Shown here in pieces: positions 1-64,000 of a stretch of 64,000 nt of DNA. The notes under the pieces were generated by a model that ran no database searches, had not been told where the DNA came from, and saw nothing but the letters and a program-made list of their open reading frames with translations. Numbering within the stretch: position 1 is the first letter of the stretch; every line of letters starts with the position of its first letter. A program made the translations under genes and the position numbers. Origin of the DNA: Podarcis gaigeae. Taxonomy: Eukaryota. The DNA lies in NCBI GenBank assembly GCA_964106915.2, contig OZ066914.1; one strand, written 5' to 3'.

Positions 1-2030
1 AGTGCAGACCACTGTTAACAATGTGTGGGAAGGGGGTTTGGGCTTGAATAAATTGCTTTCCCAGTAATAATCGAAAGAGCCCACCTTTGGAGGAGCATGT
101 TCAAGCATTCACATCTTGATTTTTCCAACTACATTAAGACTTGTTCTTGTAGAAAAAAAATTAGCCTCATGGAGGGGGGGAAGAGCCTGGATCTTCCCAA
201 ATGCTGTGATTTCCCCCTCTGTTTAAAAACTGAGGAATAGCAGAGGTGGTGTTGCTATTTTCAAAAGTACATCCAAGGCACAGTAACAGATTTCCAATTA
301 AGATACATTTCTCTTGCTCACCCATAATCTATTTGTAATGCTTTTTACAATATTTTAATGCACTCTGCCACACTAACTTGTAAATAATAAATACACGCTT
401 CGTATACTTCAGGAAAAAGTCTGCACACAGCCCTCCTTGCAAATAGCAAACAGCCGGCCTGCTAATGAGTTCAGATTCATTTTCATTTTATTGATTGCCA
501 TAAGCTTAGGTAGGTAATGGAAAAGATCCAATATGCAGCTGATATCGCCCCTGACATGGCATGACAATTGCAAACCTGAAAGTGCATTCTTAATAATAAG
601 GGGAAATCTGACAACCTACCGAGCATGTCCTCAAAGCTTATGCGTTTCAAACGCCAGGTTGCCAGAAACAAGTGTGCAACCTTGCGGTGTTCTTGGAGGA
701 AGCAGGGAGCTTTTTAATCCTTAAAAACAGGTGGCAATTATGATTACTCTTCTTCCTGACTGCTAAGATACTGTAGTTAGGAACAAAGGCTGTTTAATGA
801 TATTCGATTCTTGTCTGGAAATAATACAGTTCAATAGGAGGAAGCCTTTACTTACACAGAGTGCACTCCTATTCCCAGTTAACTTTATTATTGGGAGCAG
901 AGTTGTGCTCTTCATTAGCCTCTTTGAAATGACCTTCTGGTGGACATCTCAGATCCATAAAAAAGGGCAGCTTCGTGGTGTGACTGGCATATGCTTGCAG
1001 GCGCCATATTGGGGGAGTGGGGGGAGAATATAACTTGTCTAAAATGCTCTTCCTCAAAATATGCAGTGACAGAAAACTCAGGGGAACTTCCCCCGAAAGA
1101 CAAGTTCCAGTAAAAGCATTGTCGCTTCTTATACAAGGGAATCCTTTTCTAAGGTGTCCCCGATGATTAGCTGAGCCTCAGTATTGCAAATGAGGAAGGG
1201 CTTGACCCTAAGATTCACCATTTCCCATTTCCGGTGTGAGGGCTAAACATAGGCTTTTGAAGAGAAGCGATCCAAAGATTCAGGAGGTTTGAGGAAACTG
1301 CAAAACAGAAAAAGATTGGAGACTAATGAAAGCAACAGCTGGATATGCTGCCTCATGGTCCTGCACAACTTTTGGAAATTGTGGAGAAGAGGGTCACTGC
1401 ACAGTCCTTCCAAGCTGAGATTTCAAGACTATAAGGGAGGCATGCTTCCCAGTGGGAAACCGTGGTCTGAGCTTCAGGTTGGAACATGGTACCCCCAATA
1501 AAACTTAGATTGCTTCAGTAAGAGCTTGTCCATGAAGAATATGATATGATCATAAGCTGGGTTGGCGAACTTTTGACTCTCCAGATATTGCTACCAAGCC
1601 TGGCCAGTGGCAAGGGATGATGGGAGTTGTAGTTTTGTAACATCTGAAGAGCATCTGCTTCAGAGGTTATCTATGCAACTTCTCTCTCTCTCTCATCATT
1701 GAAAGATTAGAATGGGACTATGGAGCCCCAGGCCCACCCAGGGCCAAATGTGGTGATCCAGGTCTCTCTAACTGATCCTTGGATTCTCCCCAGGGCACAC
1801 CCCACAGTGTCCTTACAATACAGTTTGCCTTGGTGGCTGCCCAGTGACCAGCATTGTCCGTACTTTAGTTTCCAAATGTCTGACTGAACAAGAAGGTCTT
1901 AGCCCACTGGAGGAAACATAACAAAGAGGGAGCCAATCCAATCTCTTCAGTGAGGGAATTCCGCAATGTTGGAGCAGCAACAGAAAAGACTCTCTTGTGT
2001 CACTACCAACTGTACTCCTGATGTTGATAG

Positions 2031-2079
<49 letters not shown>
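2031..2079. repeat. (AAT)n microsatellite (tail of an L2-type 3' end)
   Basis: Direct observation; another (AAT)n at about 55908-55968. Confidence 0.95.
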
Positions 2080-2081
<2 letters not shown>

Positions 2082-4223
2082 TTATTTATATCCCGCCCTC
2101 CCCAGCTGAAGCCGGGCTCAGGGCGGCTAACAACAATAAAACAGTACAAAAGACTGAGAGGAAGTGCTCACCTGAGGATCTGAGCACCCGGGCAGGTTGC
2201 ATAGTTACCTTATTCCACACCTTTCATTTTAGTGCAAATGAACTGCAATGCACATGTAATCAGTTATCAATTGTTTGCATACTGAAAGCATCATAAACAA
2301 TAACAGTGAATACCAATTGTATTTTCTGGATTGATTTCTGTTCTAGACATCAAATGAATAAGCAAATACCAGCAATTCCCATTCCCATTTTCATCGGTAT
2401 TCTCCAACATCCCTACCCATAACACCCCCCCCCCCATTAATTCTCCATTAATATCTGCAGATGTGATTCTAGCAAATGTTTCCTCTGGATGGCAAAAACC
2501 ATGTACTGAATTGCAATAACAGTTTGTATCTAGTTTAAGTCATATTAATGAAATCCAAGGGCATGGCTAAGCGAAGTCTGTTAATTTCAATGGGCTGGCT
2601 TTGAGTATAGCTTAGTCATACACAACCTAATGTGAACATCTTTTAAACATCTGTATAAAAATGTTACTCATTTCTTGCCAGCAGCTATTAATCTCTCCCT
2701 CCCCTCCCCTTTTACTATGTTTGGTTTTCATTATTGTCCTGATTCTTTCAGTTTATTTGCTCTGAATTCTTTCTGTTTTATGCAGCCTTCTAGAGTGCTT
2801 TGGTAAATAGGTGTGCCATAAGCTATGAAGCAAATAAAGTGTTTAAATATTATTTTGCTCTTAAATCAGTTGGCTGAATGCAAGATAACATGCCATTTAT
2901 AAGTAAGTATTTAACTTCCAGAGTGTTTCTGCAGATGAGTAGGAGGACTGATTAAACAGTAAACCTAAGGTGGATTTTCAATTTTTCATTCAATCATGCA
3001 TGATTTAAGTAGCTTAATTTCCATGTTGAAGCATGTCTCTGGCTCCTGTCACTTTGAATTATAAATATGTCGGGGTGTCGACTATTAAAAAACACAGTAA
3101 ATATTACTTTGTGAGTGACATGCTAAATGCTTTACTATGCATTTCCATCCATAAGTAAATATGACACTGAGTTTTCATAGGCCACTGATTATTGATGACA
3201 CCGTGCCATCAAAATACATCCAGCAATGTCTTTCACACTTGATACAGTTATGCTAGCATTACATTAGACATCATATTGAGGAACAAACTTGTCTAAATAA
3301 AGACATCGAAAGATGAAGGTTCCAATCCTGAATACAAACCAGTCCAAGTAAAGACGTCAAAACAAAAGAATGAGATGCAAGAAAGAGATCCTTGCCTCTC
3401 CTCCTCTGAAGAGATAATCATTACCGTCTCTTTGGACACCAGCATCCCTCATCTCCAGTACAGTACATAAAATGCACTGATATCTACCAGGGAGCCATGC
3501 AGGAGAAAGGGAAGGTCCAGATGTATAGGGCAAATACGTTTGTTGCCACCATTCTACCTTTTGTATACCCTGAGAGATTGGGGGGGAGGGGGGCTCGTTT
3601 AATCTCACTGTAAACAAGTGGTACAGTGACACTAAAGTATTTCTATTTCTATGTTACTCTTAAAAGGCAATCCCCTGTTGCTCATGCAGCATTTAACAGT
3701 ACTGACTGCATGCCCTCTTCCTTAGCATTTGTTATTCCACACATCCTGTTTATGCTGTATAAACACACACACAAAAACAAAACATTTTGAAAACCAAAGT
3801 TTGGATCGGCAAATTATGGAAATTAATTACAGCAAAACTCTATAAACATTTTTTCCCTCTTGGGGGGACTATTTAATGGACAGTTATGGTCAATGGCGAA
3901 AGTGTTTTTTTGTTTTTGGAATTATTGGTAGATGGCTCGTCCACAAAGTAAGAATTGATCCCCTGATAAATGAAGTTCTTTCATGAGTAGTTTGAAGGAG
4001 GGAGTCATCAGACTGTGGGGCAAGGAACACCCCTTTGCATCTGCTTTGCATAAAGAAGCGCACAGGTTCAATCTATACAGGTGGGGTTGAGGGAGACCCC
4101 TCCTGGAGAGCCACTGCCAGCTGGTATAGACCAGAGATGGGTAATGTGTGTATCTCTCAATCTCTCACCATCCCTCACCTGGGTACATAGGAGCCAGCTC
4201 CTAGGGGTTGAGGTCCCTTTGTC

Positions 4224-4261
<38 letters not shown>

Positions 4262-4269
4262 TTCTGATA

Positions 4270-5350
4270 TATGTCATTATCGGCAAAGCATAAACAGAAA
4301 TAGTACAAAAATAAGGAAAAGGTCTCTGAAATAATATCAAATTTTTTTTGAAATAGCTTAAAAGAATAGAAAACCAAAAAACAAGCTGTGACTGACTTCC
4401 CATCCTCTCCTTCGATCTCTCCCCCCCCACCCCGTTTTCTCGGATCACCCCATCTATCGTATCTCCTTATATGAACTCTAGTTATCTCTTACACTGCTGA
4501 GAGTCTAACCATCCTGCTAGGTTAATTCTCTGCTTATAATACTTTTTCATATATTCAATATTCAGTCTTCCTTATATCTTTTATCATTTTGATTTCTTAT
4601 TCTAGTGGTCATCCCTGTTAGTTCCACATATTCTAACAGTTTAATATGTCATTCTTCCTTTGTTGGTACCTTATTTATTTTCCATTTTTGCACTAATAAC
4701 ACGTGTGGCAGTTATCGCAGATAAGAACAAATTTCTCTCTTTTTTAGTAACTTCTGCTGTTATTAGTCCTAGCAAAAATGCTACTTGATTTTTAGAAAAG
4801 GATTTTAAAAACATTTTTTAAAGTTCATTGTGGATCATTTCCCAATAATTTTCAATAACGCTGCACGACCACCACATGTGGTGAAAAGTTCCCTTTGCTA
4901 CCTTGCATTTCCAGCAGTTGATTTTGACATTTTTGCTAGTCTATTTGGCATCAAATGCCACCTGTGCATCATCTTCACGAAACTTTTCCTTCGCATGTAG
5001 CATGCTGTAAACCTTATATTTACTTTCCACAATTGTTCCCATATAGCAAAATGAATATTCTATCCCACATCTCTAACACAACTTATCATTGATGATTTCA
5101 CCATTTCATCCTTTGTATCCCACTCAAGTAATAAGTTTTAGATAACACATTTTAGATAATATTTTAGCCCTGGATCCTAAAAGCTCCCTTTCAAATTGTG
5201 TGTTTTGTTCTGCAAATCCATGTTTTTTATCTAGCTTAAAAGTTGCATTCAACTGATAATTTAACCAATCTGTCACCTGATCCTTTATCTCTTTCCGTTT
5301 ATATTCCTCCCTGGTGACTGTTAGCCGGTCTCTATATGTACTCCAATTTG
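4270..5350 (-). mobile_element. Decayed L1-clade LINE 3' fragment
   Basis: Minus-strand CWKCKVAKGTFHHMWWSC (4863-4916) is an L1 ORF2 C-terminal zinc knuckle; strongly A-rich sense strand; many stops. Confidence 0.8.
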
Positions 5351-5938
5351 TCTGTATGTTATTTTTTTTCCTTGCAAGGGCTTCTGTTGGAGACAACCAC
5401 ACCTGCATTTTCCTTTCCGGCCCCCACTTGGGGGTGGGGCTGGAGACCCACCTCCCAAGTTGATGGGCATTGTCGTTCAAATGGTGTGCATATGCCACGT
5501 CTTGTGATTGATTATGCAGGGTGGGGCATACCTGCCCCCCCATGTTTTATTCAAGTTGGCACCCCTGACTGGGCATGGTGGAGCTGATGGGAATTGTAGT
5601 CCAACAACCTCTGGGGGTTACAGGTTCCCCAGGATTCAGTGTAAGGCAGCTTCATATTTTCCTCCAACGGAGGGGAGAGAGAGAGAGAGAGAACAATATG
5701 ACTTACTATGAGCTATGGCAGAAGTCCCCTTGATGGTGTAATGCCTCTCTTTGGAGATCCAGTATGGTTGTAACACCTGCTGCTTACCATAACAGCAAGC
5801 ACCTTCAACTCATGAGCTGACATGATGAAGTAGCTATGGGCTCCGGCCAGCAGGCAGGTCCCAGGTATCATATTCTCAGAACCAATGGGACAGCTTACAG
5901 GGAGCTTACAGACTCACCAGAACATTGCTGCTCTAGAG

Positions 5939-6225
5939 CAGGGGTCAGCAACCTTTTTCAGCCGTGGGCCGGTCCACCATCCCTCAGACCATGAACAAAT
6001 TCCTATGCCCCATAAATAACCCAGAGATGCATTTTAAATAAAAGCACACATTCTACTCATGTAAAAACACCAAGCAGGCCCCACAAATAACCCAGAGATG
6101 CATTTTAAATAAAAGCACACATTCTACTCATGTAAAAACACGCTGATTCCAGGACCATCTGCGGGCCGGATTGAGAAGGCGATTGGGCTGCATCCGGCCC
6201 CCAGGCCTTAGGTTGCCTACCCCTG
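5939..6225. mobile_element. hAT-Charlie-like MITE with an internal tandem duplication (71-bp period)
   Basis: Perfect 8-bp TSD ctctagag (5931-5938, 6226-6233); TIRs caggggt.. / ..acccctg; repeat units at 6007-6070 and 6078-6141. Confidence 0.9.
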
Positions 6226-7375
6226 CTCTAGAGGAACCCTCCCCTACACGGACACGCCAACACACATCACCAGACAGCGGCAGGAAGGAAACTGCAGCTA
6301 GTCAGTACAGAGAGAAAAAACAGGTTCTCGTGGAGAGCCAATATGGATCTTGACAGCCTTATAGAATTTCTTCTATTCCTGGCTCCTTAGTCTGAGCATC
6401 TTGTCTGAGAGGAAAGAGGCTCAACTGAGCCCTCCTCCTGCTCACTTGATCTGGAACCTGACCACACATTTGGAAACTTACCTGCCTACTGCAAAACCTA
6501 ACCACTGGCCTGTTGGGGCCACACCCTGCTTGCCTCTGGCCATACTGCCCCATGACAGTGTCCCCCACCCCATGACACTAATGATACCGGTTTGTTATCT
6601 ACAAGCCCAGTGATGTCTATTTTTTAAAAAGAGGTTCACCCAAAGTCCATTTTAGGACTTGGAATAACCACAAACATCGTACTGATATCCTACCATAATA
6701 CTGATTCTCAGCTACTGTGGATACTCGAGGGGTTTGTGTTTTGTGGCAAATACATGCTCAGTTAATCAGAATGAAATAGTTGCTAAGCATGGAATTAAAG
6801 ACATAAAGAAGGAGTCAGGGGGAATTTCTTTTAAAAAGAGATTTCCTAAGTGGAAACAAAACTATTTGTAGGGTACATATTTACACATTTAATATATTTG
6901 GCTGTTGTTTTTTAAAAAAAGATCTTGCAGATGGGTATCAAATTTTAAACGTTAAAATATAGCCCTGGAAAGAAACTGTGGACACATACATAATTCCTAA
7001 GATGATGACAAGCCTGATTATTAGCTTGTCTCTTTAGATGCATTTAGGTAAACATGGCTTTGTAACAGTTAACACTCTATACATTTAATATCACTAATTA
7101 TATTTCCTCTGGCGTTTTGATGGGCTAGAATCTATCTGCTAGATATAGCTTGGATTTTTTTTATTAAAAAAAAACCCACTGTGGTAAGGACAACTGCACA
7201 GCAAGGTTAAGTGCCTCCTTGTCTTCAGTACCAATAATTACCTTTAAACCAAAAAGAAGAAGCTGTTTTCAGATCTGACAGCTAATTTACTAATGAGTAT
7301 GTGCACCCAATTCATAATAAAGTAATATTGACCAAAAAATAATCCAGCATTGGTACTCATTGAAATTATTTTATT

Positions 7376-7515
7376 NNNNNNNNNNNNNNNNNNNNNNNNN
7401 NNNNNNNNNNNNNNNNNNNNNNNNNNNNNNNNNNNNNNNNNNNNNNNNNNNNNNNNNNNNNNNNNNNNNNNNNNNNNNNNNNNNNNNNNNNNNNNNNNNN
7501 NNNNNNNNNNNNNNN
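7376..7515. other. 140-nt N run, possibly hiding an exon (strand ambiguous)
   Basis: Plus strand: ttattttatt|N ... caaacagcttcca|gtaagt. Minus strand: ctgtttg|N ... N|aataaa, compatible with a hidden gt of gtaata. Confidence 0.35.
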
Positions 7516-8883
7516 CAAACAGCTTCCAGTAAGTATCAGCAGATTCCAAATATGTACAGAGAGGGGAGAGAGACCAGAGGAAAAAAAATATTTAATTGCA
7601 GATGACCACATTTTATTAAATAAATATTTTATGATGGCTAGATAAAAAATTCATTATAACTTTCACTTCTAATCACCTGCTCGCTCATACACTAAAAATA
7701 AGCATACATTTGAATTTGTTCTCATCAATAAAAGTATGGTAGCCCCAGTTAGTCTATGCATAAAGATGGCTTGTCATAAAATGGCTTCTGCGGGTTAATT
7801 AACTGCTGTGTGGAAATTAACACTGGAGAATAGCAAGCCATATTGTTTGCAGAGTTTTCTCCTCGGTCTTTGGTAAGGATCTAATGGGCACAAGAGAAGG
7901 GATTCAGGCAGCCTGGCTTTAAGTCACTTGACAGTGTTGTGGGCGAAACAAAGAGGTGATTCTGTGCTCTCTGGATAAATCCCAGTCTCAAATACAAATC
8001 CTGCTTCCTACCTTCAGAAAAGGCGTTCAATGCACTATCTGGAAGCTAAAAACATGTGCAGTTAAAACTATTCAAAAATAGGTCCTGAGCACACTAAAAA
8101 TGCCTTTTAAAAATAATTATATTTAATTCTACCTCCAATATATAGTAGAAGGAAATATTACTTTATTGTTTTGTTTTGTTTTGTTTTGTTTTTAAGAAAG
8201 GAGCAAAACAAAATTTTAAAAAATGAACTCCAATTGTTGTAATTGTGGAGGCTCCCAAAGTATTTCAGAATCCCGGTTTTCCTCTCCACGTGTACAGAGG
8301 GCTCCCTGCTTCTGAAGATTGTTTACAAGGGTTGGAGGGTGGTAGGGGTGGAGCTAGAGTATTCATCTCTTCTGCCCCCCTTCCTCAAAATGTTTAGCTC
8401 CATCTGTACTATACATTTTAAGCACCATTTTCAGCACTTTAAACAGTTGTGCTTTCCTCAAAGAATCCTGGGAGCTTCTGTTTGTTAAGGGTGCGGAGAG
8501 TGGTTAGGAGACCTCCTCAGGGAGGTACAATTCCCAGAGGGGTTTAACAGCCAATCCACCTTCCCAGGGAACTCTGGAAATGGCCAGGGATTGAACCTGA
8601 GCCCTTCTGCATGCAAAGGAGATGCTGTATCACTACAGAGGAGGGCAAAACCCAAGAACATATAAGGTCCTTGGGCCTCCTAATTATGGTTAGGAAATGG
8701 GGTATGTAGGAAGCACCTGTACATGCTTTTTTAAAAAAAGATTTTGCCTGAGGTGAATAAATGTCTGTGGCCACAGCTACAACCGCCACTGATGGTTCAT
8801 TTCTTCTTCTGATGTTTACAATCAGCGGGTAATCTGTCAGCCATTTTGCATTGTTCAGTCTCTCCATTCTCTAGTATTCTGTA

Positions 8884-8978
8884 CAGTGCCGGATTTACAT
8901 ATAAGCGAAAGAAGCTAAAGCTTAGGGCCCCACTCTCTTGGGGCCCCCCAAAAAAAATTAAGGGGAAAAAAACCCCTG

Positions 8979-9028
<50 letters not shown>

Positions 9029-9246
9029 TATTTCAAAATATAAGATAAAAAACAAATAAAATAAAACCTACATGCTGCAACAGTGTTTTGTGTTGTGTAT
9101 CGACCTATTAGGTCCATAAATTACCATATAGAATATATTCAACACAAAAAAGCGACAATTTGTTGTTGACAAAGGACAGCTGGACATATAAAGCGCCCCA
9201 TTACCTTCAGTAGCTTAGGGCCTCATCAAACCTAAATCCAGCCCTG
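8884..9246. mobile_element. hAT (Tip100-like) MITE containing a (TA)n tract
   Basis: Perfect 8-bp TSD attctgta (8876-8883, 9247-9254); TIRs cagtgccggattta / taaatccagccctg; (TA)n at 8982-9022. Confidence 0.88.
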
Positions 9247-10822
9247 ATTCTGTAGCATTCTACTTTCTATCTCTCACTGCATCCTGTCCCTTAAAAAGAA
9301 AAGAAAAGAAAAGCCACCTTTGTATTTTCATTCTAAGTGGAGAGACATAATAAAAAAGGGGGAAAGAGGCACACTTTTAAGCAATTGTTTCTTTTTCCCT
9401 TTTTTTTTAAAAAAAACCAACAACAACCCCACAATGTTCTGAAAAGTTCCACATGACAATGCTATGATGTTGATGCATACAGTTGTTCAGCGGAGACATC
9501 TGATTGACAGGTACACCATTATTTCCACAATCTGGACTGATTGCTACACAGAGTAAATGCTAATCTTTACCTATTCCATTCTGGGTATGTGCTTCCCCCA
9601 CCAGCTCCACCACTACCACCCCATTATTCATTCTTTTTCCCACCAGTGCAGAAATGACCTGTTTGGAGCATCCCCCACTCCATGCTCCTTTGTCAGTGGA
9701 AACCGGGCTGGAATTAAAACACCTGGACAGCTACTCTCTGATGGGGCTCATGGCATGATAGCTGTATTTGTAAATACCCACTAGTACACACTACGGTACA
9801 TGACTCATTAGATGCCAATAAATGAGTCATCTAATTTAGACTAATTGAGCTGTACCAAGAGATTCTGTATGCATATGCAGATAGCTCTGCCTTTTTCCCT
9901 ACCAGAAGTGCTTTGCATGCACAAAAGCTACCCCACAGTATAAACCTACTCTATATTCAGTTTTAATTTAATCACAACTTGGTCTATATGCTCAAGAGAC
10001 GGAAGATTCTCCCTCCCCACTCCACCCCATCAAATAATTGGATGCTAGGTCCTGAAAAATTCCAAGGAGTGAATAGTAAAAATAACACACACACACCCCT
10101 TTGATGCCATAACATATTGTATTGGATTAGCAATCTAGCATATTGTATCTAAAAATATTAACATGGGACCGACAAAAAGGAATCTGGCAAGAATCCCGCC
10201 CCCAACGCAACTTAGATTCTGGCCTGGACATATTGGCATTTTGAGTTTTGCAGAGCAAACTTTAATAAGTTGCTTTTACCAACTGCAGTAAAAAAAGAAG
10301 CAGCAGTGAAGGTTGACCCTCATATTTAATGCGGCAACACAAGGAAACTTGGGAGAAGGGCTCAGGCTTAGAACATCTGTTTTGCATGCAGTACACCCCC
10401 ATGTTCAGTTCTTGGCCTCTCCAAGTTGGGGAGACACCCCTGTTTGAAATCCTGGAAGACAGCTGCCAAAACAGAGCTAGAGTCAGTGCCGGGCAGTTTT
10501 CTGTGGTCCTGTGATAATAATTCCATCTCCGTCACCTAATACTGAAAGTAGGATTCTGGCTTTCTTTCTACACTGGTCACATAAATGACTAGGTTGGGGT
10601 ACCCTTCTTAGACCTGCCCTCTTCTTTCCCCTCCCCTGTTTTCATGAGGAACAATGAATGGGCATTATAGTTCTATCTGGGTCCCAAGAGCATGCATGCA
10701 AGACAGGAAGCCGTGTTGGTCTGCCATAGTCAAAACAAAAAAAATCCTTCCAGTAGCACCTTAAAGACCAACTAAGTTAGTTCTTGGTATGAGCTTTCGT
10801 GTGCATGCACACTCCTTCAGAA

Positions 10823-12223
10823 GTTTGACAGACAATTGCATTTTAATATTTTGTTGGAAGCTGCCCAGAGTGGCTGGGGAAACCCAGCCAGATGGGTGGG
10901 ATATAAATAATAAATTATTATTATAAATTATTATTACTTGCTTGCTTTTTTGTTCACATGTTCTTATCTACTATTTATATCAGTTCCTCACAAACACTCA
11001 TTCACAAGTTAGAAATAGGTTTGCAAGCATTGGACACTAAGTAGAAGGAAGCACGCCCAATTCTGCTCTGGAGAGTTGGGGAAAACACCAGATTTGGGGG
11101 GGGGGGCAATGTGGGGTGGGAGGAGGGAGGCAAGAGCTATTTAGTACTACTTTGAATGCAACCCCTTGCCCAGGACTGGAGCAGGACAGCAAATTATTGG
11201 GCGGTCTCCCTGAACCCTATTCATGGTCACAGCTAGGAAAGCCTAGCTGTGATCACACTGCTTGTGCACCAGAAGGAGAGAGAGAAAAGTCCCACTGAGC
11301 AAGAAGAAGCCATGCCACTTATGCAATTGTTTAGTTGAATACAGCTCAAGATGTTTGCATTTCTGCTTTTGAAAACCACGAGTCATAAAAAAAAATAAAG
11401 TTACATAGTTTTGAAATTGACCTCAATTTCAGTTGTACCTTTTTAAAATTCTTGATAGTGGCTAATAACCAACTAAGTCAGGGTTAGACCCACTGAAATC
11501 AATTACTTAAGTCCATGTATTTTAATGTATTTTTAATCTTTGTTGGAAGCTGCCCAGAGTGGCTGGGGAAACCCACCCAGATGGGTGGGGTAAAATTAAT
11601 AAATTATTGTTAAATTATTATCCATGGGCTTCAGTGGGCGTGCTCCAAGTAACTGGCATTGGATGTCATGCTACAAACACTGGGCAGCGTTGCTAGCTGT
11701 CTTCGGCAACCCGGTGTCCTCCAGATGTTCTGGAATGGAACTCCCATCATCCTTGACCTTTGGCCATGCTGACCGGAGTTGCAGATGAAAACAACTGGAA
11801 GGCACTAGATTGGCAATATCTGGTTAGTAGCATCTGAAGAGCTTGCTAATGTTCAAGTGGCGCCCCACTGAGTTTTATCTGGAACCAATGACATCAAGAT
11901 AGAAAAGGAAAAGGTAACTACTTTAAAGCTAATGAGTGGATATTCATTCTCTGGTTAGTACAGTAGTGGAGGGGAGATGACTCCTTTTTCTCCCACTCTG
12001 GTTTATTGAAGAAAGACTCAAGAAATCTCAAATCATGAATCTCAGCTCGGTGCTTCCTTCTACTTAGTGTCCAATGTCTGCAAACCTATTTCTAACTTGT
12101 GAATGAGTGTTTGTGAGGAACTGATATAAATAGAAGATAAGAACATGTGAACAAATAAGCAAGCAAGTAATAATAATTTGGGCAGCTTCCAACAAAATAT
12201 TAAAATACAATTGTCTGTCAAAC
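10823..12223. repeat. Inverted duplication: arms 10823-11054 and 12050-12223, about 1-kb spacer
   Basis: The reverse complement of 12050-12223 matches 10823-11054 almost base for base apart from a ~60-nt indel; it includes ~130 nt of flank outside the L2 tail. Confidence 0.9.
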
Positions 12224-12510
12224 ATTAAAAGCTTTCCTAAACAGGGCTGCCTTCAGATGTCTTCTAAAAGTCTGGTAGTTGTTGTTCCACAGAGCAGGTG
12301 CCGCTACCGAGAAGGCCATCTGCCTGGTTCCCTGTAACTTGGCTTCTCACAGCGAGGGAACCGCCAGAAGGCCCTTGGCGCTGGATCTCCGTGTCCAGGT
12401 AGAAAGGTGGGGGTGGAGACGCTCCTTCAGGTATACTGGGCCAAGGCCATTCTGAGCTTTAAAGGTCAGCACCAACACTTTGAATTGTGCTCGGAAACGT
12501 ACTGGAAACA
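12178..12510 (-). mobile_element. L2 LINE 3' fragment
   Basis: Peptide VRFRAQFKVLVLTFKAQNGLGPVYLKERL, plus the shared 3' UTR (ttgttggaagctgccc). Confidence 0.85.
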
Positions 12511-12632
12511 TAGACAGGACAAAGTGTAGAAAACCAAGACCATGCAATGCTATCTAGGTCTATTCAGTGGGAGGTAAGTCCCATTGAATTTACTTGCATG
12601 TAAGTCTGTACAAGATTGTAGCCTAAGAGTTA

Positions 12633-13139
12633 GGTCACATCCACACCATTTAAAAGCACTGTTATATCACTTTGACAGCCATGGAGACTCCGGGGAACTG
12701 TAGTTCGTTAAGAGTGCTGAGAATTGTAGTTCCTTGAAGTCATTACCCTTAGCAAACTACAGTTCCCAGTATTCCTTTGGGGATAGCTGTGGCTGTTAAA
12801 GTGGTATATTAAGGCTTTAGATAGATAGATAGATAGATAGATTCTTTATTGTCATTACACAAGTGCAACATTGCACAAGTGCAACGAAATTGGATGCCAT
12901 CCCTTAAAAACAACAAAAGCAACACAACAACAACAACCGAACAAACCACATTCCAGCCACACCCACACCCACACCCATCAAACTCCCAGGTCACACTATC
13001 GAGTTACTGCATTTAAGAAGGCCACAGCTCTTGGATAGAAACTATTTTTCAGTCTATTTGTCCTTGACTTGATGTTTCTGTATCTCCTGCCAGAAGGCAG
13101 TAGTACAAACAGACTTAAAGGTATGGTGCAGGTGTGCCC
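12633..13139. mobile_element. Palindromic (PIF/Harbinger-like) MITE split by the Rex1 insertion
   Basis: Termini ggtcacatccacaccat / atggtgcaggtgtgccc; internal inverted gggaactgtagtt / aactacagttccc. Confidence 0.55.
12820..13113 (-). mobile_element. Rex1/Babar LINE 3' end with (TATC)n tail
   Basis: Translates LFVLLPSGRRYRNIKSRTNRLKNSFYPRAVAFLNAVTR*, a Rex1-type ORF C-terminus; short 3' UTR with aataaa, then a tetranucleotide tail. Confidence 0.8.
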
Positions 13140-13944
13140 TTTGCTAGCAAATAAATAGCAGCCAAATTTAAGTTAAGGTCTACAGATCATTTGGCATGCG
13201 TTGCAGTTACACTGATGAGTGCCTACCTTAAAATGTATCTGTCCTCCCAGTTTAGATTGTTATGGGGGGTACATCTACATCTGTAAAATGCTCTGAGACT
13301 TCCATGTAAAGAAGAGATGCTGGGATTGCCTAAATTCACATACTATCACATTTGAAGGAAGTGAGAATTTCATTCTGTTGAAATCTGTGCCAGAATGAGT
13401 TTCTATAACAGTATGCCTCTTTTTATAAATATGCTCAGCTGCCCAAAGTTTCGTGTCCTTGTGTGCTGTACATCTCTTCATTCCCCCACCCTGTCCTTAT
13501 TTATATGGCTTTTGCACAGTGGCAAACGGTTCAACTGTACTGTACTGTTATACTGAAGAAGTTCAGATTTAGCCTGACCTGCTCAGAATGTGTATATCTA
13601 GGCACCAGTATGCTATGAGACCCTTTGTAAGACTTCTTTGATAATTCCTTGCAAGTCTCCATTAGGAACATGGAAAAGCCACTTCAAGAGTGCACACTTA
13701 CAGCTTACTGTTTACCTATACACTCGTAAGATCAAAACCCCTGGTCTTACTGTTTTTGTTAACAAGGAGCACTAAAAGTCTTCCCACATACTGAGTTTTG
13801 GTTTCCATTTTACAATCCGAGATGACAGACGGCACAAAAAAATGATGAGAAAACTGTGGGGAGGCTTCCAGAAGATTGATTCTCTCATCAGCTGATTCTT
13901 TTCTAGTTAGTCTTTTATTGACTACAAAGGTAGAGCCAATGCAG

Positions 13945-14102
13945 NNNNNNNNNNNNNNNNNNNNNNNNNNNNNNNNNNNNNNNNNNNNNNNNNNNNNNNN
14001 NNNNNNNNNNNNNNNNNNNNNNNNNNNNNNNNNNNNNNNNNNNNNNNNNNNNNNNNNNNNNNNNNNNNNNNNNNNNNNNNNNNNNNNNNNNNNNNNNNNN
14101 CT
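13945..14102 (-). other. Probable host-gene exon hidden by N (13945-14100)
   Basis: Strong minus-strand acceptor tttcattctcatctcgcacctcag|AG ending 2 nt before the N run; donor not visible. A plus-strand reading is also possible. Confidence 0.45.
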
Positions 14103-15529
14103 CTGAGGTGCGAGATGAGAATGAAACCATTCCACAGACTAATATTACTGAGCTTTAGTAGCAGGTGGTATAGTTGATCAGCCAGGAACCTGTCATTTGG
14201 AGAATAGGCCAATATATCTGAGAGACATGAAAAGTCCTTCATTTCTCCACATTCCCCCCCCCCCCTTCTTCCCAACCAAGAATAAAAAATATCACAATTG
14301 TGAACTTTGACAACCATGTACCGTACATTTTCACAAGTTAGGCTCTTGTAAGTAAGAAGCAGAGCCGGGACAGTATTTGTTGTACCCAAATTGAAAGGTT
14401 GTAAAACTATAAAGATAACGAACAGTGAAATAAAGACAGTATTGTATATTCCAGGCACCCACTATGATTTGCAACAATTTCCTCTCCTGAAAAAGATCAC
14501 TTGTATTCCTTTTTTCTCTGCACCCAACATTATACGGGGAAACAATGAAATATACCATTGATTTACAAATCCCTAGCTAATATTTGGATATAGGTGGGTG
14601 AGGGGAAAGCAATCCTTGTCTAAGGCTGTAATCGTGTGCTTGCTTACCAGGGAGTAAGTCTCATTTAACTCAAAGGGACCTCCTTCTGAGTAGGCATGCA
14701 GAGTAGGATTGTGCTGTACTGTTTTAGAATTTTTACCATGGGTTTTCTCTGCAGGATAGCTCTGGATGTGGATATAAAAAGCTCGCCTTCTTATTTAACA
14801 GCAACATATTATTGAGGTAATACCAATATTATTTCACACTTTTAAGGAGTAGAGCACTGAAACTATGATTAATCACACACCTTGATAGCTATACTTGGTA
14901 TACTTAGTAAACTGTTTCCTACCCCCCCCCCCCGGTTTGGGTGTTTCAGACAGGTTGCTTCCAAATCAACCTAATTACGATCAGCCTAATTATGATTACC
15001 CTTGATGTTCATTAGCGTCTGCCACATTTGTCCCTCTCATGTGCATGATGAAGCAAGTTTCAAAGCACACTTTCTGGACTGGATGCCTGGCTGTGGACAA
15101 AAGGATCCTTTGCATGCCACCCTGAATAAATAGTCAGCATTAACGATTTTTTAACAGTGATGAACATGTGTTACCTGGGTAGATAAGAAAGGCGTGAATG
15201 AATCCCCACTCCCATCCATTCCTTCCTATATATTTTTGAACATGGTACCAGTGCTATAAAAGCTAACCACATGGCTTGGCTCAGTCAGATATGCAAATGC
15301 AGTTGATGCGCAACCCACACCAGTTTGACGTAAATGCCGTGCACATGCACCTATGAACAGTAGCCCATGTGTTGACTTGAGTAGGTGTCACAATACGCAG
15401 CATTGGTGTTTGGTAGCTTTGGGTACCCAACATGTGCTGAAGACAAGAATAACACCATGGGTTGATGTGCATGCTAGGCGTATGTCCCGGCTACCCCATG
15501 TTTGACACCAGTCTAAAGAGGGATTTATG

Positions 15530-16201
15530 CAAAGATGGGTGAAGCTGTCAATTTTGGTGTCTCTCATTTTCTCATTTTTCCGTAAGTTCTGCTCTCCACA
15601 TTTCCACATCAGTTTGTTGAGGGGGTGGGAATTAAACAAAGTCCTCACAAAAATTCATCAGCAGTTGTCCCCCTCGTGCGCATATACCCATTTTGGTAGG
15701 CAATTTTACCTAATACGTTGGTACCTCGGGTTACATATGCTTCAGGTTACAGACGCTTCAGATCACAGACTCTGCTAACCCAGAAATAGTACCTCAGGTT
15801 AAGAACTTTGCTTCCGGATGAGAACAGAAATCGCACACCGGTAGTGCATCAGCAGCAGGAGGCCCCATTAGCTAAAGTGGTGCTTCAGGTTAAGAACAGT
15901 TTCAGGTTAAGAACGGACCTCCAGAACGAATTAAGTACTTAGCCCGAGGTACCACTGTATACACATTTTTTCAAGGCAATTTTCCTTCCTATTAAGCATT
16001 CTCTGTGCTGTCTTCATTACTTTTACCCTAGTACTTGCATTTCGGCACACATTACTTGGCTGGAGAACTGGGTTGCAAAATTTGGAGAAGTGTGAATTTC
16101 AAAGGATGCCTGCACTTTGATTCGTGTATTGTTTCAGGAAGTGTGGATTAGATAATTTGCCTTTAAATGTGAACTGAATCAACTCCCACCCCCAGTCTCT
16201 A
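15530..16201 (-). mobile_element. hAT-Ac-like MITE hosting a Tigger-like MITE
   Basis: Reverse-complement similarity to 48019-48368 on both sides of 15716-15957; degenerate TSD gatttatg / gatgtata. Confidence 0.65.
15716..15957 (+). mobile_element. Tigger-like MITE, family A
   Basis: TA TSDs; TIRs (c)gttggtacctcggg ... cccgaggtaccactg; repeated ttcaggttaagaac motifs. Confidence 0.85.
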
Positions 16202-16410
16202 GATGTATATATAAGCATGGGCCTCCATGGGGACAGGAACTCCAATAAATGAGTGTTCCAGTCACGGAGGGTGCCCTACACATATAAAATGTCCTTCATT
16301 CTGTCAGTGAACACCCAGGTTGGATCTAGACACATCAAAAAAGTCTTTCAGGAAAATACATTGTAAACCTCATAGTGGGAAAACACGTTGGCAAAAAACT
16401 GAACTCCATA

Positions 16411-16424
16411 GCGCCATCTGGTGT
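16411..16424 (-). promoter_or_regulatory. CTCF core motif candidate
   Basis: Minus strand acaccagatggcgc vs consensus CCASYAGRKGGCRC (one mismatch). Confidence 0.4.
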
Positions 16425-17339
16425 CACAGTATATAACACATATAAAAGGGTTTTTTTTTTACTAATGTAGCTGAGTCCCCACTAGTTGGTGGCAAGCAGT
16501 TAGTGCCATATTTCTACTTGTTTGCATCTCAGGATGGAGCTAGCCTGTGCATTCTTGCTAGTCCCCTCATAAGGTACATGGGTACCGAAGGCCAAACTAG
16601 AGCTCATGTTCTTCACGAAGCTCATTTGAAATACTTTAACCTGTGCGTGCATCTCAGAAATCACTGGTTTCTGCACACACTCACAGAACACCCACACAAA
16701 TCTCTCTCTAATTTCCATTGAAAAGTTGATGGAACCAAATGGGCCCCGCTTTTTCGCACCCACGCACCTGCCCCCCACCCCCAATCCAATTCAGGAAAGC
16801 TGAATCTGCCCAAAATCCTGCTTTTTAATTTAACATTTTAAATTAAATCCATTTCAGATTAGGGAAAATTAGGTTTTTGTGCCGTAGCAAGTTCTTGCCT
16901 GTTATTATTAGCAAAGATATGCTTTAGTTTCAGAATAATGGTCGACAGTGGAGAGAAGACACACTCCATAAAATGAGCAAACAAAGTCTCCATATTTCTT
17001 TCCCACAAAAGTTGTACATTTAATGCTTGCATTCGACACCTGTCCTTTAACCTATCTTAAGGTGCAGGCATGTTGCAACTTAGCTCTCACAAAGGGTCTT
17101 TCAGATAGCAGCGTGCAGCAAGGCATAATACAGCAAGTAGATATGAAGATGGTGAGATAAAAAGAGAATAGTGTGGGGGCACTGCTCCATTTTGCTTTCA
17201 TTATACTTATCACCTGTACCAAGAGATGATAAGGAGAAGCTTCATTTTAATTATCAATTACTATGTTTGTCCATCAGCCACAAAGAACGGTGTCCCTGGG
17301 TAGGAGAGGTCCACCAGGTCAAATTTGGGTGCTGCTTAC

Positions 17340-17500
17340 GCCATGGCTACTTCTTATTAGTAGACACTAACAAGTTATTTGGACACACCATCTTTAATTC
17401 CCCGGAGTTCATTTTTGAGGAATCTTATTGATTTTTGCCACCAGCTGCTAACCCCCATAGGAAACCTAACCCACGATGCCTTCTTATTCCCCATAGGTAC
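17340..17500 (-). other. Candidate alternative first coding exon ending ATG-GC|gtaagc
   Basis: Minus strand gtaGCCATGGC|gtaagc: optimal Kozak ATG (17344-17342) with a canonical donor right after 17340; no recognisable repeat nearby; 5' boundary unknown. Confidence 0.4.
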
Positions 17501-17563
17501 GTCTGCGTTTGTTTTAAATAAAGTTATCCTGCTTGGCTTTGCTAGGTTGGTATGCAGTCAGTA

Positions 17564-17597
<34 letters not shown>

Positions 17598-17904
17598 AAT
17601 AAGCAAATTAAAATAGTGTTTCCCATTTGCTAATAACTGTGAGTCTAACCTACACTTGATCTGCAGCTCTCTCTTTCTCTCTTGTTTATATTTAGGGATC
17701 AGGCCTCTTTGAAAAAATTGAATTGGAATTAAGCAGCTTCCTTTGTTCTCGTTAAGCTATCACGGCTATACAGGGTGGTTGGTTTCTTTTCACGGCCACT
17801 CAGATTCCTGTTCTTTTTTTAAAAAGAAACAACAACTCACAGAAGGCTAAGTAGATAGCATATTGACAAATACATTAACGTTTATTGCTGCCATATGCCT
17901 TTGC

Positions 17905-18330
17905 TTAATTTGCCCCACACAAAGTGCATTGCAGTATTCCAACCTGGAGGTTACTGGTGAATCAGTGGTCAGAAACAGCCCCAGCTGTCTTACCAGCCAA
18001 AGCCAGTAAAAGGCACTCCTAGCCACAGGTCCCTTGGCTTCTAGTAGCAAAAATGGATACTGGAGACCCTCCAGACTATGAACCATCTGTTTCAGGGGGG
18101 GTGTATGACCCCAACCAAAGCAGGCAATTGACCAATGATCCAGACTCAGAAACCACGCACCCGTAGTACCTCATTTTGTCAGGATTCAGAGCCATTTTTC
18201 TTGGCCTTCATTCAGCCCACAACAGAGTCAAGGCACCGGTCCAGGGCTTGCTCAGCCACTCCTAATTCAGATGCTACAGAGAAATAGAGTTGGGTCATCA
18301 GCGTACTCATGACACCTCCTTCCCAAATCC
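17905..18330 (-). mobile_element. Decayed L2 LINE RT fragment (distal part)
   Basis: Peptide ARSAFYWLWLVRQL...VTSRLEYCNALCVG, typical of L2 ORF2. Confidence 0.75.
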
Positions 18331-18353
18331 CCTAATGGCTGCCCCCAACAGCT

Positions 18354-19205
18354 TCATATGAATTGTAGAGTTGGAATGGACCCCAAGGGTCACCTAGGCC
18401 AACCACCAGCAATGAAGGAATTTCAACTGGATCATACATGACAGATGGCCATCCGATCTCTGTTTTAAAACCCCCAATGAAGGAGAGTCCACCTCCTTCC
18501 AAAGGAGTCTGTTCCACAGTCAAACAGCTCTTACTATTAGAAGGTTATTCCTGATGTTTAATCAGAATCTCCTTCCTTGTTACTTGAGCCCATTGGTTCG
18601 GGTCCTAGCCTCTGGTGCAGGAGAAAACAAGCTTGTGTCATCCTCCATGTGATAGCTCTTTAGCAGTGCTTTTTCCCCCCAAGGAAAGAAAGGTGCCAGT
18701 ACTCACGGCAGCTCTTGCGCCTGCCCTGCCACACCATCACAAGCACTGCCAGCAAGGTGACCAGGGTGCACACAGCCAGCAGTGCATGGCAGAGAAGTGT
18801 GTCACATGCTGCACCACCCACTCTCTCATTCCTTGGAGAGCTGGAGTCTTGCACTCCAGCCAGCACCAGGGGGCGGCAGCAGCAGCCGGGCCCCATGGAG
18901 CTCTGCTCATGCCACAGTTCTCCATGTGGCTGAGCATCTCTTGAGGGAAAAGAAGAAGAAAAACACTACCCTTTAAATATTTGAAGATGGCTGCATTATC
19001 TCTTCTCGGTCTCCTCTTTACCAAGCTAAACATACCCATTTCTCTCAACTGTTCCTCAGGAGGCTTCATTTTCAGACCCTTGGTCACCTTGGTCACCCTC
19101 CTCTGCACACTTTCCAGCTTGTCAATAGCCTTCTTAAATTGTGCTTCACAGAACTGGATACAGTACTCCAGATGTGGTCTGACCAAGGCAGAATAGAGCA
19201 GGACT
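18354..19205 (-). mobile_element. CR1 LINE 3' fragment, interrupted by a hAT MITE
   Basis: Peptide [11 protein letters not shown]...[12 protein letters not shown]...IFKYLKG (CR1 ORF2 C-terminus); CR1-type 3' end near 18354-18400. Confidence 0.9.
18664..18968. mobile_element. hAT MITE nested in CR1
   Basis: Termini cagtgcttttt / aaaaacacta; degenerate TSD ctctttag / ccctttaa; CR1 homology resumes on both sides. Confidence 0.65.
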
Positions 19206-19209
19206 ACTC

Positions 19210-19900
19210 AATGACACCTTGCAGCCCAGCTGCCAGGCAGTCAAAAGGCAATCACCCAATGTTATCACGAAATGACCCTGGAGATATTATCAGATCCCAC
19301 GTAAAACACTAACCATCTCACTAAGTCAACTCAGAAGCGTACCATAGTCAAGGTTTTCAAAAGTTGGTGAGAGATCAAGTGAGAACAATAGGGCCATATT
19401 CCCCCTGTCATTCTCTTGATAAAAGTTATCCATCAGAGCAACCAAAGCCATTTTAGCCAGATAGCCAGTCCTGGACCCAGACTGAAATGGGTCAAGATAA
19501 AATTTGTGACTGGGTGGCAGTTGTCACAAACTAATGGTTCTAGGCTGGGCATTTTCAGGATAGAGTGGATCACCAGCTCTTCAGGGTGGCTGGGACCGGT
19601 TGCTCCCACAAGAAAGCATTGACCACACCTTGAATCCATTCAGTCATACCCTCTTGACCAGCCTTGAGAAGTCAAGAGGGGCAAGGATCCAAGAAAAAAT
19701 GTCACTGGCCACATTGTCACAAAACATCTATTCCATGTCATCAGGCCACACCAACAGAAACCGATCCCAAGATGTTGCAGCAGACATTGCACTAGACACC
19801 TCATTGGAGACTGCTGTGGATGTGATGCTATGGAGGTGAGCAACTTCACCCTCAAAATGCCTTGAAAACAATTTCAGTGAACTTCCATACTCCACTGGGT
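19210..19900 (-). mobile_element. Decayed L2 LINE RT fragment (proximal part)
   Basis: Peptide LDPFQSGSRTGYLAKMALVALMDN...DRGNMALLFSLDLSPTFE, a degenerate L2 RT motif region. Confidence 0.75.
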
Positions 19901-21385
19901 GACCAATAGAGGTCACTCACTGGGACCACCATTCCCTAGGTGGGTGGTTCCAGTGGGTGACCTCTATTGCCGCATCCTCGCTTCCATTTGTTCCTTCTAC
20001 AAGCAGTTTTGTGCCAGGCCTGTAATAAGGCAAAAAAATGCCTGGGGCTTAGTCCTCTGAATGGAGGTGGGTTATGCATGTGACAATATTTGGATTTATC
20101 CACACTTGCTCTAGTCCCACTGCTTTCCCCTAGGGAAAACTGCTCTTTAGCAATCAGTTGATTTCCCCTGGATTGCCATTTGTTCTGTTGTATTGCTAAA
20201 GAGTGTGCAAAACCACTTGGACCCGTTCTTTCTAAGCACCACACAAGCAGAAGTGTGGACGAGCCCGTTCTGTAAACTAATTCTTCTCTCAGTCTTCTCC
20301 AGCTGACTTTCATCTTCAACTTAAAGGTGTTCCTAAGAGGAATAGTTTGGGACATCTCTCTCTCTCTCTTTTCTCTTCCAAACTACTCCAAGAATCTACC
20401 ACAACAACAGGAAGCCCCTGGGCATGGAACTATTGAATAGAATTATTATTTTTTTAAAGCAGGAAGAAGCAAACACTTGCTGCCTCTTGCTTCTCCATCC
20501 CCACAAACCTCTGTGATGCTGGAGGAGACTATTGGAGAGGTTTGGAAAAACAGCAAGAAGAGGTTCAGAGTCAATTGATTCCCTTCCCTCTCAGCAACAC
20601 AATTGGATGCCAAAATGCTTTGAGCCAAAGTTGGATATCAGTTGGAGAAGGCCTTGGAGAGAGGAATTGTCTTAATTTACTGGAAGCTCAGTATGCACCC
20701 AACTCAGTTATAAGCAGCCCCCAACGGTTTTTTTCTTTTTTCTTTGTTTTTTTATGATTACAGACATTGTGCAATTCAATTAAATCAAAACCGTACAGAA
20801 TTGAATTATCTTTAAAAGTAAGAAGCAAACTACAGTTTAGGCCAGTAAACCAAGGCAGGTAGGGAGTGATTATGGGAAGGGTAAAAAAACCACCAACAAC
20901 ATACCCAAGTTCTTTTCTGCCAAGCTCTGCCCAGTATTGTGGACGGCAAGCAGCAGAACATAGTCTGCTGATGGCCTTGTCTTCTGAAAAACAAGAGATT
21001 GGTGTGTTCAATTTTTTTTTAACGTTAAAATATTTTACACCTAGGACTCGAAACCTGCACGCCCACAGAAATAATTTCAAAAATGGATCCTTAAGACAAT
21101 GTTAATGAACTGAATTTAAATTTATGATTTTGACCTAGCGTAGTTGGCAAGACTTCAAACATTTTTAAAGACAGTGATTATAATTATTTCAATAATAAAA
21201 GCTAATGTGGTAGTATAAGAATATTTGAAACTAAAACGTAACTGTGTTGAGATAAGAGAGGCTTCCAAGGTCTTGAAAAGTATTAAAAACATTGACCACA
21301 ATCCAGCCCCAGGTCAGGTTATTATTCGTTTTATTGGTTTCATTATTGCTTAATCGTTTCCTTGGGAAATGGCCATGATCTAACC

Positions 21386-21522
21386 CAGGCTTTCTCAAAC
21401 TCGGCCCTCCAGATGTTTTGAGACTACAATTCCCATCATCCCTGACCACTGGTCCGGCTAGCTAGGGTTCATGGGAGTTGTAGGCCAAAACATCTGGAGT
21501 GGCCCGAGTTTGAGGAAGCCTG
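21386..21522. mobile_element. Palindromic hAT-Charlie-like MITE (137 bp)
   Basis: Perfect TSD atctaacc (21378-21385, 21523-21530); long imperfect TIRs; gggagttgtag core motif. Confidence 0.9.
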
Positions 21523-21820
21523 ATCTAACCCTTCCACACATGGACAGCAATGCACGCCAGTTCTAAATATGGAGGGCCAGAGGGAAGCCACTGAGCAGGC
21601 CTGCTCCAAGACATTTTGCTGCCTGGAGTTTAGGACAATATGCCACCCTCTCCATCCTACAGAAACCAACTGGACTGGAGGGTGGCTTACTTCAACCCCC
21701 AGCTATGGGACAGAGTTCTCCACCACACCTTGAGGACAGCAGGCTAGTTTAATGGGCACAAAGCAGGTGCACAGCTCCATTTTCTAGCAGAAGGGGACTC
21801 AGGAGGCATGGTGGGTGGAG

Positions 21821-22197
21821 CAGGGGTGAAGGAAGGAGAACAGGCACCTGGTGCAGAGTGTCGGAGGGTGGTGCAAACCGCCCGGTGACGCATGCGCGTA
21901 TGTACGGCACGTGCAGCACCGCTACGTAGGGTGCATGTGCAGCATCGTCCATAGTTCCACTGTGCATGCGTCACTGGGCAGTTTGCCGACGGCACCACTG
22001 GAGCACCGTATGGACCGTGGCAGAGGGTGCAGCCACAAGCGGAGAATCCTCTGCACACAGCTGCACGATGGTGGCGGCTCACACCACCACGCCCGGAGGC
22101 AGAGGGGCGAGCCCCCTGCAGGCTGCCATCTTGTAACCCCCCACAGAGATGGCACTTGGGGTGGGCCGACCACCCGCCCCCCCTTCCTCCGCCACTG
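21821..22197. mobile_element. GC/CpG-rich hAT (Tip100-like) MITE (377 bp)
   Basis: Perfect TSD gggtggag (21813-21820, 22198-22205); CAG...CTG termini; internal inverted repeat. Confidence 0.85.
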
Positions 22198-22949
22198 GGG
22201 TGGAGTACTGCTGCTGCCACTCCACACACACCAGAGCCTGCCACCTGATACACCAAACTCATTATTGTCCAATGGTAGGGCTGGCCCTTACGCTGAACAA
22301 AGGATGGCTAAAGAGCAAGGAGGAGAAGTGAGAGCATGGACTGGCCTTGGTTATTCTCCTTCCTACCAATTGCCTCTCAAGAGTCCCTTCCTTGAGCACA
22401 TCTAGTTACGCAAGTGCACACTAGAAGTTACTCCGGCTACTAATCAGTCCAGCCACAGGCGTATGCCAGCATGTAGCTTGTTGCCCCCCCCCCCCCCGAT
22501 TGAGCAAATTCTTCTACCTGTGAAGAGGCAGAATTCTTGCCATTTCCACTGCAACAATTGGCTACTCTTGAAGCCAGCAAGATGGTGGTTTTTATAACCT
22601 GAGCTCAAGTCCTCTTGTGCCATCATTAGAGATGGGGGATAAATTCAATTCAGTTTGCATTTAAAGGCGTACTTATCCAGTTCACACTCTCCTACCCTGC
22701 CCTGCCCTGCCATCAAAGAAAAAGGCTAACTGAAACACAGTCATCCTTCAACATTTTCATTTTTCTGAATTTTGTCATGCTGTTCTCCCTTCAGTTTATG
22801 TGTACAAAATATCATATACTGGGTTAAAGTGTGCATATAAATGCACATGGTAGTGTTCTGTATTTTGTTGAATTCTCTGAAATTCAAGAGAAAGTGCACA
22901 GTAAGACACTACTGCCATCATGGAATATCTATGGGGAATCAATGGGAAA

Positions 22950-23135
22950 GGTCTGGGGATCAATGGTTAGAGTACGCATAGAAGGTCCTGGTTTAAATTC
23001 CTTGCATCTCCGCTTAGGGCTGAGAAAGACCCCCATCCTGCATGGAAACCCTTAAGGACTGCTGCCACTTAGTATTGACAATATGGAGCTAGATGGACTA
23101 GTTGTTTGAATCTGCATAAGGCAATTTCTTGTGGC
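22950..23135 (+). mobile_element. Old tRNA-derived SINE (Squam2-like), degenerate
   Basis: Degenerate A/B boxes followed by ctgctgcca..agt..gacaata..gagctagatggac; fragments also at about 8575-8640 (-), 10355-10480 and 32130-32200. Family name uncertain. Confidence 0.55.
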
Positions 23136-25093
23136 CATATGCTTAGCTGCAATTACTGTGAGTTGATTTCAAGATGCCCATTCTTGCCTCTCAGTGAGAG
23201 TTCCAGTGACCTACATAATCTCTCCTAACAAACCGGTGCTTTCAATATCACCTGCAACAGATTTCCAATTAATAGTAAATAGATAGGAGCTTCAGTAGGT
23301 TTCTTCAAAACAAAACAAAACAAAAAACACACAAGCTCCCTGCTTCCAGATCTCAGCACAGCATCCAGAACAAAGCACAGCAAACTGACAAAGTCTTGCT
23401 GAAGTGTCTCACTCTTGTGCTGAAATGCATTTATTGGCCGATGATGGGAGACTCAGGCCCTTGTTTCTCCATGCCCACATTCACTCCAAGCTGATAATAA
23501 AACTAATCACGACTTGGAAATAATGTGGTTGTGCAAACCGGTCAATTTCCTAGTGGTTTCACACACTTAGGTTATCAAAGGCAATTGCCTTCAGGTGTAC
23601 CGTCACTCTTTATTATCACCACTCTGTGTTTCGGTTCCTGCAAGCATGTACGGAAGAGACCAAGTTGTCCACTTGCGTAAGCACGGAAAATTGCCTGTTC
23701 ACAAACCAAAGCAGCACAACCCAGCTTTCTGTGTGCACAACCAGATTCTAAATGTGCTCCCATCTCAAACCCCTTTCCCCCTACTCAGTTCCTTCTTATG
23801 CTTCCCCACCCTCCTGTTCCTCAAGGTATAACACACTATATAAAAATAATGATTAAGAAAAGCTCTTCCTGCTCATTGCCTGGTCCTCAGAACAGAGGCA
23901 TCAGAACAATACCCTGCTCCCCCTACCTTGATCTTCATATATGCTTCATCCTACCCCCTTCATGACAATGACACCAAACATGAAAAGCGAGCAGAAAGAG
24001 AATGAAAAAGAAGCAGTAGCAGCAAGCACACTGAGGACTCTAACAATGGTGCAGAGATTGTTAAAACTGACAAACTGGAGAGTGCTTTCTACAGGCAATA
24101 CAACAAGTATCTCAGTTGGTTACCGATGTTAAGCTTCAGCTGATCAGTAGAGGGAGGGGGAGAGAGAGAAGTGCAGGTTCTAAAAAAGAAAATAAAAACC
24201 TGGTGGTTTTTTGTTAAAAAAAAGAAGAAGAATAAAAGAAAAAGGGAAGAGAAAGAGAAAGCCATTGCTGAACTGCTAGATCTTCTCTTTAATTTCGCCC
24301 AAGTGTCCTCCCATTCATAAGTGGAGGGCTATCAACACTTGCCTTGTTTTATCAAGGAAGAACTCATTGTTTCGAGATATATGGAGGGTTTTCCTTCTTT
24401 TTCTAGCTCTGTGCAAAATCTCCTGCGTTGGGCTTGGTCATTGTCTAAGCGCCTCTCCCTCCTTCGCACTGCAAGATGCTGAGACTGGGAAAAGAGCACA
24501 AACAGCATCCAGCCAATCAAATTATAGAACAATGAGAAGGTCAAGTAGCATCCCATATTGCTATCCTTCATGGAATACATTGAAGGAGGTTTCTTCTTCT
24601 TCTTCTTCTTCTTTTTTTAAGGTAGAAATTTAACCCCTAGCTCTAGCTGCTTTACTCATGGTCCTTGTTAGTCGGATAAAATAGAGCAGGATGTCCCGCT
24701 AAGCTAAAGCAAGCAGGAGAGTAGAAAACTCTAAGAGATAGCAGGTTACAATTAAATATACTGCTTTGCCTCCCTTATTCTGCCTTCCAATGGCAAAGGG
24801 AGAGAGAAAAAGTTGCCAGTAAGAAGGGCACTGATGTGTCTTTTTTATTATTATTGGAAGAAATGAACTACAGTTTCGATCTCACTAGGGGTTTCTGTGG
24901 TAAATGGAGCTTTTCTTCCTTTAGGTTTATTTTAGTTCTCCAACTGGCAAGGTGTTAGAACATGAAGGCACCTTCTATTATACCCAAAGCAAGGCAGGGA
25001 TTCCTTTATGATGGCTTCTCCTTGCAGTTAAAGGAGGGGGGGGGATTAAAGTGCATGCAAGGAAGTAGAGGACATATCTTAATAATATTCATA

Positions 25094-25457
25094 AAAGGTA
25101 AAGGTAAAGGTACCCCTGCCCATACGGGCCAGTCTTGACAGACTCTGGGGTTGTGCGCCCATCTCACTTAAGAGGCCAGGGGCCAGCGCTGTCCGGAGAC
25201 ACTTCCGGGTCACGTGGCCAGCGTGACATCGCTGCTCTGGCGAGCCAGAGCTGCACACGGAAACGCCGTTTACCTTCCCGCTAGAAAGCGGTCCCTATTT
25301 ATCTACTTGCACCCGGAGGTGCTTTCGAACTGCTAGGTTGGCAGGCGCTGGGACCGAGCAGCGGGAGCGCACCCCGCCGCAGGGATTCGAACCGCCGACC
25401 TTTCGATCGGCAAGTCCTAGGCGCTGAGGCTTTAACCCACAGCGCCACCTGCGTCCC
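25094..25457 (-). mobile_element. Sauria SINE (tRNA-derived), full length, young
   Basis: Minus strand starts gggacgcaggtggcgctgtgggttaaa (A box) with ggttcgaatccc (B box); (ACCTTT)n tail; many intact CpGs; near-TSD aataatattcata (25081-25093) vs aataataatcata (25461-25473). Confidence 0.9.
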
Positions 25458-26454
25458 AATAATAATAATCATACTTCCATTCAAAATCTAGGTGTGTGTG
25501 GACACATGCCTTGCAATTATATCAATGCGGTGCCCAATAAACAGCACATACTGTAGATGTGTGTTTAATATACTGTATTTGCAAAGTTTTGATTGCAAAC
25601 TAGGCAGTCAAAATGAAATTAAGCTGTATAATGTTTTAATTACATTGGCACAACATACCGCAACAGGCGCTGTAACTCTCCAACAGTTTGACTTCACCCC
25701 CCAAAGGTGCCCTCTTCCATTGTCTCCCGAGGCGGACCAACGCCAGCAATGTACCTTACCAGTTTTCATAATTTTCAAATGTTATGAGACATATTAATCT
25801 ATTTAAAGGAGAACCAGTCTGGTTTGGGTTACACGCAGTAATTGTAATAATTCTTGTCCCTAACATGGCTAAAGTGCTTTAGAATGTTTGTTGTTTAGTT
25901 ATGCCTTACATTTATATACCGCTTCATACCAAGGTTTCTTCTGTTCATATGTACCATCTCAAAATCCTCATTGCAACCATTTAAAGCTGGCAGTTGTCCT
26001 TCTTGTCACACTGCAGTCGGTGGGGATAAAACTGAGCAACAGGGTGTGCTGAGGAGTAGAACTACACAGTGGATTGGATTGTGAGTTGCCCTTCCACAAA
26101 GAGCAGGGGTCCTTTGTGCATGGAAGGGGCTCCAGTCAGCATTTGAAACTCACATGGTGCATTTTGCAACAGCCTATCGGCCACTTGCGACCAAGTGTAC
26201 ATGCCCAGGTGCCAGGATAGCGCCTGATGTCTCCACCATTTGGAGCTGCATGCCTAGAGATCTTGACTGTATTCACCCACTAGCACCACATCCTGTAGAA
26301 TTCTATCTATTGTATTTTATCTGCACAACCAGATTGAATTTCAGGAACCAGAAAGTCATATTGAAAAATACAACTTTAGAGCTGTCTGGCCCAAGGCATT
26401 CCATTTTGGCAACTGTAACCCTGGTTTAAGGAGCCATTTGATGCCTAGCTTATA

Positions 26455-26710
26455 CAGTCGTACCTCGGAAGTCTCATGGAATCCATTCCGGAAGTCCGCC
26501 TGACTTCTGAAATGTTTGGAAACGAAAGGGCGGCTTCTGATTGGCTGCAGGAAGCTCCTGCAGCCAATCAGAAGCCATGGAAGCCCTGTCAGATGTTTGG
26601 CTTCCAAAAGAACATTTGAAAACCAGAACACTCACTTCCATTTTTCAATCGTTTGGGAGCCAGAATGTTCGATGCCTAAGGCGCTTGGGAGCCGAGAGTT
26701 TCCAACACTG
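26455..26710 (+). mobile_element. Tigger-like MITE, family C, with an internal 21-bp-stem hairpin
   Basis: ta|cagtcgtacctcggaagtc start shared with the 38862 copy; perfect palindrome at 26532-26576. Confidence 0.75.
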
Positions 26711-26984
26711 GCTTCAGTGTAAGGGAGCGTCCTGCTACCAGAAGCTTTTATATTGGCTCTGTTAGATTGTAAGCCCAATGAGCACAGCCTATGCTGTTTG
26801 CTAACCTTTGGCTGTGTAAACACCCTATGTGGAACTGCAGTTTGTTAAGGCTGCTGGGAAATGTGGCTCTGTAAAGGTTAAACTATAGTTCCCAGGATTT
26901 AGGGGGGGGGGAATAAAATGTTTTAAATATATGATGTGTATGCAGTCTTTGTACAGAACCTACAACACTAGTAAGAGCTTTATA

Positions 26985-27564
26985 AAATGGTACCTCAGGT
27001 TAAGAACTTAATTCGTTCTGTAGGTCCGTTCTTAACCTGAAACTGTTCTTAACTTGAAGCACCACTTTAGCTAATGGGGCCTCCCGCTGCCGCCACGCCA
27101 CCGCCACACAATTTCTGTTCTCATCTTTTAGCAAAGTTCTTAACCCGAGGTACTATTTCTGGGTTAGCGGAGTCTGTAACCTGAAGCCTCTGTAACCTGA
27201 AGTCTCTGTAACCTGAAGCGTCTGTAACCCTAGGTAAAGGTAAAGGGACCCCTGGTCCAGTCATGGCCGACTCTGACTTTACTGGCCGAGGGAGACAGTG
27301 TACAGCTTCCAGGTCATGTGGCCGGCATGACTAAGCTGCTTCTGGCGAACCAGAGTTTCACACGGAAATGCCATTTACCTTCTCGCCTTTATCTACTTGT
27401 ACTTCGTGCTTTTGAACTGCTAGGTTGGCAGGAGCAGGGATCAAGCAACGGGAGCTCACCCTATCGCGGGGATTCAAACCGCCTACCTTCTGATCAGCAA
27501 GCCCTAGGCTCTGTGGTTTAACCCACAGTACCACCTGCGTCCCAGGTAACCCGAGGTACCACTT
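26985..27564 (-). mobile_element. Tc1/mariner (Tigger-like) MITE, family A, interrupted by a SINE
   Basis: TA flanks; degenerate cagtggtacctc TIRs; reverse complement of the copies at 15716 and 59185; tandem 16-bp ctgtaacctgaag units at about 27174-27230. Confidence 0.8.
27237..27543 (-). mobile_element. Sauria SINE inserted into a Tigger-like MITE
   Basis: Same head (gggacgcaggtggtactgtgggttaaa) and ACCTTT tail as 25094-25457; 13-bp near-TSD gtaaccctaggta (27224-27236) vs gtaacccgaggta (27546-27558). Confidence 0.85.
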
Positions 27565-28841
27565 TATAAATCCCATTGAACTGGCCAGGAATGTTTTCAC
27601 TCGGAACCATTCACAAGAGTACAGCAGCTTGGTTTTCTGTGCCCTCGTGTCACAAATTGGTAGCAAATATCCATGAGAATGCAGGTGGGGAGCAGCAGGG
27701 GTGCAGCAAGTGTGTGTGTCTGTGTTTGTGTGATGGGGGGAAACTGGGTTGCTATGTGATTCTGTTTAGAGAAGTGATGGGCAGAAGGCGGCAATGGCGT
27801 ATACATAGCCACACCCAACCAAAAATTGCTTTCGTGCTCTTAAGCTTTGTCCTTCCCTTTATTCCCCCATCACAATGAACAGGGGGTGGAATAGGTTTTC
27901 AATGACAAAAGAGCCCGGCAGAGAGCTCAAGGGAAGAAAGGAAAAGGCAAAAATGTTTTCATAGCGACAGCAAGACACCCTTCTCATTAACATTAATGGG
28001 ACATACGCATACGCATAAAAGGAGAGCAGACTCACACCGTTCCTGGCCCTTGACCAAAATGGAACCGGTCAGCAGGATTTTCAATTCATTAGGTCGATGA
28101 ATGAAGGCTTCCACTTCACTTCAAGAAAGATTCCAGCAATGAGACACTGAATTCGTTTTTCATTCCAACTTCTCCAAATTTTGTTGCCCGGGGTGAGCAA
28201 AAAGTAAGGCTGGCGTTTCATTTTTTCATCATTTTTTTTAAGAGGACACGGTGAGTGGAGTGGCTTTTCAGTATGTGGGAGGGCATTTATCTAGCCTATA
28301 GATTAAAAACTATGAGTCACATTTAGGGAAGAATAACTGAGGAAAGTTAACCCATCCGCTCCACCATCAGATGACTATATGGATGTACTACAGCATATAG
28401 GGCAGTCACATTTTGTGTTAGGTTTATATCCAGAGCATGAGTTATAAGGGATCCCAGGCCCTTTATGTTCTGAGAAAGCCCTCCTAGATACTATACTTAA
28501 AGCATACCTTCCAAGTGCCCCAGAAAAAAACAGGACATTGTGTTTTTTCTCACAAGATTTCGGTGGCCATTTTGAGTGCTGCAATCTCTCATGCTTATTT
28601 TCCTCACTTTTGCCCCACGAAAAGCACATGGGGGGGGGGGAAGAGTGAGGCATGGATTACAAGACTCACTCAGGAGTGCGTCCCAGAAGATGCACATCTT
28701 TTTCACATCAAAAAAGTTGGAAGCTATGCTTAAAGGCTACAGGGTGGGAAGCATATTTTGGTTAAAATGGGACCAAACATGAGCTTGTGGGTCCTCCTGT
28801 ACTTTGAGCACATGTCCAATACTTTTCCAAAACTTAGAAAT

Positions 28842-28843
<2 letters not shown>

Positions 28844-28874
<31 letters not shown>
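28844..28874. repeat. (GT)n microsatellite
   Basis: Direct observation; another at about 40463-40496. Confidence 0.95.
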
Positions 28875-28876
<2 letters not shown>

Positions 28877-29029
28877 GTATCAAGCAAAAAGATATTACAC
28901 AGCTTTCAGGAGATTTTCAGGTGCAGGTCCTACTGAGGTAAATGGGGTATGAGTGGTATTTGTGTTTACTAGTCACATTAATTGAAATAGTTCATTGAAG
29001 GTTATATTACTACAATACGTTATATGTGA

Positions 29030-29580
29030 GGCTGCTTCTGAAGACAGTTTAGAAACTGCAGCTGGTGCAGAATGCAGCAGTCAGGTCACTCGCCAGGGCA
29101 AGATGGTTTGAACATGAAACACCAATCCTGTCCCAACTGCACTGGCTGCCAATTAGTTTCTGGGCCCAATTCTAAGTGCTGCTTTTGACTTATAAAGCCT
29201 TAAATGGCTCAGGACTGCGATAGCTTAGAGGCTGCCGCTCTCCATATGAACCAACCTGGACCCTGAGATCATCTTCTGAGGCCCTTCTTCATGTACTTCC
29301 TCTGTGTGAGGTCCAGAGGGTGGCAACATGAGAACGGGCCTTTTCTGCAGTGGCTCCTCATTTATGGAATGCTCTCTCCAGGGAGATTCGGCTAGTGCCT
29401 TCGTTACATATCTTTAAGTGCCAGGCATAAACATCCTCTTCTCCCAGGCCTTTGGCTTCTTCAATAATCTAAACTGGGGTGGGGGGGTGTAATTGCTTTT
29501 GTTCATTACTATGGTATGTATTTTTGTGTTATTATATTGTAAACCACCCTGTGACCCTTGAATGAAGGGTGTTACAGAGA
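29030..29580 (+). mobile_element. L2 LINE 3' fragment
   Basis: Degenerate LQLVQNAA...LHWLPI..F.VLLLTYKALNG coding remnant followed by a 3' UTR. Confidence 0.8.
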
Positions 29581-29854
29581 TGAACTGGTGCTTGATAACA
29601 TTCAGCCTAAGGCTCCCACTTGGATGCCAGTGTTGGAGAATGGAAGACAATGAATCAATCAGACCTGTATATTTCTGAGATCATGTATTCATCTACCCTG
29701 TCTGGTAAGAGCCCTCCAGGTAGGGGTGGACTTTGCTACTATTGGTGCCCTGAGCTGGGCCAAAAGTTGGTGCCTCCAACCCTTGTGCCGTGCGGGTCTT
29801 TGGGAAGGGTGTGCGAGGCTCTGGCAGGGTCCTAGAGCCCTCCCTTCTCCTTCC

Positions 29855-29990
29855 CAGTGCTCCCCCCCAGAAAAAGAGATGCTGGAACTCACCATGAACA
29901 CCACCCTTGTTCTCTTATAATGGCAACGGCGCCCACCTGAGAGGTCCCAGAATGGAGTTCCGATGAGTTCCGGGTGGAAAAAAAGCCCTG
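29855..29990. mobile_element. hAT MITE (136 bp)
   Basis: Termini cagtgct / aaaagccctg; TSD ctccttcc / cttcttcc. Confidence 0.7.
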
Positions 29991-32296
29991 CTTCTTCCCA
30001 AAGTTGAGCAAGCACTAACCAGTTTTTGGGAGAGAAGGAGGGAGAACTCTAAGACCCTCTCAGAGCCCTCACACCTCCTTCCTGTAGCCAGGCAAGTGCT
30101 TACCAGCTGCCCTCTCCACTCAGCACCCAGTGTGGGGAAACTGGTTACGCTGCCCTAAAACTGCCTCTGCTCCAGGGTTTCAAGAGACTTGGGGGTGAGT
30201 CTTGGTGCTACCTCCTTCTTGTGCCATACAATGTTTTATGATGGTTTGAGACATGTTGGATTGGCCTGACAGGCAAACATGAAGCCCTGGGAAATGCAAA
30301 CTCTCTCTTAAGAATGATGACTCTTCTCCCTGATGTAACATCAGTACTTTAATAGAAAATGGGGGTGGGGGGGACTGCCCCTTTATTATGCTATACAATT
30401 TTGCTTTAATGCTTTAGAATTAGTTTGCAGCTATTGCTATGATGAATGTGCTACCCAGATAGGCTTGATATAGTCCAAGTGGGAATAAGAACCTCAGGCA
30501 CACTATATTAAACACACACTGTGGGAATTTTAAGCAACTTTGAGGGCATCCTTGCGCAAAGTCCACTGACATATTCAAACTGGAGATGCTTTATAAATAA
30601 TTAACTTTTTAAAAATAAAAATATGAAATTATGTGCCCTTAGCTGGGACTATCTTTTAATGTGCTGAAGGTCTGATAATGTGTGGGTGTTATTTGGTTTT
30701 ATGGATCACCGTTGGTTTTATTGTGATTTCATTGTCTATCTGTACTTTGTAACACGCGTCGGGTCCGTTAAGTCTGGGGGAAAATAGGCCGTAAATTAAT
30801 CTAGGTGAATAACTAAAACAAAACAGAATTCCTCATTTTGCCCCCAAACTTCAGCTCGCTCCCGTCACCTGCTGCCACCACCCCGATCATATCCCTGAAA
30901 GTCAGAAAATCTTCAGAAATGCTAGTCTCAAGTTCCTCAATCTTCAGAGGAGGCCATTCATATAAATTTAGTAAAGACAGTAATGTGTGAATCTGATACC
31001 ACCCTGACCCCACTCCACCTTCAAAAGCAACTCAGCAATCTTAAACAGTAAAATTCAAACAAAAAAAGACACCTCTGCGGCTGCCAAACAGATAGATAGC
31101 CTATGCCTGAACTCAATTTACAAAACAGGGACATCACTGTATGTTAGCCACTTTAATAGATTCAAGTTTATTTTCAGAATATACATCTACCATCAGCGGT
31201 CTGCAGAGTGGAAGCAGGACTGAATAATGCTGACTGAGAAAAGTCACCAGAGAGAGGAATATAAAGGAAGCCAATTAACCCTTTCTAGATTTTTTTTTTA
31301 AGCCCAGCAAATTCTCTTAACATTCCTCCAAAAGGTGGGGGGAGTCTAGCTGTAACACACTACCATTTTGACCATTAAAATTATTTTGGACCCGAATATG
31401 CACTATGTATTGTGTGGCAATCAGACTATGTGTGTGTATATATATATATATGCACACACAAACACACACTTAAATTCAATCCCATTACACAAGATGAAAC
31501 AATGCAGGTTGCATGTGGGCGTTCAAACTATCTAACTATTGTCAGGAAAAACGGAAAGTACCTGAGATGTCTGGCCCACGGTGGGGGTGGGGGTGGGAAA
31601 GTGTTACTAGAACAGTAACAAGCTGCAAGCAATCTATGAATCTAGAAATGGCAGTAAATAGGATTGCTTTCAGTTTATGAGCTGGTAAGCCTCTTTTCGA
31701 GAGTAGCTCATGGTGAGTGACAGTTAAAGCAGCGCTTGTGCTACATGCCAAGCGGCACAAGGCCATGAAGACGGATGGCACTAGAAGGAGCTGGGGGGGG
31801 GGCAAACGCTCGCCTGATGAAGCCACCTAGAGGGAAGATGAGCAAGCAAGAGATGGGGGGGGCAATTAGCTTTAGCTGAGTTTCCTACGTTGCAGGGGGG
31901 TTGCATTAGAAAGATGACCATTCCAGCTCTAGGATTCTATGTTTTTCTGCTTCAACAATATTTCATGATGATCCTATCCTTTTATGTGATTGTATTTTGT
32001 ATAAATAAGACACGTTCTGTTTACAAACAAAACATTTTAATAGCTACCTTTCTACCGCCAGGACGGGGTGGGGGTGGGGCCACAAGAAGGAAAGGAGGTT
32101 GAATGGGGGCCACTGTCAGAAAAAGGAAACACTGGTGTAGACAATATGGCGTGGCGCTAGGTAGATCAATTGTCTGACTCAGTATAAGGCAGTTTCCTAG
32201 GTTCAAGGTGTTAGCTGAAGGAGCGTCTCCACCCCCATCGTTTTGCCCCGACACTAAGATCCAGTGCCAAGGGCACTGTCAAAGATGAAAAAAGAG

Positions 32297-32474
32297 ATGT
32301 CAAAGAGAAAAACAACTACCAGACTTTTAAAAGACATCTGAAGGCAGCCCTGTTTAGGGAAGTTTTTAATATTTGATGGATTATTGCATTTTAATATTTT
32401 GTTGGAAGCTGCCCAGAGTGGCTGGGGAAACCCAACCAGATGGGCGGGGTATAAATAAATTATTATTATTATTA

Positions 32475-32509
<35 letters not shown>

Positions 32510-32520
32510 CATCATCATCT
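32297..32520 (+). mobile_element. L2 3' UTR/tail copy
   Basis: gttggaagctgcccagagtggctggggaaaccca..cagatgggcggggtataaataaattattatt; related copies at about 10823-10936, 11519-11620, 34778-35008 (+) and 52196-52500 (-). Confidence 0.8.
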
Positions 32521-35500
32521 TTAAAGCTCTTTGGATCCAATTTTATTTTATGTTGTTTATTTTTCCCACCATTAAACATAAGGGCCCAGGGTGCGCTACA
32601 ACAGTATCAAATTACAATTTTAAAATAATTTAAAACCAATTTTCAATCAGAAGAAAAGGGTAGGTATGTGTGTGCATCTTCAGCATGTGGCAAAAGCTTC
32701 GCAGGGAAGTGGCATGGGATTTCTGTTAAACTCCTTATCAGTAAGACCAGTGTCTCATATGCAACAGCGTGGCCCGACCACAAACCTGGTAAGAACCTGG
32801 TAAGCGGCTTGAATGTTAAAGTGAAAAACAACTCCACATAAGGTACAAGGAAGCTTCTGATGTGTGCAGTAAAAATGGGTTGAGTAACTTGTCTTTCAGG
32901 GACTGTGATTGGTTGAGAGATGCTCATGTGCTAGGATGGCAGAAGACATATGTTGCCTATATAGTGTGTGTTCTAATGCACATGTTCTCGCAGACTCTTC
33001 AAACTCTGACCTGCAATGCATTACTGGATAAAGTCTGACTGGTTGGGAAATTGGTGTGAGCCTTGTACTTAAACCCCCAAGGGGAATTTCTCCCACAGAA
33101 GGTGCCACACCCACCTCTGTGAGGAAGGCATTGTACAGCTTTTTCTCAGGCAGTAAAATATATTAGGTGAGCCCTGCCTACAGGCTTATGTCCACCCTAA
33201 GCAACCTTTGTAACTATCAGCCCAATACACTTTGCTACCTCTTCTATTCCATGTCCAAGACTGGCTGGCTTGAAAGTTGAGCTTTTCTTCAACACTGAGG
33301 AAAGGAAATGTCCTCCATTGCACCTGAGGGCAGCAGGTTAACTCAGAGGGTGCAAAGCAGGGCATATGGTCACACAGCTCCATCCTGCAACAACTCACAG
33401 TGGCTCCCTGCTCTGATGTGGTCACTTCACTCTGCCCAATGGTAGAATCGGCCCTGGTAATAAACTTTGTCTTAGTTATTAGCAAATAGTGATTTATCCC
33501 CAGTATAATGAAACATGTACGTATTAAAGGATACATGGGCCCACACAAGCCATCCCTGGCACCCACAGGGTGTCCTCTACTCAATGAAAATAGGCTTCAA
33601 ATAATCATTATGCTGTAGGTAATAGATCTGTGCTCATTTGCAGGATGTGCAAGTGGTGGCCATAGCAGCTTTTCAAACGGACCGCACAAGGTTGGCAATC
33701 CCTGGATTACACTGAGAGAAATCCATCTGATTTCAAGTGTGCTCAGCGGCAATAGCTTCTCACCTACCTTCTGGTTCCTGTTGGCCCAACGTGAGAGGCC
33801 GCTCTGATAATAGAAGCTGAAAGGATTTTTTCCTGTTCCCAGGCATCACTTGAAGGAAGATCCTGAAGAGAGCCACAGCTTGAATAGTTAGCAGAGCTTT
33901 TCATGTACTAACTGAAAATGTACTGTCTCAGTCTCGTGGCATTTGGCCAGAAAGCAGCAGGGTTCTAAATCAGCAACAATGAGAGTAAACTTCTCTTTTC
34001 AGTTTGGGCAGGGATGTCAAAATGTAAGCAGTTCTCCAGGATAAGGCAGATAATTTCAGTGGCATATGTCTCGGCTAATTCCGATCTCTCAAAATACCAC
34101 TTGCATTTATGAGGCATTATCTGTAGAAATCTAACCTCTCAAGGACGTCAACCCAGGGAAACAGATGGCTTGCAACTGCATGTTTAATCCTCAAATCAAA
34201 TAACAGAATCAGCACTTCAGAACGACTGCTTATATAGACACTTTTGTCAGGCAACGTGGCTTATAGCTGTCCATCTTGCGAAACGGGGCCCAAGTGAGTG
34301 TGTTGATGTGCAGCCAAAGAGCAAATTTGAAAAGCAATTGGCTTCAAAGTATGACTCATGCATTTCCTGTCAGAGCCCAGGCGAAATCATTTTGCCAAAC
34401 CTCTTCAGCGTGAGCGCAGCACGCAGCTACCAGCTCATTGACTATTCCCCTTAATTGATTCTGAAACAATATGGAATATGCAAACACACAAAAGACTCCA
34501 GTGGAAAAGAAGGTGGTAAGTCCCCAGTTGATACCAGCGGGCTTTGCATTGTCATTTTTTGATAAGGGTGAGGAAATTGTGCTGCTAATAAACATTCTGG
34601 AAATCACCAGAATTTAGTTATTATTTCTACATTTCATTTACTAAATTTATATCCCACAGTTCTTCCCAAAGGAGCCCAGGGCAGCACCATACAAGCAATA
34701 TTGTAGAATAACTGAGATACACACACATCACACAAAAAATCAGATAGAATTACTCATGTGTAATAAAATAAACGGGACACTGAGGGCCTTCTCGGTAGTG
34801 GCGCCCACGCTGTGGAACGCCCTCCCACCAGATGTCAAGGAATTAAACAACTATATGACTGCAATCTGAAGGCCACCCTGTATGGAGAAGTTTTTAATGT
34901 TTGATGTTTTATTGTGTTTTTAATATTCTGTTGGGAACCACCCAGAGTGGTTGGGGAAACCCAGCCAAGATGGGCGAGGTATAAATAATAAAATCATTAT
35001 TATTATTTGGTGTTCAAAGTTCCATGAATGTATGTGGGGGCTTTTTCCTGTTTCTCATTCACGTGCAAGTAAATGTGTATGGCTAAGTAACCATGTTATT
35101 AATCCATATCCTCTGACTGTCGAGGTTCATTGCAAATGGTTGATAAGATTACAAAGGTGGAGGGCAAGGTGCATGACACACAGCTCTATTCTCCAGCAGA
35201 AGGGTATGCTCAGGGAGCTCGGGAGGAAGAGCTGAAGGGTACCACCGCCTTGTAGCTTCCTCACTCTAATAGTAGGACTGGCCCTGATGCTATGGTTGGG
35301 ACAAGCCTCAGGGCAGGTACGAGCAGACCAGATGACCCTATGCACCAAAACTAAGACCTGACTTACCTAACCCTCAAGAGCTACTGCGGCTGCCTTGCCA
35401 TACCTTCCAATTTATGCATGGTTTTCCTGTTGTCATTTCCTGAAAAGGGGCAAGTAAAGCAGAAAGAAAAGTTTCAACGTAGCTAAGAAAGAGAATCATC

Positions 35501-36889
35501 TTTGCAAGTGCCAGGAAAATTAAGCCGTGAAAGGAAATCACTTAACTAGTGTGCTTATGAAACAAAGATGACACACCAAATAAAAAGTCTGAATTTGTTT
35601 GAAGAGCTTATGGGGTGTGTGCGTGTGGTGTTGTTATTTAATCCCCACTACTATTGAAATGAGCCCCTAGTCTCAAGTACTTTTCACATACCAGAGTGGT
35701 GAATTTCCACAAAGCCTGCACTGATGTTATGCATTTTCCTCCCAAGTGAAATGCTCTTCAGTAAGTAAACATGAGTATTAGATTGTGCTGTAGCTGGAGA
35801 CAATGAGAAAACCCTCCATTTCAAAATACATCAGAAAGTAAATCATTTTTAAAAGCTTTGTAGGGTTGAATCTCTCACACCTGAGAACAGGCCTGGCGTG
35901 GTTTCCTTCTTTGCTTCTCATTTGCCTATTGTGCTTGATGGTACAAAACAAGTTACATATTGTATTACAATTGTGTTGCATATAATGTAGCAGCTACTTG
36001 AGTGCAACCTTCAACAATTGCCCATAACTGTAAAGGCTATGTTCAGCATTTTGGTACAAAATTCCATTTGGAACACTTCAGAATGGATTTTATTTCTAGA
36101 TCATTCAAACCACTCAGTGGTCCCTGCAATTGCTAATGGTCAGTGGCCAGGGGTGATGGGAGCTGTAGTCCGGCAATATCTCAAGGACCACAAGCTCCTC
36201 AGCCCTGCTTTATAGCATAGTAACTGCAACAGCTTGGTTGTTTTCACATTGTCCACTTTCGATTGCAAGGACCTCTCTGTGTTCCCTATGTAGCTCTGTA
36301 AGATATCACATACACTGGTGGTGTGGCAATAATAATAACAGCAACATCAATCCAGTATTTGTCAACATAGGGCGTATACTCAGTATGAAATTACTGAATG
36401 AAACGTGTGACAAAGAGGCCATATATGCAATGCAAACTGACTTAGCTGATGTGACCTTGTCTCCATTGCCCTGTTGGGTATCATTGCCCTTATGGCAAGC
36501 ATAACTAGACTCCACTGGACAAAACAAAAGCAAAAAAAAAACCACCCAGCTTGAAAAATTTAAAATTAAAGGTTTTAGCACAAAAGATAAAACTCATCCC
36601 ATTTCCACCAAAATATTAACAAACCTGTGCACAGGCAAACACAGAAGTCTAAAAGGCAGTATCTTCCGACTTCCCTAAATAAATAAATAAAACAGGTGTG
36701 TGATTTATTACCTATGCCAAGAAGTCATACATTGAATGGTTTAAAAAAGCAAACCAATTTTGCCATGTGGGGATTTATGAGTGCAAGAACATTTTATGGC
36801 ATACCCAGATCAGTTTCTCATAGGGCAAATGTTTTCTTGTGGGGAAAACGAGATGGATGTCTGTTTAATTCTAAGGATACCTCCACAAT

Positions 36890-36920
<31 letters not shown>

Positions 36921-38861
36921 CATACCCCAAAGGAGAAAATTCAGGGTGAGGTTATTTTTAAAGCCCTTGAGTTGCAGGATCCAAGCCAGGAGCAGGGTCT
37001 CTTATTAAAACTGTTAACATTCTAAATACTTTCTCACGTTAAAAAAAGAAAGACAGACTATTCACTTTAACCATGATGAGCTCTAGTTCCCAGATCATGC
37101 TCTGTCCCAAACTAGATGCAACACATCAGTCTTCCCTATATATATTTTTGGACAATAAGTCCCATTAGCTACTGCCCTTCAACATCCGGAGGGCACTGGG
37201 TTACAGAAGGCTGTAATACATCATGGTTGTATGTACCATTAAAATAAAATGAAAAGCAGAATCAGACACTTCCACTTTCAGGAGAGGAATGAGAGGGGTG
37301 GGGATGCTTACCTATTTCCCCAGCTGCTTTTCTACTCATAGGAAGGGATGATGGGAGTTGTAGTTCAGCAATGTCTGGGGGATCAAAAGTTCTCAGTCCC
37401 TGCTCTAATTTATTAAATGTTGCAGTTGCATTGAATTGGTAATATTCTAGGGGTGGTGGTTGTAACAGCATTTATTATTCAAGCCGCACAGTGTTTTATT
37501 TTATTGCATTGCTAGAAATATTGATATAATCCTTTCCCCCATTGTCTTAATATTACTTTTGCCAATAACTCACAGATTTCGGCTGCAGCCTTTTAACACT
37601 TACCTGGAAGAACGTCTCACTGAACTGGAAGGGGCTTTACTCCAAGTAGACATTAATAGGACCACACTGTTCAGGTCTGGATACTGTCCCCCGGAAGTAG
37701 CCCCTCAGCTGTAAGTAAAATAAAAAAACAAAACAAATCCAAAACAGTTAAATGCACTTTGGCAGGAAATTGTTGAGTGGGTTTAACTTACAGCGATAAA
37801 CAATAAATAATATAGTCTCTCTCTCTGAACACTACAGAGGCACGTGCATTCTCTTCCATTGATTTTATCACTTCATCACACACAGCAAATCTGAGTCAAC
37901 ATGAGTGGCAAGTCTCTGAGGTAAAAAACGAACAAGTCAAGGCCATGGAAGCAGATCACATGCTTAGGAATTTGTCTATTGTAACCATAATGAGGTGGCC
38001 TATTGACTCCAAGGAGACAATTCAGATATACAATGTGCCCAGTAAGGAGGTAGTGGATGTCTCTTTTTCTCCCCATCTCTCCCCCCCCCCCCGCCCCTGC
38101 CACATCCTCCTAGAGTAAAACATAAGTTGAAGAGGTGAGGAACATTTTAGAGAGGCAGGTAGAATGATACATGCAGATACCACAGGCATCAGTGCACCCA
38201 CCAGCACTTCCCATGGCACTCACAGAAAGTCCATCTCTTTTTTAAAAAGCATTTTTACAATTTATATACTCATCATTTATCTCTTGTCCTTGGGCTTCCC
38301 AATCCATCTCTCCATGGCAATTTAGATAGTCTTTTGTCGGCTGCATATTCTATTATTCCACCCATTTTTGTCTCAAATCTTTCTTTATTTAGTGTTCTCT
38401 GCTGCTCATATGTTCATTCCTACTTGTAGGTTAAATGGACTATTATACCCTCTAAGACACTTTTGTAGAGTACCCACGGAAAGTCTCATTAAATATCCCC
38501 TCAAAAATCCGCAATGCAAGAGAGAAAGCTTTTTCTCCCTTGTCAGTTCCTGTTTGCGGTGGCCTGGCCTATCAAACAGTGACCACACCCGCTTAAAAAT
38601 ACTCAAATTTCACTGGATGCCAGGAGTAGACAGCCACCCACCCTCCTTTGTGTTCAGAACAGAGGAGACTATTTCTCTCCATGAGAGAACACAGTGGTAG
38701 TTGATGTTGTTGTCTTTTTTTCACTGGGGAGTGCTGATGGGGAACATGTTATGCCATAACATGCATGACAGCCATTTTGAGCTATGCCATGGTGTCATTG
38801 TCCATTATGCCACATCCCCATGACAACCATTTTGTGATTGGCATTATTATTATTATTATTA

Positions 38862-39266
38862 CAGTCGTACCTTGGAAGTCGAATGGAATCCATTCCGGAA
38901 GTCCATTCAACTTCAAAAACATTTGAAAACCAAATTGCAGCTTCTGAATCAGAAGCCGCAGAAGCCCCATCGGCTGCACTGGTGGAGAAAGAGGAGTGTG
39001 GGGGGAGTGCGATCCTGGTAGGGTGCCATCGCGGCTGCCCCCCTGCCCACACTGGGCACCACGACCCTGCAGGCAGCGTGCCCTGCCACCAGGACACGTG
39101 CCACGCCTCTGCAGGCGGCGCATCACACCCCCAGGATGCGCACCAGCCCCGCCAACTCTCCGCCCCTCATTGCATGAAGCTCCGCAACTAATCGGACATT
39201 TGGGTTTGTGGCATTTGGGAGCAAAATGTCCGAGTTCCAGGGCATTTGGGATCCAAGGTACAACTG
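38862..39266 (+). mobile_element. Tigger-like MITE, family C, interrupted by a GC-rich hAT MITE
   Basis: ta|cagtcgtaccttgga ... tccaaggtacaactg TIRs; homologous to 26455-26710. Confidence 0.75.
38977..39190. mobile_element. GC-rich hAT (Tip100-like) MITE
   Basis: Degenerate termini cactggtggag / ctccgcaacta; partial 8-bp TSD atcggctg / atcggaca. Confidence 0.55.
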
Positions 39267-40460
39267 TGTTGTTGTTGTTGTTGCTGCTGCTGCTGCTGTT
39301 ATACCACCCTTCATCTTTAGATCCCAGAGTGGATCACAACATAAAAATGTATAAATGTATAAAAAATAACAAAATACATAATAAACATAAGAACAAAAAC
39401 AAACCAATACTCCCCCCTCCCACAACACACTTGAAAGCATATTGGATGTTAATCTGCCAAAGCAATTTATCAAAATGTAAAATGTGCCCACTTTGATACA
39501 ACTACCATTTCATAGATTGTCTAGATTGGTAGAAAAGAAATACTCATTAATGAAACTATTTGTTAAAACATTATGACAGCAATCGCTAATGTGGCACCCT
39601 GAGACCTCATTGCACTACAGTTCCCACCAGTCCCAGCCAGCATGACCCACGGGCAAGGATGTTGGAAGTAGCAGTCCAACATTTGTCTAGCCCTGCATCA
39701 CAAATACGCTTGAGGACATTTATTTGCATTCCAATACATAGATTGCGTAAAATACATTATCCTTCAAGCAGCCAAACGTCTGTGCATTTTCGGATATCCA
39801 GTTTCACTGCTGACTTTATGCTCCGCTCAAGCACCACCACTAGTCCCAGTAAAATGAAACATCAGGCCAAATTTTCCTCTCAATTACACTTCTGCAACAG
39901 CATTTTAGTAGTCAAGGTTTTATTCCCACATAAATTCGATTTCATCGGCATTTGAAGAGAGCAACAGAGACAATGGCTGACTAGTTGATTTCAGATTTAC
40001 ATTCTCTAAATACAAGGGCATATGGTCTGACTTGGAGGGGGATATCAAGTGCTCACCAAAGCCAGACACAGTTCATGAAGAGGAGTGTAAAATAGCACAT
40101 CAGTGGCTTGGTCACAGTCATTTAACATCTGCTACACTCATGTTAATTCAAGTTGGACATCACACGAAAGAACGGGGGGGGGGTCACAAATGCAAACTAA
40201 GGCAACTGCTCAGGAAATGATGTTGCATGTGAGGCCTGAGTTTCTCTGACACTGGAAACCCCACCCCCACTTTTTTAAAGGGGGAGTGTAACCTCTGCTG
40301 CATCTTCATTGGGTTGCACTGAACTTTCAAGCAGGATCCCCACCCCCCAGTTTCAAAGGAGATGGGAAAGTGTCCCAAACATACAGAAAAAGCTTGCATA
40401 CCTTTTTGTGAAAGGTATATATACAGCTGTCGTCTTCCTGCCTCATCTGCTGTTTGGGCA

Positions 40461-40498
<38 letters not shown>

Positions 40499-40661
40499 AA
40501 AAGGCAGCTTTCTTTCTGAACCCAGCCAATCATGGATCACAGAACAATGAAGTGACATCATATCAACATTTGGCAATTCAGATTCGTCCGTATAATGAGA
40601 TCACAAAGGCAAATCAGAGTGAGAATATTGTCCTAATTCCAAATGGCACCATGTTGTAGGA

Positions 40662-40797
40662 CAGGCATGCCCAACCTGCGGCCCTCCAGATGTTTTGGCC
40701 CAGAACTCCCATGATCCCTAGCTAACAGGACCAGTGGTCAGGGATTATGGGAATTGTAGTCCAAAACATCTGAAGGGCCGAAAGTTGGGGATGCCTG
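40662..40797. mobile_element. Palindromic hAT-Charlie-like MITE (136 bp)
   Basis: Perfect TSD ttgtagga (40654-40661, 40798-40805); same core as the 21386 copy, in opposite orientation. Confidence 0.9.
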
Positions 40798-41750
40798 TTG
40801 TAGGACATTGGGAAGAGGGAAGCCTGCCCTAAAAGAGACTGAAAGCATCTCATTGCTTAGCGTAAATTGTGGCAGCAAAGTCATCTGGTGGATTGGGGAG
40901 AGGACTCTGAATGACATCTCACTCCAGCATCCTCCCTCTTTTGCTGCCACCCTCACCTTTTATAGTGGTAAGTCCATTGTTTGATATTATTCATGAGCTT
41001 CTGGATTCATCACTGATCATATTAGTGTGAACTGCTTTGAGAACCATTATACAAATGCTAGTCAAGACTCACTTTCTATCCAGTTCTAATTTAATTTCCA
41101 TCAAGAAAAATCCTAACAGTTGGATGTGCAAATTCTTGCATATGCTGCCAAAGGGGGAGGGAGGTCGATGGTGCTGGATGTGCAACGCTGTAGAGTTTTG
41201 TGCCCAAAGCCTGCAAAGAGCACCAGGGGAAACTGACAAGGGAACACAGCAACAACCACCCCTAACCCTCTCTCTATAGCTAGTGCTGAAAAATCTCTCA
41301 CCGTAAAAGTGAAAATGGAAAGGGATTTAAAACACCATGACAGTTTCACCTCTAGACTGAAGGCATTTCTCCCAATGCAAACTTATCAGTTTCATCTTTC
41401 CTCCGAGTGAGGAGACCTCGCAAGGGCACAATGCTTACCTAGGTTCCGTTCCCCTTGGAAGGAGGTCGCCAGAGGCTGACTGTCATTTTGTCATATTCAG
41501 CTGGTTTACAAATATGCAGGTTGAGCATGAGCTGGAGGCTCAGCTTCAGCATTCTAACATACAGCCGCTGCTCCCCTATCAGATCTCCAAGGGAAACAGC
41601 TGGCAACCTAAGCATCTAACAGAGGGGCGGGGACCCTCTGCTCAAATGTGGCTCTGCAGCCTTTTCGGTCTGGCTCTTCAGACTCTGCCCACACTGTTCA
41701 ACTGGGCTGCAGCCTTCACTGGCCCTGCTCTGTGCCCTGAGTGCTTCAAA

Positions 41751-41892
41751 GAACCATAAAATTGTAGAGCTGGAAAGGACCCAAGGGTCATCTAGCCCAA
41801 CTCCTTGCAATGCAGGAATCTTTTGCCCAATGGGGGCTCGAACCCATGACCCTGAGGTTAAGAGTCTCCTGCTTTACCAGCTGAGCTATCCC
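41751..41892 (-). mobile_element. SINE with a tRNA-Lys(CTT)-derived head and CR1-derived tail
   Basis: 41825-41892 on the minus strand reads gggatagctcagctggtaaagcaggagactCTTaacctcagggtcatgggttcgagcccccattgggc; the remaining ~70 nt match the CR1 3' end at 48601-48666. Confidence 0.85.
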
Positions 41893-44743
41893 TGTAGTAG
41901 AATGTGTTCAGGAAGTTCAGTAACGCTTTCCTGGATGGAGCATTGGGGTGGGGTGCAGAAACTAGCCTACTGTACAAACGTCACATTTACATTTGTTGCT
42001 CCACCCACATTTCCTTCTGGCCCCACCCACCACGAGCATGGGGCCTTCCGAATGTTGCCCAGAAGGGAACATGGTCCTTTGGCTGGAAACATTTCCCCAA
42101 ACCTTTGGTAAGAGAACACAACTTCAGCTCTCTATTATCTCTTTCCCTTTCTTCAACCCTGTCTGACTCAAACTGTTTACGCAGACACAATGCTTCCTTC
42201 TCCTGGTCAGAGGGCTGGCAAATCTCCTCTGACTCTCACCAACGCTCCTTGGACCATTTTATTCATGGAAAACACCTGCTTAATATTTCAGGCTATTGGA
42301 CGCTCTTTTGTCAAGTCCCAGACTCTCACACACTATTGCCCCCAGGCCAACCTAGGCTCACAGAAAACCCGCTTACAGAAACCTAATAGGAAACACAAAA
42401 CAACATAATTTTCTGAGTTCAAGCAAAACATTGGGCTTTGTTTAGTTCTCAGCACAAAGATGAAACTGAGTAACTTGAGGTGGAGAAGCCCCTTCACTGT
42501 CGAGGCAATATTTGACAAGGGGGTTCAAGTTTTTTGTCAGTTTCTCATCTATGGAAGGAAAAGGGCAAGCTGGGATGGAAGAGCTTAATAACTGGGTCAG
42601 CAATGCAATGCGGGATTCACAGGAGGAAAACACAGGGACCAACAGCAACAGTACCACAGTTTGTTAACTTTTGCTGATCATAATATTCAGGGATTCCGGG
42701 TAACACAACACATTTCCCATTTCGTCCTATTTTCTTCTGTCAACGATTTAGGCAGAGCCGGCATCCATTCAAACATTCACCCATTCATTCAGTTTGTTAT
42801 CAATAATAATACGCTGGGAGACTTAAAACAGAAACAATAGATGCAATAAGGGTTGTTGGAAGCAGGGCTACAAGGCACTTGAAGCAGGTGAATACTTGAA
42901 TACTTGAAGCTAATACTCTTTAAAGATATATGAATGCATGAGTACGTTATATACACAACCTTCATGAAGACTTGCATGACAAAGGTGTATAAAATTATGG
43001 TGTGAAGAAAGCAGAATATTTTCTCCTCTCATAATACTAAAATAGGAGTCATCGGATGAAGCTAAATGGTGGGAGATCAGAGCAGATAAAAGGCAGCACT
43101 TCTTCACATTGTGTGTAGTTAAACTGTGGAATTTTCTACCATATCACGAAAGTAACATACAAAAATGCATTATGAGAAACTGCTTGAAAAGAAATGTGTA
43201 CTAGGATAAATTCTCACTAAAATGCTGAAGGATTTTCATTGCTGCAGAAATTTGAAGAACTAAATTTAAGATTGTAAAAAATGCAAATGTTGGGGAATGG
43301 AAATGGGCAGATTTGTCCCCCATCCCTCGCTATGGCTAAAGCCATTTTGCCATGCCCAATTACCCATAGGGGTGAGTCAGCTCAGCACGGAGCTAGAAGA
43401 AGCAGAGAATGCAATAACTGAGTTGTACTGGGCAGATCCATATAGAAGGGTCAATGCAGAGACAGAATCAATTTCAAACAGAGCTGTTTAGACACTGTAC
43501 ATTGAAAATACATCCCCCCAGGTCTGCGTGCACACCATACATTTGTGTGCGCAAAGCACATTTATAGTGCAATTTCCCCTCAAAAAATAAATAAATCCTG
43601 GAAACAGTAGTTTAAGGAGGCTGGGAACTGTCATTCCTTGAAGGGTAAACTGCAGTTCCCAAGATTTTTTGGAGGTGGGAATGTGCTTTAAATGTGTGGT
43701 GCATGTGCAACCAAGGAAAGTCTGCCCGAAGGGGAACTGGAATGAAGATACAGATAGGCAGGATGATGAGCAGGGGAACAGAGGTGCTGGGAAGCTGGGA
43801 AGGGATCAGGTAAGCAGAGCAACAGAAGACAAGCAGGCATGCAGCTGGCAGGTGGGAACAAGAAACAACCAGCGTTATAAGGCACTTCCTTATCTGGTAA
43901 CAACAGTCAGGTTGGGAACTTGAAAAGTATCCAGCATAGGGTCATATTTGAGCAACTTAATGCTTTTATGTAAAAAAAAATATTAAATCAAATTCAGTAA
44001 TCTTGTTAGGATTGGTCAAATCCAGGCCTATCAAAAGGAGTAAAATCATCTTTCGCTTAAGTAGCAACAAGTATCACTATAAGTTGGTCAACTCAATATA
44101 CACATACACAACTTTAAAAATAATCAGATCTCATGAAAAGAAATGCATGCTCCTGGTGGACAGGGGAGCATTCAGTAGACTTTTAACTTTATTTGAGTAG
44201 ACTATACAGCCTAAGCAGTTTAATAAATCTGCACACTTTCCACACACAGAAAAGTGGGATCATTTGATTTTAATATGTGTTGCTAATTTGCTTCACCCTT
44301 AGCAGTAACAGTGCAATAAACAAATGAGCCCTTGGGTCTGCAAAGATGTGCTTGCAATAGTCTCCTAGATGGATGACATCGTTATTATATGGCACTGCTA
44401 TGCCCCAAAAAGGTTCTTGCCCCTTTTTATATCTGTTTTATTACTGATGTGCTTTATGATCTCTGTGGCTGCTATTTTTCCTTTCCAGCCTCTCTGTGGT
44501 AGGCTTAACTGTATAGAGTCTGCTTTATATCTAATTGTTGGCCTTCCTAATTCTTAAGATGTTGTGATTGCTGTAACTCATGTTTTACCTTGTATGGGTT
44601 GCTCATTTTTGCCTGTACCCAAGTTCAGCAGGTGAAACGCTGGCTCTGGGCATGGAAGGCAGCAATTTGAAAAGTTTGTTACTAGTCATTTACTTAGGGC
44701 ACTTCATCTGTCTTCCATGATGGAACTCAAGGCAGCATCCACA

Positions 44744-44806
44744 GAGTTCTCATGGGGCCTCCCATCTAAGCACTGGTCAAACGCAGACCTGCTTAGCTTC
44801 AGCAAG
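44744..44806 (-). mobile_element. 5S rRNA-derived SINE fragment
   Basis: Minus strand gaagctaagcagg...agtgcttagatgggaggcc resembles the 5S internal control region (gaagctaagcaggg...tagtacttggatgggagacc); second fragment at 46599-46650 (+). Confidence 0.6.
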
Positions 44807-46648
44807 CCCTGGGATTGATGTTGCAGTATAGAAAGCAAATAAGGTATAGAAGGTGGGGGGGACAATAGCCTGCTATTGGCCACAGCCTAGAGCAGGGGTG
44901 GAAGACAACTCCTATCATCCGCAGGAACTGATGGGATTTGGAGTCCAGCAGTATCAGGAGGGCACCAACTTATAATGGAAGCATGGACTAGAGGGATCAC
45001 ATGTATCAATATGCCAGGCAACACAGGGCTAGAAGGCTGGATATGGAAGACAGACAACCGGCTTGAATGGTGATAAGACAGAGAAGGATGAGAGATGGCC
45101 TCTGGGACAGGAAAATTGGGATCAGTTTCATGTTTCCAGCAGCAAATAGAAACTGAGAGAGGAATGCAACGGAATAAATGCAATGGAATAAATTGCATGG
45201 TGAGAATCTCGATTTTTCCACTGGTATGTGGAAATCTGGATCACAATTCAAGAGGCAAAGCAGCCTCTCAGTCCTTCTGTAGTAATGGAGGTGTGAAGAG
45301 GACCCAGGAAGGGATGGCTCAAAGTCTGTCAGTAAAATGCCCCCGGTGGCTCCTGCCTATATCTTTAGGCCCCAACAGGCTTACCTGGTGGTCTTACCTG
45401 GCAGAAGCAATAGCAGCAGCGCTTGGTGGCTTGGAGCCACGTTTTCAATTTCCCACAATGCCCCAGGGTGACACTAAGGCAGGGCACTGTGGGAAATTAA
45501 AATGGTGGCTCTAAGCTACACCATGTGGAGTGACCAGAGCAGGTATAGGAGTGGGCCTTCCCAGGCAGGGGCTTGGAACTTGTCCATGGGTGTCACAGGC
45601 TGACGCCAGCCCCAGAAAACAATATGATAGAAGTGGACTGTTTAGTCTACCCAAGGGACAGCAATAGATCGTAAAAATCCCTTGCAAGTTGCAAGTCAAA
45701 GAGGCAAGCTTAGTGTTTTTCCAATGATCATATTATCTGTCTCCTTTGAGCATTTCAGCAGCTTCCACACAGCATCCCTCATATTTTATCCCACATTTTG
45801 TGAGTCCCAAAGCTGCTATGAACAGAAGCATGCGTGATCTTTTTATATCGTTACTGAGTAGTTTATCATTTCACTGTTCCTCAATTTCAGGTTGCAATTC
45901 TCCTGTTCAATCATCCAATTACAGAACAAAAGCTCTATGAATCTGCTTACATTAACAGTTCCTCACTATGAATAATCAATATGCAATAGCTGCTACGGAA
46001 TAGTTACAAACCCCACTGGTGGGGATAGGGGGGTGGGCACACAGAATAAAATTAAACAAAAATTACACACCCAAGCGATGCCATTAAATTGATCACCTAT
46101 ATCCTGTCTTAATAAATACTCTTTTCCCGTTAAGTGTTTTTATACTTTTTAGAGCTTTTTAATTGCGCTGTTGTTCACATCCTTGTGATTATCACAGTGC
46201 ACAGGTGTTTTATAAATACAAATCATCATTAAACCTCTTATATTTTACAGCCCAATCCTTAAAAGCAGTCTGCCAATGTAAGCCCCGTTCCATTCAACCA
46301 CATATGTGTGAACGGAATGCTTTGCCATTCAAGCTGTAAGTTATTTCCCCCCAAGGGCCCTCTGTGTGTTAGAAGCACAGTCTTGGTATAACTGATTTTC
46401 CAATTTTCACATTACAAAGTAATGGGAAGCAGAATGAGAGCTTTCATTTTGCTTCCCCATAAACGTGGACCTATTTCAAAAATTGACTGTAAGCAGGAAC
46501 TCCTGTAATTAAGCTTCCATTGCAGTTGCTCTGTTTCTTTTTCTTGCTGGTATCCTTGCCGGATCTCGGTGGGGAAAAGCCTGTAGTCATATGATGAAGC
46601 TGAAGCTAAGCTGGCCTTGGTCTGGGTCAGTGCCTGGATGGAAACTGG

Positions 46649-46650
<2 letters not shown>

Positions 46651-46679
<29 letters not shown>

Positions 46680-46692
46680 CTTCTTCTTCTTC
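46651..46692. repeat. (TTC)14 microsatellite
   Basis: Direct observation. Confidence 0.95.
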
Positions 46693-46959
46693 TGTGATTC
46701 CTCTGAGTGGCTTGCCCTAGCTCGGGTTGCCCTAGCTTCCGACAAAATTAAAAACAAAAAACCCCTCAAACATTCAAAAATTTCCTTGAAACCTGGTCCA
46801 TATTATGCATTTAAAGCACATGGCTTCCCCCCCCCCCAAAGTATCCTGGGAATTGTAGCTTGGCCCTCACAGAGCTACAATTCCCAGCACCCTTAACAAA
46901 TCACAGTTCAGATGATTCTGCAGTGGGAAATCAAGGACTTTAAACACATGGCATAGAGC

Positions 46960-47051
46960 CTGATTTCTGTTCTTTTCCTGAAGCAAAGTTCTTAACCTGA
47001 AGCACTATTTCTAGGTGTAACCTGAAGCGTATGTAACCTGAGGTACCACTG
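46960..47051 (-). mobile_element. Partial Tigger-like MITE, family A
   Basis: gcaaagttcttaacctga...gtaacctgaggtaccactg|ta matches one end of the family. Confidence 0.7.
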
Positions 47052-48018
47052 TATGTACAATTGCATTTTATAAATTTTTATTCTTCCTCCCTACAGGCTA
47101 CACACCCGACTGGTCCTGCTCAGAGCCTCCCTTGCATGCTTTTGCTTTTTTTAAGATGAGCAAAATTCCTTATGTGGTGTTTACAAAGCAAAATGTTAAC
47201 CATAGCCGTTGGGCTGTAAGTCAGAGCTGGAACTAAAACAACCTTTGCAAAACTGATGGCCTCCAAATGTTTCGGACTACAACTCACATCAGTTCCAGGC
47301 AGCCAGATTATAAACCCACCAGCGACCAATCCAGTGAGGAGGACAAGGCTGAACTGCCCTGTGTTTTGCAGGAAGAAAAGCTATGAAATTTCACAAAAGA
47401 AATTTCATTTCTTCAAGGCTTCAATTAAATTTTCTGTGCTGGGCTGATATTATTTGTTACTATTCCCTTTTGTCTGGAGAGGGGGAAAAATATTCAACCA
47501 GTGTTTCCTACCTGTCAAAACATATAGCTCTGAAACATGCTTTTCTGACAACAAACATGGCTGAGAATCTCCAAACAGCCCAGTGTGCTTGGAGAAGATG
47601 CATGCTGAGCATCACAAATAAAAGTTGGAGAAGTGAGTGGGGAGGGAGGGGAGAGAGGGAGAGGGAGAATGGAAGGTTAGATGGAAAGAGAAAAGCAGAT
47701 GACATGCTGGAATTTTTTTGGAACAAATAAGAAGAATATAGTACAAATCACATAAACATCTGATCAGAGATGGGCAAAAGCAATATCTGAGTAGATGTCC
47801 ACAATCTAGATACGGAAGAAAAATACTCCTAATTTAGTTCAAATTTCAATATTTATCATGGACACACATTAGTGCTTACTAAGCTGCAATAAAAGGATCT
47901 TCGTCACCCAAAAGTGATCTCCAATTAAGATCAGAGGAGGGAATAGCTTGATGGTGATGGAGATACCATTGGACTTCCTACATCTTAGCATAGAAACCAG
48001 AAAAGTGTCAGTCATGAG

Positions 48019-48368
48019 TAGGGGTGGGAAAGAAGTTCAGTTCACATTCAAATGAGGATTTACTTAATTTGCACTTTCCGAACCAATATGCTGACTGGAA
48101 CACAGGCCTCCTTTCGAAATTTGCACTTCTCTGAATTTTGCAAAGCACTTCTCCAGATACATAAAGTGTACAAAAATACACATACTAGGGGAAAGCGTTC
48201 ATCAAAAATGTCTATAATAGGAAAAACTGCATACATTGGAAGAAATTTGCAGGAAAATTGGTGCATCTTCATGAGGGCATTTTTTAAACAGATGTGGAGA
48301 ATTGGACTTGAGACTGGGGGAAATGAGAAACTGATAGAAACCAAAATGAACAGATTCACTCACCCCTA
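48019..48368 (+). mobile_element. hAT-Ac-like MITE (TAGGG termini, 350 bp)
   Basis: Termini taggggtg / caccccta; TSD gtcatgag / gtcgtgag; related copies at about 15530-16201, 22628-22850 and 59040-59600. Confidence 0.8.
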
Positions 48369-48600
48369 GTCGTGAGTTCCTTCTGAAAAAAGCTGACCAG
48401 CTCCAGCTCTTATATTCCTGGAATTTCTGCAAACCTCCACTTAACCTTCAGCCATTGCTCCCACTCCCTAAATTGTATGAGTCTGATGTCCCTCACTTCA
48501 GAATAACGCAGCCCTTACCTTGAGGAACTTGTAATCTATATTTAGCAGGGTGGTGGGAACCCTTTAGCTTAAAAAACCTAAAGGAGAACAATTTTAAAAT

Positions 48601-48960
48601 TCATAGAATTGTAGAGTTGGAAGGGACCCTGAGGGTCATCTAGTCCAACCCCCAATGCAGGAATCTAAGCTAAAGCATCCATGACTGATGGCCACTCAAC
48701 GTCTGCTTAAAAACCTCTAAGTGACCACAACCTCCCAAGTGAGTCCATTCCACTGTCAAACAGCTCTTGCTGTCAGAAAGTTCTTCCTGAAGTTTAGCCA
48801 GAATCTCCTTTCTTGTAAATCAAATCCATTGGTTTGAGTGCTACTCTCTGGAGCAGGAGAAAACAAGATTGCTCTATCCTCCATATGACCGCCCTTATGA
48901 TATTTGAAGATGTCCATCATATCTCCTCTCAGTCTTTTCTTATCCAGGCTAAACATACCT
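48601..48960 (-). mobile_element. CR1 LINE 3' fragment
   Basis: Peptide FSLDKKRLRGDM..IFKY..NGFDLQERRFWLNFRKNFLT; attctatga-type 3' terminus. Confidence 0.9.
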
Positions 48961-49096
48961 CAGTACCTGTACACTGAGTTGGAATTACATTACTAAGAGC
49001 ACACTAGGCACATCTAAACACACACACAGTCTCCCAGCACTTATTCCCATGAGCCTTTGCAGCCTGCTGTGCCACTTTGCAATGCAACTGAGTATT

Positions 49097-49554
49097 GTGA
49101 GTCGAGGACCCTTCGCTCGCTTAGGGATAAATAAGACACAAGGACGCATTTATTTTAGGTTAATGGGCTAAAGGCCACAACTTTATTGGTTACAGCATGT
49201 GAGAGGTATTGGCTTAGGCATTGGATCAAACGATCTATACATGACTCTACCCTGCTCAGTGGGGAGTCATTCGAAGGTTAACAACCAGTGGGAGGAGCTT
49301 GTTGATGCAAATACAACTGGAAGCTTCCCCTGATGTCACCAGGGGTCATGTCACGGCTCTATCCACCAGCAGGGCATCAAACAGGATCCACGACCATAGG
49401 ATTCCTTTAACGGAATACCAACAATGGGAGGGGTAGGTGATGGCCACAACCTGCCCTCCTCCCGATGACACATATTCCAATGCCTAACCGCCACTCGAGC
49501 CGAAGAGGCTTGCCACCAAATACCCTCATGGCTGCATCTAATCCCTAATGCTAC
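49097..49554 (-). mobile_element. 458-bp LTR-like insertion flanked by a 20-bp direct repeat
   Basis: ttgcaatgcaactgagtatt at 49077-49096 and 49555-49574; left edge reads tgtgag; minus-strand AATAAA near 49182-49187; no ORF and no poly-A tail. Confidence 0.6.
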
Positions 49555-49770
49555 TTGCAATGCAACTGAGTATTAGGAGATGGGCAAATTCGTATTCTGA
49601 GCTAGACACAGTTGACTACTTCAACATGACTACTTCAATATAAATCACTTGCTTATGAAAACTGAATGCTCCTTATATCATTTCAACGTGCTGATTATTA
49701 ATATCACCAAGTCTACACTTTGTAAGATTGTAAGATGTCACCTGCTGGATTCGTCCAAAGGCTCACCTAG

Positions 49771-49918
49771 TCATAGAATCATAGAACTGCAGAGTTGAGA
49801 GGGACCACAAGCACCATCTAGTCCAAATCCCTGCAAGTCAGGAATCTTTAGCCCAATGTGGGGCTTGAACCCATAACCCTGAGATTAAGGGTCTCATGCT
49901 CTACCCCCTGAGCTATCC
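49771..49918 (-). mobile_element. Second copy of the tRNA-Lys/CR1-tail SINE
   Basis: Same head-tail junction (caggaatcttt.gcccaa) and a (ttctatga)n tail. Confidence 0.8.
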
Positions 49919-50498
49919 AACATCCTGTTCTCACAGTGGCTAACCAGATGCCTACAGCAAGCCCACAAGCCAAACCTGATCACAACAGTACTCTTCCCTG
50001 CATGTGATCCCCCTGCTGCTGGTATTCAGAAGCAAAGCTCCTCTGACAGTGGAGACACAGTATTTAGGTTCACTGGGTCTACTCTGAGTAAATGTTAGTT
50101 GAATACAACCCATTGTGTGCACACATACAAAAACACATACTGCACACATTGGGATACCAATGTCTCTTGTACCTTGAAATGAAGTTTTGGGCAGCCCTGT
50201 CTGTCTGGGAGGATGATATACTCTGGGTCTTTACACACCCATTGTCCTCCTTCTTCCTGTGCTCACCTCCTGGTGAAGCAGCCAATATACAGGCCATCTT
50301 CTCCTTGGCCATTTCCTCATTGTCTCTAAATAGAGCACAGCAACCCAGACGTGGTTCCTGAGGTCAGGAATGCCCATCACAGGACAACTGGGTCTCATCA
50401 ATGAACTTACAGCAGCCCAGCTGCCTCAGTGACCCACCAAGAACAACTATTGCTAGCAGCCATGTCTTCATGTTCATGGCTGCCCCTGTGGGTGAATG

Positions 50499-50644
50499 CA
50501 GTGGCGTAGCGTGGGGGGTGCAGGGGAGCCGACCACACCGGGCACAACATCTTAGGGTTAGGGTTAGGGGGCGCAAATCCACGGGTTAGGGGGAGCAAAT
50601 TTCTTGCCTTGCCCCAGGTGCTGACAACCCATGCTACGCCACTG
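50499..50644. mobile_element. hAT (Tip100-like) MITE carrying TTAGGG repeats (146 bp)
   Basis: Perfect TSD ggtgaatg (50491-50498, 50645-50652); TIR cagtggcgtagc / gctacgccactg; (TTAGGG)3 at 50552-50569 and one more at 50586-50591. Confidence 0.9.
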
Positions 50645-51958
50645 GGTGAATGTCAGATTGCTGCTTTGCCCAGATGGTTGCTGCAGGCTGAATGGGGCTT
50701 TCCTCGTGGGCAGGGACACTCCCTGAGAGAGGAAGTCTAGGAAGATCCTCTGTTATCTATCAGTTCCAGTATTGTCTCGTATGACTGGAAGCAGCTCTCT
50801 GGAGTCTCAAGTAAATGAGATCCCTTTGCCTGAAGATGCCAGGATTGGACCTGGGATGCATTACATGGCCCCATCTAGAAGAAGCCAGATGCAACTCCTT
50901 ACTTTTACAACCTCTACACTATTTTAACTGGGAAAGCAATGAAGCAATTACGTTACTTATAGATAACAAATCATAGAAAACAAATTATCTGCAAGTTGGA
51001 TGCTCACAGGGAATTTTCCTTGGCACACAAACACAAACAGATATATATATATATGTATATATACAGAAACATTTTGAAAATGGATAATAAAATGCTTCCG
51101 TTTTTTGTTGTTGCATGCTGTCAAGAAGGTCTTAATGTGTGCTTGTTTCGAGAATTATTTTTCTCCCCTGCTCTTTGTTTGCTAAAGTAGCTTAGCAGCA
51201 GTAATAAAGAGTGGAAGCATCAGCTTCAGTGCACCAACAAAATGAGCATTCACAGAAACTATTTTCCTTCACAATATATAGAGAGCTCCTTTCCTCCTTC
51301 TTCTTCTTTCCCTTCTCTCTGTCTCTCTCATGGTTTCTGGGCTATCTTTTTTTAGGGTATCTCTCTAATTTCATTGAGACTGCTCTGCTGAGGTATGGTA
51401 CTATAGTTCAGTAGCAATAGGAAAGTTAGCCCGAAAGAGCCAGCTTGAAACTACCGCAAACTGTTTTCACTTCTTATGTTTAACATTTCATCTCAAAGGG
51501 CTCTTTGCTCTTTCTGTGAGTTACAAGACATTACTTTGTCTCTATTGTGCTTTACTGTTCTAAGGTGCCTCATTGACGGCAGTGAAGTAGACTACAGTGT
51601 GCCAACTGGAGGCTGGCAAAAGTTTTAAAAAAATTTGGTTGAACTTAGCCTACACCCCTCAGGAGCTCTCACTGATACAGGCACACAGTCTTTCCCTTAT
51701 GCTGCCCTATTATGATTGATGTGGGGTGATAATATGCATATGTCTATTTAACCAGACACAGTGTCATTAATCATGGCACCCCAGGTTGTACCTCTATATA
51801 GTTTCACCTTTGGCAATAAAAGGAATCCCAGAATGCTACATTGTTGTAGCTGGCAGGTTAAAAAAATCTCACCTAACCTTTACCAGGGGGTCCCAGCGCA
51901 GGTTACAACAATTTTAAAATACGATATTAAAACAGTTAAAGACAATTACAGTCTAGAG

Positions 51959-52095
51959 CAGGGTTTCCCAAACTTGGGTCTCCAGCAGTTTTGGGGACTA
52001 CAGTTCCCATTGTCCCTGACCACTGGTCCTGCTAGCTAGGGATGATGGGAGTTGTAGTCCAAAAACAACTGGAGACCCAAGTTTGGGAAACCCTG
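51959..52095. mobile_element. Palindromic hAT-Charlie-like MITE (137 bp)
   Basis: Perfect TSD gtctagag (51951-51958, 52096-52103); TIR cagggtttcccaaacttgggtctccag. Confidence 0.92.
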
Positions 52096-53492
52096 GTCTA
52101 GAGAATAGAGTGGGTGCTAAGATATAGGTCTCAGGTGCCAAAGGGTAAAGAGGTGCAGCCTCAGCATCTGATGGAAACTACCTGATGAAGGTATAATAAT
52201 AATGATAATTTAATTACTTGTACCCCGCCCATCTGACTGAGTTGCCCCAGCCACTCTGGGCGGCTTCCAGCAAAATATGAAAACACCATAAAACGTCAAA
52301 CTTAAAAACTTCTGTATACAGGGCTGTCTTCAGATGTCTTCTAAAAGTCATTTAGTTGTTTATCTCCTTGACATCTCAGTAGAGGGTGCTCTACAGGGCA
52401 GACACCACTACCAAGAAGGGACTCTCTCTGCCTGGCTCCTTATAATCTCACTTCTCACAGTGAGGGAACTGCCAGAAGGCCCTCAGAGCTAGATCTCAGT
52501 GGAAGCACTCCTTTGGGAATATTATACACACCTCTGTGTTGGTGGGAACTCCAAAGTTTAAGGAATGCCACAGAGAATGCAACATCTGCCCAGCACACAT
52601 TGGAGCACTAAAAAAGTTTGTATAAAAAGGAGCCCAGGCCAGACAAAATCAACAGGGGTCCTGCCACAGCGCTAGACCTCAACACCTGCCGAACCATATT
52701 GGATACCAGTGCCAGGACATCCAGCTTTGACATGTAACCATATTTATCTCCAGTTTTCATTTTTTTAATATTTTTCTACTGTCTTTCAACTCCCCATTGT
52801 GTTTCCATGGAAGTAAAATACTCATTCTGCCCAGTCATGAGATGTCACCAAGTTGTCAAGTGACCTTTGCAGGGCAAAATAGGTCTTTTCAATTCTGTGC
52901 AGCACTTTTGAGGGCTCCTCTGAAGGTCTGACAATCAACTGACTGTCATGTCTTCAGAAGCCACTTTCAAAGCACTGCCTGGCCTAGTGCTTTGCACAGG
53001 TCAGTGTATAGGTGCCTGCAAACCCCCAGATGGCCAAGCCATCTTTTTACCGGCCTCGCATGTGATATCATATATGACATCAGTTGGGTATGGGTTGCCC
53101 AAAATTAGGGAGGCATGGTGGGCCAAATCAGGCCTGGGAGCCAGAGACCCACCACCCCAGCATAGAGTTTCTGACATAGGGGACCTGGTGTTCAAAGGAG
53201 CCCAAGCTGTGCCCATGTTGGAAGGAGACACCTGCGGTTAGAGGTGTAAAGGAGATCGCAAAGAGCTTTTCTCCAGTTATGCACCACTTGAGCGGTCGGC
53301 CTGGGAAAAGGTCTTTCTGCCTTAAGCATTTCTTCCATATTGTTTTTATACCTATCTTGTCCTTTTGCACTGGTTTCAAAGCTATTTTTAGTTATTTTTA
53401 GGTGAATTGCCTTCAGACACACGTGGAAGGCGATTCTTAAATAAAATAAAGAAATAATTAAACAAGATGTTATTATTCCTACCTCTGCATAC

Positions 53493-53647
53493 NNNNNNNN
53501 NNNNNNNNNNNNNNNNNNNNNNNNNNNNNNNNNNNNNNNNNNNNNNNNNNNNNNNNNNNNNNNNNNNNNNNNNNNNNNNNNNNNNNNNNNNNNNNNNNNN
53601 NNNNNNNNNNNNNNNNNNNNNNNNNNNNNNNATGAAAAATGCATAGC
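53493..53647 (-). other. Probable exon of an unidentified host gene, largely hidden by N (53493-53631)
   Basis: On the minus strand the N run ends exactly at a donor (N|gtatgc) and is preceded by either ...tccatcaccag|gctatgc or a T-rich tract (ttttcat|N). Confidence 0.5.
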
Positions 53648-55204
53648 CTGGTGATGGACAGTTATAGAAGCTATGTCAAACTAACACCAGCAAGCACAGA
53701 TTTCTGAACATAATGGTATCCCAAAAAAGAACAAAGCAGAAATATGAAGTCTTGTGGAGGGATGGAGCAGGGGGAGATCTGCAGGAGACTGGCTACAGGA
53801 GGCTACAAGGTTAAATTGGAAGCCTAGAGAAGTCTGAAGAACACAGATGTAGATAACATTGAAAGGTGTGTCTTTGGAGAAGGGAAATGTCAAGGAGTCT
53901 TGGTTTTCTAAAATGATTGAGGACTCAGTGAGCTGGGAGGTAGGAACTAGACTTTTAGGGTGGTGGCACTCAAACTGCCATTGGCCATTTAATATTCAGA
54001 GTACTCAAAAGTTCCAGCTTCAGAAACATGTGAGTGAGCCTTTTCACTATAAAAAAGGCAAGGCCAGAACCAAAAGCTTCAGGGTCAGGGGGAGGTAGAT
54101 TTCTGTCAACACAAAGGTATCATGCTGGTCCCCCAAAATAAGGATGTTTATATGCAGTTGTACAGGAGTAACATACAGGTAATGGATTTAAGCCTGAGGC
54201 ACAGTCATATGCAAGAAAGTGCAGACTTATAGTATGAATATTTGGCAAATGGAATAATCAGCTGGACAGCTTAAAAAACACACAACTATAGATGAGATTC
54301 AACTAAGCTGTTGCACGCACCGAATGAGGTCCACTCATGCAACGGGACTTTCTTCCTCACCCTGCCCCCCCACGCCCCCTAAATTTGTTCTGGCAGATTG
54401 AGAGGAGGGGAGGGGGGAAGTCCCATTACAGAGTGGACCTCGTATCACGCACACACACCACACTTTGTGCCACATTAAATCCCACCCTTTGGATATACTT
54501 CCGCCTCTGATTCCCCTCATCTAAGCAGGGAGGTGCCTACAGTGGTTTGTTCTACTTTCAGGGATTCTAGGTATAGAATATGAAAAACTCAAGACCGTAT
54601 AAATTTTCATGATGCTAAATTGGGTCCTGTCAAGGTTTAGACTTGCAGCGGCTGGTCCCTGCTGCAAGGGGGAGGAACTCATTGGGGTGGCCAATCTCTG
54701 AAGGCTTATGGGATCCATTTGGATTGCAGAAAGTCCTTAGGAAGTTCCAGTCAGCTGGACAGGTGGTTCTTGTTAATGCCCTGGTCACTTTGTGGAATGT
54801 AGGGATGACCCAGATGGTTGATATGGTTGCTCTCAAGCATCCTCTTCTACTGAGCCCAGTCAGCTCCTTGATATACTGGAGAGCTAAGCACCTAAGTCTG
54901 TGGAAATTTTTGCCCCGATGTTGACTGGAATCTAGTGTCTAATGCAACCAGAATAAGCTGTATTAAGCGCAGCACACATGAATAGAGAAAGAAGCAGTGG
55001 TGCTACTTGGATCATTGGAAGAGACGATCTCTTTCAGCTACAGCATGGTTCATGCAGCTGTGGCTTTCCATATGTTGCTGAACTCCACTACCCATCTGCC
55101 CCAGCTAGCACAGCCATTGGTCAAGGATGACAGGAGTTATAATCCAACAACACCTGGAGGGCCACGGGCCCCTCTGGATGGGCATTCCAGCTGTGCAGCT
55201 TATA

Positions 55205-55680
55205 CAGTGGTACCTTGGTTTTCAAATGCCTTAGTACTCAACCAACTTGGAACCCAAACACTGCAAACCCAGATGTAAGTGTTCCAGTTTGCGAACTTTT
55301 TTTGGAAGCCGAACATGCTCCGTTTTGAGTGCCACGCTTCCATTTTGAGATGAGGTCTGTCTGTTTTGGCTATTTATTTTGTGTTTTTGTGGCTTTTTTG
55401 TTTTGTTTTTTTGTCACTATGTGGAACCCAGTTCATCTACTGATTGATTGATTGTGTGACTGCAGTACATTGTTTATTGCTTTCATTTTATGGCTCAAGG
55501 GTCTCGTTAGATAGTAAAATTCATGTTAAATTGCTGTTTTAGGGGTTGTTCTGAAAAGTCTGGAACAGATTAATCCATTTTACATTACTTTCTATGGGAA
55601 AGCGTGCCTTGGTTTTGGAACACTTTGGTTTTGGAACGGATTTCCGGAACGGATTAAGTTTGAGAACCAAGGTACCACTG
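55205..55680. mobile_element. Tigger-like non-autonomous DNA transposon, family B (476 bp)
   Basis: 22-bp TIR cagtggtaccttggtt(t/c)tcaaa with one mismatch; TA TSDs on both sides. Confidence 0.9.
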
Positions 55681-55904
55681 TATCTTGTGACTTGAGTGTT
55701 GTTTATTTCAGCAAGCAGAGCATGTGTCCTTAAGTTGCTTTGCCCATAAGAAACTTTCCCCTCTTCCTTCTTGTGCTTTTGCTTTGTTTTCTTTCAGACA
55801 TCACATCGCCCTGGAGGAAGTGTTTTAAAGCCATCCTAAGTCTCAGATCTGTCATTGGCAAACAGTAGCAGAACTACAACTGGTCAGTTTCAACAAGACA
55901 TCTC

Positions 55905-55951
<47 letters not shown>

Positions 55952-56601
55952 TAATAATAATAATAATAGTGTGGAGATGAAGAAACCATGACATGAATCT
56001 TCTGCCAAGCCTTGCGAGTTTTTATGTGTTTTGTAAACAGCAGCAGTTCACCACATACCCATTCAAAGTCAAGCCACCTGCCCCCCCAAGCATCTTCTCT
56101 GGTGTAAAAGAGAAGTCAAAACACATTCTCTTGGGAAGTAAAATAAATGAACCCAGGAGGAAGTATATTAAGTGGGTTGGTTTGTTTTGCATTATGGTGC
56201 TCATTCTTCTCATTCACTGTGATGTAACTTGGTTGGGAAATAATGCCAAAACCACAACATTCTTTATCTGTCTTTTTCCCCTTAGAGTGTTTGCCAAAAT
56301 AGTCACACCAGTTCAACCCCAAAATGGAGGGAGCGCCTGATGTTACCCACATTTTAACTGCATTGTCCCAGGAAAAAAAAAATATCCAGCGTTGTTTCTT
56401 TTTTTAAAAAAATGTTGACCCATGGAACTTTTGGTGCACAGTTAAATTACTCTTCACCTATTTTTAGCCTATAGAAAAAAAAAGTCCAGAATTATTATTC
56501 AATGTATATCCTTCTTCAGCTGAAATAAATTTCTGGGGTACCTTTAACATTTCAGCTTCCTTTAGCAAAAAAAAAGAACATCACCATTTTAAGTAGGGTT
56601 G

Positions 56602-56720
56602 AAACAAACAAACAAACAAACAAACAAACAAACAAACAAATATCCTTCCAGTAGCACCTTAGAGACCAACTAAGTTTGTTACTGATATGAGCTTTCATGT
56701 GCATGCACACTTCTTCAGAT
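56602..56720. mobile_element. Penelope-like repeat terminus
   Basis: ccttccagtagcaccttagagaccaactaag...gagctttc.tgtgcatgcacacttcttcaga is repeated almost identically at 10746-10821; the Penelope assignment rests on remembered reptile repeats. Confidence 0.45.
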
Positions 56721-59184
56721 AAGTAGGGTTGTAAGATTTCTGACCTGCATTCAACGCAAACAGCATTGCTTCCATTCCACTGCAGTTCACTTACCACCAA
56801 ATGCTACATTATTAATCTCTCTCATAATGTATGTTATGCAAAACGATTTGTGTAACTTACATAACTTAATTCATTCCAATCTAAAGGAAATGTCAATGTA
56901 AAAGAAAAGTCATTAATTGTGTATCATTTGAGGACTTAAAAAAAATGTGGATGAATACTCATCCCATTTCTAACTCAAGACAAGCATGGAATTGCCACAA
57001 TCCTCAACCGACAACACCTGTCCAAAGAAGTGGGGGACATATTGACAAGACTAGACTGGAACTGAGGAATAATCTACTGTAAGATAGACAGACAATAGAA
57101 AATGCCCACCACTTCTTGTTACATACAGATCCCAGTTAAAAGTGATGAAGGGACCGGCCACAGCAGCAGACCCAGCATTTAGTGAAGGGGGCTGAAATCT
57201 GATGCCACAATCAATCTGGTAGTTTTTAAGGTGCCATAAGACTCTTTGTTCTCTTCCTCATTGCAATTCTTGAATGGAGAATAATGGCACAGACCTTTGA
57301 TCATCTTTACACGAACCTATCCTACCCCCAAGAGGTAGGCGAGGTCCTCTCAGGCAAGCAAGCGTGCGATTGTGCAGGAGTTCATAAGGTTCCGAGGAAA
57401 AAAGAGCAGAAAGCCCATAAAACTTCTGCTGCAATTCACAGAAACTTTCAATGAGATTGGAAGCGTATTCATGTTGAAAATATTGAGTCGCTAAGCCTTC
57501 AGACTGCATTCCAAAAGTCTCCTAGAAACATTTCAATCAAGAGTGCGAGTGTGAGACAGCCAAGCCATTTGGGCAAAAAAGCACTGTGCAGAATTATGTT
57601 GGTGAATCTAGTGCCCTCCAAACGACCTCATATTAGAGCCACAGCATTAAGTCATGGAGAAACCTGTAAGTAAGATGAATATTTTTTTTTCCTTAAAAAA
57701 AAAGAGAGAGAGAGGAGAAAAGGAAAAACCTCCCGAGTTCCCAGTAAGAATGCTAAATTACCCCTTCTCCCAATGGAATGGTTCACTTTCATTTCCAAGT
57801 AGCAGTAAAGCCTATTGACCTCCTCAGTGTTATCCTTTTCACTGCTCATGCAGTACTTTCTTTAATCTCTCGGATCAAAGATTGGTCAATAAAAATCATC
57901 CCTGCTTTTGTGAGGAGCAAACAAACTACAGTTGGTCTTATGATAATTGTAAATCTACACTAAATTCTTTGAGAAAGAGAAAACCTTCCAAGTTAACCAG
58001 GCTGTTGGAAATTTGTCATTCTCTTATGCTAAAAAAGCAAACTTTTCAAAGCTTGCTTGCTTAGAATAGTAGCAAATCTTTATTGCACTCTTTTTCCTTT
58101 TTGTTTTGTTTTGTTATTGTTTTACAAATGTTTGCTGAACTTTCACTAGCCTTAGAATATTCAGCTACTGCACTATGCTGGTTTTGTAGCATATTGGCTA
58201 TGATCTTGAGGAGTGAATGTGGGGGAATGAAATTAAGGAACAAATTCCTACCAGCAAAGCCTTCACACCAAGGTGGAAATGTTATCCGTGCTGATTTCTG
58301 GGTTTGCACTGCAACTGATTATTGGTGGAGAGATCTGTTTCTTTCCTATCCCTGTAACCCACCATCGGTTTCAACGGCACACATGCTAGAATTGTATATA
58401 TTCTTCAGAGATAGAATATATTCCATGATTTTGTTCAGTAAAGTAGAAGTAGTAATTACACAAACATGGGTCAGTAAGAAAGGTCAAGGGGCTGGGCAAT
58501 CTATTAATAATGGCACCTGCGTTCATCAAAAAGATACTATTTTAGGAAGCTGGTGACATCCTCGAGAGAGATATTGAGGTTAATAGGCCAATATAGTGAA
58601 GTGCCTGGTTGCACGTGTAACAAAAATAAATCTGAAATTACTGGATTGAATATAAAAGATGAAGAAAGAAAAAAGTTTTGGGAATAAACTTTTTAAAAGA
58701 TGAGAGAACTTGGAGTTATGACTGCTTGCCTGCCTGCCTGGATAATGTTTTTAAATGCAATTGTATGCAATGAGATGGGCAGGGGTGGGGGAGGGGAGAA
58801 GCATCTCAAGATGCCTGCAGCCAAAGAACTGGACAATAAAATAAAATCAGTGGGTTGGATCTAGAGATTCCCCTTTCTGTTTGCATTGGGGACCAGGATC
58901 TGATAAGGCCTCCCTGTTGAAACAAGGGGGTCATTTTCACTTGTTTGTCATTCCCCATCAGCTCCCAACACTATCTTCCATGCTATCTTGGAGGGGCCCC
59001 TAATCTCCTGAAGCAGGTTTTCATGGGACAGTGGTAAGCGGAGATAGGGGACAAACGTGGTTCAGTTTGCATTTACAGGCGAACTTTCATAATTCGCATT
59101 TTTCAAAACAGCACATGAACCCAAACCTTCAAAATCCACACTTCTCCAATTGTTTGCAATGCAGTTCTCCAGCCAAGAAATGTA

Positions 59185-59399
59185 CAGTGGTACCTTGGGT
59201 TACAGATGCTTCAGGTTACAGACTCCGCTAACCCAGAAATAGTACCTCAGGTTAAGAACTTTGCTTCAGGATGAGAACAGAAATTGCATGGTGGCGGCAG
59301 GAGGCCCCATTAGCTAAAGTGGTACCTCAGGTTAAGAACAGTTTCAGGTTAAGAACGGACCTCCAAAATGAATTAAGTACTTAACCTGAGATACCACTG
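59185..59399 (+). mobile_element. Tigger-like MITE, family A
   Basis: ta|cagtggtacc...taccactg|ta; internal sequence matches 15716-15957. Confidence 0.85.
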
Positions 59400-60294
59400 T
59401 ATACAGAAATTCATACAGTAGGATAAAGTGTGCATATGCAAGTAAAAATAACATACAAAATGCATTATATCAGAGGAAATCCCTTCGCAAAAACTTATTT
59501 TCAATAGGTAACATTGCATACAAAACTGTGTATGCCAAGAGAAATTTGCAACAAAATGCAGATGAATTTCTATGAGAACTTGAAAAAGAATCACAAAAGA
59601 TGAACCTCCAGCCTCAGCTAAAACTGGTTGATCATGCCAGTCTTCCTTGGACTGGAGTTTGTCTCTTTATAGCCAAATAACTTTCTATGAAACTGTAATG
59701 GATGAAGTACATTCCTGCTACCTATCTCCCTGTAACATGCGTGAACACACACACACACACACACAAAATTTGCTTTCCTTTGAACACTACCAAAAATCGG
59801 TGAAATAAAGTGAAGCCTACTTTTGAATCGTGGCATATAGCATCATTTAAGTGTTGACAATCATCCATTCACCTGGGCTATTTCCACCTGACATTTCTTT
59901 GGCGACAAACAAGCTACACAACAGTAAAGCTTGTCTGAAAGTTGTCACTATCTAATTGTCAGGTTGCGTTCCCATCAAACCATGCCTGGGCTATGGGATG
60001 TCATTCCCAACTCAAGAGCTGGAAATTATGCTCTCGGTTTTATTGTTCTGAAATCAGTGGCTGGAATTGGGATCTTGAGATTGAAACAGAGAGCCTGAAA
60101 TATGATATAGCATGAAGGAGGTGTGACTCTGGACAGGGGCTGAAGCACTGGAGGCTTAAGGGAGATTGGGACACTGCCCTACCAGATTCATTCTGTCCCT
60201 AGTCAGTTCCCCTGCCCCACCTGCTTTCATACTTGCAATCAGCCCAGGGGGTGGAGCTGTTTTTAAGGAAAATTGGCAAAAACGACACTGCTCA

Positions 60295-60399
60295 CATGGA
60301 TAGCCATATGGCCAGATTTTCCCGATTTCCGCCCAGAAACTGCTTCCAACTGCAGTGTTCCGGGTATGTCCAGAAAATTCCGGACATATGGCAACCCTA
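60295..60399. mobile_element. hAT (Blackjack-like) MITE remnant
   Basis: Ends catatggcaacccta, with a degenerate inverted copy (gatagccatatg) at the left end. Confidence 0.5.
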
Positions 60400-60692
60400 T
60401 CTAGCTTCTGGCTTCCTCCTCAGCCTCAGTGCCTTTGTAGACTTCAGCAGAGAGGAGGATAAGAACAAAACTAGAATCAGCTGGCATATCACTATTCCCT
60501 TCCTTATCTGAGGATGGCTCTTAGGACTAAGCACACACCAGTCAATGGAGCTGACATGGGTAGGTATCCAATGGCACCTGTTTTTGGTCCTCCCACTTGA
60601 TCTATTCTGGGATTAGACTTACCAAGCAGGAGCAGTGGACAGTTGAGAAATTGCAGTTGGGGGCAGAATTAATGTCATGTTGTTGTTGTTGT

Positions 60693-63600
60693 TTAGTCGT
60701 TTAGTCGTGTCCGACTCTTCGTGACCCGATGGACCAGAGAACGCCAGGCACCTCTGTCCTCCACTGCCTCCCGCAGTTTGGTCAAACTCATGCTGGTAAC
60801 CTCAAAAACACTATCCAACCATCTCGTCCTCTGTCGTCCCCTTCTCCTTGTGCCCTCCATCTTTCCCAACATCAGGGTCTTTTCCAGGGAGTCTTCTCTT
60901 CTCATGAGGTGGCCAAAGTACTGGAGTCTCAGCTTCACAATCTGTCCTTCCAGTGAGCACTCCGGGTTGATTTCCTTCAGTATGGAGAGGTTTGATCTTC
61001 TTGCAGTCCATGGGACTCTCAAGAGTCTCCTCCAGCACCATAATTCAAAAGCATCAATTCTTCGGCGATCAGCCTTCTTTATGGTCCAGCTCTCACTTCC
61101 ATACATCACCACTGGGAAAACCATAGCTTTAACTATACGAACCTTTGTTGGCAAGGTGATGTCTCTACTTCTCAAGATGCTGTCTAGGCTTGTCATTGCC
61201 CTTCTCCCAAGAAGCAGGCGTCTTTTAATTTCGTGGCTGCTGTCACCATCTGCAGTGATCATTGGGCCCAAGAAAGTAAAATCTCTCACTACCTCCATTT
61301 CTTCCCCTTCTATTTGCCAGGAGGTGATGGGACCAGTGGCCATGATCTTCGTTTTTTTGATGTTGAGCTTCAGACCATATTTTGCGCTCTCCTCTTTCAC
61401 CCTCATTAAAAGGTTCTTTAATTCCTCCTCACTTTCTGCCATCAAGGTTGTGTCATCTGCATATCTGAGGTTGTTGATATTTCTTCCGGCAATCTTAATT
61501 CCGGCTAGGGATTCATCCAGCCCAGCCTTTCGCATGATGAATTCTGCATATAAGTTAAATAAGCAGGGAGACAAAATACAGCCTTGTCGTACTCCTTTCC
61601 CAATTTTGAACCAATCAGTTGTTCCATATCCAGTTCTAACTGTAGCTTCTTGTCCCACATAGAGATTTCTCAGGAGACAGATGAGGTGATCTGGCACTCC
61701 CATTTCTTTAAGAACTTGCCATAGTTTGCCGTGGTCGACACAGTCAAAGGCTTTTGCATAGTCAATGAAGCAGAAGTAGATGTCTTTCTGGAACTCTCTA
61801 GCTTTCTCCATAATCCAGCGCATGTTTGCAATTTGGTCTCTGGTTCCTCTGCCTCTTCTAAATCCAGCTTGCACTTCTGGGAGTTCTTTGTCCACATACT
61901 GCTTGAGCCTTCCTTGTAGAATTTTAAGCATAACCTTGCTAGCGTGTGAAATGAGTGCAATTGTGCGGTAGTTGGAGCATTCTTTGGCACTGCCCTTCTT
62001 TGGGATTGGGATGTAGACTGATCTTCTCCAATCTTCTGGCCACTGCTGAGTTTTCCAAACTTGCTGGCATATTGAGTGTAGCACCTTAACAGCATCATCT
62101 TTTAAAATTTTAAATAATTCAGCTGGAATACCATCACTTCCACTGGCCTTGTTATTTGCAGTGCTTTCTAAGGCCCATTTGACTTCACTTTCCAGGATGT
62201 CTGGCTCAAGGTCAGCCACCACGCTACCTGGGGTATACGAGACATCCATTTCTTTCTGGTATAATTCCTCTGTGTATTCTTGCCACCTCTTCTTGATGTC
62301 TTCTGCTTCTGTTAGGTCCTTTCCACTTTTGTCCTTTATTGTGGAAATCTTTGTACGAAATGTTCCTTTCATATCTCCAATTTTCTTGAACAGATCTCTG
62401 GTTCTCCCCATTCTATTGCTTTCCTCTATTTCTTTGCATTGCTCGTTTAAGAAGGTCTTCTTGTCTCTCCTTGCTATTCTTTGGAAATCTGCATTCAATT
62501 TCCTGTATCTTTCACCATCTCCCTCGCATTTTGCTTGCCTTCTCTCCCCCGCTATTTGTAAGGCCTCATTGGACAGCCACTTTGCTTTCTTGCATTTCCT
62601 TTTCATTGGGATGGTTTTCGTTGCTGCCTCCTGTATAATGTTACGAGCCTCCATCCATAGTTCTTCAGGCATTCTGTCCACCAAATCTAAATCCTTAAAC
62701 CTGTTCCTCACTTCCACTGTGTATTCATAAGGGATTTGACTTAGATTGTATCTTACCGGCCCAGTGGTTTTTCCTACTTTCTTCAGTTTAAGCTTCAATT
62801 TTGCTATAAGAAGCTGATGATCTGAGCCACAGTCAGCTCCAGGTCTTGTTTTTGCTGACTGTATAGAGCTTCTCCATCTTTGGCTGCAGAGAATATAATC
62901 AATCTGATTTCGATGCTGCCCATCTGGTGATGTCCATGTGTAGAGTCGTCTCTTGTGTTGTTGGAAAAGCGTGTTTGTGATGACCAGCTTGTTCTCTTGA
63001 CAGAACTCTATTAGCCTTTGCCCTGCTTCGTTTTGATCTCCAAGGCCAAACTTGCCAGTTGTTCCTTTTATCTCTTGACTCCCTACTTTAGCATTCCAAT
63101 CCCCTATAATGAGAAGAACATCCTTCTTTGGTGTCACTTCTATAAGGTCTTGTAAGTCTTCATAGAATTGGTCAATTTCAGTTTCTTCAGCACAAGTAGT
63201 TGGTGCATAAACTTGGATTACTGTGATGTTAAAAGGTCTGCCTTGGATTCGTATCGAGATCATTCTATCATTTTTGAGATTGCATCCCAGTACAGCTTTC
63301 GCCACTCTTTTGTTGACTATGAGGGCCACTCCATTTCTTTTACGGGTTTCTTGCCCACAGTAGTAGATATGATGGTCATCCGAACTGAATTCACCTATTC
63401 CCGTCCATTTTAGTTCACTGATGCCCAGGATGTCAATATTTATTCTTGCCATCTCATTTTTGACCACCTCCAACTTACCCAGGTTCATGGTTCTTACATT
63501 CCAGGTTCCTATGCAATATTTTTCTTTACAGCATTGGACTTTCCTTTCGCTTCCAGGCATATCCGCAACTGAGCGTCCTTTCGGCTTTGGCCCAGCCGCT

Positions 63601-63794
63601 TCATCAGCTCTGGATCTACTTGTACTTGCCCTCCGCTCTTCCCCAGTAGCATGTTGGACGCCTTCCGACCTGAGGGGCTCATCTTCCAGCGTCATATCTT
63701 TTATATGCCTGTTGTCTTTGTCCATGGAGTTTTCTTGGCAGGGATACTGGAGTGGCTTGCCGGTTCCTCCTCCAGGTGGATCACGTTTGGTCAA
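60693..63794 (-). CDS. BovB ORF2: AP-like endonuclease plus reverse transcriptase (1033 aa from TTG; 1010 aa from the first ATG at 63725)
   Basis: Uninterrupted ORF with APE motifs (IGTWNVRT, LGISELKW, IIGDWNAK, IDYIL, SDH), RT motifs (YRTIALISH, QAGFR, FIDYAKAFD, GVRQGCILSP, RYADD) and the BovB-type C-terminus (RRIDAFELWCWRRLLRVPWTARRSN...KSRTRLND). Confidence 0.95.
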   Translation of the reverse strand: MTKRDPPGGGTGKPLQYPCQENSMDKDNRHIKDMTLEDEPLRSEGVQHATGEERRASTSRSRADEAAGPKPKGRSVADMPGSERKVQCCKEKYCIGTWNVRTMNLGKLEVVKNEMARINIDILGISELKWTGIGEFSSDDHHIYYCGQETRKRNGVALIVNKRVAKAVLGCNLKNDRMISIRIQGRPFNITVIQVYAPTTCAEETEIDQFYEDLQDLIEVTPKKDVLLIIGDWNAKVGSQEIKGTTGKFGLGDQNEAGQRLIEFCQENKLVITNTLFQQHKRRLYTWTSPDGQHRNQIDYILCSQRWRSSIQSAKTRPGADCGSDHQLLIAKLKLKLKKVGKTTGPVRYNLSQIPYEYTVEVRNRFKDLDLVDRMPEELWMEARNIIQEAATKTIPMKRKCKKAKWLSNEALQIAGERRQAKCEGDGERYRKLNADFQRIARRDKKTFLNEQCKEIEESNRMGRTRDLFKKIGDMKGTFRTKISTIKDKSGKDLTEAEDIKKRWQEYTEELYQKEMDVSYTPGSVVADLEPDILESEVKWALESTANNKASGSDGIPAELFKILKDDAVKVLHSICQQVWKTQQWPEDWRRSVYIPIPKKGSAKECSNYRTIALISHASKVMLKILQGRLKQYVDKELPEVQAGFRRGRGTRDQIANMRWIMEKAREFQKDIYFCFIDYAKAFDCVDHGKLWQVLKEMGVPDHLICLLRNLYVGQEATVRTGYGTTDWFKIGKGVRQGCILSPCLFNLYAEFIMRKAGLDESLAGIKIAGRNINNLRYADDTTLMAESEEELKNLLMRVKEESAKYGLKLNIKKTKIMATGPITSWQIEGEEMEVVRDFTFLGPMITADGDSSHEIKRRLLLGRRAMTSLDSILRSRDITLPTKVRIVKAMVFPVVMYGSESWTIKKADRRRIDAFELWCWRRLLRVPWTARRSNLSILKEINPECSLEGQIVKLRLQYFGHLMRREDSLEKTLMLGKMEGTRRRGRQRTRWLDSVFEVTSMSLTKLREAVEDRGAWRSLVHRVTKSRTRLND

Positions 63795-63897
63795 AACTCT
63801 CCACTATGACCTGTTCATCTTGGGTGCCCTGCTCGGCATAGTTCATAGCTTCTCTGAGTTCTTCAAGCCCCTTCGCCACGGCAAGGCAGTGATCCAT
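63781..63897 (-). CDS. Putative 38-aa ORF1/uORF of the BovB element (MDHCLAVAKGLEELREAMNYAEQGTQDEQVIVESFDQT*)
   Basis: Hand translation: ATG 6 nt inside the element's 5' end, stop at 63781-63783, overlapping the open 5' part of the ORF2 frame. A similarly short overlapping first ORF is described for C. elegans RTE-1. Confidence 0.5.
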   Translation of the reverse strand: MDHCLAVAKGLEELREAMNYAEQGTQDEQVIVESFDQT

Positions 63898-64000
63898 GAA
63901 GGGGAATTAATGTCATAGGGGGCACAAAGAGAGCACATTGGATGGAGCCCCCTAAAACTGGAGCCAACTCTACATGATGTTTCAAGTTCCTACTCCAGAC

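Follow-up and report, generated by a model that had tools for sequence, protein, structure and literature searches.

A Full-Length BovB Insertion in Podarcis gaigeae Is Likely a Dead-End Sibling Within a Family That Is Still Amplifying

The element found at positions 60679-63903 on the minus strand of the window (the whole stretch of 64,000 nucleotides of Podarcis gaigeae DNA analyzed here) is an ordinary member of the known RTE-clade BovB LINE family, which is still amplifying. It is highly probable that this full-length copy, inserted likely about 1 million years ago, has given rise to no detectable daughters and that its autonomous activity is likely weak or lost. Within the family it has the character of a leaf and is likely a dead-end sibling, not a current source.

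Anatomy and Identity of the Insertion

The insertion measures 3,225 bp and lies between two copies of an exact 13-bp target duplication, GAATTAATGTCAT, which the 64 kb window contains at exactly two places (60666 and 63904) and which can be extended on neither side (Table 1). Duplications of 11-13 bp were found in 48 of 55 scored full-length BovB copies, a range that includes the 13 bp seen here. The 5' end is complete: of 29 near-identical copies, 27 can be aligned from nt 1 onward, and 25 do so and finish at nt 3222-3225. The insertion also matches exactly the Tn-TA signature that section 3.2 of PMC13295347 defines for Podarcis Bov-B. A perfect 13-bp duplication, a complete 5' end and a CAA tail had been listed in an earlier note on this DNA, and all three were recovered. 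The description of the element as full length was equally borne out by the 3,225 bp between the duplications and by the match of both ends to near-identical copies.

The reading frame is free of stops over 1,036 codons, and 1,010 aa are counted from the ATG. It matches both Pfam PF03372 and PF00078, and the catalytic motifs are present and correspond to the majority state among homologues, in agreement with the intact endonuclease and reverse transcriptase (APE+RT) frame claimed previously. A structure model of the 1,010-aa protein (pLDDT 82) has a normal fold, and its best fold match is human L1 ORF2p. The nearest named protein is a UniRef entry of Podarcis muralis (95% identity over 998 aa); the identity is 77-79% with Varanus entries and 75% with Bos. 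The database entries themselves do not carry the BovB name, and the label is given because of the host range of these protein relatives, the tail and the signature. Taken with the size of about 3.2 kb and the single APE+RT ORF, these squamate and ruminant relatives, the CAA tail and the signature uphold the assignment to BovB made in the earlier note. A new horizontal transfer was considered and rejected, the nearest named protein being that of a lizard.

Table 1. Features of the BovB insertion and its flanks (positions in the window).
Feature	Position	Strand	Remarks
Target-site duplication, 3' side	60666..60678	.	13 bp, exact
CAA-type microsatellite tail	60679..60692	-	14 nt, immediately after stop codon
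Single ORF	60693..63725	-	1,010 aa + stop, ATG at 63725
Arg1000 (VHRV), likely tolerated	60726..60728	-	Arg in 18/95 homologues
Pro821 in FLG-x (FLGP), likely damaging	61263..61265	-	In the hairpin that aligns with YLG of L1
Reverse transcriptase domain, aa 574-820, YADD at 755-758	61266..62006	-	Pfam PF00078, E 4e-40
Lys613, likely tolerated	61887..61889	-	Two adjacent base changes; Lys in 8/116 homologues
Leu310, likely tolerated	62796..62798	-	Leu in 11/55 homologues
APE-type endonuclease domain, aa 73-303	62817..63509	-	Pfam PF03372, E 3.5e-16
Rearrangement hotspot, element nt 185-210	63694..63719	-	5' piece ends there in 14/36 rearranged copies elsewhere
5' leader	63726..63903	-	178 nt, without private change
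HDV-ribozyme-like pairing topology	63748-63895	-	P1-P4 match; descriptor written after seeing the sequence
Target-site duplication, 5' side	63904..63916	.	First base A in element orientation
Tn-TA target signature	63917..63928	-	Before duplication: T at -1, TTT at -12 to -10

The 5' leader could adopt a pairing topology resembling that of the HDV ribozyme. In RTE elements such a ribozyme would form a nested double pseudoknot with a catalytic C, and its cleavage would set the 5' end. None of 1,000 shuffles matched this P1-P4 topology, with a descriptor that was defined post hoc. A strict HDV ribozyme descriptor gave no hits on the leader, which has no G for P1.1, and Rfam returned no credible match at the BovB 5' end. 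The first nucleotide of the BovB copies lies 8 nt upstream of where the putative ribozyme would cut.

For host genes, the 147 stop-free frames of at least 78 aa in positions 1-60660 of the window gave no match above the cut-off of a Pfam family and a single weak hit, in a frame-based scan that would miss short exons. Separately, BovB-like ORFs of about 80% identity carry the database labels Staphylococcus aureus, Babesia ovata and Mycoplasmopsis (P0005, P0010, P0011, P0016). They lie on contigs of 2-3 kb and likely reflect contamination of these records by ruminant host DNA.

Private Changes and Their Likely Effect

Compared with its 29 nearest copies, the element has six private bases, five of them amino-acid-changing and one silent. 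The private residues are Leu310, Lys613, Pro821 and Arg1000. The earlier note had suspected that FLGP and VHRV were private substitutions, and rightly so: the common base was present at both sites in all 29 other loci. Natural homologues have the same residue as this copy at three of the four private positions, the exception being Pro821. This is the sole residue of the protein that is found at a frequency of 3% or less among homologues in a conserved column, where 102 of 120 homologues have Ser, 11 have Ala and 1 has Pro. It aligns just after the YLG of L1 and, in the structure model, is situated between the two strands of a hairpin, which we take to be the primer grip. According to the available text of PMC10830420, the primer grip anchors the primer. 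Judged from the alignment and the model, Pro821 likely impairs the activity of this copy, because it replaces the serine kept in most homologues. Counting against a weak or dead element are the other three private residues, which homologues tolerate, the intact catalytic motifs and ends, and the normal fold of the model.

Source or Leaf

LINE insertion proceeds by an endonuclease nick, tail-primed reverse transcription and a staggered second nick. By these same steps, the last of which would have given the 13-bp duplication, target-primed reverse transcription from a source elsewhere in a small side lineage would have produced the insertion at 60679-63903. The copy would then have gained its six private base changes, within a side branch that numbers about 20 copies, and would have left no daughters.

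Daughters were looked for in one haploid assembly, where rare new ones in other individuals or in the soma would be invisible. A 25-mer across Pro821 has 1,160 genomic matches when the base concerned is left free, and the proline is found in one copy, with no other carrier. The 27-mer with Arg1000 occurs at 18 places among 12,484; over the aligned part, the other 17 copies show an identity of 85-98.6%, and the haplotype is absent from all of them. A pattern characteristic of the side branch finds 21 other copies, about 18 of which are true sisters. The private change at nt 3176 was present in none of these 21, and that at nt 2639 in none of the 14 that span this position.

In a tree with an unsettled bootstrap, the copy belongs to a clade of six that is separate from one of 19, and it does not sit at the base of the youngest clade. 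The 19 copies of the main clade have 0-3 private changes each, and two main-branch copies are identical over nt 10-3195. The youngest main branch (L008, L020 and their clade) speaks for ongoing activity. Among 62 young full-length copies, a set enriched by best-hit searches, 44 have fewer private changes than the copy in question and 8 have none. In the unbiased subset from contig 1, which comprises 24 young full-length copies, 11 have fewer and 13 have more, placing it mid-rank and not among the old. The ratio of replacement to silent changes is 10:15 for changes present in at least four copies and 177:90 for singletons (p 0.015). Replacements are depleted among the shared changes, and therefore propagating lineages are filtered and leaves drift.

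It could be argued that the locus was the early source of the side branch and fell silent before its private changes arose. The copy has kept an older base at nt 1561 that is changed in seven of the eight branch sisters spanning it (5/5 in the tree set), which suggests early branching, and the 1-9 private changes of the individual sisters resemble its own six. However, no fewer than nine copies of the branch extend to nt 1561 or beyond, which gives any single one of them a low prior as the early source, and a source acting over time would have left daughters with some of the six changes, of which none has even one. We regard this scenario as improbable. Slightly less probable still is the idea of the earlier note, which saw in this copy a candidate active source: a competent element at work today, with daughters too rare or too recent for the assembly. 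The intact frame, motifs and ends speak for it, and so does the probable polymorphism of the insertion. Against it stand the lack of any genomic copy with its haplotype, the younger branch to which the youngest copies belong, and Pro821, since at this conserved position proline is present in a single one of 120 homologues and a single one of 1,160 genomic copies. Finally, it is very improbable that assembly errors produced the private changes, in which case the true copy would equal its branch: two of the six changes are adjacent and the bases of the element are known from the assembly alone, but the flank shows 0 differences from the X1 contigs (see below) over 430, 213 and 231 bases, and there are 0 private changes in other copies of the same assembly. 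The evidence as a whole thus favors a leaf over a source.

Age and Polymorphism

The private divergence of the copy is 6/3,225, or 0.19% (95% range 0.07-0.40%). With the rate implied by the available text of PMC13295347, 1.4% per 9 million years, the insertion would be about 1.2 million years old (0.4-2.5). The youth claimed for the element is borne out by this private change of about 0.2%.

The left junction was followed in contigs from four sequencing runs, two of which read through it as non-BovB sequence, while one stops at the junction and one has a hole. The first two come from organisms B and C (one study): their contigs follow the flank to exactly 60678 and run on for 694 and 614 letters past it, unlike the BovB tail. 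As judged from the left junction, the site would be empty in these related species. The contig from X1 (organism A, possibly the sample of the assembly itself) stops exactly at 60678, although the junction words are unique among 239 loci up to 60703, and this is best explained if the sequence forks there into a filled and an empty allele. We infer that the insertion is heterozygous in this same-species sample. In X3, a second sample of the species, the hole lies over the flank beside the junction. The earlier suggestion that the insertion is polymorphic is therefore probably right, as inferred from the left-junction contigs of B, C and X1, and the insertion could serve as a presence/absence marker. 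Further into the left flank, positions 60237-60480 contain short high-copy repeats to which hundreds of contigs align.

Copy Number and Comparison with Known Systems

Intact copies are common in this genome, which also weakens the case for this particular copy as the active source. The exact 3' 27-mer is found at 12,484 places and the exact 5' 27-mer at 981. Of 4,632 candidates, 40 were scored, and each of these is near full length with an identity of about 99%. A stop-free frame of more than 1,000 aa is present in 26 of the 29 other near-identical loci (27/30 with the copy at 60679-63903). On contig 1, 39 of the 86 other places with the 5' pattern are full length and 16 have an intact frame. 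Applied to the 981 places, the fraction 17/87 yields an estimate of about 190 intact copies genome-wide, as a lower bound, three further full-length copies having been found outside the 5'-pattern places. Judging by coordinates, two young full-length copies (L065 and L164, L085 and L182) were apparently interrupted afterwards, by insertions of about 10 kb and 2 kb. Two other loci, L013 and L060, have nearly the same target upstream and in the duplication, which suggests insertion into copies of another repeat.

Full-length Podarcis Bov-B copies have already been published. The accessible portion of PMC13295347 reports for P. muralis 52,041 Bov-B hits, along with 353 full-length copies that have duplications (Table 1 therein), and a Podarcis Bov-B tail of (CAA)2-6 (Table 4). 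Its element Bov-B_PMu likewise has a single APE+RT ORF, a CAA tail, a duplication starting with A and the Tn-TA signature; the copy described here differs, by comparison at the protein level, in four private amino acids and in belonging to a minor side branch. The canonical size of about 3.2 kb is shared with the BovB of ruminants and Varanus (PMC6036668, as far as its text is available), to which the 75-79% identical proteins of Bos and Varanus belong, whereas ruminant copies end in (CTGAA)n in place of the CAA type (PMC13295347, Table 4). For Anolis, the available sections of PMC5389967 describe full-length polymorphic RTE-clade insertions as common (1,782 reported) and RTEBovB itself as near extinction, with 8 full-length polymorphic insertions; in contrast, BovB is still amplifying in the genome described here. 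Among solved structures, human L1 ORF2p (PDB 8uw3, 9k6g) is the best match in both sequence and fold and uses the same insertion chemistry. It is about 20% identical and has 1,275 aa compared to 1,010 aa, and BovB differs from human L1 in lacking ORF1 and in having a microsatellite tail in place of poly(A).

Rearranged Copies

In 11 of the 86 contig-1 sites with a 5' end (L151-L161), the 5' piece is inverted relative to the 3' part. Seven of these 11 have an exact duplication of 10-15 bp around the whole unit, and in all seven the end of this duplication shares 2-7 nt with the inverted piece at the 5' junction. Junction overlaps of this type are a mark of twin priming in the available text of PMC2912911. 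When 5' ends played no part in the selection (the first 77 places, 60 of them newly retrieved and 17 from the other sets, giving 76 insertions), five copies were inverted (5/76). Further inverted insertions outside the initial set are L165, L176, L205/L206 and L208, where L205/L206 count as one event and L210 is left out as an older independent neighbor (89.8%, 28 bp apart). At another 25 loci among the 86 sites (in the range L067-L150), a 5' piece is joined to a 3' piece that runs in the same direction; duplications of at least 8 bp flank 20 of these loci. Each of the 25 joined copies has its own junction and therefore formed independently, except that two are copies of one locus. These bipartite 5'+3' copies resemble derivatives of the Bov-A type.

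The 5' pieces often end at nt 185-210, just past the start codon in an A/C-rich stretch, in 7/11 inverted and 7/25 same-orientation copies (p about 2e-12 against a uniform distribution over nt 30-800, for an interval picked post hoc). Tentatively, it may be that lizard BovB gives rise to 5'-inverted insertions by twin priming, and that the breakpoints of both the inverted and the same-orientation 5'+3' copies cluster at one point, about 190-205 nt along the RNA. No report of twin priming in BovB or in a lizard was found in the literature searched, the key papers on the topic being outside its reach, nor in the available part of PMC4476161. As far as the text of PMC4245944 is available, inversions in human cells occurred almost only for human L1, RTE not being among the elements tested. 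The accessible text of PMC5786205 notes that bipartite RTE derivatives are known, calls their cause unknown, and asks why only few LINE clades yield internally deleted derivatives, a question on which this pattern of inversions and breakpoints bears. If the interpretation is correct, a discrete 5'-leader RNA or an exposed site would be captured at insertion, and such leader capture would explain the frequent bipartite RTE derivatives such as Bov-A. It would also extend twin priming beyond human L1, to which it has been thought mostly peculiar.

Within the literature searched by title, we found no publication on a BovB retrotransposition assay. The many natural intact copies in this genome make a direct test of BovB retrotransposition possible. 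The single copy described here, one of many, matters little in itself; what matters more is a genome in which a BovB family is still amplifying.
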